Shown: positions 1-64,000 of the stretch, piece after piece
Layout: every line of letters starts with the position of its first letter
Position numbering within the stretch: position 1 is the first letter of the stretch
DNA from: Lama glama
Lineage: Eukaryota
Assembly (NCBI GenBank): GCA_028534125.1
Contig: CM052849.1
Coordinates: 19,778,001 to 19,842,000 of the forward strand
DNA: 64,000 nucleotides
Direction: 5' to 3'
The notes under the pieces: generated by a model
What the model was told of the DNA's origin: nothing
Database searches by the model: none
The model's input: only the letters and a program-made list of their open reading frames with translations
Translations under genes and position numbers: made by a program

Positions 1-105
1 AGCACCTGCTCGGTCTCCTCGGGATTCTCTCGCGTGTCGCGCCCTGCTCTCGCGGCACTTGTGCTTGTTCCTCTGACCATTTACCTTTCAATGTTCTGCT
101 TGAAG

Positions 106-223
106 GTCTAACCGATAAAATGCGCAATGATTTTAATGTGATGAAAGACTTGGCTGTTCATACGAGGTTAACTCCAGAACAGAGGCAGCGGGAAGTGGGA
201 AGGCTGATCGATTACATCCACAA
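106..223 (+). CDS. PIWIL1: PIWIL1 exon (G)[38 protein letters not shown](K), PAZ-L2 region
   Basis: tgaag| acceptor, AA|gtaagg donor, 118 nt, phase 1 to 2. Confidence 0.95.
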
Positions 224-711
224 GTAAGGCATCTGTGCTGCTCTGGGGGGCGGTTTCCATTTTTATTTTGTGTGGGTTTGTGGGGGTGACAGAGGAGTTT
301 GTTTTCATTTGTATTTGTGCTATTTGGGGGGGTGTTCTTTCTGTTTCTAAGGGAGGCTACTGTCTGTCAGGGATAATTGAGGTGAACCTGGTGGTAGCCT
401 GTGGTATTTCTGATTCTTGTATTAGAAGAAGAAGAAGACTAGGAGGTGAAATTGGGACAAAGCTGTCTTCTCGTTATGGTATCGTGTTTACTTTGAGGAG
501 ATAGTTTGGGCATCAGGACTTTAAAGGGTGTCACAAGGGGAAACGTGTGACGAGAGAGCGGACTGTCCTGCGTTCCCGGCAGCCTTGCTGGGGTTTCGGT
601 CCTGAGAAGCAGTGACGTGTGCTGTAGTTGCAGTCGGTCTCTCGTTGCACGTGCAGTCGTTTTGCTGTGTTTCCTTGCATTTAATGGCGTATAAATGTGT
701 TAAATTTACAG

Positions 712-826
712 AGATGATAACGTTCAGAGGGAGCTTCGAGACTGGGGTTTGAGCTTTGACTCCAACTTACTGTCCTTCTCAGGAAGAATTTTGCAAGCAG
801 AGAAGATTCATCAAGGTGGAAAAACA
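712..826 (+). CDS. PIWIL1: PIWIL1 exon [38 protein letters not shown]
   Basis: tttacag| acceptor, ACA|gtaagg donor, 115 nt. Confidence 0.96.
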
Positions 827-1808
827 GTAAGGCATTCTTCCCAGTGTTGGCCAGGCCGGCTTGGGGCAGGCGCCCGGGAGAGCGAGCGCGAGTCACCTAG
901 CTGCACGCCTCCATCCTGTCCCCTCCCTGCCGCCGCCACCCGCTGTCAGCCCGTGTGAGCGGGCGGCGGCGGGGCGCGCGGCCTTTAGAGCGGGGCTGGG
1001 TGCCTCTCACGTGGAGCGCTCCCTGGCCGCGTGGCTGCGCTTTGCCTGGGCCGTGTGCTTGTTAGGGGTGTTCAGTATTGCGGTGCCTTTTATATTTTGT
1101 CTTCAGAAAAGGAAAGCAGGTATTCTGAACATTTTTGTGTGTGTAATTGGAGCCCTACAAGTTCCAAAATTTTAAAAAACTTTTATAAAAAGCTGTGCCC
1201 TTCTGCCTTCTAAATGTTCTGTGAATAACAACCTAGTCACGCAGCGTGGTGTTATACTTGCAGTTGTTCTTGTCACCCGCTGTAGTAGAAGTCTGCGTCC
1301 CGTGTGAGCGCTGCCCTGGGGGCACCCGGGGCCTGTGCGGGGGACGCCACCGGGCGCGCGCCCCAGCCTTGCTCGCTGTCTGCCTGGCCGTTGGCTGCCG
1401 CCAGAGCGCGCTTTCGGTATCTGACCCCTTGGTCATAAAGCTGCTTAACCTTCAAGGCCTTGTTTTTCTCACATCTTTATCGTGAGGGGAGTAACCTGTC
1501 CTTGTAAGATTCTAGAAAAGATTAAAGAGGACTGCAGCTTGGGGTGCTGAGCAGTATTTGGTGCAGGTGAGCACTGAGTGGCAGCTGTTAATATGAGTGT
1601 ACTAGAAACAAAAGTGCTTTTAATCCTTTGAATACATTTTGTGTCTTTTTTCCCCACTGAGGGCGTTTCATTTGTCACTGCAGTTCAGATTTAAGAGTAG
1701 GAGTCCAAGGTGTAGAATACGCCATGGTAGGATTATAGAAGACAAAATTTTGGCTTTATTGCTGAGAATTCACAGTGGAACTCACAGTGTCTCTGAACTT
1801 TCTTCTAG

Positions 1809-1997
<189 letters not shown>

Positions 1998-2306
1998 TAA
2001 GTTCATCAAGTCGCCTCTGCTCTGAAGGGTGATTAGTACTCACTTGGAGGGTGTGGGAGCTCAGACTGTCACTAAGATCATTAAAAACATCAGGTTCTCT
2101 TAGTTTGCAGACCTGCTGCAGCTTCTGCAAGGTGTGCACAGAAGCTGGGTAGCAGCCGCGGCCGCGTGGGAGAGCAGGGGGGCTGTCCTCAGTTCCTGCT
2201 GTGTGTGGGACACAGCCTTCTGACTGCACGGCTACTCTGGGTGTTCATTTCATTTTTTACACTGAAGCGTTCATGGGCTTTTTCTGTAAGAACCTTCTGT
2301 GCATAG

Positions 2307-2438
<132 letters not shown>

Positions 2439-2794
2439 TAATTGATAACGTAGGCAGTTGACCTGGAGTCAGTTGTTCTAAGGGGGATCTGTAAGTCTTA
2501 GAAGCTGAGTTCATTTTTCTTAATGTTAATGTTAAAATTAGGTTCCCAAACCAGCCGCAAAATACATACTTCGCCTTCCTAAGACAGCTAAGCTAATGCT
2601 GGCTCTAGTTGTGCACCTAGAAATTTGTTGTTGGTGCACTGCCAACAGTGGGGAAGGGACAGAAAAAGCTGCCTTAAATTGACCCAAACTCACATGCTTT
2701 CACTATTCCAGAGGATCTGGGGGAGGAAGCTCACGAGAGGAAAAACCAGTGCTTAGTTGTTCAGCACACACAGTGTAATTATGGAGTATATTTG

Positions 2795-2816
2795 TAATTA
2801 CACTTAAGTGTAATTA
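2795..2816. repeat. Perfect 22-bp palindrome TAATTACACTTAAGTGTAATTA
   Basis: Self-reverse-complementary, checked base by base. Confidence 0.95.
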
Positions 2817-3907
2817 ATGAGGTGACAAAGACAGGTTGAATGATAAACGACACATCTGTGTTGCTTTAAAACTAAGAAATGAATGGCTTCATCTCATCTG
2901 TTCCTTTTAGTCCTTCATCTCGTACTTAAATGCCATCAGGTTGTGTGGAAACAGGGAGACACCCGGGGACGAAGAGGATGGTATTGGGACTGTGGAAGAG
3001 AAGGACGCGACTCTGGGGGTATACAGTGGAGAGAGAGCACAGCAGTGAGGGGAGAGCAGAGTTGAGCCCCAGGGTGTGGACAGGGGTGGGTGACTTGGTT
3101 GGCTGGTTGGTCTTTCCAGCTTTTTTGAGATGTGAGTGACACGTACAGTGTGTACATTCACAGTGTATACAGCGTGATGCTTTGGTATGTGTCTATGTTG
3201 CAGAATGACGACTCGGCAGGGTTTGTTACACCACCTCCACCATCTCACACAGTTAGTGTTTTTGTACCTGTGGTGATAACATATAAGATCCACTCTTCTG
3301 GCAGCTCTCAAGTGTGTAGCACAGCATTGCCAGCTGTGACCGCCATGCTGTGCACTGGGGCCTCAGAACTTCTCTGGAGCTAGAGGTCTGGGCTGTTTGG
3401 CGTCTTCCCACCTGGGTGGGCAGGGCTGTGTTTAGCAGGCACTGCATTTCATCTCCAGAGTTGCCCATGGACTTCCTAGGAAATTCTGTAGTGTGATCAT
3501 ATTCTCAAGCCAGAGCTTTAAAAGTTTAAAACACGACGATTCCAGGTGGATCATAAGTAAATGAAAAGTGTGAACATTTTAGAAAATCTTTTATCTGTCA
3601 GCTGGTAGGTTATCACTGACTTGTTTTGCCCTCTTCCCTACTTCTAAATTGTTCCCAGCTGGTGATAGAGCATACTCAACCAGCTTGTCAAGTTTTAATG
3701 ACAGCCGTGATTTCTTCGTTAGCATCTGTCAGACTTAGCTGAGTGTAAGAAGCGGCATCTGAAAGTGAGGGTCCTGCTTGTGGGCTGCGCGGCAGGGATG
3801 CATAGTGGCTGTTTATACCCACGGGGGGGGGGGGTTGGTTTCCCGTCTTCTTCCTGGGACTTAACACCAGTTTCCTAATGTTTGTAACGAGGACATTTTG
3901 TTTCTAG

Positions 3908-4120
<213 letters not shown>

Positions 4121-4220
4121 TGACCGGTGGATAAAAGTTTTCACTGTTATTTAAGGAAAACGGTTTTTAAGATGCTGCTGGTATCCTGCTGTGCTTGAAA
4201 CTACGATGTTTTCATTAAAG

Positions 4221-4324
4221 CTAAAGCTAGCAATGATAGTGGGCATCGATTGTTACCATGACACCACAGCTGGACGGAGGTCAATTGCAGGGTTCGTCGC
4301 AAGCATCAACGAAGGGATGACCCG
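4221..4324 (+). CDS. PIWIL1: PIWIL1 exon [34 protein letters not shown](R), first catalytic Asp
   Basis: ttaaag| acceptor, CG|gtgagt donor, 104 nt; GID Asp codon at 4248-4250. Confidence 0.96.
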
Positions 4325-5037
4325 GTGAGTGGGCCCCAGGGGCCGTGGACGAACTGTGGGGCGCAGGCAAGAGGGCCGGTGCCTGGGGCGTCCGGAGTGT
4401 CCAGAGGTGGTGTTGCTTCTTTACGGTTAACCTGCTTTCTCTTGTATCAGATCCAGTAAAACAGCTGGGAGAGAAAAGCAGCTGTTAGCTGCCCTGACAT
4501 GTCAGCGCCCTTCCCTGGCCCTTAATGTGTAGTGGCCGCACCGCATCTCCCGTTCACTGAGCGTCTGTGTCTGGGGAGGGTCCATCTCTTTAACTGTGAC
4601 TGTCACTAAAACTTTGTTTGATAACTTGACCACTGAGGTGTTCATGTTAATTTTACTTTGGAAAACCCACTTCAGGTTACCCAGTCACTTGTATTTCAAC
4701 ATAGTGAAATTATGTTTCGGTGCTTTCCTTAGAATTGATAGAATTGCCAAGAACAGGAAGAATGAAAATTGAAGCACTGATGTGTTAGCATTACAGCTGG
4801 GCGTATTTAAAGCTGCTTTACCTTGTGGAAGAGCATCTTGTGTCGAGAGTATAGGAAAACCGTGTAGCAGTGAGAGTGCTCCTGTGTGCCTTGAGGTGTA
4901 AACCTGGGAGGCAACTCTGGCCATTATGGCTTAAATTGTATTCTCCCCTCAGTGATGGAATCATAACACTGATTTATGGTGAAACTCTGTCTAGAGGTAT
5001 TCCCTGCATCATGTTAATTCTGTTTAAGACTTCATAG

Positions 5038-5289
<252 letters not shown>

Positions 5290-5372
5290 TGAAAAAGCTG
5301 GGCCCAGAATTTGGTAGAAGCGCCGTTTTCGTTGTGTGCTAACTTACTTGGAACTTCTCTGGCTTTTCCCAG

Positions 5373-5526
5373 CCGCTCTGAGGGCCTGGAATAGCTGCAA
5401 CGAGTACATGCCTAGTCGGATCGTCGTGTTCCGGGACGGCGTCGGGGACGGCCAGCTCAAGGCGCTGGTCAGCTACGAAGTGCCGCAGTTTCTGGATTGC
5501 CTGAAGTCTGTGGGGAGAGGCTACAA
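5373..5526 (+). CDS. PIWIL1: PIWIL1 exon [51 protein letters not shown](N)
   Basis: ttcccag| acceptor, AA|gtaagc donor, 154 nt; RDG Asp codon at 5435-5437. Confidence 0.97.
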
Positions 5527-7299
5527 GTAAGCACGCGAATCGTAACGCTTTCTCCTGGTTAAACTGCACGCTTGTGTCTTGAGGGTAGTATCACGAGGTG
5601 AGAGGTGAGTGAGACGCTCACGCTGCAAGTGCAGTGGGGCTGGAGGCGGCGGGAGGGGTGGGGCACGTCGCGTGGCGGACAGGCTGGAGGTGTAGAGCGG
5701 CTGCTCCTTCAGGGGACGACACGCTGAGCCGCCCTCACGGCCGTCTGCCTGACGCCCTCACCCAGCCCCTCGTCCCAGCACACGCAGAGGCGTCCACAGA
5801 AGCGCTACCGGAATGCGTCGTCCGCGTAGTCTTCACGTGCTCTGTCTCAGCCTCGTGGTACAGTGAGTGCTGCTTGGCTCGTGAGCTCGGCTGGACGGGT
5901 GCTTGGTGGGCAGGACGAAGGGTGTGTGTTTAGTCTCATGGAGGGAGAGCTCACCCCTCTCCCCTCGGGCCGCGGGCACAGCCCAGGGCAGTGAGTGCTG
6001 CTCGTGACAAGCGTGGCGTGCGGTCTCCCGTGCAGCTGGGCCGTTTGCCGCCCTACTCTGCCCTCCTGCGGGGCCTCCTGCCCGTGCTGTTCGGCAGGAG
6101 ATCACGTATCATCTCAAGATAGCTGCTCTCATAGGTGACATTGTTTACCTTTGTGCTACTTTCTTTATCAGATTTTGAGCAAGTTGAGATCGGGGGGGGG
6201 CTGTTGCATTAAGAGCTTGGTGCACAATAAAGGTTTGTGGAAAATCCAGGAGGCTTGTTCCTGTGTGAGTATTTAGACTGAGTATTTTTGCCAGACTTCC
6301 TTAGCCAGCGTTTGTTGTCATCACGAAAAGTGAGGGATTTTTAAATTCATCTCACTGTATCTGGGCTCAGGGGCCCACAGGATGATCTTGAAGAGCTCGT
6401 TTCCAGAAGAACCGGAGCGTACTTGCAGGTCTTCTTTGGTCAAACTCTCAAAGACTCCTAAGTATTGACCACATGTTTCTTAAGATGAGGTCATTATGTC
6501 AGTAAGTTCTCAGAGCAAGTCGGGGCGTCTTTATCTCTTTTGAAGTAATTCTGTTTTAGATTAAAATGCTAATAAGCGTTTTTTAAATATTTTGAATGCT
6601 GATGTTTTTTCTATTCTCTTGAAATTCTTTATTTTCCCATTAAAATAACAGTACCAGTTTCACCTCCGTTTGGGCTTTGAATTTCTGTAGGCCTTGTTTT
6701 GGGGTCCTTAGGATTTCTGTCCACATGGGAGGGGCGTGGTGTGGTGGCAGGGAGTCGGGGAAGGGCGCAGATGGACTGCGACTTTCTTAGTGTTCACTGT
6801 TTGGTTTCAGTTACTGCTGGAGCGCTCAGAATTTTCTAGTCCTAGTTGCCTCTTCCTCATTCCTAGAGAAGAAACTTCTAGAAGAGTAGGGGTTACAGTG
6901 CAGGCTCCCCGCACTCCCGTTCGCTGGATATTTGGGTCCCAGGAAGTGTGTGCTGTTGTCCCCACTGGGGCTGCGTCTCTCTGCCCCCGTGAGTCTTTTG
7001 AGCCCTCTGAGTTTGGTTCCCAGAAGGACTGGCAGAAATAGTTCTTAAAGAGGAGGTTGCAGCCCTTCAGGTGAATGTCTGTGACCCTCCTTGTGGTGTT
7101 GTCTTGAGTTTGAGGAGGCTGGTGGGGTTTACCTGCCCAGCACCCCTTTAGCAGACAGGAGCCCACTGTTGCAGGGAAGGGGCGTGTAAGCTGACTGCTG
7201 GACTAGTGCACAGCGGACCAAGCATGAGGTGGATTCCACATTGTGAACTGTGCTGTGATTTGCTGGCGGCAGAGATGAGTGATCAAGGGCAGTATGTCT

Positions 7300-7428
7300 T
7301 AAATCCCAACTTGGCCTTCATCTGTGAAGCGGGAGGTGGTGGGGAGCAGCTGACCAAGGTGCTGAAAGGAACGTGAGGCTGTTGAATGCGCTTCACACGG
7401 CATCCGATGTGCACTCAGTAAGTGGTAG
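7300..7428 (+). mobile_element. MIR SINE remnant
   Basis: ttcatctgtgaagcggga core and cactcagtaagtggtag tail resemble the MIR consensus. Confidence 0.5.
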
Positions 7429-8114
7429 GTAATGCATCTAGAAAAAAGTTTATTTCAAGTTGTATATAAAGTAAAATAATATCCAAGAAATAATTACTCC
7501 TCATTTTGAAGAAATGGCAGGGTTTAGTCTTTGATATTTGTAATTATCCTTAGAACCACAGTATTTTTTAATTGAAATGTTAACTCTTTGTAAAGATGCA
7601 TCAGGTATCAGCTGATTCAGAATGGTATAACAAGAAATCAGAATGCCACTTCAGCATACTTGAGCTTGTCTTTCTGCCCTCACACTTGCTGCCTCCTTCC
7701 TTGTGATGTCACGGGACTGCAGTCCACCTTGTCTTTCAGTGCCCAGTCCGTTGTCCCTGGGCAGCAGCAGAGCTGCATGGGTGGGTGGTGGTATTTCCAA
7801 CAGTGTCTCCTTTTGTTTAAGTAGACTCACCCTCCTGTCCCTTCTGCGTTGGGTTATTGCTGCCGTGAAGGAGCACATGAGGTTTATCACTCAACAGAAG
7901 TTCCCGGTTTGTGATCTTTTTGCCCGTTAGTCTAGACTGTGAACTCCTTACCCAGTCAGGCAATACCGGCCAGGTTCATACTACATGTAAAGCCCTCTGC
8001 TTCCCAGTGTTTAGGATAAAGTGTATTTATGCTCTTAAGGAACTAATGTTCTCGCTGGAACAAGAGCACAGGAAAATTGGGGTATTGATAGTCATAATAT
8101 TTATCAAATCCTTT

Positions 8115-8170
8115 TTAGCTGCCAGCACTGTTCTAAGTGCTTAACATGTTCTAATTCATTTATTCCCAAG
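8115..8170 (-). mobile_element. MIR/L2-tail remnant
   Basis: gccagcactgttctaagtgcttaacatg...attcattta is the reverse of the MIR 3' core. Confidence 0.55.
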
Positions 8171-8891
8171 CAGATAGTGTATACAGTGCGACTGTTTCAG
8201 ACAGTGAACTTGAAATGAACCTTTAAGAGACAGGTGGAAAGGATGTGAAAGGTATTCAGGCTGATTGCGTCCTGCCAACCCCAGGCTGCCCTCAGGAGGG
8301 CCGGAAGGCATGTTCCCGGCAGCGGATCTGATCTGAGAGCTCACTCACGGGAAAAGGAGTTGTCTTGTCATAGGAAGGCCACCTGGAGAACGGACCTGGG
8401 GAGGGAAAGGGTGAAAAGGAAGGGTTCCAGCGCTGATTGTGGCAGGCTGAAGAGTGGCTGAGCCATGAGAGACAGAGACACAGAGCTCCCTGGTATACTG
8501 TGAACCAGTGATTTTGAAGGGCAGTAAGTTAGACTTGGAGATTATTAAATTAGCTTACCTGTCTGAGATTTTAGACTTGACATCTTACTTTCCACATAGT
8601 AGAACATGCCCACTGAAAAGTGTTTCAGGTTGTGAAATTTAAAGACACGTTGGCTCTAACATTTTAATGTGATGGGTGTGTCATATGTGCAGCCTAATGA
8701 TTAAACGTGTCCGTGACCTTGTGTCACAGAGCTTTCTGCCCACAGCTGACCCTGATCCCTGCTCCAGCTCCTTGCAGTTGTGGAGTCTTCCTTCACAACG
8801 TGCGTAGATACGATGCCCCAAGAGGGGCACGTGCTTCTTTTTAAACGGAGTGTATGAATGAATGAATGATTTAGTGCCCTGAAAAATATGA

Positions 8892-9050
<159 letters not shown>

Positions 9051-10091
9051 TGAGTCCTTTGTGGTAGGTGATCTCCCACTTGGTTTTCTAGCATAACCTC
9101 TCTACTTGACCAACTTTAATCTATTTACTTTCTAGTTCTTACACTGTGTGTGTTAAAAGTACTGAAGTCTTTCACTGGTTTGGTCTAATATTACTGTCCA
9201 TGATGTATTAACTTAGCGTGTGGAATGGTGAATGGAGGGTTCCGTGTAGTTCGTCTCTGGGGGAAGGGGCTCTTTTCTGTGGTAGAACATTCAGGGGGAC
9301 CCTGGCGGGCACGGGCGATGGTCTTAGCACACAAGGGCTCAGCTGTAGGGTCGTGAAACTCGGTTCCTCAGAAGCACTTCTGCGGGGAACAGGGTGCAGG
9401 GTAGTGGGTCATGCTCATGAGGGCGGGTCATCGGTCAGTCCAAAGTAATGCCTTCCTCACGAGAGTGGACAGCTAGGACGATTTTTGTCTTTATATATAA
9501 AATGTTGGAGCCTTTTTAACAAAGGGCGACTTTAATTGGATAAGATGTCAGCCTCGGTGCAGAGTTTAAACAGGGAGCACTTGCCCTGTGTGCGCCCCAG
9601 GCAGAAGCAGCGTTGCTGTGCTGAATTTGTGTAGCAAGTGGTAGTAATACAGAGTCTCACTCTACGTCGTCCTGTTGCGGGACGGCTAGGAATTGTTTTC
9701 AAGAACTCTTACCTTGCATTCTGACTTTTCCCAGGCAGGTGCTAGTGATGGCAGGGCTGCAGAAGGGTTCTGACCTTTTAGGGAAATTCACTGAGGGAAG
9801 ACAAAATGGCTAAGGTATTAGCAAGTTCATTTCCTGCAGGATGTTCTTGAACCATTCAGAATGGCCTCGTGACACTTTCCAACAGCACTGCTACTCTGAT
9901 AACCAAACTCAGCTGTAACAGTTGACCTGAAGACATAACTGATTTAGACAATTTGGGTAAACTCCAAGTTGAATTTTAAAGTACGAAGAAATGTGATTCC
10001 TTTTCACTAGACACCACTTGAAACACAACAGCTGCCGGTGCTCCTCAGATGCTGGGAGAAGTCCTCTTTGAATGACAGTATCCTTGAATTG

Positions 10092-10215
10092 AGAGCCAAG
10101 GTTTTGATTTTAGCTCTGTTGTGCTTTCTCTGTTCTTTGGGGCAAGTCATTTAACATTTCTGAAACTCTCATTTTTCTAAATAATCTGTTGTAGATCATC
10201 TCTAACTTTACAGTT
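10092..10215 (+). mobile_element. MIR SINE remnant
   Basis: ttggggcaagtcatttaacatttctgaaactctcattttt core. Confidence 0.55.
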
Positions 10216-10720
10216 TGTGTAGTTTCATTGGGCAAATAAATTAGAGAGTTAATTTCTTAATATCTATCAAGTCAAATTACAGTGTCTCTGGATTGATGGT
10301 TAATTGGTACCAAGAAAATGAAAAAGTACTGATGTGACATTCCTTTACATTTGTACTGCTTGGTTCTTGATTCTGGAACTGTTCCTGCTCTGTCGTCTCC
10401 CTCAGGTGTGGGGTGGGAACAGGGACCTGTCGCCGTGGGCACGTCGGAACTGGCAGCCAGGCCCAGTGACTGTTGACCCCCTGAGGCACCAGTGACAGAC
10501 ACTGATAATACACGTAATAGTGGTATCTTAAACGTTGACACGTAAGCGTTTCAGAGCGCTTTATCAGTAAAGTTTCTGACCTCAAGGCAGCGCATCACGT
10601 TGGAGGTCAGGTTACGTTAGTGCACAGGGCTTTTCACTGTCGGAAGCTTGAATCGTCTTGATTTTCACTTTCAAAGCATAAGCCTTGAGTCCGTGTGGCT
10701 TTTTCCTTTTGTCACGGCAG

Positions 10721-10868
10721 GTATGACTTCTTCATCGTGAGCCAGGCGGTAAGGAGCGGCAGCGTCTCCCCCACGCACTACAACGTCATCTACGACAGCA
10801 GCGGCCTGAAGCCGGACCACATCCAGAGGCTGACATACAAGCTCTGCCACGTCTACTACAACTGGCCG
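10721..10868 (+). CDS. PIWIL1: PIWIL1 penultimate exon [49 protein letters not shown]
   Basis: ggcag| acceptor, CCG|gtgagt donor, 148 nt. Confidence 0.97.
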
Positions 10869-10964
10869 GTGAGTGCGCCCTCGCGCGCGGCCCGGGGCTC
10901 GCTTTCCAGAGGCTTCTACAGTTAGCGCTGAGACAACCTAAAGGAGCTAGATTCAGAGTAATAG

Positions 10965-11105
<141 letters not shown>

Positions 11106-11717
11106 CCGGCGGAAGAAGACAAGACGTAGCTGGTTTTTCTTTCTGAAATTACAACTTCGGGATTTTTTAAGCTCTTTTTAAAATTGTATCTTTCTGGATG
11201 AAACCTGGGAGGGACTTAGGAGCTCCAGAGTCTTCCTTCCAACATTGCCATTAACTTATTTGATAGGCGGAAATGAGGGTTTTATACTTTATCTTGTTTG
11301 GTTCTCATAAACGTGTGAGGATTTTTTGTTCTTAAAAAATGTGGATAAGGTATTCTGTATTTGTAAACAGACTCTTTTAATCTATTTGGAAAGCAGGGAT
11401 TTTGTTGAAAGTGCTTTCAGGAGTGGGCAAGTTCTACGCATAAAGCTGCATTGACCTTATGTTTGAAATACTTGTTTCGAATTTAAAGAAGAGAAAAGGC
11501 ATGAAAGTGGGAAGCTCAGTACAGTCCAGAGGCAGGGTTGTGTTTGGCCACCTGGTCATCTCGCTTAAGGCAAAAGCTGCCATCAAATAACCTGCACGAG
11601 GCATAGGACAGGCGTGTGGCTGGAGGGAAGTGCTTGCTTTTTATTGCATGTCTGGGGCTAAAAAAGAGATAGCTGGAAGTTTTAAATTTGTGTCCAAAGG
11701 AACATTTTAAGACTGTT

Positions 11718-11805
11718 AATAAAAAAGGCCAGTAGTCTTTATTAACATTATTTATCTATTTATTTTTTTGCAACTGGGACATCATTCAGTTTGTTACAAA
11801 ATAAA
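11718..11805 (+). terminator. PIWIL1: PIWIL1 polyadenylation signals (AATAAA at 11718-11723 and 11800-11805)
   Basis: Two canonical hexamers 600-700 nt after the stop, followed by U/GU-rich sequence. Confidence 0.7.
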
Positions 11806-14498
11806 ATTGCAGTGATTGTCTTCTTATCTGAATAACAGTGTAGTTTTTATTTTTACCGAAAGCATATGCATTTTCTTTCCATTTAATTTGATTAAACTTC
11901 TGGGGAGTACACTCAGAGGATATGATTCCATTTTTAAAGCCAAATTAGTGTCACTTAATGAACCTCAGTGTCAGAGTGAAATTCTGTCAGGAGGTGCTGC
12001 AGCCTGCAGCGTTAGTAGTGTTAAGTCTGGCCCCGTAGCTGGTAAGGCAGTGCAGGCTCAGAGGGCCGTGTGTGGTGAAGTTGAGCAGTGTAATTATTCA
12101 CATCTGCATTCTTGTAGGAATTTTCAGGGAATTTTGCAAAGAGCAGGCTTGAAGTTAATGTGTACGAACACCCTTGAGCATTGCTTCCAAATGTGATGAG
12201 TGGAAACACGCACGATCGTACACAGGCCGCCAGAACTGTGACTGTGGCTGAAACGGGTACGGCTCAGCCTGGGAGCGGGTCTCACCGTCACTGCGCTGCT
12301 GCTTACCCAGTAACTGCCCTCTGCAGTTTAGCCTCATTACCGTATTATGAATGAAAACCACTTATTTTCCTTTTAGTTCTTTGAGGTAATAACTGTTGTT
12401 AACACTGTCCTTGGCTACTAGCCTCGCTTCCTGAGCCTAGTCGGTGTCTAAACATTAGAAGGAAAGAAACGTGGGATCGTGACGGTCTGGAGGCACGCCA
12501 GGGAGACAGCAAGGCCGATGATGAAACTGGCTGGCTGTCGTCAGAGCGTGGAGGCGTCTAAGAAGGTCTCATGGTACAGCTGTGAACGGTTGACTGGGGC
12601 ATTTTTTTATTTGTGGATTTTTATAGCTAGTCAGTAACTTAATAAAGTCTCATACTAGCAGGTTTTAAATTAGCCCTTAACATTGAAAGGCTTTAGTATC
12701 TTTCAAACCATGAAAAAGGTGAATGAGGTAATTATGGAAAGCTGTAGTATGCAGATGACCCCCACTGCATCATGAAGACTTGGTTTTTTTTTTTTTGACA
12801 AGGGACAAAATCTCAAGGTAGTTGAAGCCAAGAAGGGTGCTGGTCGGCTCTCTTGGTCGTCCTGGGCAGTGGTTCCCAAGCCGACTCTGTTCAACTCGAC
12901 CTCGTCTGCTTTGTAGTGTCGCAGGCCTCTGAGCCCCAGCCCAGACCCAGCAGTCAGGACTTCCGGGGCGGGGGCCGGGCGAGCTGCTAAGTGCCCCCCA
13001 GGCGGCTTGTCTGGGGGTTCTGGCAAAGGCCGGCTGAGAAGGCGTGTAGAGCGTGATTGATGGACTGCTGCTGGGGACCCTGACTGCTTCCTCCTGGGCG
13101 GGTTCTGCCCAGATGGGGTTACAGAGGTGGTCACAGAGTCTGGGTTTGTGTCTCAGCCTCGCTGCAGTGAGAGGAACACCTCTTCCACGATGGGTGTAGC
13201 ACCGCTCGGGCTGTCTGCACACCCTGGGACCTGAGGGACACGCTGTCCTAACAGGCACTTGGAGTTGCTGGCTGCGTCCCGTCTGGGGGTGAAGGAGTGG
13301 TTCCTCACAGGCAAGCTCGGGTGCTGCGGCCAGAAGGCGGAATGGATGCGCAAACACAAAGGACGCCTACTGGAGGGCTGCTTTTAAAGGCAGCAGCTGC
13401 TTACAGTGGCAGCAGGCGCACTGGTCCCTAGAGAGGCAGGCGCAGCACAGCGCCTGTAAGGGAATCCAGTGCAGCACTTTCCAAGAACAAGGCGAAAACT
13501 CCAAAATCCAGGTTTCTTCCTTCAGAGAGAAGCACGCATTCAGCTGAAGGCTTCAGCGTTAAAGACACGCAGGCCCTCCCTTCTCAGTACCTGGTCTGAC
13601 CCGTCAGTCATGTTGCAGTTGTTACGCAAAAGTGCGTTACAATAGGCAGTCTGCCCGGATCTTTTCTGGGTACACGGAGGTTTTTCCTCAAAAGTCAAAA
13701 CCTTTGCTCCTTATTGAAGCGTTTTTTTGTTTGTTTTTGTTTTTTTCTTTTGACATGGTATTCCCTAGAGCTCATAGAGTTTTGTCTGAGTATTCTGGAA
13801 TTTGTTGGCAAACACTTTTTCAACATCAGTTTCAACCTGATGCTATGTGAGTCTTCAGAAATGTGTATAGTTTTAAGGTTTAATCCATTCACGGAGCTGG
13901 CGTTGTCATTCCAGTGCAGCATTTCTAGGGCTGGGTGTGGTTCTGTTTGCAGTCATCATTCCAATCCAATTACTTAAAAATCCAGGGCGAAAGAGAGATT
14001 ATAAAATTTTCTAGCGATCAAGTCAGTGGAGAGTGCGGGCGCTTTGCAGTCAGGTGATGGCTCGGGCTTGTCCCCCCAGTGCCTTGTGCCTCGTTGGCAG
14101 AAGTCAAGCGGGAGCCCCGGTCCCCAGACACCTCCCGCCCCCCCCCCGCATCCCCACCAGAGAACTTCTGTCCCTGAGGTCACCTGTTTCAGACCAGTGT
14201 CCAAGGAGCTGCTCGGGCTGCCTCTTTGGACACCGTCCTCTGGGCGCTCAGAGGTCCTCTGTGTCAGCAGCCCCTCCTTTGACAAGGTTCTCTTGCTTCA
14301 ACACACCCGCTCTCCCCGGGACACCGTCTGCCTGTGAGTGACACGGGCTCGCCTCTTGTCCGTCCGGGTCGAGAGGTGGGGCGGGTATCTCAGCCCTGCT
14401 GACATGCCCAGGGCTCGTCTCTCTGACGACGCGTTCAGTCTGTGCTCCCAGCCCTAGTTTCCTACAACCAGCTGCCTCCCGGCGAGTGCTGCTGCTGC

Positions 14499-14770
14499 TG
14501 CGGTTCTCAGACTTCTCGGTCTTGAAACCTCCTTAGCCCTCAGATTGCGGAGGACGCAGATTTTGCTTTGTTGGCTCACTGGTACTCGTATATGAGAAAT
14601 CGTTTCTAAAACAGTTCGTAAGCCCGTGTTCCAGTAACTGTTAGAACGATGCTGTTGTGTCCTGAAGCCTCCAGAAAATACTGTTTACTTGTGAGAGAAT
14701 TAGAGTGAGGAAGGCGGATGACCTCTTAGTGTCACTGAGCTAGGTCCTGTGGCCCGTCTGGGGAACGCCC
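14499..14770. mobile_element. hAT-Charlie-type DNA transposon remnant (approximate bounds)
   Basis: gcggttctcagacttctcggtcttgaaacc start and gagagaattagagtgaggaaggc...tcttagtgtcact internal motif resemble Charlie/MER elements. Confidence 0.45.
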
Positions 14771-15399
14771 TCTGCCCGGGCGGGGAGGGCTCTTTTCCCT
14801 TGAGGTTCACACAGCAGGAGGGAGGCGGAGCTGAGGGTGGCGCGGAGCCAGCTTCATTCAGTGGCCAGAGGATGAAGAGCAGGGGTTAGTTCACAGAGCA
14901 GCTCCTTGTCCGAGTGGGTGAGGGGTTGTGCTGTAAAGAACAAGCACGGGGGTGGGGGGAGCAAGGCTAGCGATGAGGAGGCTGCTGCGTTCTTCTGGGG
15001 AAAGGGGCGGGCCTTGCAGAATGCCACCCTTTCTGTCCTGTTTTGGTCTGCAGCTTCCTGCCGTGGCCGTTGGAGGGTGTGTCACGTGGGACGCTGATGC
15101 AGGAAAATCAGCGTATGGGAAGAGACTTCAGGTCTGCTGAAGGTCGGATTTGTTGCCATCTTTGTTGCAGCTGATTCTGGCTGGTTTTTGGTTTTCTCTT
15201 CACATCTCTTCTTTTGTGCCTGGACCTTGTGACTTAAGGAGACATGTTAGTTCCTGTTCAAGGGAGAGGCTGGTGGGTTTTGAGCAAGGGTGTGGTGTCT
15301 GCTCTGGCAACGGTCGTAGGAGAGAACCCTGAAAGACCTAGGGGTCCCCAGGCCACGCTCTGGGTGAATAACTTATGCCTGAAGCTGAGCTGTGACTCC

Positions 15400-16022
15400 C
15401 CTCCCTGGAGCTCCATTTTTCCAGACGTTCAGGCCAAAACTCTTGGCATTTTCCTTGAGCCGACTCTTTCTCATATCACCCTTTGGGTTCCCCATTAAAT
15501 CTTACAAGCTCTGCCTTCACAGTGTTATGAATGTGCAGCCACGGCTCTGCGCCCTGTTCTAGCCACCTCTGTCTCCTCCGAGTCCCTGGAAGAGCCACTT
15601 GAACTGGTCTGTAACAGAGTGATGGAGTCACACATCTTCTTGTATCTGCACTGGGTTCCCGTCTCCGAAAGGCAGTCACCGTGAGGGCATGGCGTTGCTG
15701 TCCTGCCCTTCCCACACTGCCCGGGTGCCCTCACCCTGCCTCAGGGCCAGGTTTCCACGTGCCCCTTCAGGTCAGCTAAGGTGTCACCAGCAGAGGGACC
15801 GCCTTCTGTATTTTCAGCATCGCACCAGCATAGAGGTGCGCCCTTTCTCTTTTCCCCAGCCTTACTGGTATCAACAACGTGTTACTTGCTGCGCTTCTTC
15901 TGTTCCCCAACTAGGATGCAAATGCTTCTAGGAATCCAGGAGGACAGAAACCTCTGACTCCCCAGTGTCTTTACCAATGTCTGACGCACGGCAGTTTCTC
16001 AGAAACTTGCTGAAAGGATAAA
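15400..16022 (+). mobile_element. L2 LINE 3' remnant
   Basis: Pyrimidine-rich L2-like body ending ccccaactaggatgcaa...tctgacgcacggcagtttctcagaaacttgctgaa. Confidence 0.55.
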
Positions 16023-16498
16023 TAATGCATGTAACCCTTAACTCAGTAGCCCCCCCCATATTTATGCATTTGTGTTGAGGGACCCTTCTATCCTCTGCAG
16101 TAGCTCTGCATCCTGGCTGTGTGTTCTGGCCACCAGAGAGGGCTTTAAAAACTCCTAGTGGCAGGCCCCCACCCAGTTCTCTTAAGACTCTTGGTTGGAG
16201 ACTTGGACATAACACTCAGGAATGTTGGCACCAGCTGGACTGAAATTATACCAGGCAGAGAGGTGAGCTCATCCGTGGGCAGCAACCAGTCAGGCTTCCA
16301 GGAAACCTGGGTCCTAAGTCCGAGCCTCCAGCTGCACTTCAGCACTGGGTGTTCTGCCGTTGGCCTGTTTCTTTGTGGGCACCGGGAGAAGCAGGGCCAT
16401 CCAGCCCCCGTTTGCCAGTGCTCCCTACCCCCCCAAGTCCAGCGGGAGGGCTGAGCAGGTGTGGCAGAAAGGAGCCCTGTGGAGGGGCCACGTGGGCT

Positions 16499-16535
16499 CG
16501 GCTGGGGCGCGGCTGGGGCGCGGCTGGGGCGCGGC
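16499..16535. repeat. Tandem repeat (CGGCTGGGGCG)x3
   Basis: 11-bp unit visible directly. Confidence 0.85.
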
Positions 16536-16789
16536 AGGGCTGCCTCCGGATGAGCAGGCACGGGCTCCTGGTTCTGGGGTGCAGGGAGATGCAGCTGCCC
16601 AGGAGGCCCCCGGGCCACAGAGCGCCTGTCTTAGGAACTTGAGTGCCTTCACCCTGCCTGTTAGGGCCTCTGGCCTCGGGCCGGTGAGGCTGGGGCATCA
16701 GAGTAGGAAGTGAACCTCCTTTCGGAACAACACAAGAATCTTCGAGCACTTTAACTCCGCTGTCGTTAATCAGCTTACACGCTATTGCT

Positions 16790-19020
16790 TTAAGTCAGCT
16801 TTCTTGTAGTTTACACGTAAGTGAATTCAGCTTGTGAATTCTGACCAGTGTACACACTCCGTTGTCTCTGTCACCATCAAGATCCAGAACAGTCCTCCCA
16901 CAGAAGGTCCCTTCCTAGTTCTTCGCGAACGGCCCTTCTCACCTTGACCCCAAGCGGCCAGTGATCTGCACTTCGTTGTCTGCGTGGTGCCTGCTGAGCC
17001 GTGCACCACTGGATGTTCGCGCTGTTTGATCCCAGGGACAGACAGAATATTCGGATCCTTCCTATCTTGGGCTACTCTAAACTACGAAGAAACCTGTTCA
17101 AGCCTTTGTGTGGGCGTAGTTTTACTTCTCATGGATAAATACATAGACGTAGAGTTGCTGGACCTGTGTGCTCATGTCTCTGGTCCGACGAGCCGTTGTG
17201 CCCTGCACTGCGTGAGAGTTCCAGCTGCTCCGCATCCTTGCGCTGCCTGATGACGTCAGTCTGTCCGCTCCGGTGGGTGTGTGGCGTTACCTCGCTTGGA
17301 TTATTCATTGCATTTCCTTGCTCACTGACACTGAGAATTTTTGTGTGCGTATTAGCCATTCTTACATCTTCCATGAAGTTCCTGTTCAGGTCTTCTGCAC
17401 GTATTTTTTTAATTGGTTGGTCGTATTTGAGTTGTGAATCTTCTTTACGTGTTTTGGATACAGATGTTTTTGTCAGATATCTGCACTGTGAGTGTTTCCT
17501 CTCAGTTTCTGCCTTGCTGTTTTACTTCCTTCTGTGTCAGAGAGGAGACATCCTTCACCTTAGTGAAGTCCAGGTATCAGGGCTTCTTTCTTACAACGTG
17601 TGCTTTTTGTGCCCCATGGAAGACATCTTTCTAGCCAAAATTCTCCTATGTTTTCTTCTAGAAATGTTATAGTCTTAAGGTTTTCATTTACGCCTGTGTT
17701 CTATTTTGAGTTACAATTTTGTGTATTATGTAAGATTAGGGTCAGTTTCCCCACCTGTTAGTCCCCTTCTTCCTGCAGCATTTCTGGAGAAGACCGTGTT
17801 TCCCCCACCGAGTTGCCGTGGCACCTTTGTTGAAAATGAACTGGCTGTCTGTGAGAGCCTGTCTCTGGACTCCCCGTGTTGTCCCACTGACTTACGTCAG
17901 CATTTTACACGGAAGCAGCACTGCCTTGATCTCTGCAGCTGTGTGAGTCTCACGTTCAGGCAGTGTGCGTCTTTCAACTCTGTTCATCTTTTTCAGAATG
18001 GTTTTGGCTATTCCAGGGCATTTGCATTTCTGTACAAGTCTTTAATCAGCTTATCCGTTTCTAGAAAAAGCCTGCTGCGGTCTTGACGGGCATTTCAGTA
18101 GAACCAGTAAATCTGCTTGGGGGAAAGTTGACAATCTAACAGTATTGTATCTTCCAAACCATGCCCGTTACATACCTCTGTTTAGGGGCTTTCTCATAGT
18201 CTCGAGGCAGTTCCTTACCTTTTTCAGTATACAAGTCTTGTATATATTTTGTTAAATTAGTCCCTAAGAATTTCATGTTTTTGATGCTGTTGTAACTAAT
18301 TACATTTATTTATCTCATGTCACTTATATCTGTATTTTTATTTGTGATTGTTCCCTGCTGGTTTGTAGAAACACAGCTGATGTTTGTGTGCTGGCCCTGG
18401 ACCCCAGCCCCTTGCCACGGTCACCTGCTGGTGCTGACAGCATTCTGTAGGCCCCGTAAGTTCTACACACAGTCACATCACCTGCAGACAGGCTGCTTCA
18501 CTTCTTCCGTTCAGAAGTGTGTGAGTTTCCTCCTTGTGGTGCTGGCCGCGAGCCCTGGTGCAGTGCTGAGCACGCGGAGTCACACGGACACGCTGGCCGT
18601 GGCTCTGACAGAAGGGGGGACGTGGCCAGGTTTTCACCGTCAGGTGTGTTGGCTGTTAACTTTATCAAGTTGAAATAAACTCCTTTCTTTTCTTAGTTTC
18701 CTGAACAGGTGTTGATTTTGTCCAGTGCTTTCCTCACATCTACTGATGTGGTTAGATAGCTTCTCCATCCTGTCCTGCTAATACAGCAGAAGACACCGGT
18801 TCTGCCTCCAGCGTGCTGAGCCAGCGTTCAGTCCTAGGCTGGACCACGCTGAGCCCAGCACGTCCTGCTTCTCACGTGCTGTTGGATACGTTGCTGCTAG
18901 CGTTTTGTTACAGACTCTTTCACATCTACATCCGTGATGCTGTTGGTCTAGTGTTCTTACAGTGTCTTTGTCGTTCTGGGCTAGCCTGCATTTCCGTGTT
19001 TTAGGGAATTTGTGAATATT
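16790..19020 (-). mobile_element. Old degenerate L1 (3' UTR plus ORF2 C-terminal part), antisense
   Basis: ttgcatttccttg...tattagccattc...ttgtgaatcttctttacgtgttttggatac and later reverse-ORF2 motifs. Confidence 0.75.
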
Positions 19021-19114
19021 TTCCAAAGACTTAGTCATGGTTACTTTCACTGGTTTTTTTTTTTTTTTTTTTTTGGAGAAATGGTCATCATTTCTTTTTA
19101 TTCTGTTGATGTGT

Positions 19115-19440
19115 CTACATAACAGAGTTTACCACTTCAGTCATTTTTAAGTGTGTAGTTGCATTAAGCACATTCATGCTGTTGTGTAGACTTTAATTTC
19201 TTATATTGGTATTTATTAAACTGAAGTTTTAAAATGTAAGACATTCCACTTGATCTAGCATTTCAGTTTTTTTTAACTTTAGATCTCCAGAATTTATTCA
19301 TCTCGCATTCCTGGAACTTTGTGCCCTTTGCCCAGCCTCCCCCCCACATTCCCAACCCTCGGCCCCTGGCAACCACCTTGTGCTTCTGCGTGTTCGAATG
19401 TTTTAGATTCCACATGTAAATGAGATTATGCGGTACTTCT
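19115..19440 (-). mobile_element. L1M 3' UTR fragment, antisense
   Basis: catttttaagtgtgtagttgcattaagcacattca...cccctggcaaccac...ttttagattccacatgtaaatgagat. Confidence 0.75.
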
Positions 19441-20074
19441 TTGTCATCAATTATTCAAACATAACTTTTTTTTTTGTAGATGTAGTAGGTGGAAGCATAA
19501 TTCAGTGTGAAGGACACTATGATAGCAGTTATAATTTTATATGCTTGTATATAGTTTCATCAAGTTATGCATTTAGATTATGTTTTCACTTTGCCATAAG
19601 CCTGTTGGTTTTACCTCTTGATTAGAATAAGCTCTATTATTTGGGGGATTTTTAAATTACAGGCTTTTAGGAAAACGTGTTGTGTATGAAACACTAGGTT
19701 GTATTTTAGTACTTAGGTGGTGTAGCTCTTTATTAGATCATTTGAATTCTAAAGTTGCCAAATGGAAATATTATGACTGCGGTTTGAATTCACTCTCGAA
19801 GTTTTTGTTGCATATGAGTATTTCACAAGAAATACTGGCTTGACGCTAATTTCCTTTTGTTTGCCGCTGAGTGGATTGTCACCAGTGATGCAAGTGTGAC
19901 AGAACTTTGTAAATGACTACCCAGACAGATCAGAATTATTTTCAGAAAACAGTAGTACCGGAAAAGGTTAGAATTTTTCTTGTACGTATAGGAGAAAGGA
20001 TCTCAGTTATGCTGTTGTGGTAAAAAGTGTTTAAAACAAACCTACAGAATAAACAGCACTGTATAAAATAACAT

Positions 20075-20080
20075 TTTATT
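20075..20080 (-). terminator. RIMBP2: RIMBP2 distal polyadenylation signal
   Basis: TTTATT on +; the - strand then reads ...tacagtgctgtttattctgtaggtttgtttt (GU-rich downstream element). Confidence 0.7.
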
Positions 20081-21133
20081 TCTATAAAATATTTTACACT
20101 AGCTGTACACATGCACACACCCACACAGAACTTAACCACACATTAATTTCCTTTTAATAAATTACCACATACTACTATATTACAATTTACAGTTTTTGAA
20201 GACACAATGGGGAAAGCTCTGTCATTCATTTATAAACCTTCCATAAATTACAAAAGAAAGGCAGTCTGAAAAGTATGTATAAAGAGTAAAAACAATTTAC
20301 AAGTGGACAAGAATTACAAAATAGTAACCATCAAACCCATCTGCCGGCAACGTTGTAAATGTGTTTTTGTTCATGTGCCAATGGTGAAGGTCGGTCTGGA
20401 ATCAGTTTGAACAGACTTAATTTAGGATGTTTTTGGTGTGGCTTATGCGTTAATGTGGATTGCTTTCCGTGTGTGCTGTTTGCTGTTGACTATTTGTGTA
20501 TGGAGTTCTGACAGTGAAAGTAATGAAAATCCATATGCCACAAAATGTAACACTAAAAGCAGTGACTGTTACAGCTTTCTGGCACATTGGAGTGGTGGTG
20601 CTTTACCAGAGTCACTTCCTCTCCTCTCTGAATGATCTGAGTAAGTAAACATTTTCTGTGTTGCCTGGCTGGCTTTGAAAGATGAAAAGCCGGGATCTTA
20701 AGTGTGTGCAACTCGATTTCAAAGCGCTGTGTGTGTGAGGATGGAGAGCACTGCACGCACATACAGAGTGTACACCGCAGTTTTATTAGACAGTACAAAC
20801 CACTGTGCATTTATAAGGCAGAACATCAAGGCGATTAAACTAGGAATTTCAAGACCAGAGTTAACGTGAGTTATGCATTATGAGGCAAGCATTTTGAAAA
20901 GGGAGAAAGGTTGAAATCATTCCTGTAAGGGCAGATGACCAATGCACAAAGGCTGAACCACAGTAGGGAGGGAGCTGCAAAGAGCTGCCGCCCCGCTCCT
21001 TCCCGAGGGCCCGCCCCCACCCGGCACCACGCGCAGGTGGGCCGGGCTGCGAGGGGGCAGCGCGGCCCTTTGTCCTTGCAGGTGGTTAAAGTGGATGGTA
21101 GTGCAAAGAGCACTTCTCTACTGGTGGCGGGGG

Positions 21134-21441
21134 NNNNNNNNNNNNNNNNNNNNNNNNNNNNNNNNNNNNNNNNNNNNNNNNNNNNNNNNNNNNNNNNNNN
21201 NNNNNNNNNNNNNNNNNNNNNNNNNNNNNNNNNNNNNNNNNNNNNNNNNNNNNNNNNNNNNNNNNNNNNNNNNNNNNNNNNNNNNNNNNNNNNNNNNNNN
21301 NNNNNNNNNNNNNNNNNNNNNNNNNNNNNNNNNNNNNNNNNNNNNNNNNNNNNNNNNNNNNNNNNNNNNNNNNNNNNNNNNNNNNNNNNNNNNNNNNNNN
21401 NNNNNNNNNNNNNNNNNNNNNNNNNNNNNNNNNNNNNNNNN
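21134..21441. other. Assembly gap (308 N) in the RIMBP2 3' UTR
   Basis: N run. Confidence 0.99.
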
Positions 21442-22782
21442 AGTTTATTGAGTGCATGAGCGCCAAGTAACAGCAACACACTGCCCCGCTTCCCACCAGG
21501 AGAGGTTAGGGGTGCTGCCCTGCTGCCGGGGCGGGGCCCCACGGGGAGCACACGCCCCTCCCGTGGCTCGGCTCAGAGACCCCCACCACCCGGCCACCCG
21601 TGCTGGCTCTCAGGGGAGGGGTGGCTGTCAAAACAAAGCTAGGTAGTTTACTTGTAAATTAAGACCCAAAGCAGAGGAAAAAACAAAAAGTGAAACTGGA
21701 GTGAGAGTCAAGTTGGCCGAGTACCCAACAGTTATCTTAAAAGCAGAGGTTCTTAAAGGGAATCGTGTTGCATTGGAAACCTACGGGGGTATGTAAAACC
21801 CTGACCCTGCCGAGCGCACTCCTGGGTGGGTTAGTTACTGCAGAAACACTGGAGATGGCACACCGGTTGAAAGAAAAAAAAAAACAACTAAAATGAACCT
21901 TAATTACAATCAAAGAAAGCTTAAAGGCCCTTGGTGTATGCTTTCATTATTTCCAAGCGATTAAAGACGCGTCTGTGTCAGCACAGAGCGCACGGCGGCG
22001 TCTCGCTGCCTCGGCACGGGCGCCCGAGATCGCGGGGAGCTGTCCTCCCGCTGGTCCTCCCCTCACCAGAGCGAACCGTTTTCTAAAGAGTGTTCACCGT
22101 TCAACAGGCCAATGGTGTGAGCCAAGGGGCTTCAAGCTTGCTTGGATTTACAATCAAGGTCTAATTCTAATGGAAAACACCTATACAGCATCCCGAGTAC
22201 ACCTGAAGATACCGTGTGTTCGGCTAGTGCAGCGTCTGAGCTGCGCGCTCGCTCGCTCAGTATTGCATTGGTACCAACGGCGCCGTCCGCAGCCGCCGCG
22301 CTCCCAGCGCGCCCTGCGCCCAGGAGCCCGGGCGCCCTGGGAGGGTGGCGCCCGCGCGGGGCGGCCAGCGCCAACTCGAGAGCGCCTCGCTCGCTCTCCT
22401 CCTCCGCTCCATCTCGAGTTGTGCTTTTTTAAGTAAAATTTCCTACAGTAAACATTTACTAGATTGTGCTTTTTCCACGAGTGGCTAACAATGCAATATG
22501 CAGCTTTAGTCATGAGGAGACATTGGAACGCTCTGTGTAAACAAACAATTAGCCTGTTAAGAAATATGTTCCCAATGGTGGCCTTTCAAATATTCTTAAT
22601 GTAAGTTGTAGGAAATGATTATTCAAGATGACTGATTTCACTACAGATTCAGTTGCTTTACAACTGAGACCAAGTAATGCTTTAGGTCCAATGAGGTTTT
22701 GAGACATATTTCTTTTCTGTCACCCCACAGTGAAGCCTTAAGTCTACCGCGTTAGCCGGGCTAAGGTAGCTTAAGCCGGTAT

Positions 22783-22935
22783 NNNNNNNNNNNNNNNNNN
22801 NNNNNNNNNNNNNNNNNNNNNNNNNNNNNNNNNNNNNNNNNNNNNNNNNNNNNNNNNNNNNNNNNNNNNNNNNNNNNNNNNNNNNNNNNNNNNNNNNNNN
22901 NNNNNNNNNNNNNNNNNNNNNNNNNNNNNNNNNNN
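22783..22935. other. Assembly gap (153 N), probably hides the RIMBP2 terminal coding segment and stop
   Basis: N run preceded on - by a pyrimidine tract ending ...tcatttttattttac. Confidence 0.9.
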
Positions 22936-23308
22936 GTAAAATAAAAATGAGACACTAAACATGAATGTAATCTACTAGTTAAGTATGGCTGAGAAGTTCT
23001 CCGGTCCTTGTTAAGGGGGCCTGCTAACACCCTAACCGGGCAGGTAGCTGCGACTGCCCGCAGACCTGAGGGCCAGCCGGCCCTTCCACTCGTGATCACA
23101 CTGGAATGTGCATCTGACGCAGGCTGGGAAGTCCCTTTGTGACTAGAGCAGGTGATGAGGCTCAGGATTAAGAACTTTTAGACAACCCCCGTGGAAGGGC
23201 AGAGAAGAACTATGGGCACGTGCTTTCCGGCCCGGGGAACAGAAGCAGCGGTGCGGGGGCCGCGGGGGCCGCGGGTGCGCAGGGCGGGGCGGGTGGGGGC
23301 GGGCTTAC

Positions 23309-23443
23309 CCGTTTGGTCCTGGAGCGCGGCTGCGTGTCCTGCGAGTACTGGGACGGCACGTCGGAGAGGTAGACCTCCACGTCGTCAGGCACTTCTTCTA
23401 GGAAATTGGAAGGTACAAGGCCTCTCTGCCCATTGAGCTCCCC
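23309..23443 (-). CDS. RIMBP2: RIMBP2 exon GELNGQRGLVPSNFLEEVPDDVEVYLSDVPSQYSQDTQPRSRTKR (end of SH3-3)
   Basis: ttttcag| acceptor, CGG|gtaagc donor, 135 nt. Confidence 0.96.
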
Positions 23444-24159
23444 CTGAAAACAGGACCAAGGCAGAAGGACAACTGACTGCCTTTGCAGAAACCCACTGCC
23501 CGCTTTAGCGGAAGGAGCAGCTCAGAGCAGGGGCGCGCGGAGTCCATTCTGGCTCTGAAGCGGTGGGAGTTGGGACTCTGTTTCCAAACTGCTCTGATGG
23601 TAAGAAAGACCGCGCGCGGCCCTGTGCACAGAGTCTCGGCGGGGCTGCCCGGGTGGTGCCGAGGAGATGCTCAGGAACCGCTTAGTGGCGCTCAGCCCTG
23701 GCTGCCTGGCCCACCCCGAGGGACCCCGGGAGCTAGCTGCGCTCAGGCACGTGGCGGGGGGTGCGGAGTGGAGGCCGGGAGGTCAGGCGCCGAGGCAGGA
23801 CTGGGAGGACTGACCTGCTCGGCCTGTTGTTTCTCGTTCCCCGCGTGAACGCTCACACAGCAGGGGAAATGAAAGTGTCCGCACCCGCCCACCCCGAGGC
23901 GCCTGCTTCAGCTCGGTGTGCATCCTTCCAGAGTGTTCTACCCATTCGCATATCCACGCCCGTAACGCAGCCCAGCCGCCCAGCAGACACCAGTCCCGAG
24001 CGGCGCACAGCCCTCCTTGCCACTCCCCGCCCCCTGTGCTAACCTGCCCCCCAAGAACCAGACCCAAGTTCAAAGCTGACTGGCCCGGACAACATGGGGG
24101 TGCGTTTCTGTGTTCGGGAGATGACAGTTGGGAAGAGGCGGCCTGCCAGGTCCGAACTC

Positions 24160-25032
24160 CCAACTGTGCATCCACGGATGCGATCCACAGGCTGAAACGG
24201 AAACCTACACCAAGGGGGAAAGTGCAAGTCGCGTTCCTAGTAAGGGGGGATCGCGGGTGTACACCCTCTACAGCCTCACCCGAACAAGTCAACAGTGGAC
24301 AAAGGACTGAATAGTTATCCCCCCACCCCACCCCCAAAAAGGACAGACGGCCCAGGAGCACAGGGAAGCTGCTCCGCACACGACTCAGGGAGACGTAAAG
24401 ACGACGGCGGGAGAAGCACTCACGTTCACCGGAACGGCCGCTGTGAAATGCTTGGAAATACTGTTGGTGAGGACGTGGCGAAACTGGAACCTCTGTGCAC
24501 TGTTGGTGGGCGTGTGAAATGGTGTGGCCACTGCGGGAGAAACTACGGCGGTTCCCCGAAAAGTCAAAAACAGCACGAGCCAGCAACTCCATGGCTGGAC
24601 GTACACCCCAAAGCCGTGAAGGCCGAGTCTTGAACAGGTGCTTGCACACCTGTGTTCACAGCAGCGTCACTCACGGCAGCCAAGAGACGGAGGCAGGCTA
24701 ACTTCATCAATGGATGAAATGCATGAACAGTGGAGGAGTATTCAGCCTTAAAAAGGAAGGTGATTCTGGCCCGGGGACAGTGTGTTAAGGGAGCTAAACC
24801 AGTCAGAAGGCCGCAGTGAGGCTCCTGGCGCGGTCAGAGTCAGAGTCGTGAGGAGGTGTCGGGCCCGGGGCAGGGGGGACGTGGGTTCGCGTTTCAAGGA
24901 GACACAGCCGGCCGCTGCAGGACGGCAAGAGTTTGCGAGCGGGACACGGCGACGGTTCTACAGTCCGAGCATACTTAGCTCGTAAGTGACTCAGATGGTC
25001 GTTTTATGTGTATTTCATCACAAATAAAAATT
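24160..25032 (+). mobile_element. L1M ORF2 3' end plus 3' UTR, strongly GC-shifted
   Basis: tgttggtgaggacgtggcgaaactggaacctctgtgcactgttggtggg motif; ends ttttatgtgtatttcatcacaaataaaaa. Confidence 0.8.
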
Positions 25033-25139
25033 CAGGTTGACTTTTTAAAAACGGGCAGCCCCAGGCACGTCCCGTCTTCCTGCGCAGTAACCCCCCGGGC
25101 CCTGCGCACACCTGCGCGGCCCGCCCCGCCCCGCCCCGC

Positions 25140-26065
25140 CGCCCTTTCTCCGTGGCTGCTCCTTCCAGGCTTCACACCCCTTCGCTGCTTACTGCGCACG
25201 TGCCCGCCCGGTGACTTCCTTCTCACCAAGGGCTGCAGACAACACCTGTACGTAAGACGCTCAAAACCCTGTCCCGTCCGGCCCCTCAGTGAGGCCAGCG
25301 CGGCCAGATCGCCCTCCAGCAGCTGGAGACCACGTTCCTTGCTCCTGGGTGAGCACCGGCGGGGCGGCGGGCTTGCGTCTGGGGACCGCGCTCCGCGCTG
25401 CACGAGACACAGCCCCGCAAGCAGGCCCCGGGGCTGCGTTCCCGCCCGGAGCTCCAGGCCTCCAGGTGACGCCAGAGCAGTGGCCGTGACCGCGTCGCGG
25501 CTCCTCGCGCGCTCTCCTGAGCCTCCCACCCTCGATGCCATTAAATCACGTCGCACGTGCCTGCGACGCCACGCGGCCGCGCCCACGCCGTGTGCCCGGC
25601 GCAGGCTGGGGGCCCTGCAGCCTTCTGGGGGCGCGCGCCCCCACCTTGGAGGTACTCGGCGTCCTGTTCGCGCCCTCGGGTTCCGCGTCTTCCTTCCTCC
25701 GTGTGCTCACCCGCCTCCCCAGGGGCACCTCAGTGCAGGCTCCGGGGCCGCACCAGGCCGGCTCACAGCACGCCTCCTGGACGCCAGCGACGGGCCGCCT
25801 GGCGGCCCGGGGCTCCCACTCCCTTCAGCAGCCCACCGGCAAGCCCGACAAGCCCCTGTCTCTGAGAGAAGACCTGACCTGGACGTTTGCCCGCTCGCAC
25901 GCCCCTCCCTGCCCGACCCCTGCCCTTGCAGCCCCCGTCCCACTGCTGATGTGCTGGAGGCCAGACGCGAGCTGTGGGAAGGCCTCACGTCCGAGCAAAC
26001 GGTGCCGCTGGTCCCCGCCGGTCCCCGCGCCCAGTCAGCTCACGCAGGGCACGCGTTTGGCTGAC
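25140..26065 (+). mobile_element. L2 LINE remnant, now CpG-rich
   Basis: Order of blocks resembles the L2 3' consensus with many A/T to G/C differences. Confidence 0.5.
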
Positions 26066-26539
26066 ACAGCACAAGGGTTAAGGATCACAGGTACCAGAAG
26101 CCTCAAGTGCCTGGCGACAACGCGGCGACTTAACTGGGGATGTCACGCGTCATGGAGGGAGAGGCCCAGAGACAAGAGGGGTCCTTCTGGCTACGCCCAC
26201 GCTGTCGTCGCGGGAACAGCAGTCGAGCCCATGAAAGAGCCGCCAGCTCTCTTGAGAGTGGTTACGATTGCGCGTGATGTCAAAGAACGCGGGTTTGGGG
26301 AAATTTAACATGTTTGGTGTCAAGTTAGGTGTTCTTGTTTATGAAATAAAAAGTAACGGTAAGTGGACTGGGTGGTCAACTCAGTAAATTCGACCAACAA
26401 AGTAACAGTAAAGCCATTTGGTGGTGAGAGAACTAAAAAATGAACATTTCATATCAATTTACATCTGATTCTCATGATCATATAAAATTTAAGCAAGGTC
26501 ATTCGAGAAAAAACAAAACATAATGTAGGAATGGGCATG

Positions 26540-26990
26540 TGCAGATAATATTAGAAAAACATTTTTAAATTACCAGAAAATACTATGTCCAGTTTTGTCT
26601 GAACACTTGAAAAATCTAAATGAAAGGCATGGTTTTCCAAATATATACACATTTTTAAAAACTGACTCCATAAGAAGATAGTTATTTAAACAAATGAAAA
26701 CTTCTGTACAACTGCATTCTGAAAAGGCACTGAACCTGGACGACGTTTAGGCTGACTGCAGGCACATTCACGTGGTGACGAGACCTACCTGTGTCACTGA
26801 TCTGCTCCGAGGACAGAAACATACTGGAACCTCTCCAATTCACTCAGTATCTCTAGAGTAATCCTGATACCAAAAGCCATAAAAAAAGGTGCTCCAAAAA
26901 ATACAGATAGATAGAATTTCTAGAATATAAGTGTAACTTCTGAATAAAATGTTAGCACGTCAAACCCAGTGCTTTCAAAATAATTATGAA
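26540..26990 (+). mobile_element. Old L1 ORF2 fragment
   Basis: A-rich; ttgaaaaatctaaatgaa...ctctccaattcactc...taatcctgataccaaaa motifs. Confidence 0.65.
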
Positions 26991-27161
26991 AAATAGTTGT
27001 ATACAAGTCAAAATTTACTGATAAAAAGTAAGCTTAGCAACGAAAACAGGACACTTAGCATCACAAAGACTGACTGTACTGATAATCTAGCCTGACACAC
27101 AGCAGTACAAAGACGAGTGACACAAGTGCTGAGAGGACAGACAGAGGTTTCAAACACTTAC

Positions 27162-27233
27162 GTAGTAGAAACCATCTTCATCAATTTCACCAAAAACAGT
27201 GATGATGTCTCCCGTGCAGAACGTCAGCTCGGC
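27162..27233 (-). CDS. RIMBP2: RIMBP2 exon AELTFCTGDIITVFGEIDEDGFYY (SH3-3)
   Basis: ctgcag| acceptor, TAC|gtaagt donor, 72 nt. Confidence 0.96.
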
Positions 27234-27859
27234 CTGCAGACAGAGCACAAGGTCAGCGCTCTTCCTGTGCACAGAAGTTGCTTTAAAAACAACCCATGAT
27301 TTCTGGTATTCTTTCTTTTTTTTCCTTATTATTTTGGTATTAAATGTATTCGTATTTAAGTGTAAGAATGTAAATACACTTACTCTGTTTCCAGCATATT
27401 ACATACACTGAACATACCCGTATTAGAAAAGAAGGAACTTTTTCCAGTCAGATTTCGTCCAGGCAGATAAGGAAGAAGGGCACGAATCTAATGAACACCT
27501 CTGTTCAAGCTTCGTAGAAAAGTAAGGACAACTCAAAATGCGGCCAGCGCGCAGGAGAAAGGCTGCTGCGCTGGCTCGCGGCCAGCTCTCTAGGCCATCA
27601 GCAGGTTCTGCTGGCGGCCCCGCCATTGGAAGTAGCCAAAGAGGTCACTTAGAGCCTGGAGCTCTGGGATGTTCTCTGCAGTGTGGCGACCACTGCACAC
27701 ACAGCCTTTCTCTGACTGTAAAAACATCTGTAGGTAAATGTCAAGTGTGCGCGACATGCCAGGCTCCTGGCTGGAGGTGGGCACACACAACCCAGCAGAT
27801 ACCAGAGAAATGGCACTTATCTCCCTAGACATGAAAGTGAAGGGACAAAGCTCGTATCT

Positions 27860-28600
27860 AAGAGTCGCCAGGCGTCATACGCGCACGAGCCCGGACAGCA
27901 CAGACCCCGAAGCTCTGAGCCGGAACCCCGAGCCGGGGCCGCGGGAGCGCCGAGGAGCGCGGCTGGTGCGGAGTGGAGCCCCGGGAACACCCGCCCCGCC
28001 CTGCCCCTTGACCGCGTGCGGGGGGGGGGGTCACCTCCACGTCGATGTTGGGCGAGCTCTCCCTCGGGTCGTAGTCGTACAGCGCCACCATCCGCCGCGT
28101 GGGCGCCGCGCGCGGCCTGCCGCCCCTGCCGCTCCTCTCTGTCCGCGTCACGGGGTGGGGAGGAGAGTCGCCATGAAGCGTTTCGGCGTCCCGGGGCCCT
28201 GTCTCCAGGGCGGCTCGGGCGCGGCCCCCGCGGCGGGAAGGCCCGCCGACTCCGGGCCAGCAGCGCTGCCCACCCCCCCTTCCCCCCGGGCTGCTGGGCC
28301 ACCAAACCGGGCGACTCTCCCCGGGACCCGAGGCGCAGCCTGGCTCCGCCCCCGGAGAAGCGTGGCTCCGCCCCGGGGGAAAGGGGCCCCTTCTCCTCCC
28401 ACCCCGGGCCCCTTCCCGCCGCCTCCCCTGCGCCCTGTGGCTGTGCTGTCAACAGCGCCCCTTCCAGAGGACGATGGCGCAGGGGCTCCAGCCGCCCCGC
28501 TGTGTGGCCGCAGGCGGGCGGCCCGCGGGGAGGGCAGAGGGGCCCCTCCAGGCGACGCAGGCTGCCTGGCCAACCCCGGTGTCAGGCATCTGGTAACTGT
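27860..28600. promoter_or_regulatory. Intragenic CpG-island-like segment around the SH3-3 start exon
   Basis: Very high GC, dense CpG, GC boxes and G-runs. Confidence 0.6.
28035..28138 (-). CDS. RIMBP2: RIMBP2 exon (E)RSGRGGRPRAAPTRRMVALYDYDPRESSPNIDVE (start of SH3-3)
   Basis: ggacag| acceptor, GAG|gtgacc donor, 104 nt; ALYDY SH3 motif. Confidence 0.95.
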
Positions 28601-28828
28601 TCCGGGGAAACTGGGATCGAAGCATTGCTTCTGAGCCCAGGCCCTTTTTGCCCACAATCAATTTTTGGAATTTAAAACAATTTTTAAAAAGCATATAAAT
28701 GAGAACAATATATTAAAGGCCAGTGTTTTGAAAGCAACACGTTAGTTATGCGGCTTCTCAGCGGTTGCAGCAGGCGTCGTGTCTGCGCATGAGCCAGCCC
28801 TCGGCCACTGGGTAAGAATCTCTGCTTT

Positions 28829-29660
28829 CATCTCGCTAATTATCAGAGACATGCAAATCCAAACCACACTGAGGTGGCACCTCACACCAGTCAGAATGGC
28901 CATCATTCAAAAGTCCACAAACGATAAATGCTGGAGAGGGTGTGGAGAAAAGGGAGACCTCCTACACTGCTGGTGGGAATGCAGTTTGGTGCAGCCACTG
29001 TGGAAAACAGCAGCAGGTGCCTTAAAAGACTAAACTAGACTTAACATGTGACCCAGCCATCCCACTCCTGGGCACATATCCAGAGGGAACTTTAATTCAA
29101 AAAGATACATGCACCTCAGTGTTCACAGCAGCACTATNNNNNNNNNNNNNNNNNNNNNNNNNNNNNNNNNNNNNNNNNNNNNNNNNNNNNNNNNNNNNNN
29201 NNNNNNNNNNNNNNNNNNNNNNNNNNNNNNNNNNNNNNNNNNNNNNNNNNNNNNNNNNNNNNNNNNNNNNNNNNNNNNNNNNNNNNNNNNNNNNNNNNNN
29301 NNNNNNNNNNNNNNNNNNNNNNNNNNNNNNTGATATCACTTATATGTGGATTCTAAAAAAAGACAAATGCACTTACTTACAAAACAGTAACAGACTCAGA
29401 CATAGAAAACAAACTTAGGAGGGAAGGGGGTGAGAAGGGATAAATTGAGAGGCTGGGATGTGCAGATACACGCTACTGTATGTACAAAAGATAAGTAACA
29501 ATTTCATAGTGTACAGCACAGGGAACTATAGTCAATATCTTGTAGTAACTTATACTGAACAAGAATATGGAAATAAATCTGTATGTGTATGTATGACTGA
29601 ACTATTATGCTGAGAAACTGACACAACACTGTAAACTGACCATAGTTCAAAAAAAATAAT
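28829..29660 (+). mobile_element. Relatively young 5'-truncated L1 (ORF2 end, 3' UTR, A-tail), antisense to RIMBP2; spans the 193-N gap at 29138-29330
   Basis: ctaattatcagagacatgcaaatc...ctcacaccagtcagaatggccatcatt...tgtggagaaaaggga; ends acacaacactgtaaactgaccatagttcaaaaaaa. Confidence 0.9.
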
Positions 29661-29882
29661 CCATACCCAACCTTCTTGGAAAAAAAGAGATATGAATAGA
29701 AAAAGAAAAGAAACACTACTTTCACTTCAGATAAGCAGCGCACCTCTGCAGGGCCTGCAGGGACGTTTCCTTGAACAAGGCACAGCAGTGACCAGTCAGT
29801 GACGGCGCCTGCACGCGCTGCCAGCACTGCAGGGACGGTGCAGTACGCGTCTCTGAAGGTGGCGGGAGCAGCACACCTACTC

Positions 29883-30443
29883 TGTCGAGGTATAATTTAC
29901 ATCCAGGAGGACTCGCTCTTCAGTGAGTTCTGATAAACTTGGTTGCCCATCTCACCACAGCAACCCAGGCACAGAACAGTGCCACCACCCCACCACTCCT
30001 TCACGCTCCCCTGCTGTCTGCGCCAGCCCGGGTAGCCACCGATCGGCTTCCTGTCCCAGTGTGCCTGCCTCTTCCAGAACACCCTTTAAGTGGCATCACA
30101 CAGATACAGCTTTTGGGGCCTGGCTTCTTTCATTCGGACAGTGGTTCTGAGGCCCGTTCACACCACTGAACGGATCGACAGTCTGTTCTGCTTTTACTGG
30201 CGGGTGGTACCCCCTCACATGGGTGCACCACAGCTATTTATCCACCTGGAAGGCGTCTGAGTGGTTCCCAGTCATCAGTGACTGTGAGTTAAACCACCAT
30301 AAACATTCATGGACAGCTTTTTTGTGTGCAGAGAGCACTAGTACGTATATACGAGTGGAGCTGGACTGGACTAAGTGTAGGTTTAACTCTACAAGAACCC
30401 ACCCAACTGTTCTGGGAAGGGATTGCACCATTTGACACTCCAC
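29883..30443 (-). mobile_element. Old L1M 3' UTR fragment, antisense
   Basis: gaggtataatttacat...ggcttctttcattc...tatttatccacct motifs. Confidence 0.7.
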
Positions 30444-31020
30444 TGAAACCGAGCAGGACCCTACAGGGCCTTCCTGGGGACAGGACCCCCTCCCCACCAT
30501 CCCCTGCCTCTTATTTGTAGAAAAAGTTCAGCCTTTTAGGCCTTTCCTGAGTTCTAAAGAGCAAATTTAATCAGAGAAGTGAGAAAAATACAGAAACAAA
30601 GGCAAATAGTCAAGCAAGATGAAATAATAGTTTAGCTGTAAAGCAATGCCAAGGACCCTTCACTCCTCCTCAAGGGCTGAGGACGATATCCTGAGAGTTG
30701 TTCTGCAGATGCTAAAACCCCCACCAGGTGGAGGAAGTTCACTGCTGACCACCAGCACACAGACCCCAGACCGGCTGGCGCCAGAAGGCCCACCCAGTTA
30801 CCTCACCACCAGCCAATGAGAAGCACGCCCATGAGATGATCAGGCCCCCTGTGGCCCCTCCCTCACCTTGTTTTTAAAGGCCCCTTCCCTAAAAGCCATA
30901 GGGGAGCTCCGGTCTCCTGAACACAAGCCGCCGGTTCTCCTTGCTGGGCGCCTGCAATAAATGCTGTGCTTTCCTTCACCACGACCTGCTGCGCGCAGAC
31001 TGGCTTTGCTGCCAGGTTCA
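30444..31020 (+). mobile_element. Solo ERV1-type LTR
   Basis: Starts TGAAACCGAGCAGGACCC; CCAAT at 30813-30817, TATA-like TTTTTAAA near 30870, AATAAA at 30956-30961, in U3-R-U5 order. Confidence 0.75.
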
Positions 31021-31045
31021 CGGGGAGCAGGGGCTCGCTGCTCAC

Positions 31046-31214
31046 CTATTTTCTCCACAGGTGTGTTCAGAGGGAGGAAGCCTTGTCTGAGAAGCTGGTC
31101 CATCATCTCCTCGTCGTCTGCTTGGATTTCGGAGACCATGTTGCAAGGAATAAGGCCGAGCCGGGCACAGGTCTCCCCGCGGTAGAAGCCATCAGCATCC
31201 TTATCCCCGTAAAC
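31046..31214 (-). CDS. RIMBP2: RIMBP2 exon VYGDKDADGFYRGETCARLGLIPCNMVSEIQADDEEMMDQLLRQGFLPLNTPVEKI (SH3-2)
   Basis: ctgcag| acceptor, G|gtgagc donor, 169 nt. Confidence 0.97.
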
Positions 31215-31229
31215 CTGCAGTGTGAGAAG

Positions 31230-31780
31230 CGGGAGGAAGGCGCTGGGGGCTCGGGAGCACATCGGCTCTGCCGCGAGGCCAGCGGACGTGCGGAGCACCG
31301 GAAACACGTGTGCGTAGCCCTGCCGCAAACCTGCCTCCCCAGGAGCGCGTTTCGGCCCCGGGCCTCCCTCCCCGCCGGGGCTGCCGGCCCAGGCCGGGGC
31401 TCCGCGCAACGCGCGCGCGCCCGAGAGCCCACGCACGCTGAGGCCCGCCCCGCGCGCACGGGCCGCCGCGGCCGCACGTCCCGCCTCCGGCCGCAGCAAA
31501 CGGTTCCCCCGGAAGGAGGCGGTGCCACTGCCGGGCATTCTGAAGTGAGTCATCTCCACGGGCAGACTGCGCGTGGCACTCCGCGGGGTGAGCGCCGCTG
31601 TCCTTCAAAGGCCGTTTCACTGACCAGCATCAGGACCACTACGAACGGCGAGTCACCAGCGCCCCGTCGCCCCTCCGTCCCCCGGGAGCACCGCTCTGCG
31701 CCGGCTGCGGCGCGCCGCCCCTCCCCTCCCCCGCAGGTTAAGGCGCCGGCTGCGGCGCGCCCCCCGCCCGCCCGGCCGTG
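31230..31780. promoter_or_regulatory. CpG-rich intron between the two SH3-2 exons, with a 19-bp direct repeat GCGCCGGCTGCGGCGCGCC
   Basis: Dense CpG; repeat copies at 31698 and 31743. Confidence 0.55.
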
Positions 31781-31787
31781 CCCCCAC

Positions 31788-31972
31788 CTTGATGATCTGC
31801 CCTTCCTTGAAGGGCAGCTCCTCCTCTGCGGCATCTGGGTTCGGGGACATGGTGAGGGGGTCGTAGTCGAAAAGAGCCACAAAGATGCGCGCCTGCAGCT
31901 CCTCCGCACCGGGGTCCGTCTCTGACTCCTCGTAGAAGTCCGGGGAGAGCCGGCCGCGACCTCTGTATTCAT
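31788..31972 (-). CDS. RIMBP2: RIMBP2 exon (D)EYRGRGRLSPDFYEESETDPGAEELQARIFVALFDYDPLTMSPNPDAAEEELPFKEGQIIK (SH3-2)
   Basis: ccgcag| acceptor, AAG|gtgggg donor, 185 nt. Confidence 0.97.
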
Positions 31973-34900
31973 CTGCGGGCGGGTGGGGTGAAGGACAGGT
32001 GCTGGTGATGCCTGCCGGCCACCCCGCACCACGACCCAGCCATCCCCCACCCGCGACCGGGGACGTCCGCTGGCACATGAAATGCGTTTTGGAAAGTGAG
32101 GGGAATGGATTTGGCACTTTAACTTTTGTCTTGAAAAGACAAAAACATTCCTTACTGTGCAAGCGGGAATGATCACCTCGACAGATAGCTCAGAAAAGCA
32201 AGTAACATATAAAACCCAGGCAGCAGGGTGACTCCAGCCACGAGGCAGGTGAAGGCAGCAGGAGACAAGGACACTGTGCCAGTGACCCCTGCAAAGCAGG
32301 CATGAGGGACGGGAGGGCGGCCACCGGGTCAGGCCCAGAGACCCAGGATGTGCTTGTAACAGGCGGGCACTCGGGAGGTCTGCAGTGCACGCGCTCACTG
32401 GCCGCAGCCTGAGACCGGGGCCCACGCTGCCCCCTCAGCTCTGAATACTAAGTGGCCGTAAGTGCACCCGTCACTGCAGTGAGCCAACGGCCTCCTGGCA
32501 GAGTCGAGTTTCAAGTCCACCCACCACCCAGCTTTTTGAAACCCTAGTAATACCCATGCATGGTATCATCATAGACATGTGCACATCTCACCATCCACGG
32601 GTCTGTACTAGGAAACGAGGGTCGGCCAGCAGAGAATACCATTCCGACCTCACGAGAGGGCTCAGAACATCAGTGGGAAGTAAATGAGAACCACTCCAGC
32701 CCTCGGAACAAGCCAGCCTGCCCGGGAAAACTCGTCACCAGCTCACAAGCACAGGAGGAGGGAAGAGGCCAAGGGGTGGGAAGACAGGAGAGGCGCTGGG
32801 GAAAAAGCCAGGAAACCCACTTCTTTCACCGGCAGACACGTTGAGGTGAAAAAGAGCCTATTTTTTTTCACGCAGGAAAGACTGACTTTTTTAAATGCAG
32901 TGAACTAGGGGGCGGGGAGAGCTGGGAGGTAAAGCACGCGGCCCGGCGCGCGAGGTCCTGCGCTCGCTCCCCACCTCACGCCGATGTCATGGTTTTGAGT
33001 CTGGTACGTGTGGAGCTACATAATCTTTGTCTTTTTGATTCAAGAGGGGCTTTTATTTTTAATTGAGGAAACCTAGAGCATATTAAAAGGTACAGCATTT
33101 TTTGTGAATGCATTGCTTATTAAAAATACATTTAGAAAGGATACAGTCTGCAGATTTAAGTTCCTCTGGAAAAAAAAATGGGTGCTTTTCGAGTCCAGCC
33201 GAGTTCTGGGCTGTTCATTACTGCCCCCGCACAAGGAAGCATAACCACCCGGGGCTGGCCGAGACCGGCCTGCTGGCGCGTCGCTGACCGTGCTGTCCCC
33301 CCCCACCCCCCGGGTCTGGGGCAGGGCTCTCCTCTTTTTTGGTGGCTGCTGGACACACTTCACTCTCGTCCTTCGAAAATACAGCAGGCCGTCCGGTCCG
33401 TGCGCGAGCCGTGCATGCGCGTTTAGAGCCGACACTGACTGTGCCTGCGGTGTGCTTTCTGGCCCTGCTGCCCGGTAAGGGGTCGGGCGCAGTCGCGGCA
33501 GCCCTGTCGTGGGCTTATGGAGTGCTTTTTTGAGTTATAAAGAGGCCTTTTGTTAAGGTGTTAGCAGAGCATCACTCCTCCTGCGAACCTGGCTGGCGTC
33601 TCACTAGGAGGAAGACAACCCTGACCCAAGGGCACTCAGAGACACTGATTCCGCCTTTACTCCCTCGTCCAGGTGCCGGCGGGAAGCACCGTCATTTTCT
33701 ATTCTTGGACTTTCCTTCTCTGTCCCAGGAGCCTGGAGGAGGCGGCCACCAGACCTCCCCCAGAGGACACCCCTTCCAGGGCCACGACGTGCACTGCCCA
33801 CCGGGGAACAGGGGCCGTTCGTGCAGAGGGCAGTGCCTGTGGTCGTCACTCGTCAAAGTCATAACCAAGTGAGGGCTTGGAGACCACGTTCCACAGGAGG
33901 AACAGCCTCGGACCGGCCCCACCTGGTTCCTAAAGACGGTCGGTCCTGGCACGTCATTTCCGTTTTAAGCCAGGGGACCAGCCCCGACCTGTGCAGCTGT
34001 CCCCGAGGGAACCACACAGGGGAACTGAGGCCTGAGGGGGCGGTGCGAGCTCACAGCCGTCAGGAGCCACGAAGGCTCGGGACGCCCCCGCTCTGAGGGC
34101 GCCCAGCGTCCTCCCTGCCTGTGCAGGTTTTGTTATTTTTCAGCTAACTGAAAATACTGTTTTTAAGACTCTTTAACGGTCTATGAAATTTTTACTGATA
34201 AAAATAAACACATCCTAAAAACTATAAAGATGGAAAAGCAAACTTTCCCCGTTGTTTGGAGCCTCGGGGGACCTGCACTGCCTTTAAAAGGCCTTCATCA
34301 TTTTGGCTGACGTGAGCGGAGACCGGTTGAGCCGGAGCCGCTCCCGCATGGCCGGGACTGTGTTCCGGGTCTCCCCGGGCTTTGCGGTTCCCTGCTTTGT
34401 CTCACATGTGTGAGCGTGCTGACTGCCAGGCTCTGTGGTCCCGCCTGTGATACTGTCTGGGACTGTTTGGGCCGCAGTTGGTCCCAGTGCTGGCCAGGGG
34501 GATTCCCATCCGACCTTCAGCCACGCTTCCCCTCGGGCAGATTGGTTAGAATGAGCAGAATGACAGCTTTCAGCACTGCTGGCTGAATTCCAAAAAGTGA
34601 TTAAGGGAATGGAAACAGCCGCCAGAGGGTGACTTGGGAACAGCGGGTGACCAGATGGACGGGGGCAGCACACCCTTCCCGAGACACATCTGGGCCTCCT
34701 GGTGCTTTTCACAGCTTCAGTTCCAGGTGCCGAAGCGCTGCACGCATTCGGATAGCTCTGCGTCTGCACGGGGCCTGTGCAGACACCGGGAGCCCGGCCA
34801 CCACCCCTGCCTCCGCTGCCCTCACCATGGGCATCTCAGCAGTGCGTGAACGGGACCCCGCGGGACGGCCCTTTACCATCTCTTCAATGCTCCCACCGGC

Positions 34901-35152
34901 AGCCTCTCCAGGAAAACAAAGTTAAGGAGAAGCTGACGGAAAAGGTCAATATATTCGGAGAATACTTACAAATAGGTTTTCTTTCTGCTGTCTCTGCCCT
35001 CTTTTGCCATAAATAACCAAGAACTTTTTGTACTTAGTTGAAAATACAGAATATGATCCCTAATCTTTTTTTCAAACGTTCAGACTGACGACCAAACAGC
35101 CATCTGCTCTGGGGGTAAAAGAAAGAGGGAGGCCTCGATCGGGCCCACTGAC

Positions 35153-35270
35153 CGGTAGCGAGGCCCATCACTGGCCGGGACCTGTGGGGGCCAGCGCTGC
35201 CGCGGGACAGCCTCCGGGCCACACGATCCGCCCTCCCAGCCCGTCCTGCAGACGCCGGGTTTCCTAAAAT
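35153..35270 (-). CDS. RIMBP2: RIMBP2 exon ILGNPASAGRAGRADRVARRLSRGSAGPHRSRPVMGLAT
   Basis: tcttcag| acceptor, G|gtcagt donor, 118 nt, phase 0 to 1 matches the next exon. Confidence 0.92.
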
Positions 35271-36709
35271 CTGAAGACAAAACAACAACAAAGTCAGAAG
35301 GCTTGGCAGCCGTGGGAACCGAAGGGTCAAGTCAGCCCAGTCAACCCCACTTGGAAGCACAAGCTCTAAAGGCAACTAAACGTAGCTTTTAACTGAAAGG
35401 TTAGCTGAAGGGCCCGAGAGGGGAGCGCTCGGTCCAGGCGCTCGCCTCTGCGCGCGGCTGCTCTGCGATCGTGGGGGCGGGGCAGAGAAGCCCCGGGAGG
35501 CATCTTTTTTGCTGCTACTGCTGCTGAAGCCAGATATTTTGAACCAAAGTGAGAGTTGCTTAAATACACCTCCTTCCTGGTCTCAGGGCAGCCTGCCCAC
35601 CTCCAGTGACCACAAAAGTGGGGGAAACACGGCATTTCCGAACGCCCTGCTTGGACAAAGCTGTACATGAGGCTCCCGAAAGCTCAGGGACGGACATTCC
35701 CGTGTGTTGTCAGCTTTGACGCTCAGGGCAGCGTCTTGGCCCACATCCGGACACAATAGTCACCCAAGCGGCTCTGCTTCACAGATATGTGCACCTCTGA
35801 TCTGCACTAAAGGTTAGCATCGTAAAAGAGAATCAAACCAAAACCTCCAGCTCCCTGGCGCTGGGAGTCAGGAAATTTTCAGGGAGCCAGGGGATGAATC
35901 CGGGCTGGGAGTTCTGGTGCTCAGCGTGTTCCAGGCGGGGAACAAACAGGCTGTGGCCTGTGGGGCCGGCGCCCTCTTGTGGCCAGGTCGCAAACTGCAC
36001 CGGCTCAGGCCCAGGCCTGGCACCCAGGGGGGTCTCACCTGTGTTTTCAGGGAAAAGTCCAGCATGACAGGAAGGAGGACACAATAGGGAGATGAATGAA
36101 GCCTGGAGGGAGTCCCTGCTCTTGAACACACTACCACGCCTGGAAGACAAGGCACGGGATGTGTCTAGAGCTGATGATGGAAAATTCATTCTGAAAACTG
36201 GTCGCAGGAAAGAAACAGGAAAAAAAAAACAACAACAAACCTTTTGGAACAAAGGCAAAAATGAATCTCTTCAATAACTGTTCTCCGTTTTTTCTAGTTA
36301 TAAAGGCCCAAACCAACCACAACAAAAAACCAAAACCACAACAAGAGAAAAACCTTCAGTCCCACCATAAAGTCAAAAGTAAGGCCCTGTGGTTCGTTTT
36401 GGAAAGTACGTGTTGCCAAACTTCTGGATAATCGTAGTTCAGCTAACCCTTAATTAAAATTTAGATTCAGTTGTCCTTTAATTAAAGCAGCCATAATCAT
36501 CACTGATTTGGGAGTGGGGGAATCATTATTCTAAAGCAAAGAAAAGAAATCATCGCATGGTCAAAAGACATGGAAGCTGAATAAAGCAAAGATGCACGGA
36601 GCGCTGAAGCGAGCCGGCAGACCCCCAGGATGGACACCAACATAAACCAGCAGGGTGAGAAGATGGACTGGGCTGGCAGGCAGATGTGAGGGGAGGCCAC
36701 GTCACACAC

Positions 36710-37333
36710 CCGGGGGGGCGGCTGCGCGTGCTGGGCAGTGGCCCTGCTGTCGGGCACGTCTGAGCTCTTCCTCCAGGCATCCTGGGCATCTTCGGGACCC
36801 GCGGGCTCCTCCCAGCCGCACTTGCCGGGGCGGGGTCTCTCTGGGCTCGGGGGGGCGTCCTCGCTCCTGGGGACGCCGCCGGGCTCCTCTTGCTCCCCAA
36901 AGTCCTCTTCGATGCTGCTCTGCCGGGTCAGCGTCCGGCGCCGGGCCAGCAGGGGCCTCGGGCCTCTCCTGCTGGGACAGCGCCCGGGGCCCGGGCTGCA
37001 CGGGGCAGCCGTGCTTCGGAAGCTGAACCACAGCTCCTCCTCTTCACTGCCACAGTCCAGGCCGCTGTCTGGGCTCCGGGTGGCCGAGCGGCTGAACCGA
37101 CAGCCTCTGTCTTCCAGAAGGAAGTCGCCGGCGGCCCTGCGCTCTGCGGGGAACCTGGGCATGCTGGCCCTGGAGGAGTGCCCTACGCCCTGCTTGTGCG
37201 AGAGCTCGCAGCGCTCTGCGTCCTCCTCCGCCACTTCGGGGATACTGAAAAGTTTCTTACTGTGGTGGGTGTGCTGGGGGTACCCGGGGAGTTCCAAGAA
37301 AGCTGCCTCAGGGGTCCTATTCCTAGGGCACTC
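36710..37333 (-). CDS. RIMBP2: RIMBP2 long in-frame cassette exon (208 aa, ECPRNRTPEAAFLE...KKLFSIPEVAEED...RSPDSGLDCGSEEEE...RRRTLTRQSSIEEDF...QPPPR)
   Basis: ctgtcag| acceptor, CGG|gtgtgt donor (weak), 624 nt, phase 0-0 between phase-0 neighbours, open frame with protein-like motifs; not in the canonical ~1050-aa human sequence as I recall it. Confidence 0.75.
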
Positions 37334-39831
37334 CTGACAGGGGCGGTGTGTGAGGACGGGTGCCAGGAAACAGCGTATGATCAGACATGAAGCGGGCAGA
37401 GGAAGGAGAGAAAACACAGACAGAATTAGTCTCCGAGGCGATGAGGGGCGGAAAGCATGCTTGTACCCATGGGGGGCGATGGCACGCGCTGGCCAGGCTC
37501 TGAGATGAGAACAGAATGGGTGGGGCGGATGTGCCGGGGCAGGGGAGGGGCACACGCAGGGGCCAAGGCCACCTGCAGGGACAGCCATGCAGCTCAACCA
37601 AGGACAGAGCGGCAGCTGGGGCGCGAGGAGCTGGGCGCAGGAGGCTTCACGGTGACTCAGGCGCTGGGTTCTGCGAGGCGGCTGTGCCGGACGGGGGCGG
37701 GGGCACCTGAGCCCACTACCCTCTGGCTGCACCCTCAGAAACTCAGAAGGCAGCAGCTGTGGGGTGCTGGTGGCTGAAGACAATTCACAAAAGTGACCCA
37801 ACTGAACCGCCAGGACCCTCGCTGCTGGAGGTCATCCCAGCACTCGGCACCCCCTGACATCCAGTCTGGTCTGCTGACCTACCACCACTCTCCCTGGCTT
37901 GGGTGTGAGCGTGTGAAACTGGGGACCTGGGCGCTGAGCCCCCATCCTGGTCCTAGGAGGTCTGTGCTCCATCCACGTCTGTCCCTCTGGCACGCCTGGA
38001 CTCCAGGCCCTGAACGAGCAGCCGCGCCCCCGCCAGCATGGGCTGCAGGGCCCGGCCTGGGAACAGCCACCCAGAGGTGGCCTGACGAACGTCAGGGGTG
38101 GACACAACTGCCCGCCCATCCTTGCATGTGGTTCTCTCTGCAGGGACCTCCCTCGGCCCAGTCCTCTGCTCCCGTGGAACCAGGAGTCCCTCTTCGCGGA
38201 CTCCAGGAAGCCAAGCCCTGCCTTTCGTCCTGTCAGAGAGGCGCTGCACCGCGGGGGACAGCGCACAGGAGCTCTGGGGTCTGCAGCCCCCGCCGCCCCG
38301 CCAGCCCGCAGCCCTGCGCGCAGGACCTGGCAGTTTGCCTGGTGCAGCAGCACCTGCTGAGCGCCTGGGGCCCCGAGTGCCGGGCAAGGAGGCGGGCGGC
38401 ACATGCTTCTCTCATGGATGTCTGTTCTGGGGAGTGTCGGGGAACAGGCAGCGAGGGAGCAGGGCGGACCCCCAGACTGCGTCTCCCCGCAGCTCTGACC
38501 TCCCCGTGGCTGCTCTGGGGCCAGGGCGGTGCTCGTGCGGCTGGGTTGGCCTTTCTCCCTGCCCTCTTCTTTCCACACAATCCACAGAAGTACGACCCCA
38601 GGAGCGGCCCCCGCCCAGAGGATGGGAGGGAAGCTGACACGCTTCACCAGCCCCGCCATGAGCCCTGCGGGCAGCTGGGGAAGCAGGGGATTGAGTGGCC
38701 GGTCAGGCGGGACCACCGGCAGCTTGGGGCCTCCCTCCGGCAAGAAGGGTCCCTGTGAATCCTGCTGGACGGTGGCTCCGGGTGGCCAGGGCAGGGGGAG
38801 GAGCAGGAGCCGCAACCGTGCAGGTCTGCATAGCGACCTGGCATGCTCTCTGGGGGCGGAGCGTCTCCAAGGCCCTGCAGGGGCCTCTGCTGGGAAAACG
38901 GAAGTCAGTCTGCTCTGTGCAAGTGGGCACCGAACTGGTAGCCAGATTTGGGCGCTGCTTTCTGTCCACCATTCAAAACGCACGGCTCCGCGTCCTCCGA
39001 GAAGGCCTGGGGCCGGGCGCGGCAGCCCCAGCAGGGTTCCCCCCACCGAGGCCTTACTCAGTTGAGAACCCGTGGGCCGCACCAGCTCTCCTGCCCTTTG
39101 TCTGTCTACCCCCCAGGCTGGGAGCAGCTGCAGGGCAGGGGCCACGTCCATCCTCACCCCCAGCCGCGACCAGCTCGTGCCGGGCGAACAGACGTCCAGC
39201 AAGAAAGGCCAGCAGCAGCCGTGGCAGCACAACTCCCAGGGGACCAGGACGCACACCCAGGGCGGCTTCTTCAAGCTCAGTCTCTGCTAAGGTGACCCCC
39301 CCCCCAAATCAAACCCCCGCTGACGGCCACACCAGAGGCGGAAGCAGAGGGTGCAGGATCTGTCTCTGGTGGGAGGTGCCTGGAAAGGGGCTTGTGTGTG
39401 GACCCCCCTGTCCTCCAGGACGGCCGACCCTCCTCTGACCTCCTTCCGTGCCCCTCTCCCAGCCCCCGGCAGGGCCTGCCTCGGCTCACCCCACCACGGG
39501 GCCTCCGCACGGCCCCAGCTGGTCCCCCACGCGCCACAGTCTTTGTTCTATTCTTTTCAATTCAGTTCTTAGTACAAATTGGGGTGTCCCTGGGAAGTGC
39601 CAGCTGGATTCTCCCAGACTCCTTCAGCTAGGCTTGTGGCAAAGAGGAGGGACAGGAGGGCCGGGGAGAGCCCGAGTGCAGATTCAATAGTGAGAAAGCA
39701 GCCCACCCACGTCTGCGGGCTCTGCTTGCTGGGCAAGGCCCCTCTGGGGCTGGCCTGGCGCCCCAGCAAAAGGAGGGGATGGGATGCCGGCAGGGCCGGC
39801 GTGGAGGGACCCGGTGCCCCTGCGCACTGAC

Positions 39832-39990
39832 CTTGAGAGCGTTGTGGGCCGCGCCGCTGGGCCGCCGCCGGCCCCCGTCTTCCAGCTGCATCTCAGAGCA
39901 GAGCTCCTCCTCGTCCTCCTCCATGATGTCGGACAGGTCAGACCCCCGGCTGCTCTCCGTGTGGTAGTCATCTCCGTGGCCACAGTGCGG
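39832..39990 (-). CDS. RIMBP2: RIMBP2 exon PHCGHGDDYHTESSRGSDLSDIMEEDEEELCSEMQLEDGGRRRPSGAAHNALK
   Basis: ccccag| acceptor, AAG|gtcagt donor, 159 nt. Confidence 0.96.
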
Positions 39991-40849
39991 CTGGGGCAGG
40001 AGAATGGGACGCGGGTGGAGGGGCAGCCCCCGACAGGGCCTCCCTGGCTTTGCCAGCTCTGGGCTGGGACAGTGTCTGGATGTCTGCATGAGCCACGTGC
40101 CTTAAAGGTGAGGGAACCACGGTCTCCCAGCACGCGGCGAGCTGGGGTGGCAGAGAGAGGACCAGACCCGGCCTCCCAACTCCCAAGGCCAGACGGGAGT
40201 GGGCAGAGGCCCTTGGGCTCTGGGCAGGATGGCACCATGGAGCTTACGAGACACATGGGGAAGCACCACTTTTCTGGGTCCTATCAGCACCTCCAACTTA
40301 GTGGCTGGACAAAGGATCAAGCCAGAGGTTGCAACTCAGGTGGCAGCAGGCTTGGGACCTGTGGAGCACGTACACTGTGCCTAGGGTCGTGCAGGAGAGG
40401 GTGCTGGGGTGGCGAATGGGTGCGTGTGCACCACACAGGGACACTCAGGAGTCCTAGGACTGCCATGGAGTTGGAAACACACATGTGCACACGCCGGGGC
40501 ATCTGTGGAACAGCCTGGGGAAGACCGCATCACTGGGCGCACGCGGGGAAGTCCGGGTGCAGCCGAAAGGTTTGATTGCAGAGCAAGAGAGGGCAGCTTG
40601 CTCATGTGTAAGCCAAAGCCTCTGCAGCCGATGGGGATCTGAGAAGACGGGATGGCCCCCAGCCAGGGGTCCCGGCCCCCACCACATGGGCACCCATCAC
40701 TCAGCACGGCCCGTGTCACCCCACGCCGGCTGCACGCCCTACGTGCACAAAGATGCTGCTTCTGCTGTGTGTGGATTAAGAACAGCTGCTGGAAAAGACT
40801 TTTCTAACAGACGGAAGAGCCTGAGGAGAAACCCTCCTCTTCTCACCCC

Positions 40850-41104
40850 TCCCTCCCCCTTCCTTCTTGGGGAGCTGTCACAGGAGAATGTGACAGTTGG
40901 AGCTATGGCAGCTGCTTTGTAACCATGAGAAAAAGGCCAAAAGAACGGAAGATTCAGAACCTGGAGCCCAGACACAACTGAGCAGTGGAGCCAACCCTGT
41001 AAACTTCGAGACCTCCCACGATGCTGGGTAGCGAAACGTCTGTGGCACCTTCGTCACTGTTAGTTGGTTGTTCTGTTTCTCATGTGCAAGCTAATGCAAA
41101 TACA
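40850..41104 (+). mobile_element. MaLR (MLT1-type) LTR remnant
   Basis: tggagctatggcagctgctttgtaaccatgag...tcactgttagttggttgttctgtt...aaataca. Confidence 0.6.
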
Positions 41105-41859
41105 ATTACTTTAATCTTATCGAACCTGATGACTGGAGAAGCTGGGTATCTTGCCTACTAGCAGTAGCAGAGCCAGGAAGTGACCCCAAGTCTGTGAGGG
41201 TCCAAGGCCCTCTTCCTGGAGAGGCTGAGTCCCTGCCTGGCTGTCGAGGCAGGTGCTGAAGGGACTGAGGTGTCTTCCAGCTCTGACGTCTCAAGGTTTC
41301 AGGACTCTCCAGGCCCCAACCTTCCTGCTGTCCAGTGATAGGTCCTGAAACCACTCAAGGACATTTCTACCAGCAGGTGCGTGAGCGGAACGCTGGAGAC
41401 AAAACCCACCCTGGGTGCATCTGTCACTCGCGGGCCTAGTCTGGAAGGGGAAGTGTCCCTCTGAGGGCAGGATGCTGACCGTTTGATTTCTGAACCCCTC
41501 ATGACGTCTTGCATGCAGCAGATGCCGCACAAACTTCCGCCAGATTAACATGAGTAAAGACATTACAGGTTTTGCCTAAACTGAGACCAGGCAGTTACCT
41601 GCAGACTTACTGAGCCACAAAGTCACCCCGACACCCCCTGGACACTCGCGCAGGGCCGTCGGTGGGGGAAAGCCTCATCGTGAGACTTCTGAAACTGTTC
41701 CCAAATGAGGTCACAAACGCACAGGCCTTGTGAAATCTAAACTCCCCAAGCCACCCACGACCGCTGTAAGCCGGGCCTGCACCTCCCCCTCGGGCTCGTG
41801 GGCCTGAGGCGGCCGAGCCCCGGCATGCACCGCCCCGCGGGGGCTCGCAGCCCTCTCAC

Positions 41860-42003
41860 CGGCTTGCCGAGCTCGGAGCCCTGCAGGAAGTCGTCCACCG
41901 AGGCACCCCTCCTCCGGACGTCGGGGGACTCGTAGCCATCCTCCTCGTCGGAGTTCGCGTACTGCCCGCTGCTCCGCTCCAGGAAGACACTCCTTTTCTC
42001 TAA
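41860..42003 (-). CDS. RIMBP2: RIMBP2 exon LEKRSVFLERSSGQYANSDEEDGYESPDVRRRGASVDDFLQGSELGKP
   Basis: ttccaag| acceptor, CCG|gtgaga donor, 144 nt. Confidence 0.95.
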
Positions 42004-42034
42004 CTTGGAAGAGAAAGGAAAGAGACGGGTGAGG

Positions 42035-42065
42035 GGAGGTGTCGGGAGGTGTCGGGAGGTGCGGG
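42035..42065. repeat. Tandem repeat (GGGAGGTGTC)x3 just upstream of a RIMBP2 acceptor
   Basis: 10-bp unit visible directly, third copy imperfect. Confidence 0.8.
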
Positions 42066-43189
42066 GGAGGGGGGCCGGGGTTCCAGGCTCCTTGTCTTCC
42101 AGGCGGCGTCCTTCCCTCCCCCAGCCCCTGGCCGCCTCGGAGCCCCAGGGTCACAGGACTCGGGCTGAGTGAGCCAGTGCACCGGCTGCCGGTGAGCCGG
42201 CCTCCCGCCCTCCCCAGAACTAGCCCTGGCCTTCGCGGGAGCTGACGCGCAGGTGCCAAGGAAAAGCTCCTCTTCCTCTGTTGTCACCTTGGCCTCACTC
42301 TTGATATGATCAGTGACCCTTTCCTGAAAACGGAAGCTCAGATGTTTGCTCTCCCTGCACACCTTCTGGAAGAGGAGCCAGGCTGGAGGGCCAGCAGCCC
42401 CGGGCCTTCCTGGGCCCAGTGTCTGACTTCATCCCACTCTCAGGGGTGCTGCCTGGGGGCCTCAGGGTGGCAGGATGTGTGGCTGCCACCTGAAAGGGGA
42501 GGGGGCAGCGCTCACCCGCCGGCCCCTTCCTGCCCACAGGCTTCGCCAGAAGCACTGAGCCTGAACTCCTGCTTTGTGGGCCACGAGAGCACAGGGGCCG
42601 CGGGCCCATGGCAGGCATGCATACTGTGAAGCTGAGGGCACGCAGTGCTGTCTAACTGCTGACAGACTGGGAGCGTTTGCATCAAAGCCTGGATGTCCAG
42701 TTTCCAGCATGTACTGGAGTGCTGCCGCAGGCTCATCCCTTCCAGTTGTCCTGGCCGTGGCCTGCGTGCCCCAGGTCCCGGCCTGGCCCAGCCCCAGGGA
42801 TGCCCAGGAAGTGGGGGTCTCCCAGCACCGGCCTGGGTATCTCTCCACCTGCATCTCAGAGGAGGCACTAGCAGGGTCACTGCCCCAGGGAGACGACTCA
42901 GGATGGCCGGGCTGAGAAGACCACTGGCCGCCACTGTCCCCCCGCTAGGGCCCTGACCTCAGGCTTGCAGCACACAGGCTGGGGGTACCCTGGTAGATGG
43001 ACGCGCCCGAGGAAGAGGTGGGGGAGGGGCACAGGGCCTCGCCCAGCTCCAGAGCCTGCTCTCCTAGGCTTCCTTCGTAGATGCTTCTTAAGTTTCACGT
43101 GTCACTGCCCCTGCCGCCTGGAATACGGCCCCACCACCGTCCAGACAGCCCTCCCCCCACGGCCCAGACAGCTCCAGGGACAGGCACGC

Positions 43190-43310
43190 CGACACATTCA
43201 CGTGCATCCACTTCTGTGTGTGACCGTGTCTGCATACACACGTGTGTGAACGTCTGTGCGCATGTGTGTACATACACACGTGTGTAAATACGTCCATCCC
43301 TATGTGTATG
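43190..43310. repeat. Degenerate (CA/TG) alternating purine-pyrimidine tract
   Basis: Includes two ACACACGTGTGT palindromes. Confidence 0.7.
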
Positions 43311-43712
43311 CCTCAAATGGGCAGAGCCAGGAGGGGAGCCTCATTTAGGAGGACAGGTCCTAGGAGGCACCTCATGGATCCCTGGACACAGACCAACGCC
43401 CAGTGAGTGGGATGCTCGCAGCCCGTCTGCTAAACTAGGCTGGGAGACAACCACTTCCTCTGGTTATCCAGGTCCACGTTTACGACACAAAAACACAGTG
43501 TGGCTCCCTCAGGATCAGGCCTAAACCGCAGTCCTCGGGGGGAACTGGAGGATAAACAGTTGTTCTTCCCCCCAGGTCAGGGCAGCCACCCTGGGTGCTT
43601 CTCTTCGCAGACGCGGGTGCTGGTGGGGTGTCCCATCCCGGGGGGCTGGAGGGACGGAGCGCAATCCACACAGCCCGTGCAGCGGAACCAGCGAGGGAAC
43701 GGCCAGCCTTAC

Positions 43713-44174
43713 CCTGCTGCTCTCCGCCACCCTCTGCGCGGCTTCCCGGGCCATGGCCTTGGCGACGGAGCTGGAGACCGGGGCGCCCTGCGGCTGCGGG
43801 AGGACGCGGCTGGGCGAGGGAGACCTCCTCCCGGGGCCCACGCCCTGCAGGCCGGGCGGCTCCAGCATGTGCCCGTGGGCGGGGGTGGGCACCCGGCTGA
43901 GCCCCCAGGCCTCGTCCAGCTTGGCGTGGGGACCCAGGTGCTCTTCTTTGGTGTCGGGGGCTCCGGCACTTGCTAACGGCTTCGGTGTGGGAGCAGTTCT
44001 CGGGTAGGGGGTTGGAGGCACCAGGAGGTCGGGGGGAATGGCAGCGGTGGCAGAGTCTACGGACTCGCCCTGCGCAGAGAGGGTCCGCACGGTCACGCCC
44101 TTGGCTTCCAGGCTTCGCAGCCGCACGAGCTCGACGGCTGTACTGTCCGCCGTCGGGGAGATGATCTCAGCCAC
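43713..44174 (-). CDS. RIMBP2: RIMBP2 exon VAEIISPTADSTAVELVRLRSLEAKGVTVRTLS...AMAREAAQRVAESSR (end of FN3-3, Pro-rich linker)
   Basis: gcgcag| acceptor, AGG|gtaagg donor, 462 nt. Confidence 0.97.
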
Positions 44175-45123
44175 CTGCGCACAGAGAGCCGCTCACGGGC
44201 TGCCCGGGCCCCGGGCACTGCAGACCCCTCGCCAGCGGCCAGGGATCTGGCCACCCCCCCCCAACATCTGACTCCAGCCAGGCTGCACAGTCTGCAGCCC
44301 CCGCTCCTGCCCAGCTGCTGGAGGGTCGCCGGGACGGCTAAGCACACCCTCTGCTTCCACACCCGGAAGCAACGCGGAAACGAATGCGGGGCCACAGAGG
44401 GAGCAGGACACCGGGCTTGTTACTGCCGAAGCGCTGCACAGAGGAGCGCTAGGCAGAGCCCGTGTCGGCTTCCTGCTGCTGCGGGGAGACAAGACCGCAC
44501 GGGGCCTCTGCTGCAGGGGAAGCCCCGCCCAGTGGGCCTCCTGCGTGCACGGAGCGGGGGGCATCCGCAGGGGCCCCTCTCCCAGAGGGAACCCAGACAC
44601 GTGCGTCTGACCCGTCACCTCCTAGTCTGGGGGACAGTGGGGAACAGACAGAAGCCTGCTCGAGCCCCTCAAGGGCAGCGTGTCTCTCGTCTGCCAGGAG
44701 GGGTGGCGCTGAGCTGATGGGTTTCCCCAACACGGCGGGAAAGGCCCTGCAGTGTTTCCGAGGCGCCTGGACCTGCGGCCGTCCGGCCAAGAACCAATGT
44801 GGTGGAGTCCTCAAGCCTGCAGAGGGGGGCTCGAGATCGTGGGACTCAAGAGAGGTGAAATGCTTGGTCCCTGGGGGAGGAGAACAGGAACGGTCCAGAG
44901 CAGGGCAGGCAGGCAGCGCGGGAGGCAGAGAGCATTCTGGAAAGGAGGGCGGGGCAGGAAAGGACGGGGGCTCTCAGCATTCCACACCGGGCCCTGGGGT
45001 GCCAGTGCAGCTGGTGCTTAGTGAACGCTGGCGGGCTGAGGAGAGGGGACACCAGCCTTCAGCGAGCGGCAGGCGGGCGGGCGGCCGGCCCTGCGTGCAG
45101 GCGCAGCCCCAGCAGAAACTCAC

Positions 45124-45275
45124 CCTCTGCCCTTTCGCGTACACGCCATAGCCGGTGACGTTGGCCCCGTTGGACAGTCCGGTAGCCGTTAGGGCGGGCG
45201 GTTTCCAGGACACCTGGACGGTGGCTGGGGTGGCCCCGGCTTGGACGGTGATGTCTTGTGGGGGGGCTGGAGGAC
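45124..45275 (-). CDS. RIMBP2: RIMBP2 exon (G)PPAPPQDITVQAGATPATVQVSWKPPALTATGLSNGANVTGYGVYAKGQR (FN3-3)
   Basis: ccgcag| acceptor, AGG|gtgagt donor, 152 nt. Confidence 0.96.
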
Positions 45276-46405
45276 CTGCGGGGCAGAGGCAGAGAGATGT
45301 TCACAACACGGCCCTTTGGCAGCCGAGCCGCTAAGGCTGGTGGCACCTGGAAGATGGTGGCATCTTTCAGCGAAGCCTCTGGGGAAGGAGGGAGAAGAGG
45401 AGAGGTGGAATAGAGTGGGGGGCGGGGCGGAGCAGCAGCTCCCAGGGGCCCCACGGTGCCCCTTGAACTCCTGCTCACTGACCTCCGTCTCCACGGCAGC
45501 CTGTGACCCCAGCCTGGCCAGTCAGCCATGAGACGCCCCCTCCACCGTCACCTCTCCCCTCCTCTTCTGCACCACCACCCGCTGCCCCCTAACCCCGGCC
45601 CTCCCTCTCTCCAGCAAACTTGGGAGCATGTAGGCTGGACCACACATCACCCATCTTGCCACCTCGCTGGCGAGGACAAAGCGGAAAGCTGGAGAGAGAC
45701 AGGTTCTGACGAGGCCCGAAACTGGACCTGGCTCTGCACACCCAGCAGCCCCAGCTGACCCGCTTCTTCTGTGCCCAAACCACCTTGAACCGTGCTCACT
45801 GGGTCTCCCGAGACCGTCCTAGGCGGTCACTCCCAGCAACAAGGAGGCAAGGGTCACGTCGCCGGTCACCCCATCAGCTCCTGGTCTCACTCAGCAGGAG
45901 GGCCCGTCTGCACCCCAATCCATGGGCGCCTCCCTTTCCTCTGGTGCAAAACTCCCGGCACCCTTGTGTCTGAAGTATGGAAACTTATATTTGGAAAGGA
46001 ACGTAGAGGTATCAGGGGGAAGGCCATGAGCTTCACGTCCTCCAAGGCCTCGCTCAGGCAGGTCCTGGGGGCGGCTTGGTGGGGAGGGACGGCTGCAGGC
46101 TGAGGATGTCTTACGCGCCACTCCTAGTTTCGGATGCTTTACATCCCTCGATCCAAACAGCCCTGCAAGTTCCTCCTCAGCTTGCAAAGGAGGAAGTTAA
46201 GGTCGCAGGGAAGCCGCTCGCTATCAAGTGCTGGCGGCAGGACTCACACCAGCGCTCGCCTGCGGCTCATCTGCAAAGGAAGGTGCAACTCCACCCTCAG
46301 CACGTGGCGGGCGATACTGGGCTTCGGAGCTCCTGCCCAGCCTGGTTCAGAAGTTACACTCCACCTGGACAGTCCACTCAAACAGGACAGACAGCCTTGT
46401 TACGC

Positions 46406-46725
46406 TTTTTTTTTAATTGAAGTATAGCTTCTGCACAGCAAAGGAAACCATAAGCAAAACGAAATGACAACCTACAGGATGGGAGAAAATATCTGCCATT
46501 GATTCAACTGACAAGGTTTAATTTCCAGAATATATAAACAGCTCATACAACTTAACAACAATAAAAACAAACCCAATCCAAAAATGGACAGGAGACCTAA
46601 ACGAGCAATTCTCCAACGGCAACATACAAATGGCCAGTGGGCCCATGACAAAACGCTCAGAGTCACTAGGTATCAGAGAGACGCAAGTCTAACCACAGGG
46701 AGGTACCGCCTCGCAGCAGTCAGGA
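46406..46725. mobile_element. L1 fragment with inversion: minus-strand 3' tip plus poly(A) joined to a plus-strand ORF2 piece
   Basis: T9-aattgaagtatag then cttctgcacagcaaaggaaacc...caacctacaggatgggagaaaatat. Confidence 0.75.
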
Positions 46726-47061
46726 AGGCTTGCTCCCCTTAAGGGCGAAAAGTCAAGAATGAAACTGGTCTGGACCGGGCTGGGCTCCAGTTCCTGCGAT
46801 GAGAGCGGCCACAGGAAAGGCCGGGTTCGCTGGTGGAGGAGGCTGTGTCCTGCACTCCAGCCCACCCCTCCTCCCAGCCCAGAGCGGGGCCGGTGGTGAG
46901 GGGAGCCGTGCTGACGCCCACCATGTGGGGCGTTTCGTCCCGCCACACACCTGGTGCCGGGGCTCACGCTGAGCGAGGTTCAAGGTGGCCCTGCCCCCAC
47001 CTCTCACTCCTGTCATGGCCACGGTCAAAACTCTCCTCCCGGACGGGCAGCGGAAGTCACC

Positions 47062-47388
47062 TGCTGTGGACCGGAGGCCTGTGTCCCCCCAGACCCCCGT
47101 GCTGGAGTCCGAAGCCCCAGCTGACGTTACTGGGGGTGGGCGTCTGTGGGGGTGACTGACACCAGTGCCCTTACTAAAGGCCCAGAGAGCTCCTGCGCCC
47201 CGGCGTCCGCCAGGCAGGGACACAGCGAGAAGACGTGGTCTGCCGACCAGGAAGCGGTCCCCACCGGACACGGGGTCTGCCCCCGCCCTGATCTTCGACT
47301 CCCAGCCTCCAGAACTGCAAGAGGTAGATGCCTGTTGTTTACAAGCCCCTCAGTTTATCTTGTTACAACAGCCCGAGCTGACGAGACA
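47062..47388 (+). mobile_element. MaLR MLT1A-like solo LTR
   Basis: TG...CA ends; gacacagcgagaagac...cttcgactcccagcctccagaactg...ttgttacaacagcccgagctgacgagaca. Confidence 0.8.
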
Positions 47389-48817
47389 CCCAGGAACTGG
47401 GTGTGAACCTGCGGGGACGTGCCCTGGGCTCCAGGCCTCCTGCTGGGTCTCTGTTCCTCCCCACCTCCGCGTGAGCTTCTCCACGAAGCCCTTCCCAGCA
47501 GTCCCAGTGGACGTGCTCCTTGCCTCTCCTCCGAGCCCAGTGGAGCCCCTGGGTTTGGGGTTTCTCGTTTCTTCCCCCCCCAGCACTGACCACAAGGCTT
47601 CACGGCAGGCATCACTGTCCCAGGGTCCTCAGCGGACACCCTGACAGGCAGGCAGGAAGCCGAAAGCCATCATCCAGCACAAACAAACTGGCCTGTCACA
47701 GATCAGCACCTACTCAGACACTCTTGCTCCTTGAAGGGGTCTGTCCCACCTGCCCCCAACCTTGTGGTCTGTAGGTCAGACTCTAGTTGATGACAGATTT
47801 CAAAGAGACTGGAAAGCACAATAAAATAAAAAGCAAAGCCACTGCGAGTTGGAAAGCCAATCCCGCGTTAGATGGGAGCCTTCACGCGGCCACTAAAGAT
47901 GATTCTGGAGCACGACTGAACTGTCTGCACAACGGCTGACCCATGAGGCTGGGCGGAGCTGGGTCCACTATCACGGAGACAAATCCAAGCAGGGTGTCAC
48001 GACCAGCATGTCAAGGGCATGAGGTGAGCATCCCAGGACTAAGAACAGCCCTAGAGGAGACAAAGCACGCCCCCAAGTACTTCTGCAGACGGGACCTTCT
48101 TTGCTCCAAGAAGCCTGGTCTTCCCGGTGTCCAGGCTCCCAGGCTGGGCACAGCCTCCTGCCCGACTTGGAAAGGCTGCCTTGTCCGTGAGCCCAGCAGA
48201 GCCCCACATGATGGAACCTTCTGGAGGCAGAGGTGGCAGCTGCCCCTTAACCTAACAGCTCTGGGATCCTATGAAGCAGAGGAAGAGCTGACCCAGGAGG
48301 CTGGTCCATCCCACCCATCTCTTTACAGCTTCCGGGGAGGGAGTGGGGGGGAGGGGCGTCCCTCCCTCCTCCTGTCACAGCTGAGAGCACAGGGGGGGTG
48401 CCCGGGACCCAGAACGGCATCGCAGTGGAACTTCCTCTACACAAACTCAGCCACCCGTGTTAGATACACGTGTGCACCAACAGGAAGGAACGACAGAGCA
48501 GGAGATCGGTTCTGAGAGGGTTGCGGGCATTCACTTCTCCAGTCCACCCACTGAGCGCACGGCCAGAGGACGTGCCGCCGGGAGGCGGAGCTCTCCCACC
48601 CGGTCCCCCGGGAGGCCGTCCTCTCCTGCTGTCCGCGGTGGGGTGAGCCTCTTGCAGATGTTAAATGTTTCTAACAACGTGGCCCCTGGACACAATCCAA
48701 GTCCTCTCCTCTCCTCTCCTCTCCCGTCTCTCTCTCTCTCCCTTTCATGGACCAATGCGTGCACACGTGGGGGACACCGGGGGTCACCTCCCTTGGGGCC
48801 GCCGGAGGACGGCTCAC

Positions 48818-49639
48818 CTGCAGGCAGCGTGGAGAACTCCACGAAGGCCTCCTTCCTCTCCCTCTGCTCCAAGGGCAGCTGCCACGGCACCTGGTGCGGC
48901 CTGGCCAGAACCTTCACCTTGTAGGCCATGTTGGGCCGGAGGTTCAAGAACTGGTACTTGTACCTGGCAGCCCTGACGACGTCGAACTCCTCCTCNNNNN
49001 NNNNNNNNNNNNNNNNNNNNNNNNNNNNNNNNNNNNNNNNNNNNNNNNNNNNNNNNNNNNNNNNNNNNNNNNNNNNNNNNNNNNNNNNNNNNNNNNNNNN
49101 NNNNNNNNNNNNNNNNNNNNNNNNNNNNNNNNNNNCGTCCGAGCTGCCTCTGCTGGTGACGCACTGCACGGACACGCGGTAGGTGCAGGCCGCTGTGTTC
49201 AGCTTCTCGATCAAGGCCTTCGTCCGGCTGCCCAGCGTGAGGCTCAGGCGCATCTCCTGGTCCACCAGCACGTTATAGCTGCTCACCGTCCCCCAGCCCG
49301 GGGGCCCGGCCGGGGGCTCCCAGCCCACAATGACACTTTTGGCGAGTTGCTTGATGAGGGTGATTTTCCGAGGGTAAGGCACGATGTCTTCTCCAATGTC
49401 GTCAATGTTGACATCCAGCGTCCCTGCCCCGCTGTCGGCGAGGCCGGAGTCCGTGAGCGTCGGGGAGTGGAGGTCCAGGACACTCTCCCCCTCCAGCGGG
49501 GAGATGCCGATGCCGGAACGGTTGATGAGGTTCTGCTCCTGGTCACTCGCCAGCGTGCTGGCCAGCCGAGACTCACTGTCCTGGACAAAATCCACGAAGT
49601 TGGAGGGCACCAGGCCCCTCTGCCCATCCAGGAGTTCGC
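48818..49639 (-). CDS. RIMBP2: RIMBP2 large exon (G)ELLDGQRGLVPSNFVDFVQD...VPYPRKITLIKQL...FVEFSTLPA (end of SH3-1, FN3-1, FN3-2; contains an N gap)
   Basis: caacag| acceptor, G|gtgagc donor, 822 nt, frame kept across the 140-N gap. Confidence 0.96.
48996..49135. other. Assembly gap (140 N) inside a RIMBP2 coding exon
   Basis: N run. Confidence 0.99.
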
Positions 49640-49849
49640 CTGTTGGGCACAAGAACAGTTAGGGCCCGACTGTCACGTGGGGGGCCTGAGGTCCTGCCGC
49701 AAGTCTGCACCTCCCACGATGGGACCCTACGGAAAGCAACGAGGTTACGGTGGGATCTTCAGCTCTTAACATGCACCACTCAAACGTCACCTCGCCCAGA
49801 CCCCACCCCTGCTACGGCACCCCAGTACCTGCCATCTGCCACCCCCTCC

Positions 49850-50032
49850 ATCAGTTGTCTGATTTTCCCCGCGGTGCCCAGGGCACCGTGTTCATTCAGC
49901 TGCACACGTGGACTGACTACCCCTCCCACTGGGGGCGCTGCTCTGGGAGGGCGTGGGCCTGCGTCCTGCCCACTGAACCGTCCCAGCGGGATGCCCGGCA
50001 CACAGCAGATGCGCAGCAAAGGTTTGTCAGAG
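49850..50032 (+). mobile_element. L2 3' end remnant
   Basis: ctgggagggcgtgggcctgcgtc...gcccggcacacagcagatgcgcagcaaaggtttgt. Confidence 0.55.
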
Positions 50033-51867
50033 GACAAACAACATGTAAGCCACGTGGGTTTGGAGATGAAAAAAATGACACCTCACGACGATTTCTGAGT
50101 GAGTCATCACACGAACAGGAATTAGAAGGCCGCTTCCCCCTTGCAAAGGGAGCTCCGTGTCCACCTACATGAGACTCCCAGCGTGCGCCCACCGGGTGTG
50201 AAACAGACGAGCTTGGTCTTGGAGAACCACCCGCGGGCAGAGTGGCCCCCAAATGCCACCAGACTAGCTCTGAGGCTGCAGCACTCACAGCGGGGACCCC
50301 TCTCTGCTCCGTGAAGTGGCTTCACGTCCTGCGTTCTCCCTACCTGAGGCTCGGAAGCCTGCAACAGCAGAGCCCTGCAAACTAAGCCTGTTTCGGAGCA
50401 TCAAAGGTTGCTCGGTCTGGGTCACCTCTCGGCACCAGCCAGAAATGGCAGCTCCCCCAGTTCAGCACCAGCAGCCGCAGAGAGAGGGCCTGACCGGGCG
50501 GGGCCTGGGAGGCTGGGAAGTGCAGAACAGAGGGGTCTCTCCCCGCAGACCCCGCCCCCGCCTCAGGGGACGTGTGAGGGCCCAGGAGAGGGAAGCCAAC
50601 TGGAGTCAGTCCCAAATCTCCGGAACCAATGAGGATCTGATTCTGTCCCTGACCCCACCCAGGAAGGGAGTCTTGAGATGTCCACCCCTGCCTAGAGGAT
50701 GCTATATAAACAGCCCTCGTCTGACACAGGGGAAGACAGGGCGGGGGTGGGGGCTGACATCTACGGAGCAAGTTCTGGGTACCAAGCCCCGCTCGCACCT
50801 CTCCCTGTCTCCTTCCTCACTTATCCTCACGGCCGCCCGAGGCAGGAACAGTTACAGGCTGCCGTGAGCCGGGGCAAGCCTCCCACGGTCCCACGGACAA
50901 CGGAGCGCCGAGCTCTGCATCTGCCTTTAATCCAGCCTCTGAAAGTCTACATGGGCACAGCGCCCGGCGCCCGTGTTCTAGGGATTTCCAGCGAGGGTTT
51001 CCCGGCAGCCACCTGGAGCACACATTTCCACCCTGGTGTGCAAACTGGCGCGAGCAACACAAATTTATGGTAAGATTCGAGCTGCTCTGCCACCGGCCGT
51101 GGGGAAGTTTCTCGGGTTCTCTGTCTGCTGCTCACTGACAGACAGGGAGCCGGGCTGGGCAGGGCTGGGCTCCAAACGTCAGCCGAGCGGCCTGATGTCC
51201 GGCCCCCGTAAACCTCAGGACTGGAGCTGAGGCTGATTCCATCAGCTCCAAGGAAACTCTGTGAGGTCACAAAAAAAGAAACCTGCTAGTTGAGCAAGAA
51301 ATTACTTTCCTCATCAGAGGGAACAGAAGGAAACCAAAACCCTGCTACCAGGGCAACAGAAAAGTTGAGGGAACCAAGGCATCCTGATTTCCGAAGCTGC
51401 TGGCAGTGCCACCTGCTCCCCCCCCCCCCGTCTCCTACAAAGGGGACCAAGGCCGGGTGGGTGGAGGGGTTCACGGCTCCTGATTTCATGCTATAGGAGG
51501 TGACCATAAGGCAATGGTCGGGCCATTCGCGGGGCCAGAGCCTGACGGTCCCTGGGATCGCAGGGCGCCAGGTGAGGTCACCTAAATGGGCTCTGGTCCT
51601 ACGGAAAGCAGGTCACCTGGGGGACGCTGAGGGTGCTGGACAGTGAGATGGAAGGGAGGCAGAGACCCCTTGTCTGTCAGCCTCGTGTGTCTGGTTGGAG
51701 GCTGCATGCAGGTGAATGTCTGAGGTCTACCTGGGGTTCAAAGTGGGAACCCCACTCAGCCAAACAAAAGGGGCTGCCTGTAAGTCTGGAGACAGGGTCA
51801 GAGTGGAGGCCTGGGGCGGCCGGGGTGATGGGAGCTGGCCCCCCGCCCACCACGCGGCCCCCCAGAC

Positions 51868-51977
51868 CTTCATAGAAGCCGTCCTCGTCCATGTCCCCGT
51901 ACACGTACAGGTACTTCCCCGCCGCGAGTGGCAGCTCGGCCTCTGGGTTCTCATTGGGCCCGTCAAAGGGGTTGTAA
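51868..51977 (-). CDS. RIMBP2: RIMBP2 exon [36 protein letters not shown] (SH3-1)
   Basis: ctctag| acceptor, G|gtctgg donor, 110 nt. Confidence 0.96.
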
Positions 51978-52419
51978 CTAGAGGAAGAGACAACGCGCTC
52001 AGGTGGTGCCCGAGATGGAGCCTGAGCCCAGCCCATCCCTGGCCAAGCGCCAGGGCCCACTCTGCTGTTCCCAGGATGTTCCAGACCCGAGCGACGACTC
52101 GGTGCCAGTGAGTCATCTGCACACTGAAAATGCAGGCCCTCGATGGCTCACACACCCAGGTTTCAAATAAAAAGCTAGTTCTGAAACCACGTTGTCCGCT
52201 CAGAGTCCTCCATATCAGATGACCTTTATATGACTCCAAATTATACATTATAAATTTCCAGATCAGTCAGAAAATAAGAAAGTCATTAACCCTGGAGCAT
52301 TTCAATACCTATTACTGAACAAAGATGGGAGCGTATGACATAACCTACTTGGTAGATAGCAACCTGCTCATGTTCACACTTGGCAACACGCGTGACTGTC
52401 CTTCCACCCCGTGAAACTC

Positions 52420-52665
52420 TCTATCGCAGCCTTTCTAAGGGACGTGTGACAGTCCACTGAACAGCTTCACACACACACTCTCCTCATCTGAGTTCTGACG
52501 CTCCTTTTGGCTAACGTAACTGGCTTTGCATCAAATATCCTTACGGACATATCTTTTCACACTCGCATGCTTTCCTCCTGAAGATAAATCCCTAGGAAGC
52601 AGATTTGTTTGGCCAAAATCACGCACGTCTTCAAGGTCTTGGCTACGCACGGCCCAAATACCCTA
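52420..52665 (-). mobile_element. Old L1ME-like fragment, antisense
   Basis: aatatccttacggacatatctt...gataaatccctaggaagcagatt motifs. Confidence 0.55.
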
Positions 52666-53459
52666 GTGTAACTGAATCCTGACGCTGTCCGCTGACACTA
52701 ACACATGGTAACGCGAGGACACTTCAGTAAAAAACATACATCCTGGAAAGTGGATTTTGCTCTCTCTCTCTCTCTCTCCGCCAGGAGTGTCAAAGTGACC
52801 ATCCTCTCCAATCCTCAAAATGTTGGAATTCACATTTTTTTGAAACCATATCCAACGTGCAAATGAAACATGCTACAGAAAGTTCTGATTTTCTAATTCA
52901 AAGGTGAATTCATTTAAAATAGCAGAAAAGGCCTCATCAAGAAAGTAAAAGTAACATCACCGATCATGAGTGATGATCGTGTAAATTAAAAAGGGTGTCA
53001 CTCATCCTCCAGGCACGCGGGGGTGAGGTCGCAGCCCCCACAGTCACCCACCAAGAGTGGGCGGTTCAGGACTGGGGAGCCAGGAGGAGGCCCCTGCGCT
53101 TGGGAACAAGGCCCTGGGAGAGTTCAGGTCCACGTCTAGGCAAGAATCTCAGCGACCCCAGATTCTTCCGTCTGCCCCCACCAGCCCCGCGGGAACAAAG
53201 CCCACGGCTGTGGCGAGGGCAGCACCTGCAGCCCAGCTTCTGGCTCCTGAGACCTGGTTCCTGGCGGCAACCACAAGGGACCTGAGAGCTGTGTGTGACC
53301 AGACGGGCCCACGCTAGCTCTCAGTGGGCATGGGCCCTCCGACGAGCGATGGGCTCGGCAGCTGTGACGGCCGCGGGACGTGGTCCGGGCGGGCGCCGGG
53401 ACAGTGCCAAACAGGGGCTATGGACACGGGCACCCCTCTCTGAGAATCAGTTTGCCGCC

Positions 53460-53888
53460 GCTGTGGGCTGGACGGCGTCCCCAGAGAGACGTTCAGCCCC
53501 TAACTCCTGGCACTGCGGAGGTGAGCTTACTTGGAAAGGTCTTTGCAGATGTGATCAAGTTAAGATGGGGTCATACTGGAGTCAGGCGGCCCTGATCCAA
53601 CGACAGGGTCCTTATACAAAATGGGGGGACACAGAGGGAGGACGGGCACTTGAGGACGGAGGCCAAGACTGCAGTGGGGTGCTACAGCTGAGGGGCGTCA
53701 AGGAGGCTGCCAGCCAGCAGAGGATGGCAGAGGCAGGAAGGACCCTCCCCGAGCCTTCAGAGAGGGCAGCCCCCTGACACTTTGATCTCTGGCTCCTGGC
53801 CTCCGGAACCAGGAGAGAGTGGACCTCTGCTGCTCTGAGCCACCCTGCCTGTGGCTGTGCTTAAAGGCAGCCCTGGGAAAGGAACGCA
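53460..53888 (+). mobile_element. MaLR MLT1C-like solo LTR
   Basis: ggtctttgcagatgtgatcaagttaagatggggtcatactgga...gagccttcagagagggcagcccc...ggcagccctgggaaa. Confidence 0.85.
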
Positions 53889-54071
53889 GTGCCTGGGCCC
53901 CTCCCGTCAGAGCAGACACGCCACCCTGCGAAGCCTGGCCGCCGCGTCCTCTCGGCACTGCGGGAGGGGTCCCGCAGCTCGTGGAGGGTCCCCGCACCCA
54001 CCACCTCGCCTGCCTGAGGCCTCCCACGCTCACAGATGCCCAGAGGGTGCAAAGGAGAGCGTCCCTCTTAC

Positions 54072-54148
54072 CTGTAGCGGGCGACACACAGGTGGACCTT
54101 CCCCGAGTATCTCTGCTTGGAGGTGCTGGAAGCCCGTTCATTATCCAT
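54072..54148 (-). CDS. RIMBP2: RIMBP2 exon MDNERASSTSKQRYSGKVHLCVARY(S)
   Basis: tgacag| acceptor, AG|gtaaga donor, 77 nt. Confidence 0.95.
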
Positions 54149-54319
54149 CTGTCAGAGACACAGCAGATGCTCATGTCGCTGAAGCCGCAGGCTCCACACG
54201 CCATGCTAGAAACACCAGGGACCCCCTGTCATGGTCCCCAGGGCTCCTCAGCCTCAGATGGTGGAACTCCCGTGAGACGAGAACATGCATGTTGTCTTGG
54301 GCGTGACCCACAGATGGGC

Positions 54320-54462
54320 AGGTCCCTCCCTGCCCCCTGGAGGCCCCCCCCCGCGGGTCCCTCCCCCCCACCGGTCCCTCCCCCCCCCCGCGGGTCCCTC
54401 CCCACCCCCCGCGGGTCCCTCCCCATCCCCGCGGGTCCCTCCCCCACCCTGCGGGTCCCTCT
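54320..54462. repeat. C-rich minisatellite, about 6-7 copies of GCGGGTCCCTCCCC(N)CCC
   Basis: ~20-bp unit visible directly. Confidence 0.9.
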
Positions 54463-54910
54463 CTGCAGGCTCCTCGGTCACACAGGGATGCTTATAAAGC
54501 ACCTGTCTCCGCAGGGCCTGTGATGTCACTAGTCTGCGGAATCTAACGAATAACCCGCCTGAAAGTGCGGCAGAGCAGAAGGGCCCTTCTCAGAGGGCCG
54601 CCCTGTCTCCTGCCTCATCCCTCCGGGTCACGGGCTTGTCCTGCCACGTTCACGACACTCGCTGTGACCTGACTTCTTAGGTGCTGACCGGCTCACAGTC
54701 CTTCTGCACTAAGAGAACACCCCCCGCCCGTGCACACGGGGCCCACGTCCTGGCCCAGAGCAGGGTCAGGGAAGACAGGTGAATGGCAGAGAAGGGAAGG
54801 AGGCAGGAGAGGGAGGAAGACAAGGAGGGGCTGCAAAGAGAGTGGCAGGTGTGCTGACTTCCACGCCTGACACCCGACGCGGGCAGGCCAGGACCAGGAC
54901 TAGGACTCAC

Positions 54911-55056
54911 GTCTGATTCAAATCTGCATCTTGGGCCACCAGATCTGGACAGAAAGGTGGGCTTGACGGACAGAGGCTCCGGCTTGTCACCCGGGAGCGG
55001 GAGGGGCCGGATGTAGTCACCAATCACAGCGTGGCTTCTGATGGAACTCTCCTGAC
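54911..55056 (-). CDS. RIMBP2: RIMBP2 exon (G)QESSIRSHAVIGDYIRPLPLPGDKPEPLSVKPTFLSRSGGPRCRFESD
   Basis: ggccag| acceptor, GAC|gtgagt donor, 146 nt. Confidence 0.95.
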
Positions 55057-55329
55057 CTGGCCGGGAACATTGGAACAATTTGAAGAAAGACACAAGGGAA
55101 ATAAAAAAAGCACGCTGGTTCTCTGCCTTCCCAGTGTGTCTTTCCTCCTCTTTGACATCAGCCTTTGAGTTTCGTTTTGGGACCCACCCATTTTCCACCC
55201 TTATTTCCTGTAGGCTGGTCTGACCCCACCCCTGTCCTTGGACCATCCATCTGGCCGAGTCTACTCCTGGCTCCACGATCGTCTGGTGGTAACAGTGGTG
55301 TTGCCCATGAGACAGGAGGGTCCAGTCAG

Positions 55330-55640
55330 AGAGAACTTAGTGGGAGTCATGGGCAGAGAGACTCCTTTTCCCCAGCTTCAACCTGAGGGGAGATGAGACT
55401 CAGTGATACTGCAGCCATATTGCCACCAGGAGGAAGAAATTTCGCCTGAGAATGGAGCCTGCTCATAAGAGGATCTGTAAGATGGAGTGGCAGGGCTAAA
55501 GCCCCTGAATCCAGCCGTACCTGAAGCTAAACCTACTGGCCCTTCATCTACTCGACATGATAAAGCAAGCCCTTTTTGCTCACACCAGTGTAGTTTGGCT
55601 GTGCTGTCACTTATGACCCAAATCGTCCTAACTTAATACA
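55330..55640 (+). mobile_element. Old MaLR (MLT1) LTR remnant
   Basis: ctgcagccatattgccacca...cctgaatccagccgtacctgaagcta...ctgtcacttatgacccaaatcgtcctaacttaataca. Confidence 0.65.
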
Positions 55641-58617
55641 CAAAGTGACCAAAGGACTTACGGCTAAAAAACACTTTGACAAGAGACTAACTAGGACCAA
55701 AGTGGCTCTCTGCTGGTCCTGTCCTCAGGGGGCTCGAGAGCCCCGTCCCAGCCACGTGGGGAGGGGACTGAGCACCCTGATCAGTGCTGGCCTGGACTGA
55801 GCAGCCTCAGGCATGTTTCCTAGGACCGGGTGTGAGACAGAGAAGCAACTGGTTTTCCACCCCGAGCTCCTGCTGCCCGTGGCCTGCAGGGCCTCCTCGC
55901 TGGCTTCGTCTAGTCTCTCGCCGTGGCTCTCACACCAGGCAGACTGTTCACTGAAGAAGATGACTTACTGAGTCCAAATCAGGAAATCCAAATACTGTGA
56001 GAAGCATTCCCGCAAAGGCTGCTTGGAAGTCACCCCCACTGCCCCTGCCCGATTAAGAGAATCGTAGGCAAGCATCGCTGTAACAGAATCGATGCTGAAA
56101 CAGACAGGGGGTCCCTGCGGGAATGCCAGGTCCCAGGGAGCAGTGGCTGGGCTCTGGTCACTGCCGAGCAGGCCCAATGCCCCCAACAGTGCTTGGTGGG
56201 CAGACAGCAGGTGCAAAGGAAACATTCACTGCAGAACTGACTCCCAAAGCCTCACAGGCTGAGGACAGGGCCTGGCTGCAGAACCAGTACCGCATCTCCT
56301 TCCTCTGAGCGACGCAGGAGTGCGACCCGAGCACATGGCTCATCCGGGCCAATGGCCTGAGAGTGGAAGTGACGTGCCTTGCTTGGGGTGGAAGCCTTTT
56401 TGAGTTGGTGTCTAATCTCTTACGTTTCCCTTCCCATGCGATGGAACATTCCAGATGGAGGCGGCTCTGTTTGCCAGCATTCCCCAGTGAAGACACGTGG
56501 AACCGATGCCCTGAGCCGGCCTGAGGCGGACGTGGAGCATCATCAAGGTAGAGGCTTGAGCTGTGTTAAGCCCCCAAGGCTTCTGCAGCTGAGCCTCGCC
56601 CGTGCTGACTAACACACTGCCCGTGACCAGCAGGGGTGACATCGCCAGTAAAGGGGAAAGAATGTAGCAGACTCCTTGTATTCACCTTCAGCAAATCCAG
56701 CTCCCTTGAGAAAAACAATCTGACGAGCATGGCCGATGTCACCTGCCTGTGTTCTGTGAGTGAGGGGGCAGCTCTGGCCCCCGTGCCCTCACGGCAGGAA
56801 CATCCCACCCTTTCCTGACGCCGGCGCTTCAACAGATGTATTTTCTGGAGACTATGGCCACCAAGCCCAAATCCACGATTCTACCTGGTGCTTCAGCAAA
56901 TCCCAGCTCCAATACCGAAGGAGACAGTGTGTAGGGGTGGCCCGGGGAAGGACACACCCCCATGCCTCTTTCCAGCAGCCCCTTCCTGGAGATTTTTAGG
57001 GATAATCCTGTCCCTGTGCGATGTCCGCCTTTCCTGTTGCAGACGTGACTCCACACCATCAGCCTCGTCCTCCTCAGCCTCGGGCCAACCCGGCCTCAGG
57101 CAGGAGCACATCTGCAGGGCCTTCTCCGACCTTGTGCGCTGGCCCTGCCCACACCTTCCCGAAGACGCACACAGAGAGGAGGCCGGCCCAGCAGCAAGTT
57201 CCTGCCTCGTCCTTAAGGGGCCCCTCCTGTCTGCCGTCAGAGGGTGACCCTGAGAAGGACGCTGGGGTTGCAGAGGAAGCCCTCTTGCTGGCAGCCCCTA
57301 GCGGCCCAGTGGCGCCGGCACAGCAAGGACACCGCGAGGCTGATGCCAAGCGTGCCCGGTCTTGCCCCCAGAAGCACCTTGTGGGCGAGGGAGCAGTTTT
57401 TTAAACGAGCCCGTCAGTTAGCACCATGGCTCTTCCAAGCGGCTAAACAGAAGCCTATGCAAACCAGCTGGTCCACCGGGAGCTGAGTGATTTGCTTGGC
57501 AGAGCTGTTTGGGGTTCTGTTTGGTCTGCTGTTGGTCAGTGTCCATTTTCCGCCATTGGGAATCACATCCTTTTTTTCCAGATCAATCTCGACACCGATT
57601 CACTCAGGTAAGTCACTGCTCCCCTCTCCACTGACACGTGAGCTTCCACTAGACTAACGTGTTCGCGTGCTGTTCACACAGGAGGCCCGGGGCTGCTGCC
57701 TGGAGAAGGGCCTGGGGTACCAGGCGCTCAGACCTCCTCCTTCTGTCCGGTTTTTCATAGAGCTAAGCGTTCTCTCTAACGCACGAGCAGGATGGGGAGG
57801 GGGTGGGGGGAAACATCATTTATCAAGATACACGATCATCACCTTGCTTTAATAGTGAAAAGCACCCCAATCTTCTGATGAAAACTGGGAGCAAAAGCTG
57901 CAGATTCTTTTGTGGAATTGCAAGGTGGGGCTCCAGTCCTCATCTCCCCTAAGTTTGAAAGAAAAACTGACTGTCTTCAGGTGGATAAAATCGGCCTGTG
58001 ACCCGTTTAACCTTCAGCAGGGAGAAAGTGCTCCCCGACTGAGCAGGGGACTTCGCTGCCTACACCGAGGACCTCCGATAAGGTTAAGTCTAACACCTAC
58101 CTCTGTGATCACTTCACCCACGACAGAGACTAAATGCCCCCCAACCACGCGGAGTTAACCCCCTGCGCCCCACTCGGCTCCCTAAACACAAACGTGATGG
58201 AAAAGTGTGCAAGTTCACCGCTGTCATTACCGCGGCCTTTGTCGGAACGGAAGCTCTCAAGTGCGCAGGCGATGTCACAGGGAGGTCACTGGAGGAGGAG
58301 GGGAGACGCTCGGAAGCACACCAGGCAGCGCCCAGCGCAGACCCAGCGCCAGACCCTCAGGGCCAGGCCCTGGCTGCCTGCGTACCACCGCTTTGAGGGC
58401 GTGTGAGGTCATGCCGGCTGACACCCGCCAGGTGCCCAGCCAGGGCCCGGCACAGCAGGCGTGCTCAAGGCCCGCTGGCCCGCCTTGTATCACCGCAAGG
58501 CCCTTGACACTGGCCGCTCCCCAGGGGCGCCTGTCACCCACGCCCCAGCTGTGCCCAGTGGTGCCTCACAGGCCAGACGGCCCTTCTCCACCACGGGAGG
58601 GAGGTCGGGGCACCCAC

Positions 58618-58819
58618 CTTTGCTGATGGAGGGGGCCAGTCCATTCATGAGCCTTGGGAAGGCCTTGCTGGGGGACGAGGGGCCGTCCGAGGAGGCCGCA
58701 GAGCTGCCGCCCAGGTCGATCTTGCCGGCGTGCTGGCGGAACTCCTCCAGGTCCCGGGACAGCAGGCTGAACTGCTCACTCTGCGCCCGGCATTTCTCCT
58801 CCAGCTCCCGCACCTTGCA
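58618..58819 (-). CDS. RIMBP2: RIMBP2 exon CKVRELEEKCRAQSEQFSLLSRDLEEFRQHAGKIDL...MNGLAPSISK (coiled-coil region)
   Basis: ctgcag| acceptor, G|gtgggt donor, 202 nt. Confidence 0.95.
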
Positions 58820-58871
58820 CTGCAGGGCACAGGCGGGGACACACGGTCAGCAGGCAGCCCTGGCTCGCGGG

Positions 58872-59003
58872 GACACGTGTCTGAGTGAGGGTGCGTGTGT
58901 GTGCACAAGGTGCCGCACGTGCACTGTGGACGACAGTGTGTGTGCACATGCACACCTGAAAGTGTGTTGTCTGAGTGTGTCTGCATATGTGTGTGCGTGT
59001 ATG
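58872..59003. repeat. Degenerate (GT)n tract near a RIMBP2 acceptor
   Basis: Alternating purine-pyrimidine sequence. Confidence 0.7.
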
Positions 59004-59689
59004 TGGCCAAGGGCTGCCTCGTGCCTCCATGCAAGAATGAACGACGACGCGTAAAACCAAGCTTTCTGTGCAGCCTGGCTCCCAGGGCAAACGTGGGCGA
59101 GCGCAGGTGCCAGGACACCCTGCAGACACTCGGCCCAGCCAACTGCAGCTTGCTCTGGGCTCCGTGTGCAGCCCAGGCTCTGTGTGATGGGCACGCCTCA
59201 CCGCAGCTGCTGGAGATCTGGAGTATGGGGCGGTGACACAGCCCGGCCGCGGGGGATGGCTCCGTGGCTAGCCCACGGATGCAGCCATCTTGTGGAGGCC
59301 CCTGCCTCTAGTCCTGCAGAACCCCGAAGCGCATGGCTTCAGCAGTAAAGGGAAGGTCTACCTGCTGGACTGGGTTAGCAACATCGCTGCCATCTGCAGA
59401 TGCCGGAGGCGTCTCGGGAGCACTAGGGAGGCTGGAGTGTCCCTGGGCACACGTCCTGGAAGGCAGCCCCGGGCAGCTCCCCCACCCCCGCTCTGCCTGG
59501 TCCTGCCCCGGCTGGTTCTCAGCTGGGCGGGTGTCATCCAGCCCCTCTTCCTTCCCGGGGAACCAGAGTCTACACTCCTGCGCTTCCACTCCTGGTGCAG
59601 AAACACGAGCTCCCCGCACTGGCCCACAGGTGTGCGCCCACCCAAGGAGGGGCACGTGGAGAGCCCCCTCTGCCTCCCCTGCTGTGTTC

Positions 59690-59855
59690 TGTTCTGGGCA
59701 CTCACCACCCTACACTCTAGAGCTCCCTGATCCTTCCTCGTCTGTCTCCACGACTAGACCGTCAGCTTCAAGCCTGTGCCTCTGGCTCCCCGGGACGCCC
59801 TCAGGGCTCTGCACAGAACCCGCCCACCGCGGGTGCTCGACGGGTGCTTGCTGAA
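59690..59855 (+). mobile_element. L2 3' end remnant
   Basis: tctgtctccacgactagaccgtcagctt...ggtgctcgacgggtgcttgctgaa. Confidence 0.55.
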
Positions 59856-62800
59856 GCCGTGGCGAGGAGAGCCCGGGTCTGCAGGTGTCACGCTCCTCAC
59901 AGCAGGGGCTGCTCCATCTGCGTCGGGCCTGGCCGGCCTCCGTTCCTTGCTGGATGGCAGGTGGGATGTCCCTGCTACCGTGCCAGCTCCACGAGGGCAC
60001 AAGTCTGGTCTGCTGCACTCCAGCACCTGGACCGGAGGTGGGTACCCAGTCGGGCTGAGTGACGTCTGGTTTCAAGTGGTGTGCACACAGGCATGGAGGC
60101 CGGTGCTAGCCGGACCCTTGGCTTGGCTGGGGGGCTCGCGACACACCCCCACCCCTGCACCAGCCACTCCTTTTCTCCACGTCCTCCACGGGCATGAAGA
60201 CTTTCAGCTCCTTAGTCCAGAATGAAGTACTATTCATGTCTGAGATCACAGAATCCTAAAAATAGACCTAATCAATCCCAAACTTGTAATTAATTTCTTG
60301 GATTCATTAAAAACAAAAAATCAGCAGGATTCTTCTGAAAGGCTGACCGAGCCTGGCTGGGATCGCTGCTCCCTCCGAGGAAGGCACAGCAGTGACACCG
60401 GGCGCCCCTGCATGCAGGTGGGGACACAGAGAGGAGGTCAGACCCGCCTCCCGCCTGGGCCCCCCGTGGAGATGCAGCGCCCGCCCAGGAGCAGGATGGT
60501 GACCTCAGATGCCGCACGGCCAAGGGCTCTGGCTACCCCGTGCTCAGCCCTGAAGACCAGACCCTTGCTCCAGGTGTGAGTGACTGGCCTTGGAGGGCAG
60601 GCAGCGCCCTCAGGTGGGGAACAGCCGCCAGCCACCCAGCCTTGGGCAAGGAGGGCTTGGAAGTGCGGACAGCAGCTGAGGTGTCAGGAGCCCACACGGA
60701 GACGGGGCGTCTGAGGCCCGTCTGAACAGGGGCTCCCGGCTGCAGCTGTTGACCTGATCTGCTGCTGGGGGTTCGGGGGTGGAGGCGAGTGGAGCACAGG
60801 GTGGGCAGAGGGCAGACCGTGCGCTCCCAGCAGGCCCTGCGGGACCCAGACGAAACCAGGGAGAGGCCAGGGCTCACGTGGAGGTGGCGGACCACTGCGT
60901 GCTTCAGCTGCTGCGTTAACTCCGTCTCCTGGGTACCGCTGCCGGTGGGGCCCAGGGCCCGAGCTCCCTGAGGGCCGCCTTCCAGGGAGCATTTCCTTCA
61001 CCGCCGCTTCCCCAGCAGCCGGCTCTGACGTGAGAGACGAGGGGAGGGTCCTGGGGGCAGGAGCAGCAGAGCCGATGCCCAACCATCGTGTCCACCACAC
61101 GTCCGTGGAGTCGGTGGGGGATGCCCGTCCTGGGGGACCAGGTGACCCAGGCTGTGTGTTCTGTCCACGAGGGCATCTGCGTCTCAGTATTGGCCCACTG
61201 TGGGCAAAACCGCCAGTTTTCCCTGAGAAGCAGCGAATCTTCATTTCGATGGAAAATCCCTCAACTGTCAGACACTGGAGGGTATTCTGAAGGCTTACGA
61301 ACAGCCTGGCCAGACAAGGCTCAGGCAGAGATGGCCCTGGCCTGGGGGTCACCACTTTGTGATCCCACCTCACATGGAATGTGCTAGCAGTCCCAGCACT
61401 GCGTGGCCCTGAGGGTGGCCTCTGGCTGTCCCCACCCAAGACCCAGACACACAGGGTGGCTCTGGGGTCTCTAATTTGCAGCCCTTCTGCATGGAGACAG
61501 AAAGGCATGGAGAGCATGCGTCCCAGGGGCGAGAACTTCCGCTCTAGAGCAGTCAGCGCTGGAACTGAGAATTCCACCCCAGGGGCGGGCCACGCAGATA
61601 CCAGGAAGGCTGGGCTCCAGAGGCAGCTGCTCCAAAGACATCCACTACCTGTCTCTCCATCCACGCCCCATGCACGCCTGTTGAGTATGGTCGATATCAG
61701 GGAAAAAAACTGGTAAATGATGAGCTTTTTCCAAGGTGTAACAGATGGAAGAAACGGGCATCCACTGGTGAAATTAAAGGAATTCAAAATATGGGAGATC
61801 CCAGCACGGTCCCCCCCCAGAATGAAGAGTGCGTAACTAGCGTATCTGGGGATGGCACCCAAGGCTGGGCTCAAAACGGTCCCGTGACCAGACGCTGATT
61901 CAAAGGATGTCTGATTGCCTGAGGCCACCAGAACAGGGCCTCGTGTCAGCTTCATGGGAGCTGGTGGTGGAAGCTTCTGAGAAGGCAGAGGGGAGGGACA
62001 TCACTGAGCAGCAGAACACGCGCACGTGCACCCCTCCGTGCGTCTGAACACGTGTGACAGTGTGGTCTGAGACTCGCTGTCACTAGGACCTGGGGGCGAA
62101 GCTGCAGGGCTAAGCCCCTCCCATCTCGCGTGTCTACCCCAGAAACTCTGAGAGTCATGCAGGCTCACGCCTCGCTGCTCACGTCTCTCTCCTCGATTCC
62201 TGTTTTGTTTCTCTTCTGGGTCTCCCAGGACATGGCTTCAAGGCAGCAGGACGCCAGCTCCCCAAAGCCCGGCAGCTCCCAGACGCCTGCTCTCACTCGT
62301 TCCAGGGGAAAAGGTCCGAGAAGCCAGCAGATGCGATGCCAGCAGCCCATTAAACCCAAAAAGCTCCCCACAGGTCAGGGCTTCCTCTGGAAGCTTCGCC
62401 AGGCTCCCCTGCTGCTTCCCTCTCCTGGGAAAGAGGCAGGTCCTCCCTCCAGAGCCTCCGTGGACAGGCTCCCCTGGCCTGGCTGCAGCGGGCGCGGCTC
62501 GCTGGGGCTTGGTGCCCCCACGGCCCCTGAGCCACCAGCAGAAAGCACTCCTGCAAATGCTGGGAAGGAAAACAGCGCCTGGCCGCCTGCCCTGGGGGCT
62601 CACCTGGACGTCAGCGTTTACCTGAGGCCCCGGGCGCGCACCTGCACGGCAGCGTTTACTTTAGCACTCAGAGCACCACGCCCGCTGGGGTTCACCTGGC
62701 CACTGGCCTGTCCCCATCGCTGTGTCCCCAGCCCCGCTCCTCCCAACCCAGAGATCTGCCACCTGCAGCCTCAGGAGCGGAGGGCTGCTGCATCCTGGCC

Positions 62801-63349
62801 GCAGTGGGAACAGATGGCACAGTCATCAGGCAAGTAAACTATAATTGGAATAAACAGCGGAGACTTGCAAATTTGGATGCGAGTATTTATGAAGAGGAAG
62901 GCGAGCACAGCCAGACGCGCCTGCCAGCACTCTCTCAGGTTCCTTCGCTCCATATTTTCTCATCTGACTTCCGGGCGTCATAAAGAGATGAATGAGGGCG
63001 CTGTCCCCGTCTTCCATGTCCAAACCGGGACCGTTTGGAGAGTAAGGGGGTGCTGTCAACACTCAGGCTGGAACGGCAAACCAGGGGCAGACTGGGTCGC
63101 CCTGCGGAGCCACGTGGGAGCAAGCCGTTCTGCGCGGTGTCTCTGTGCAAGCGAGCTCCGTGATGCCAGCTACCACTCACTGAATACCTGCTGTGCGCCG
63201 GCCCCACCGGAGGGCTTCCCACACGACTGCTGATGCTCAGAGGGACTCCACGGGGTGACCCTTGTATGCGTGAGGAAGGGAAGGCCAGATGGACTGAACG
63301 CCAAGATCACACACCCAGGAAGTGGCAGGGCGGACCCGGGCCTCTGCGA

Positions 63350-63465
63350 CTCCAGGTTCTGGTCAGGGTCCTGGTCCCATGCCCACCGCTCACTCACTCG
63401 GGGGACCCGGAGGCAAGGCACGTCAGCTCAGTGGGCCTCAGTCTCTTCATCTGTGAAGTGGGGGA
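63350..63465 (+). mobile_element. MIR SINE remnant
   Basis: gggcctcagtctcttcatctgtgaagtgggg core. Confidence 0.6.
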
Positions 63466-64000
63466 GAAGCCTGCCCTCCAGAACGACGGCCAGTTGTAAG
63501 CCCAGGCTCTGGAGGCATGGGAGGGGCTCTGTAAACAGACGCTAAGGCCCTCGGGCCTCCGTGGGCAGAGGCCTGGCCCAGTGCTGCAAGGGGCCATGGA
63601 CTGGCAACCCAGCCCCCAGCGGGGTGCAGAGGACCGCAGGCTGGCAGTGCGCCTGGGCCTGGGGCAGTGCGCTGGGACTCCCTGCCTCTTCCCAGCAGCG
63701 GGAGCGCTGAGGGCTGCTCAGCACTCGTCCCCAGTGAGCCCCAGCAAGAAACGCCTTCCGCCGGCCTTTGACACTCACCCCGCACCAGCTCACGCCCACA
63801 ACTGTAACAGACACAGGAAAACCCATGAATTCACCCAAGCAGGCTCTGAGTTGCAGGATCTTGACAAGGAACTGCTCTGAACTCTAGAACAACGCAATCT
63901 TGATACAAAGTAAGGACCAAGGGCAGACCCCGGCGAAGGTGGCTCCTTAATTCACGTTTTGCTTCCTGTAATGTGCACACAGATTCAGCACCGTGAAAAC

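What the first reader, a model, noticed from the sequence alone, without database searches (positions are those of the whole stretch)
36710..37333. 624-nt RIMBP2 cassette exon that looks like a plug-in phospho-regulation module
Seen: an intact phase 0-0 exon adding 208 disordered-looking residues between FN3-3 and SH3-2. It carries three well-formed short linear motifs for a phosphatase, a kinase and a ubiquitin ligase (listed as separate findings). It is absent from the canonical human sequence as I recall it, though longer vertebrate RIMBP2 forms exist. Known: RIMBP2 couples Cav channels to RIM, Munc13 and Bassoon at active zones. Inference: splicing could switch on activity-dependent signalling and turnover of this scaffold. 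This is the best candidate here for an under-described system.
Basis: partly seen in the sequence, partly recalled or inferred. Interest (0 to 1): 0.75.

Follow-up and report, generated by a model that had tools for sequence, protein, structure and literature searches.

The report
Conserved alternative linker exon of RIMBP2
This is a real, ancient optional exon of the synaptic scaffold gene RIMBP2 that adds a floppy 208-residue linker carrying three short, almost unchanging motifs, already present in database gene models but apparently never studied.

Summary
Window 37333 to 36710 (minus strand) is a 624-nt open segment with an AG acceptor, a GT donor and phase 0-0. It lies between the RIMBP2 linker exon ending ..HNALK and the exon starting ILGNP...

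It is a real exon. The same peptide sits at the same place in 59 named RIMBP2 models from teleosts to placentals.

Conservation is concentrated in 30 residues, which are 97% identical, against 39% for the other 178. They form three motif islands:
- an LxxIxE-type island, SIPEVAEE;
- SPDSGLDCGSEEE;
- TLTRQ.S.EEDF.

AlphaFold2 gives pLDDT 54 and no secondary structure, and Pfam finds nothing.

The "plug-in phospho-module" reading is plausible but untested:
- The PP2A-B56 and basophilic-kinase patterns fit.
- The strict beta-TrCP pattern is met in 0 of 44 sequences; only an extended DSG(X)4S form fits.
- Ten paper searches found nothing on this exon, but the two most relevant papers were not held.

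The scan has no earlier report of this on other DNA. Verdict: a known annotated exon carrying an undescribed motif module, of moderate interest.

The parts
36710..37333 (-). 624-nt RIMBP2 linker exon, 208 codons, phase 0-0
   Evidence: Translation; sequence; homology to named RIMBP2 proteins; tblastn placement
37334..37375 (-). 3' splice site: AG at 37335-37334 with a pyrimidine-rich tract and branch-point-like CTGAT/CTCAC upstream
   Evidence: 0.725 pyrimidines in the 40 nt before the AG
36704..36709 (-). 5' splice site GTGTGT. Read-through models in gecko, two snakes and a teleost end in 'VC..', which is the translation of the same GTGTGY.
37220..37258 (-). Island 1, residues 26-38 KKLFSIPEVAEED; LxxIxE core LFSIPE at 37252-37235, followed by an acidic run
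   Evidence: LxxIxE-type pattern in 42 of 44 aligned sequences
37037..37075 (-). Island 2, residues 87-99 SPDSGLDCGSEEE; DSG(X)4S at 37069-37046, with an S-P site before it and an acidic CK2-like tail after it
   Evidence: 43 of 44 sequences; the strict DSG.{2,3}[ST] pattern is met in 0 of 44
36896..36958 (-). Island 3, residues 126-146 RPLLARRRTLTRQSSIEEDFG; L135, R137 and Q138 are invariant in 44 of 44; LxRxx[ST] and RRx[ST] patterns
39832..39990 (-). Upstream linker exon ending ..HNALK in phase 0. It carries its own LxxIxE (LSDIME) and an acidic run. The 5' end given here is approximate.
35153..35270 (-). Downstream exon starting ILGNP.. with a phase 0 acceptor
31785..31973 (-). First half of SH3-2
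31047..31220 (-). Second half of SH3-2
45124..45276 (-). First part of the third FN3 / Ig_RIMBP2 domain
   Evidence: PF25523, E 5.5e-20

Best explanation
Shown: this is the ortholog of a RIMBP2 coding exon that dates back at least to the common ancestor of ray-finned fishes and tetrapods. It inserts about 200-240 intrinsically disordered residues into the flexible tether between the FN3 core and the SH3-II/III pair. That pair binds RIM and calcium channels (a role known from the literature, not tested here). The exon length is a multiple of three and the flanking phases match, so it can be included or skipped without changing the frame.

Inferred: it works as a carrier of three short linear motifs.
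1. [KR]L[FH]SIPEVAE[ED] is an LxxIxE-type docking site for the B56 subunit of PP2A. It would be a second copy beside the LSDIME site of the preceding exon.
2. SPDSGLDCGSEEE is a multi-serine acidic cluster that becomes a phospho-dependent binding site or an extended degron.
3. R[RK][RK]TLTRQxS[IV]EEDF is a basophilic-kinase site, with T134 and S140 the likely acceptors. It fits PKA, CaMKII, PKD or AMPK-related kinases and may create a 14-3-3-type site.

Including the exon would thus put a kinase input and a docked phosphatase on the same tether. Phosphorylation of this isoform alone could then change its partners or its lifetime.
For: Anatomy:
- AG/GT, phase 0-0 and 208 open codons.
- Gene identity and exon order.

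Homology:
- 1 hit of 59 candidates, 9 of 174 and 55 of 392.
- All hits are RIMBP2 or unnamed SH3 proteins from placentals, a marsupial, birds, a turtle, snakes, a gecko, frogs, paddlefish, bowfin and teleosts.
- Identity to the window falls with phylogenetic distance: 73% in whale down to 27-45% in fishes.

Motif-type conservation:
- 30 island residues are 97% identical, against 39% for the other 178.
- LxxIxE is present in 42 of 44 sequences, DSG(X)4S in 43 of 44 and LxRxx[ST] in 43 of 44. All three occur together in 0.025% of 20,000 shuffles of the peptide.
- Across all 59 proteins, SIPEVA is found in 57, DSGLDCGS in 53 and L[TVI]RQ in 53.
- The window carries the commonest variant of each island.

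Disorder: pLDDT 54.1, pTM 0.13, no secondary structure; no Pfam family; no protein-atlas cluster above 0.79.

Optional use:
- Sources name multiple isoforms.
- Rat RBP2 numbering places residues 1-859 before SH3-II (PMC6092624). In long models ..HNALK ends near residue 803 and SH3-2 starts at about 990-1130.

Context: RIM-BP2 is phospho-regulated. Rimbp2-S554 falls by log2 1.86 on depolarisation of synaptosomes (PMC7995663, passage).
Against:
- The only expression hint is that 6 RNA-labelled runs from 3 studies hold 0.42-0.46 of the exon's sampled words. That could also be pre-mRNA, DNA carry-over or a relative.
- No binding, phosphorylation or turnover data exist for any of the motifs.
- The strict beta-TrCP pattern (as I recall it from ELM) is met in 0 of 44 sequences.
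- The window's exon lacks about 22 residues after residue 58 and the 6 residues (VADGPL / DAEDSL type) that other tetrapod models carry before the donor. Some local erosion has therefore occurred.
- The hedgehog model has a degenerate island 3, and the shrew model lacks the N-terminal part.
- 10 of the 15 bird models that I left out of the alignment lack one island by pattern. These may be partial models.
- Most hits are computational gene models, not cDNAs.
Confidence: 0.6

Rival explanations
1. The conserved islands are docking sites for a dedicated partner of the active zone or secretory machinery. They would bind by folding on the partner and would not be read by PP2A-B56, a basophilic kinase or an SCF ligase. 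The exon would then be an isoform-specific adaptor, not a phospho-switch.
For: - Island 2 is invariant over 13 residues in nearly all sequences, including C94 and G95. That is more than a degron or kinase site normally needs.
- The strict beta-TrCP pattern is not met.
- Single-motif patterns are common by chance: LxxIxE occurs in 17% and LxRxx[ST] in 18% of shuffles.
Against: - Serines, threonines and acidic or basic flanks make up most of the invariant positions. That is typical of phospho-motifs.
- AlphaFold2 sees no incipient helix or strand in any island.
- No candidate partner is known from the papers searched.
Confidence: 0.25
2. In this species, or in most tissues, the exon is constitutive rather than a cassette. 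The short form known from laboratory cDNAs would then be the minor or rodent/primate-biased variant.
For: - Models with the exon were found in every vertebrate class sampled.
- The splice sites look ordinary.
- RNA-labelled runs hold part of the exon.
Against: - Rat RBP2 numbering fits a form without the exon.
- Sources list several isoforms per species.
- The search was aimed at the exon, so it cannot show how common exon-less forms are.
- From memory, the canonical human and mouse entries lack it (no call checks this).
Confidence: 0.12
3. The exon is decaying in this lineage. It is still open by chance in G+C-rich DNA, but is rarely or never spliced in.
For: - There are two in-frame losses relative to other placentals: about 22 residues inside the exon and 6 at its 3' end.
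- Open frames are cheap here: 70% G+C, and a 480-codon open frame lies in the adjacent intron.
- Identity to other placentals is only 66-73%.
Against: - All three islands are intact and identical to the commonest vertebrate variants.
- All length differences are in frame.
- AG, the pyrimidine tract and the conserved GTGTGY donor are intact.
- CpG observed/expected in the exon (0.64) is above that of the flanking intron (0.40-0.54).
Confidence: 0.05
4. It is not an exon at all, only a chance open frame with chance AG and GT in a G+C-rich intron.
For: The G+C-rich context gives long open frames on both strands, for example 199 and 166 codons on the plus strand over the same place.
Against: The peptide aligns at E 2.9e-77 to a gray whale RIMBP2 and at E 5.3e-39 to a gecko RIMBP2, at the same position of the protein. 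It also aligns to 55 proteins.
Confidence: 0.01

Closest known systems
Annotated long RIMBP2 isoforms, e.g. sperm whale isoform X3 (XP_028335886.1, P0010), Peromyscus californicus isoform X5 (P0012), Python bivittatus isoform X3 (P0029), and many bird 'RIMB2' models
   Same: The same exon at the same place between ..HNALK and ILGNP.., with the same three islands.
   Different: The window's copy is shorter: about 22 residues are missing after residue 58 and 6 before the donor. These database entries are gene models, and I found no paper that studies the insert.
LxxIxE docking motifs for PP2A-B56 (pattern and examples recalled, not from a call)
   Same: L-x-x-I-x-E in a disordered region with an acidic run downstream, conserved in 42 of 44 sequences.
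   Different: Binding to B56 is untested. The serine lies at position 3, not in the S-P arrangement of the strongest known sites (recalled).
SCF-beta-TrCP phosphodegrons: DSGxxS core, and the extended DSG(X)4S form reported for CDC25A (recalled)
   Same: D-S-G followed by a second serine, acidic surroundings, disordered context.
   Different: The spacing is four residues, so the strict pattern fails in 44 of 44 sequences. The invariant stretch is much longer than a degron. No turnover data exist.
Tissue-regulated alternative exons that encode disordered, motif- and phosphosite-rich segments (a general class, recalled from the splicing literature)
   Same: Frame-preserving exon, disordered product, conservation confined to short motifs.
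   Different: At 624 nt it is far longer than typical regulated cassette exons. Tissue regulation is not shown here.

Membership tests
RIMBP2 coding exon (long-isoform linker exon) | Lies between RIMBP2 exons, on the same strand and in the right order | tested here: met
   tblastn of P0001, P0002, P0003 and P0004 on the window; Pfam Ig_RIMBP2 and SH3_2 on the flanking exons
RIMBP2 coding exon (long-isoform linker exon) | Its peptide is found at the same position in named RIMBP2 proteins of other species | tested here: met
RIMBP2 coding exon (long-isoform linker exon) | Canonical splice sites and a frame compatible with its neighbours | tested here: met
RIMBP2 coding exon (long-isoform linker exon) | Present in spliced RNA of this species | not testable with these tools
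One search shows only that RNA-labelled runs hold 0.42-0.46 of the sampled words.
Cassette (skippable) exon | Length a multiple of three, with equal phases on both sides | tested here: met
   624 nt, phase 0-0
Cassette (skippable) exon | Transcripts both with and without the exon | tested here: inconclusive
   With the exon. Without it: only indirect evidence, from rat RBP2 numbering set against positions in long models, and from memory of the canonical human and mouse entries.
PP2A-B56 LxxIxE docking motif | Matches the pattern L..[IVLWC].E or [LMFYWIC]..I.E (pattern recalled) | tested here: met
   42 of 44 sequences; the 2 misses are models that lack that part of the exon
PP2A-B56 LxxIxE docking motif | Lies in a disordered, accessible region | tested here: met
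PP2A-B56 LxxIxE docking motif | Binds the B56 subunit | not testable with these tools
   Needs a binding assay
SCF-beta-TrCP phosphodegron | Core D-S-G, then 2-3 residues, then S/T (pattern recalled) | tested here: not met
   0 of 44 sequences. Only the extended DSG(X)4S form fits, in 43 of 44.
SCF-beta-TrCP phosphodegron | Both serines phosphorylated, with beta-TrCP-dependent turnover | not testable with these tools
   No data. Supplementary phosphosite tables were closed.
Basophilic-kinase phosphorylation site (LxRxxS/T, RRxS/T) | Consensus residues at -5, -3 and -2 relative to a conserved S/T | tested here: met
   LxRxx[ST] in 43 of 44 and RRx[ST] in 33 of 44 (teleosts have RKR/RRR shifted by one). 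L135, R137 and Q138 are invariant.
Basophilic-kinase phosphorylation site (LxRxxS/T, RRxS/T) | Observed phosphorylation | not testable with these tools
   The only site seen in text is Rimbp2-S554, which lies outside this exon.
Intrinsically disordered region | No stable fold predicted and no domain family | tested here: met

The most novel reading that the evidence does not exclude
Splicing gates a self-contained stability switch on an active-zone scaffold. Only the long RIM-BP2 isoform would carry a kinase-primed extended degron (SPDSGLDCGS-EEE). A PP2A-B56 docked about 55 residues upstream would hold it in check, and a basophilic-kinase site about 40 residues downstream would tune it. Neuronal or secretory activity could then remove or retain this isoform selectively at release sites.
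Probability: 0.12. Interest if true: 0.7.

Novelty: new member of a known kind. Interest (0 to 1): 0.36.

Why it matters
Judging by the rat RBP2 numbering in the one such paper whose numbering I saw, functional work on RIM-BP2 uses a form without this insert.

An insert whose three motifs have barely changed since the ancestor of ray-finned fishes and tetrapods is very likely to do something. Its position is on the tether between the FN3 core and the SH3 domains that hold RIM and calcium channels.

If the motifs recruit PP2A-B56, a kinase and a phospho-reader, this gives a concrete, testable route by which cell type (through splicing) and activity (through phosphorylation) could tune the coupling or the lifetime of this scaffold. 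It also tells experimenters that rescue constructs may lack a regulatory part.

It is not a new kind of system. Disordered, motif-bearing alternative exons are a well-known class, and the exon is already in public gene models.

Tried and rejected
1. Open frame as evidence: rejected. The region is 63-70% G+C and carries long open frames on both strands, including a 480-codon frame in the adjacent intron.

2. Hidden domain: none found. Pfam found 0 families. The protein atlas gave no cluster above 0.79, only generic disordered vertebrate fragments.

3. A VADGPL-type micro-exon in the downstream intron: a pattern scan found none. I now read the 6 residues as part of the exon's 3' end in other tetrapods, lost in frame in this window, with the GTGTGY donor kept.

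4. Splicing-regulator motifs around the exon. There are two GCATG sites upstream and none within 400 nt downstream, and nothing stands out. No conclusion was drawn.

5. CpG island or internal promoter at the exon. CpG o/e is 0.64, only slightly above the flanks, so this is not convincing.

6. Literature. Searches found no paper on this exon, its motifs or a long RIM-BP2 isoform.
- One search was badly built (it did not force the gene name) and gave nothing usable.
- I read passages only, using 'find', of PMC5496739, PMC9627664, PMC6960213, PMC1794582, PMC12462525, PMC7565545, PMC6092624, PMC6440020, PMC1775044 and PMC7995663.
- PMC6440020 lists a different, 70-nt Rimbp2 exon.
- PMC9627664 reports a rise in RIMBP2 protein linked to a regulated retained intron, without saying which intron.
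- Hibino 2002 and Mittelstaedt & Schoch 2007 are not held. They may already describe this exon. From memory, the chick RBP2 cDNA is long enough to contain it.
- Supplementary tables, which might list phosphosites or exon usage, were closed.

7. dN/dS: not possible, because no orthologous DNA of vertebrates is reachable with these tools.

9. The joined, spliced protein model was never built or searched. All work was done exon by exon.

10. Rows dropped before the counts on alignment A2: 16 of the 59 proteins. These were P0003 (a second gray whale model) and 15 further bird models (P0028, P0030-32, P0034-35, P0037-39, P0043-47, P0052), left out to limit the weight of birds. By pattern, 10 of those 15 lack one island.

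Full report
WHAT IS THERE. On the minus strand, window 37333 to 36710 reads as 208 codons without a stop. Upstream lies a pyrimidine-rich tract (0.725 pyrimidines in the 40 nt before the AG) and the AG at 37335-37334. Downstream follows GTGTGT from 36709. An open frame by itself is weak evidence here, for three reasons:
- the exon is 70% G+C;
- the surrounding 4 kb is 63-70% G+C;
- long open frames occur on both strands, including a 480-codon frame in the intron just upstream.

THE GENE AND THE NEIGHBOURS. tblastn of four homologs found later (P0001, P0002, P0003, P0004) places RIMBP2 exons on the minus strand in this order:
- an FN3 / Ig_RIMBP2 exon at 45276-45124;
- linker exons at 43796-43710, 42012-41863 and about 39990-39832;
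- the candidate exon;
- an exon beginning ILGNP at 35270;
- SH3-2 in two exons, 31973-31785 and 31220-31047;
- SH3-3 further downstream.

Pfam confirms Ig_RIMBP2 (E 5.5e-20) and the two halves of SH3_2. The upstream exon ends ..CTC AAG|gtcagt in phase 0. The downstream exon starts ..ttcag|ATT TTA GGA in phase 0. A 624-nt exon can therefore be included or skipped without changing the frame.

IS IT A REAL EXON? Yes.
- The exon peptide alone found one protein of 59 candidates, a 361-residue gecko RIMS-binding protein 2 fragment (E 5.3e-39, 48% identity over 96% of the query).
- The length window of the search tool hides full-length proteins, so I repeated the search with the 'region' option. A longer stop-free frame as carrier gave 9 hits of 174 candidates. 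The 719-residue gray whale hit as carrier gave 55 hits of 392 candidates.
- The hits are RIMBP2 models, many named as isoforms. They come from sperm whale, red deer, deer mouse, hamster, a bat, rabbit, pika, shrew, hedgehog, a field mouse, an opossum, many birds, a softshell turtle, pythons, a pit viper, king cobra, two frogs, paddlefish, bowfin and teleosts.
- In all of them the peptide sits between ..HN[AT]LK and [IL]LGN...
- Identity to the window falls with distance: 73-66% in most placental models (50-61% in the rabbit, shrew, hedgehog and field-mouse models), 57% in the marsupial, 49-56% in birds, 41-52% in reptiles, 35-37% in frogs and 27-45% in fishes. This is the pattern of vertical descent.
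- Against gray whale (P0002), the flanking exons are much more conserved than this one: FN3 94%, the ..HNALK linker exon 86% and the SH3-2 halves 83-95%, against 64% for this exon.

THE DONOR. Other tetrapod models carry six more residues (VADGPL in placentals, DAEDSL in birds) between the window's last residues and ILGNP. The window has no such extension and no micro-exon of that kind in the intron. Gene models that read through the donor in gecko, olive python, king cobra and the fish Goodea continue with 'VC..', the translation of GTGTGY. The window has exactly GTGTGT after its last codon. I therefore read the donor as conserved and the six residues as an in-frame loss in this lineage. A second in-frame gap of about 22 residues follows residue 58.

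WHERE THE CONSERVATION LIES. I aligned the window peptide with 43 of the 59 proteins. P0003 and 15 further bird models were left out to limit the weight of birds.
- Thirty residues in four runs are 97% identical to the window across the alignment. The other 178 residues are 39% identical.
- The runs are SIPEVAEE, SPDSGLDCGSEEE, TLTRQ and EEDF.
- L135, R137 and Q138 are invariant in 44 of 44 sequences.
- The window carries the commonest variant of each island.
- Across all 59 proteins, simple patterns find SIPEVA in 57, DSGLDCGS in 53 and L[TVI]RQ in 53. Ten of the 15 bird models left out lack one island, and most of them cover only part of the exon.

DISORDER. AlphaFold2 run on that alignment gives mean pLDDT 54.1, pTM 0.13, no residue at 90 or above and no secondary structure. 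Pfam finds nothing. The protein atlas returns only unrelated disordered fragments at 0.79 or below.

THE MOTIFS. The patterns used here were written from memory of ELM.
- LxxIxE type (PP2A-B56 docking): matches 42 of 44 sequences. The two misses lack that part of the exon. An acidic run follows the motif.
- Preceding exon: it has its own LxxIxE (LSDIME) with an acidic run. The insert would therefore add a second site.
- Strict beta-TrCP pattern (DSG, two or three residues, then S/T): matches 0 of 44.
- Extended DSG(X)4S form, which I recall from CDC25A: matches 43 of 44.
- LxRxx[ST]: matches 43 of 44. RRx[ST]: matches 33 of 44.
- In 20,000 shuffles of the window peptide, each single pattern is common (17%, 0.8% and 18%). 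All three together occur in 0.025% of shuffles.

The weight of the argument is not the match itself. It is that these residues stay fixed while the rest drifts.

IS IT OPTIONAL? The evidence is indirect.
- Sources name several isoforms per species.
- Pika isoform X2 joins ..EEDFEEQ directly to ILGNP, and several fish models are also short after island 3. The last third of the exon is therefore variably used.
- Sclip et al. 2018 (PMC6092624, passages) use rat RBP2 residues 1-859 as the part before SH3-II. In full-length long models ..HNALK ends near residue 803 and SH3-2 starts at about 990-1130. The laboratory rat cDNA therefore cannot contain the insert.
No call checks it.

RNA IN THIS SPECIES. 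The look-up of sequencing runs listed 24 runs, of which 20 hold part of the exon.
- Six runs on record as RNA, from three studies, hold 0.42-0.46 of the 59 sampled words.
- Six runs of unknown type from one organism label hold 0.76-0.95.
- So no junctions, no strand and no level are known. The identical share of 0.46 in several studies is unexplained.

LITERATURE. One search was badly built.
- None led to a paper on this exon, its motifs or a long RIM-BP2 isoform.
- Silbern et al. 2021 (PMC7995663, passage) show strong dephosphorylation of Rimbp2-S554 on depolarisation. The protein is therefore phospho-regulated, but at a site outside this exon.
- PMC9627664 (passages) reports an activity-dependent rise in RIMBP2 protein linked to a retained intron, which is not specified in the text seen.
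- Mittelstaedt & Schoch 2007 and Hibino et al. 2002 are not held and may already describe the exon.
- Supplements were closed.

HOW IT MOST LIKELY WORKS. Shown: this is an ancient, frame-neutral, disordered insert with three nearly invariant motif islands, on the tether between the FN3 core and SH3-II/III. Inferred:
- The insert is a motif carrier.
- PP2A-B56 docks at island 1.
- A basophilic kinase acts on T134 and S140 of island 3.
- The serine-acidic cluster of island 2 becomes a phospho-dependent binding site or an extended degron.

I put 0.95 on 'real conserved RIMBP2 exon', about 0.55-0.6 on 'phospho-regulated motif module', about 0.5 on B56 binding and about 0.2 on beta-TrCP.

VERDICT. 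The exon is already in public gene models, so the feature is not new. What is undescribed in the papers I could search is the motif module. Interest is moderate.

Noticed in passing
window 37832-39274, minus strand: A 480-codon stop-free frame lies in the intron just upstream of the exon. Its translation is rich in P, G, R, L and A and looks random, and there is no tandem repeat. It is probably a by-product of 65-70% G+C. No homology search was made.
   Followed up: partly
P0003, P0004, P0006, P0007, P0009: Five gene models (gray whale, a rodent and three teleosts) start within or just upstream of this exon and run on through SH3-2 and SH3-3. They are either fragmented annotations or a hint of an internal start that gives a short 'insert plus SH3-II/III' form.
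   Followed up: no
window 36710-37333 against other placentals: This genome's copy has two in-frame losses: about 22 residues after residue 58, and the 6 residues (VADGPL type) before the donor. All three motif islands are untouched.
   Followed up: partly
alignment A2, last third of the exon: Pika isoform X2 joins ..EEDFEEQ directly to ILGNP. Paddlefish, bowfin, medaka and killifish models are also short after island 3. The part behind the third motif looks variably spliced or poorly conserved.
   Followed up: no
window 39832-39990, minus strand: The preceding linker exon carries its own LxxIxE (LSDIME) followed by a long acidic run. It is conserved from fishes to mammals.
   Followed up: partly
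teleost models in A2: Several teleost models have an extra AYYKRQDLAEER-type peptide between ..HNTLK and the exon. Others lack it, which suggests a further small alternative exon in fishes.
   Followed up: no
window 31001-32000: The two SH3-2 exons lie in the most CpG-island-like part of the region: G+C 0.69, CpG o/e 0.88-0.91.
   Followed up: no
(sequencing runs): Seven runs from three studies hold exactly the same share (0.46) of the exon's sampled words. Four are labelled as reproductive-system RNA-seq. The cause is unknown; it could be a shared haplotype, a relative, or a partial transcript.
   Followed up: no
hedgehog isoform X3 (P0054) and shrew isoform X2 (P0033): In the hedgehog model island 3 is degenerate, and in the shrew model the N-terminal part of the exon is missing. 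This may mean relaxed constraint in these fast-evolving insectivores, or model errors.
   Followed up: no
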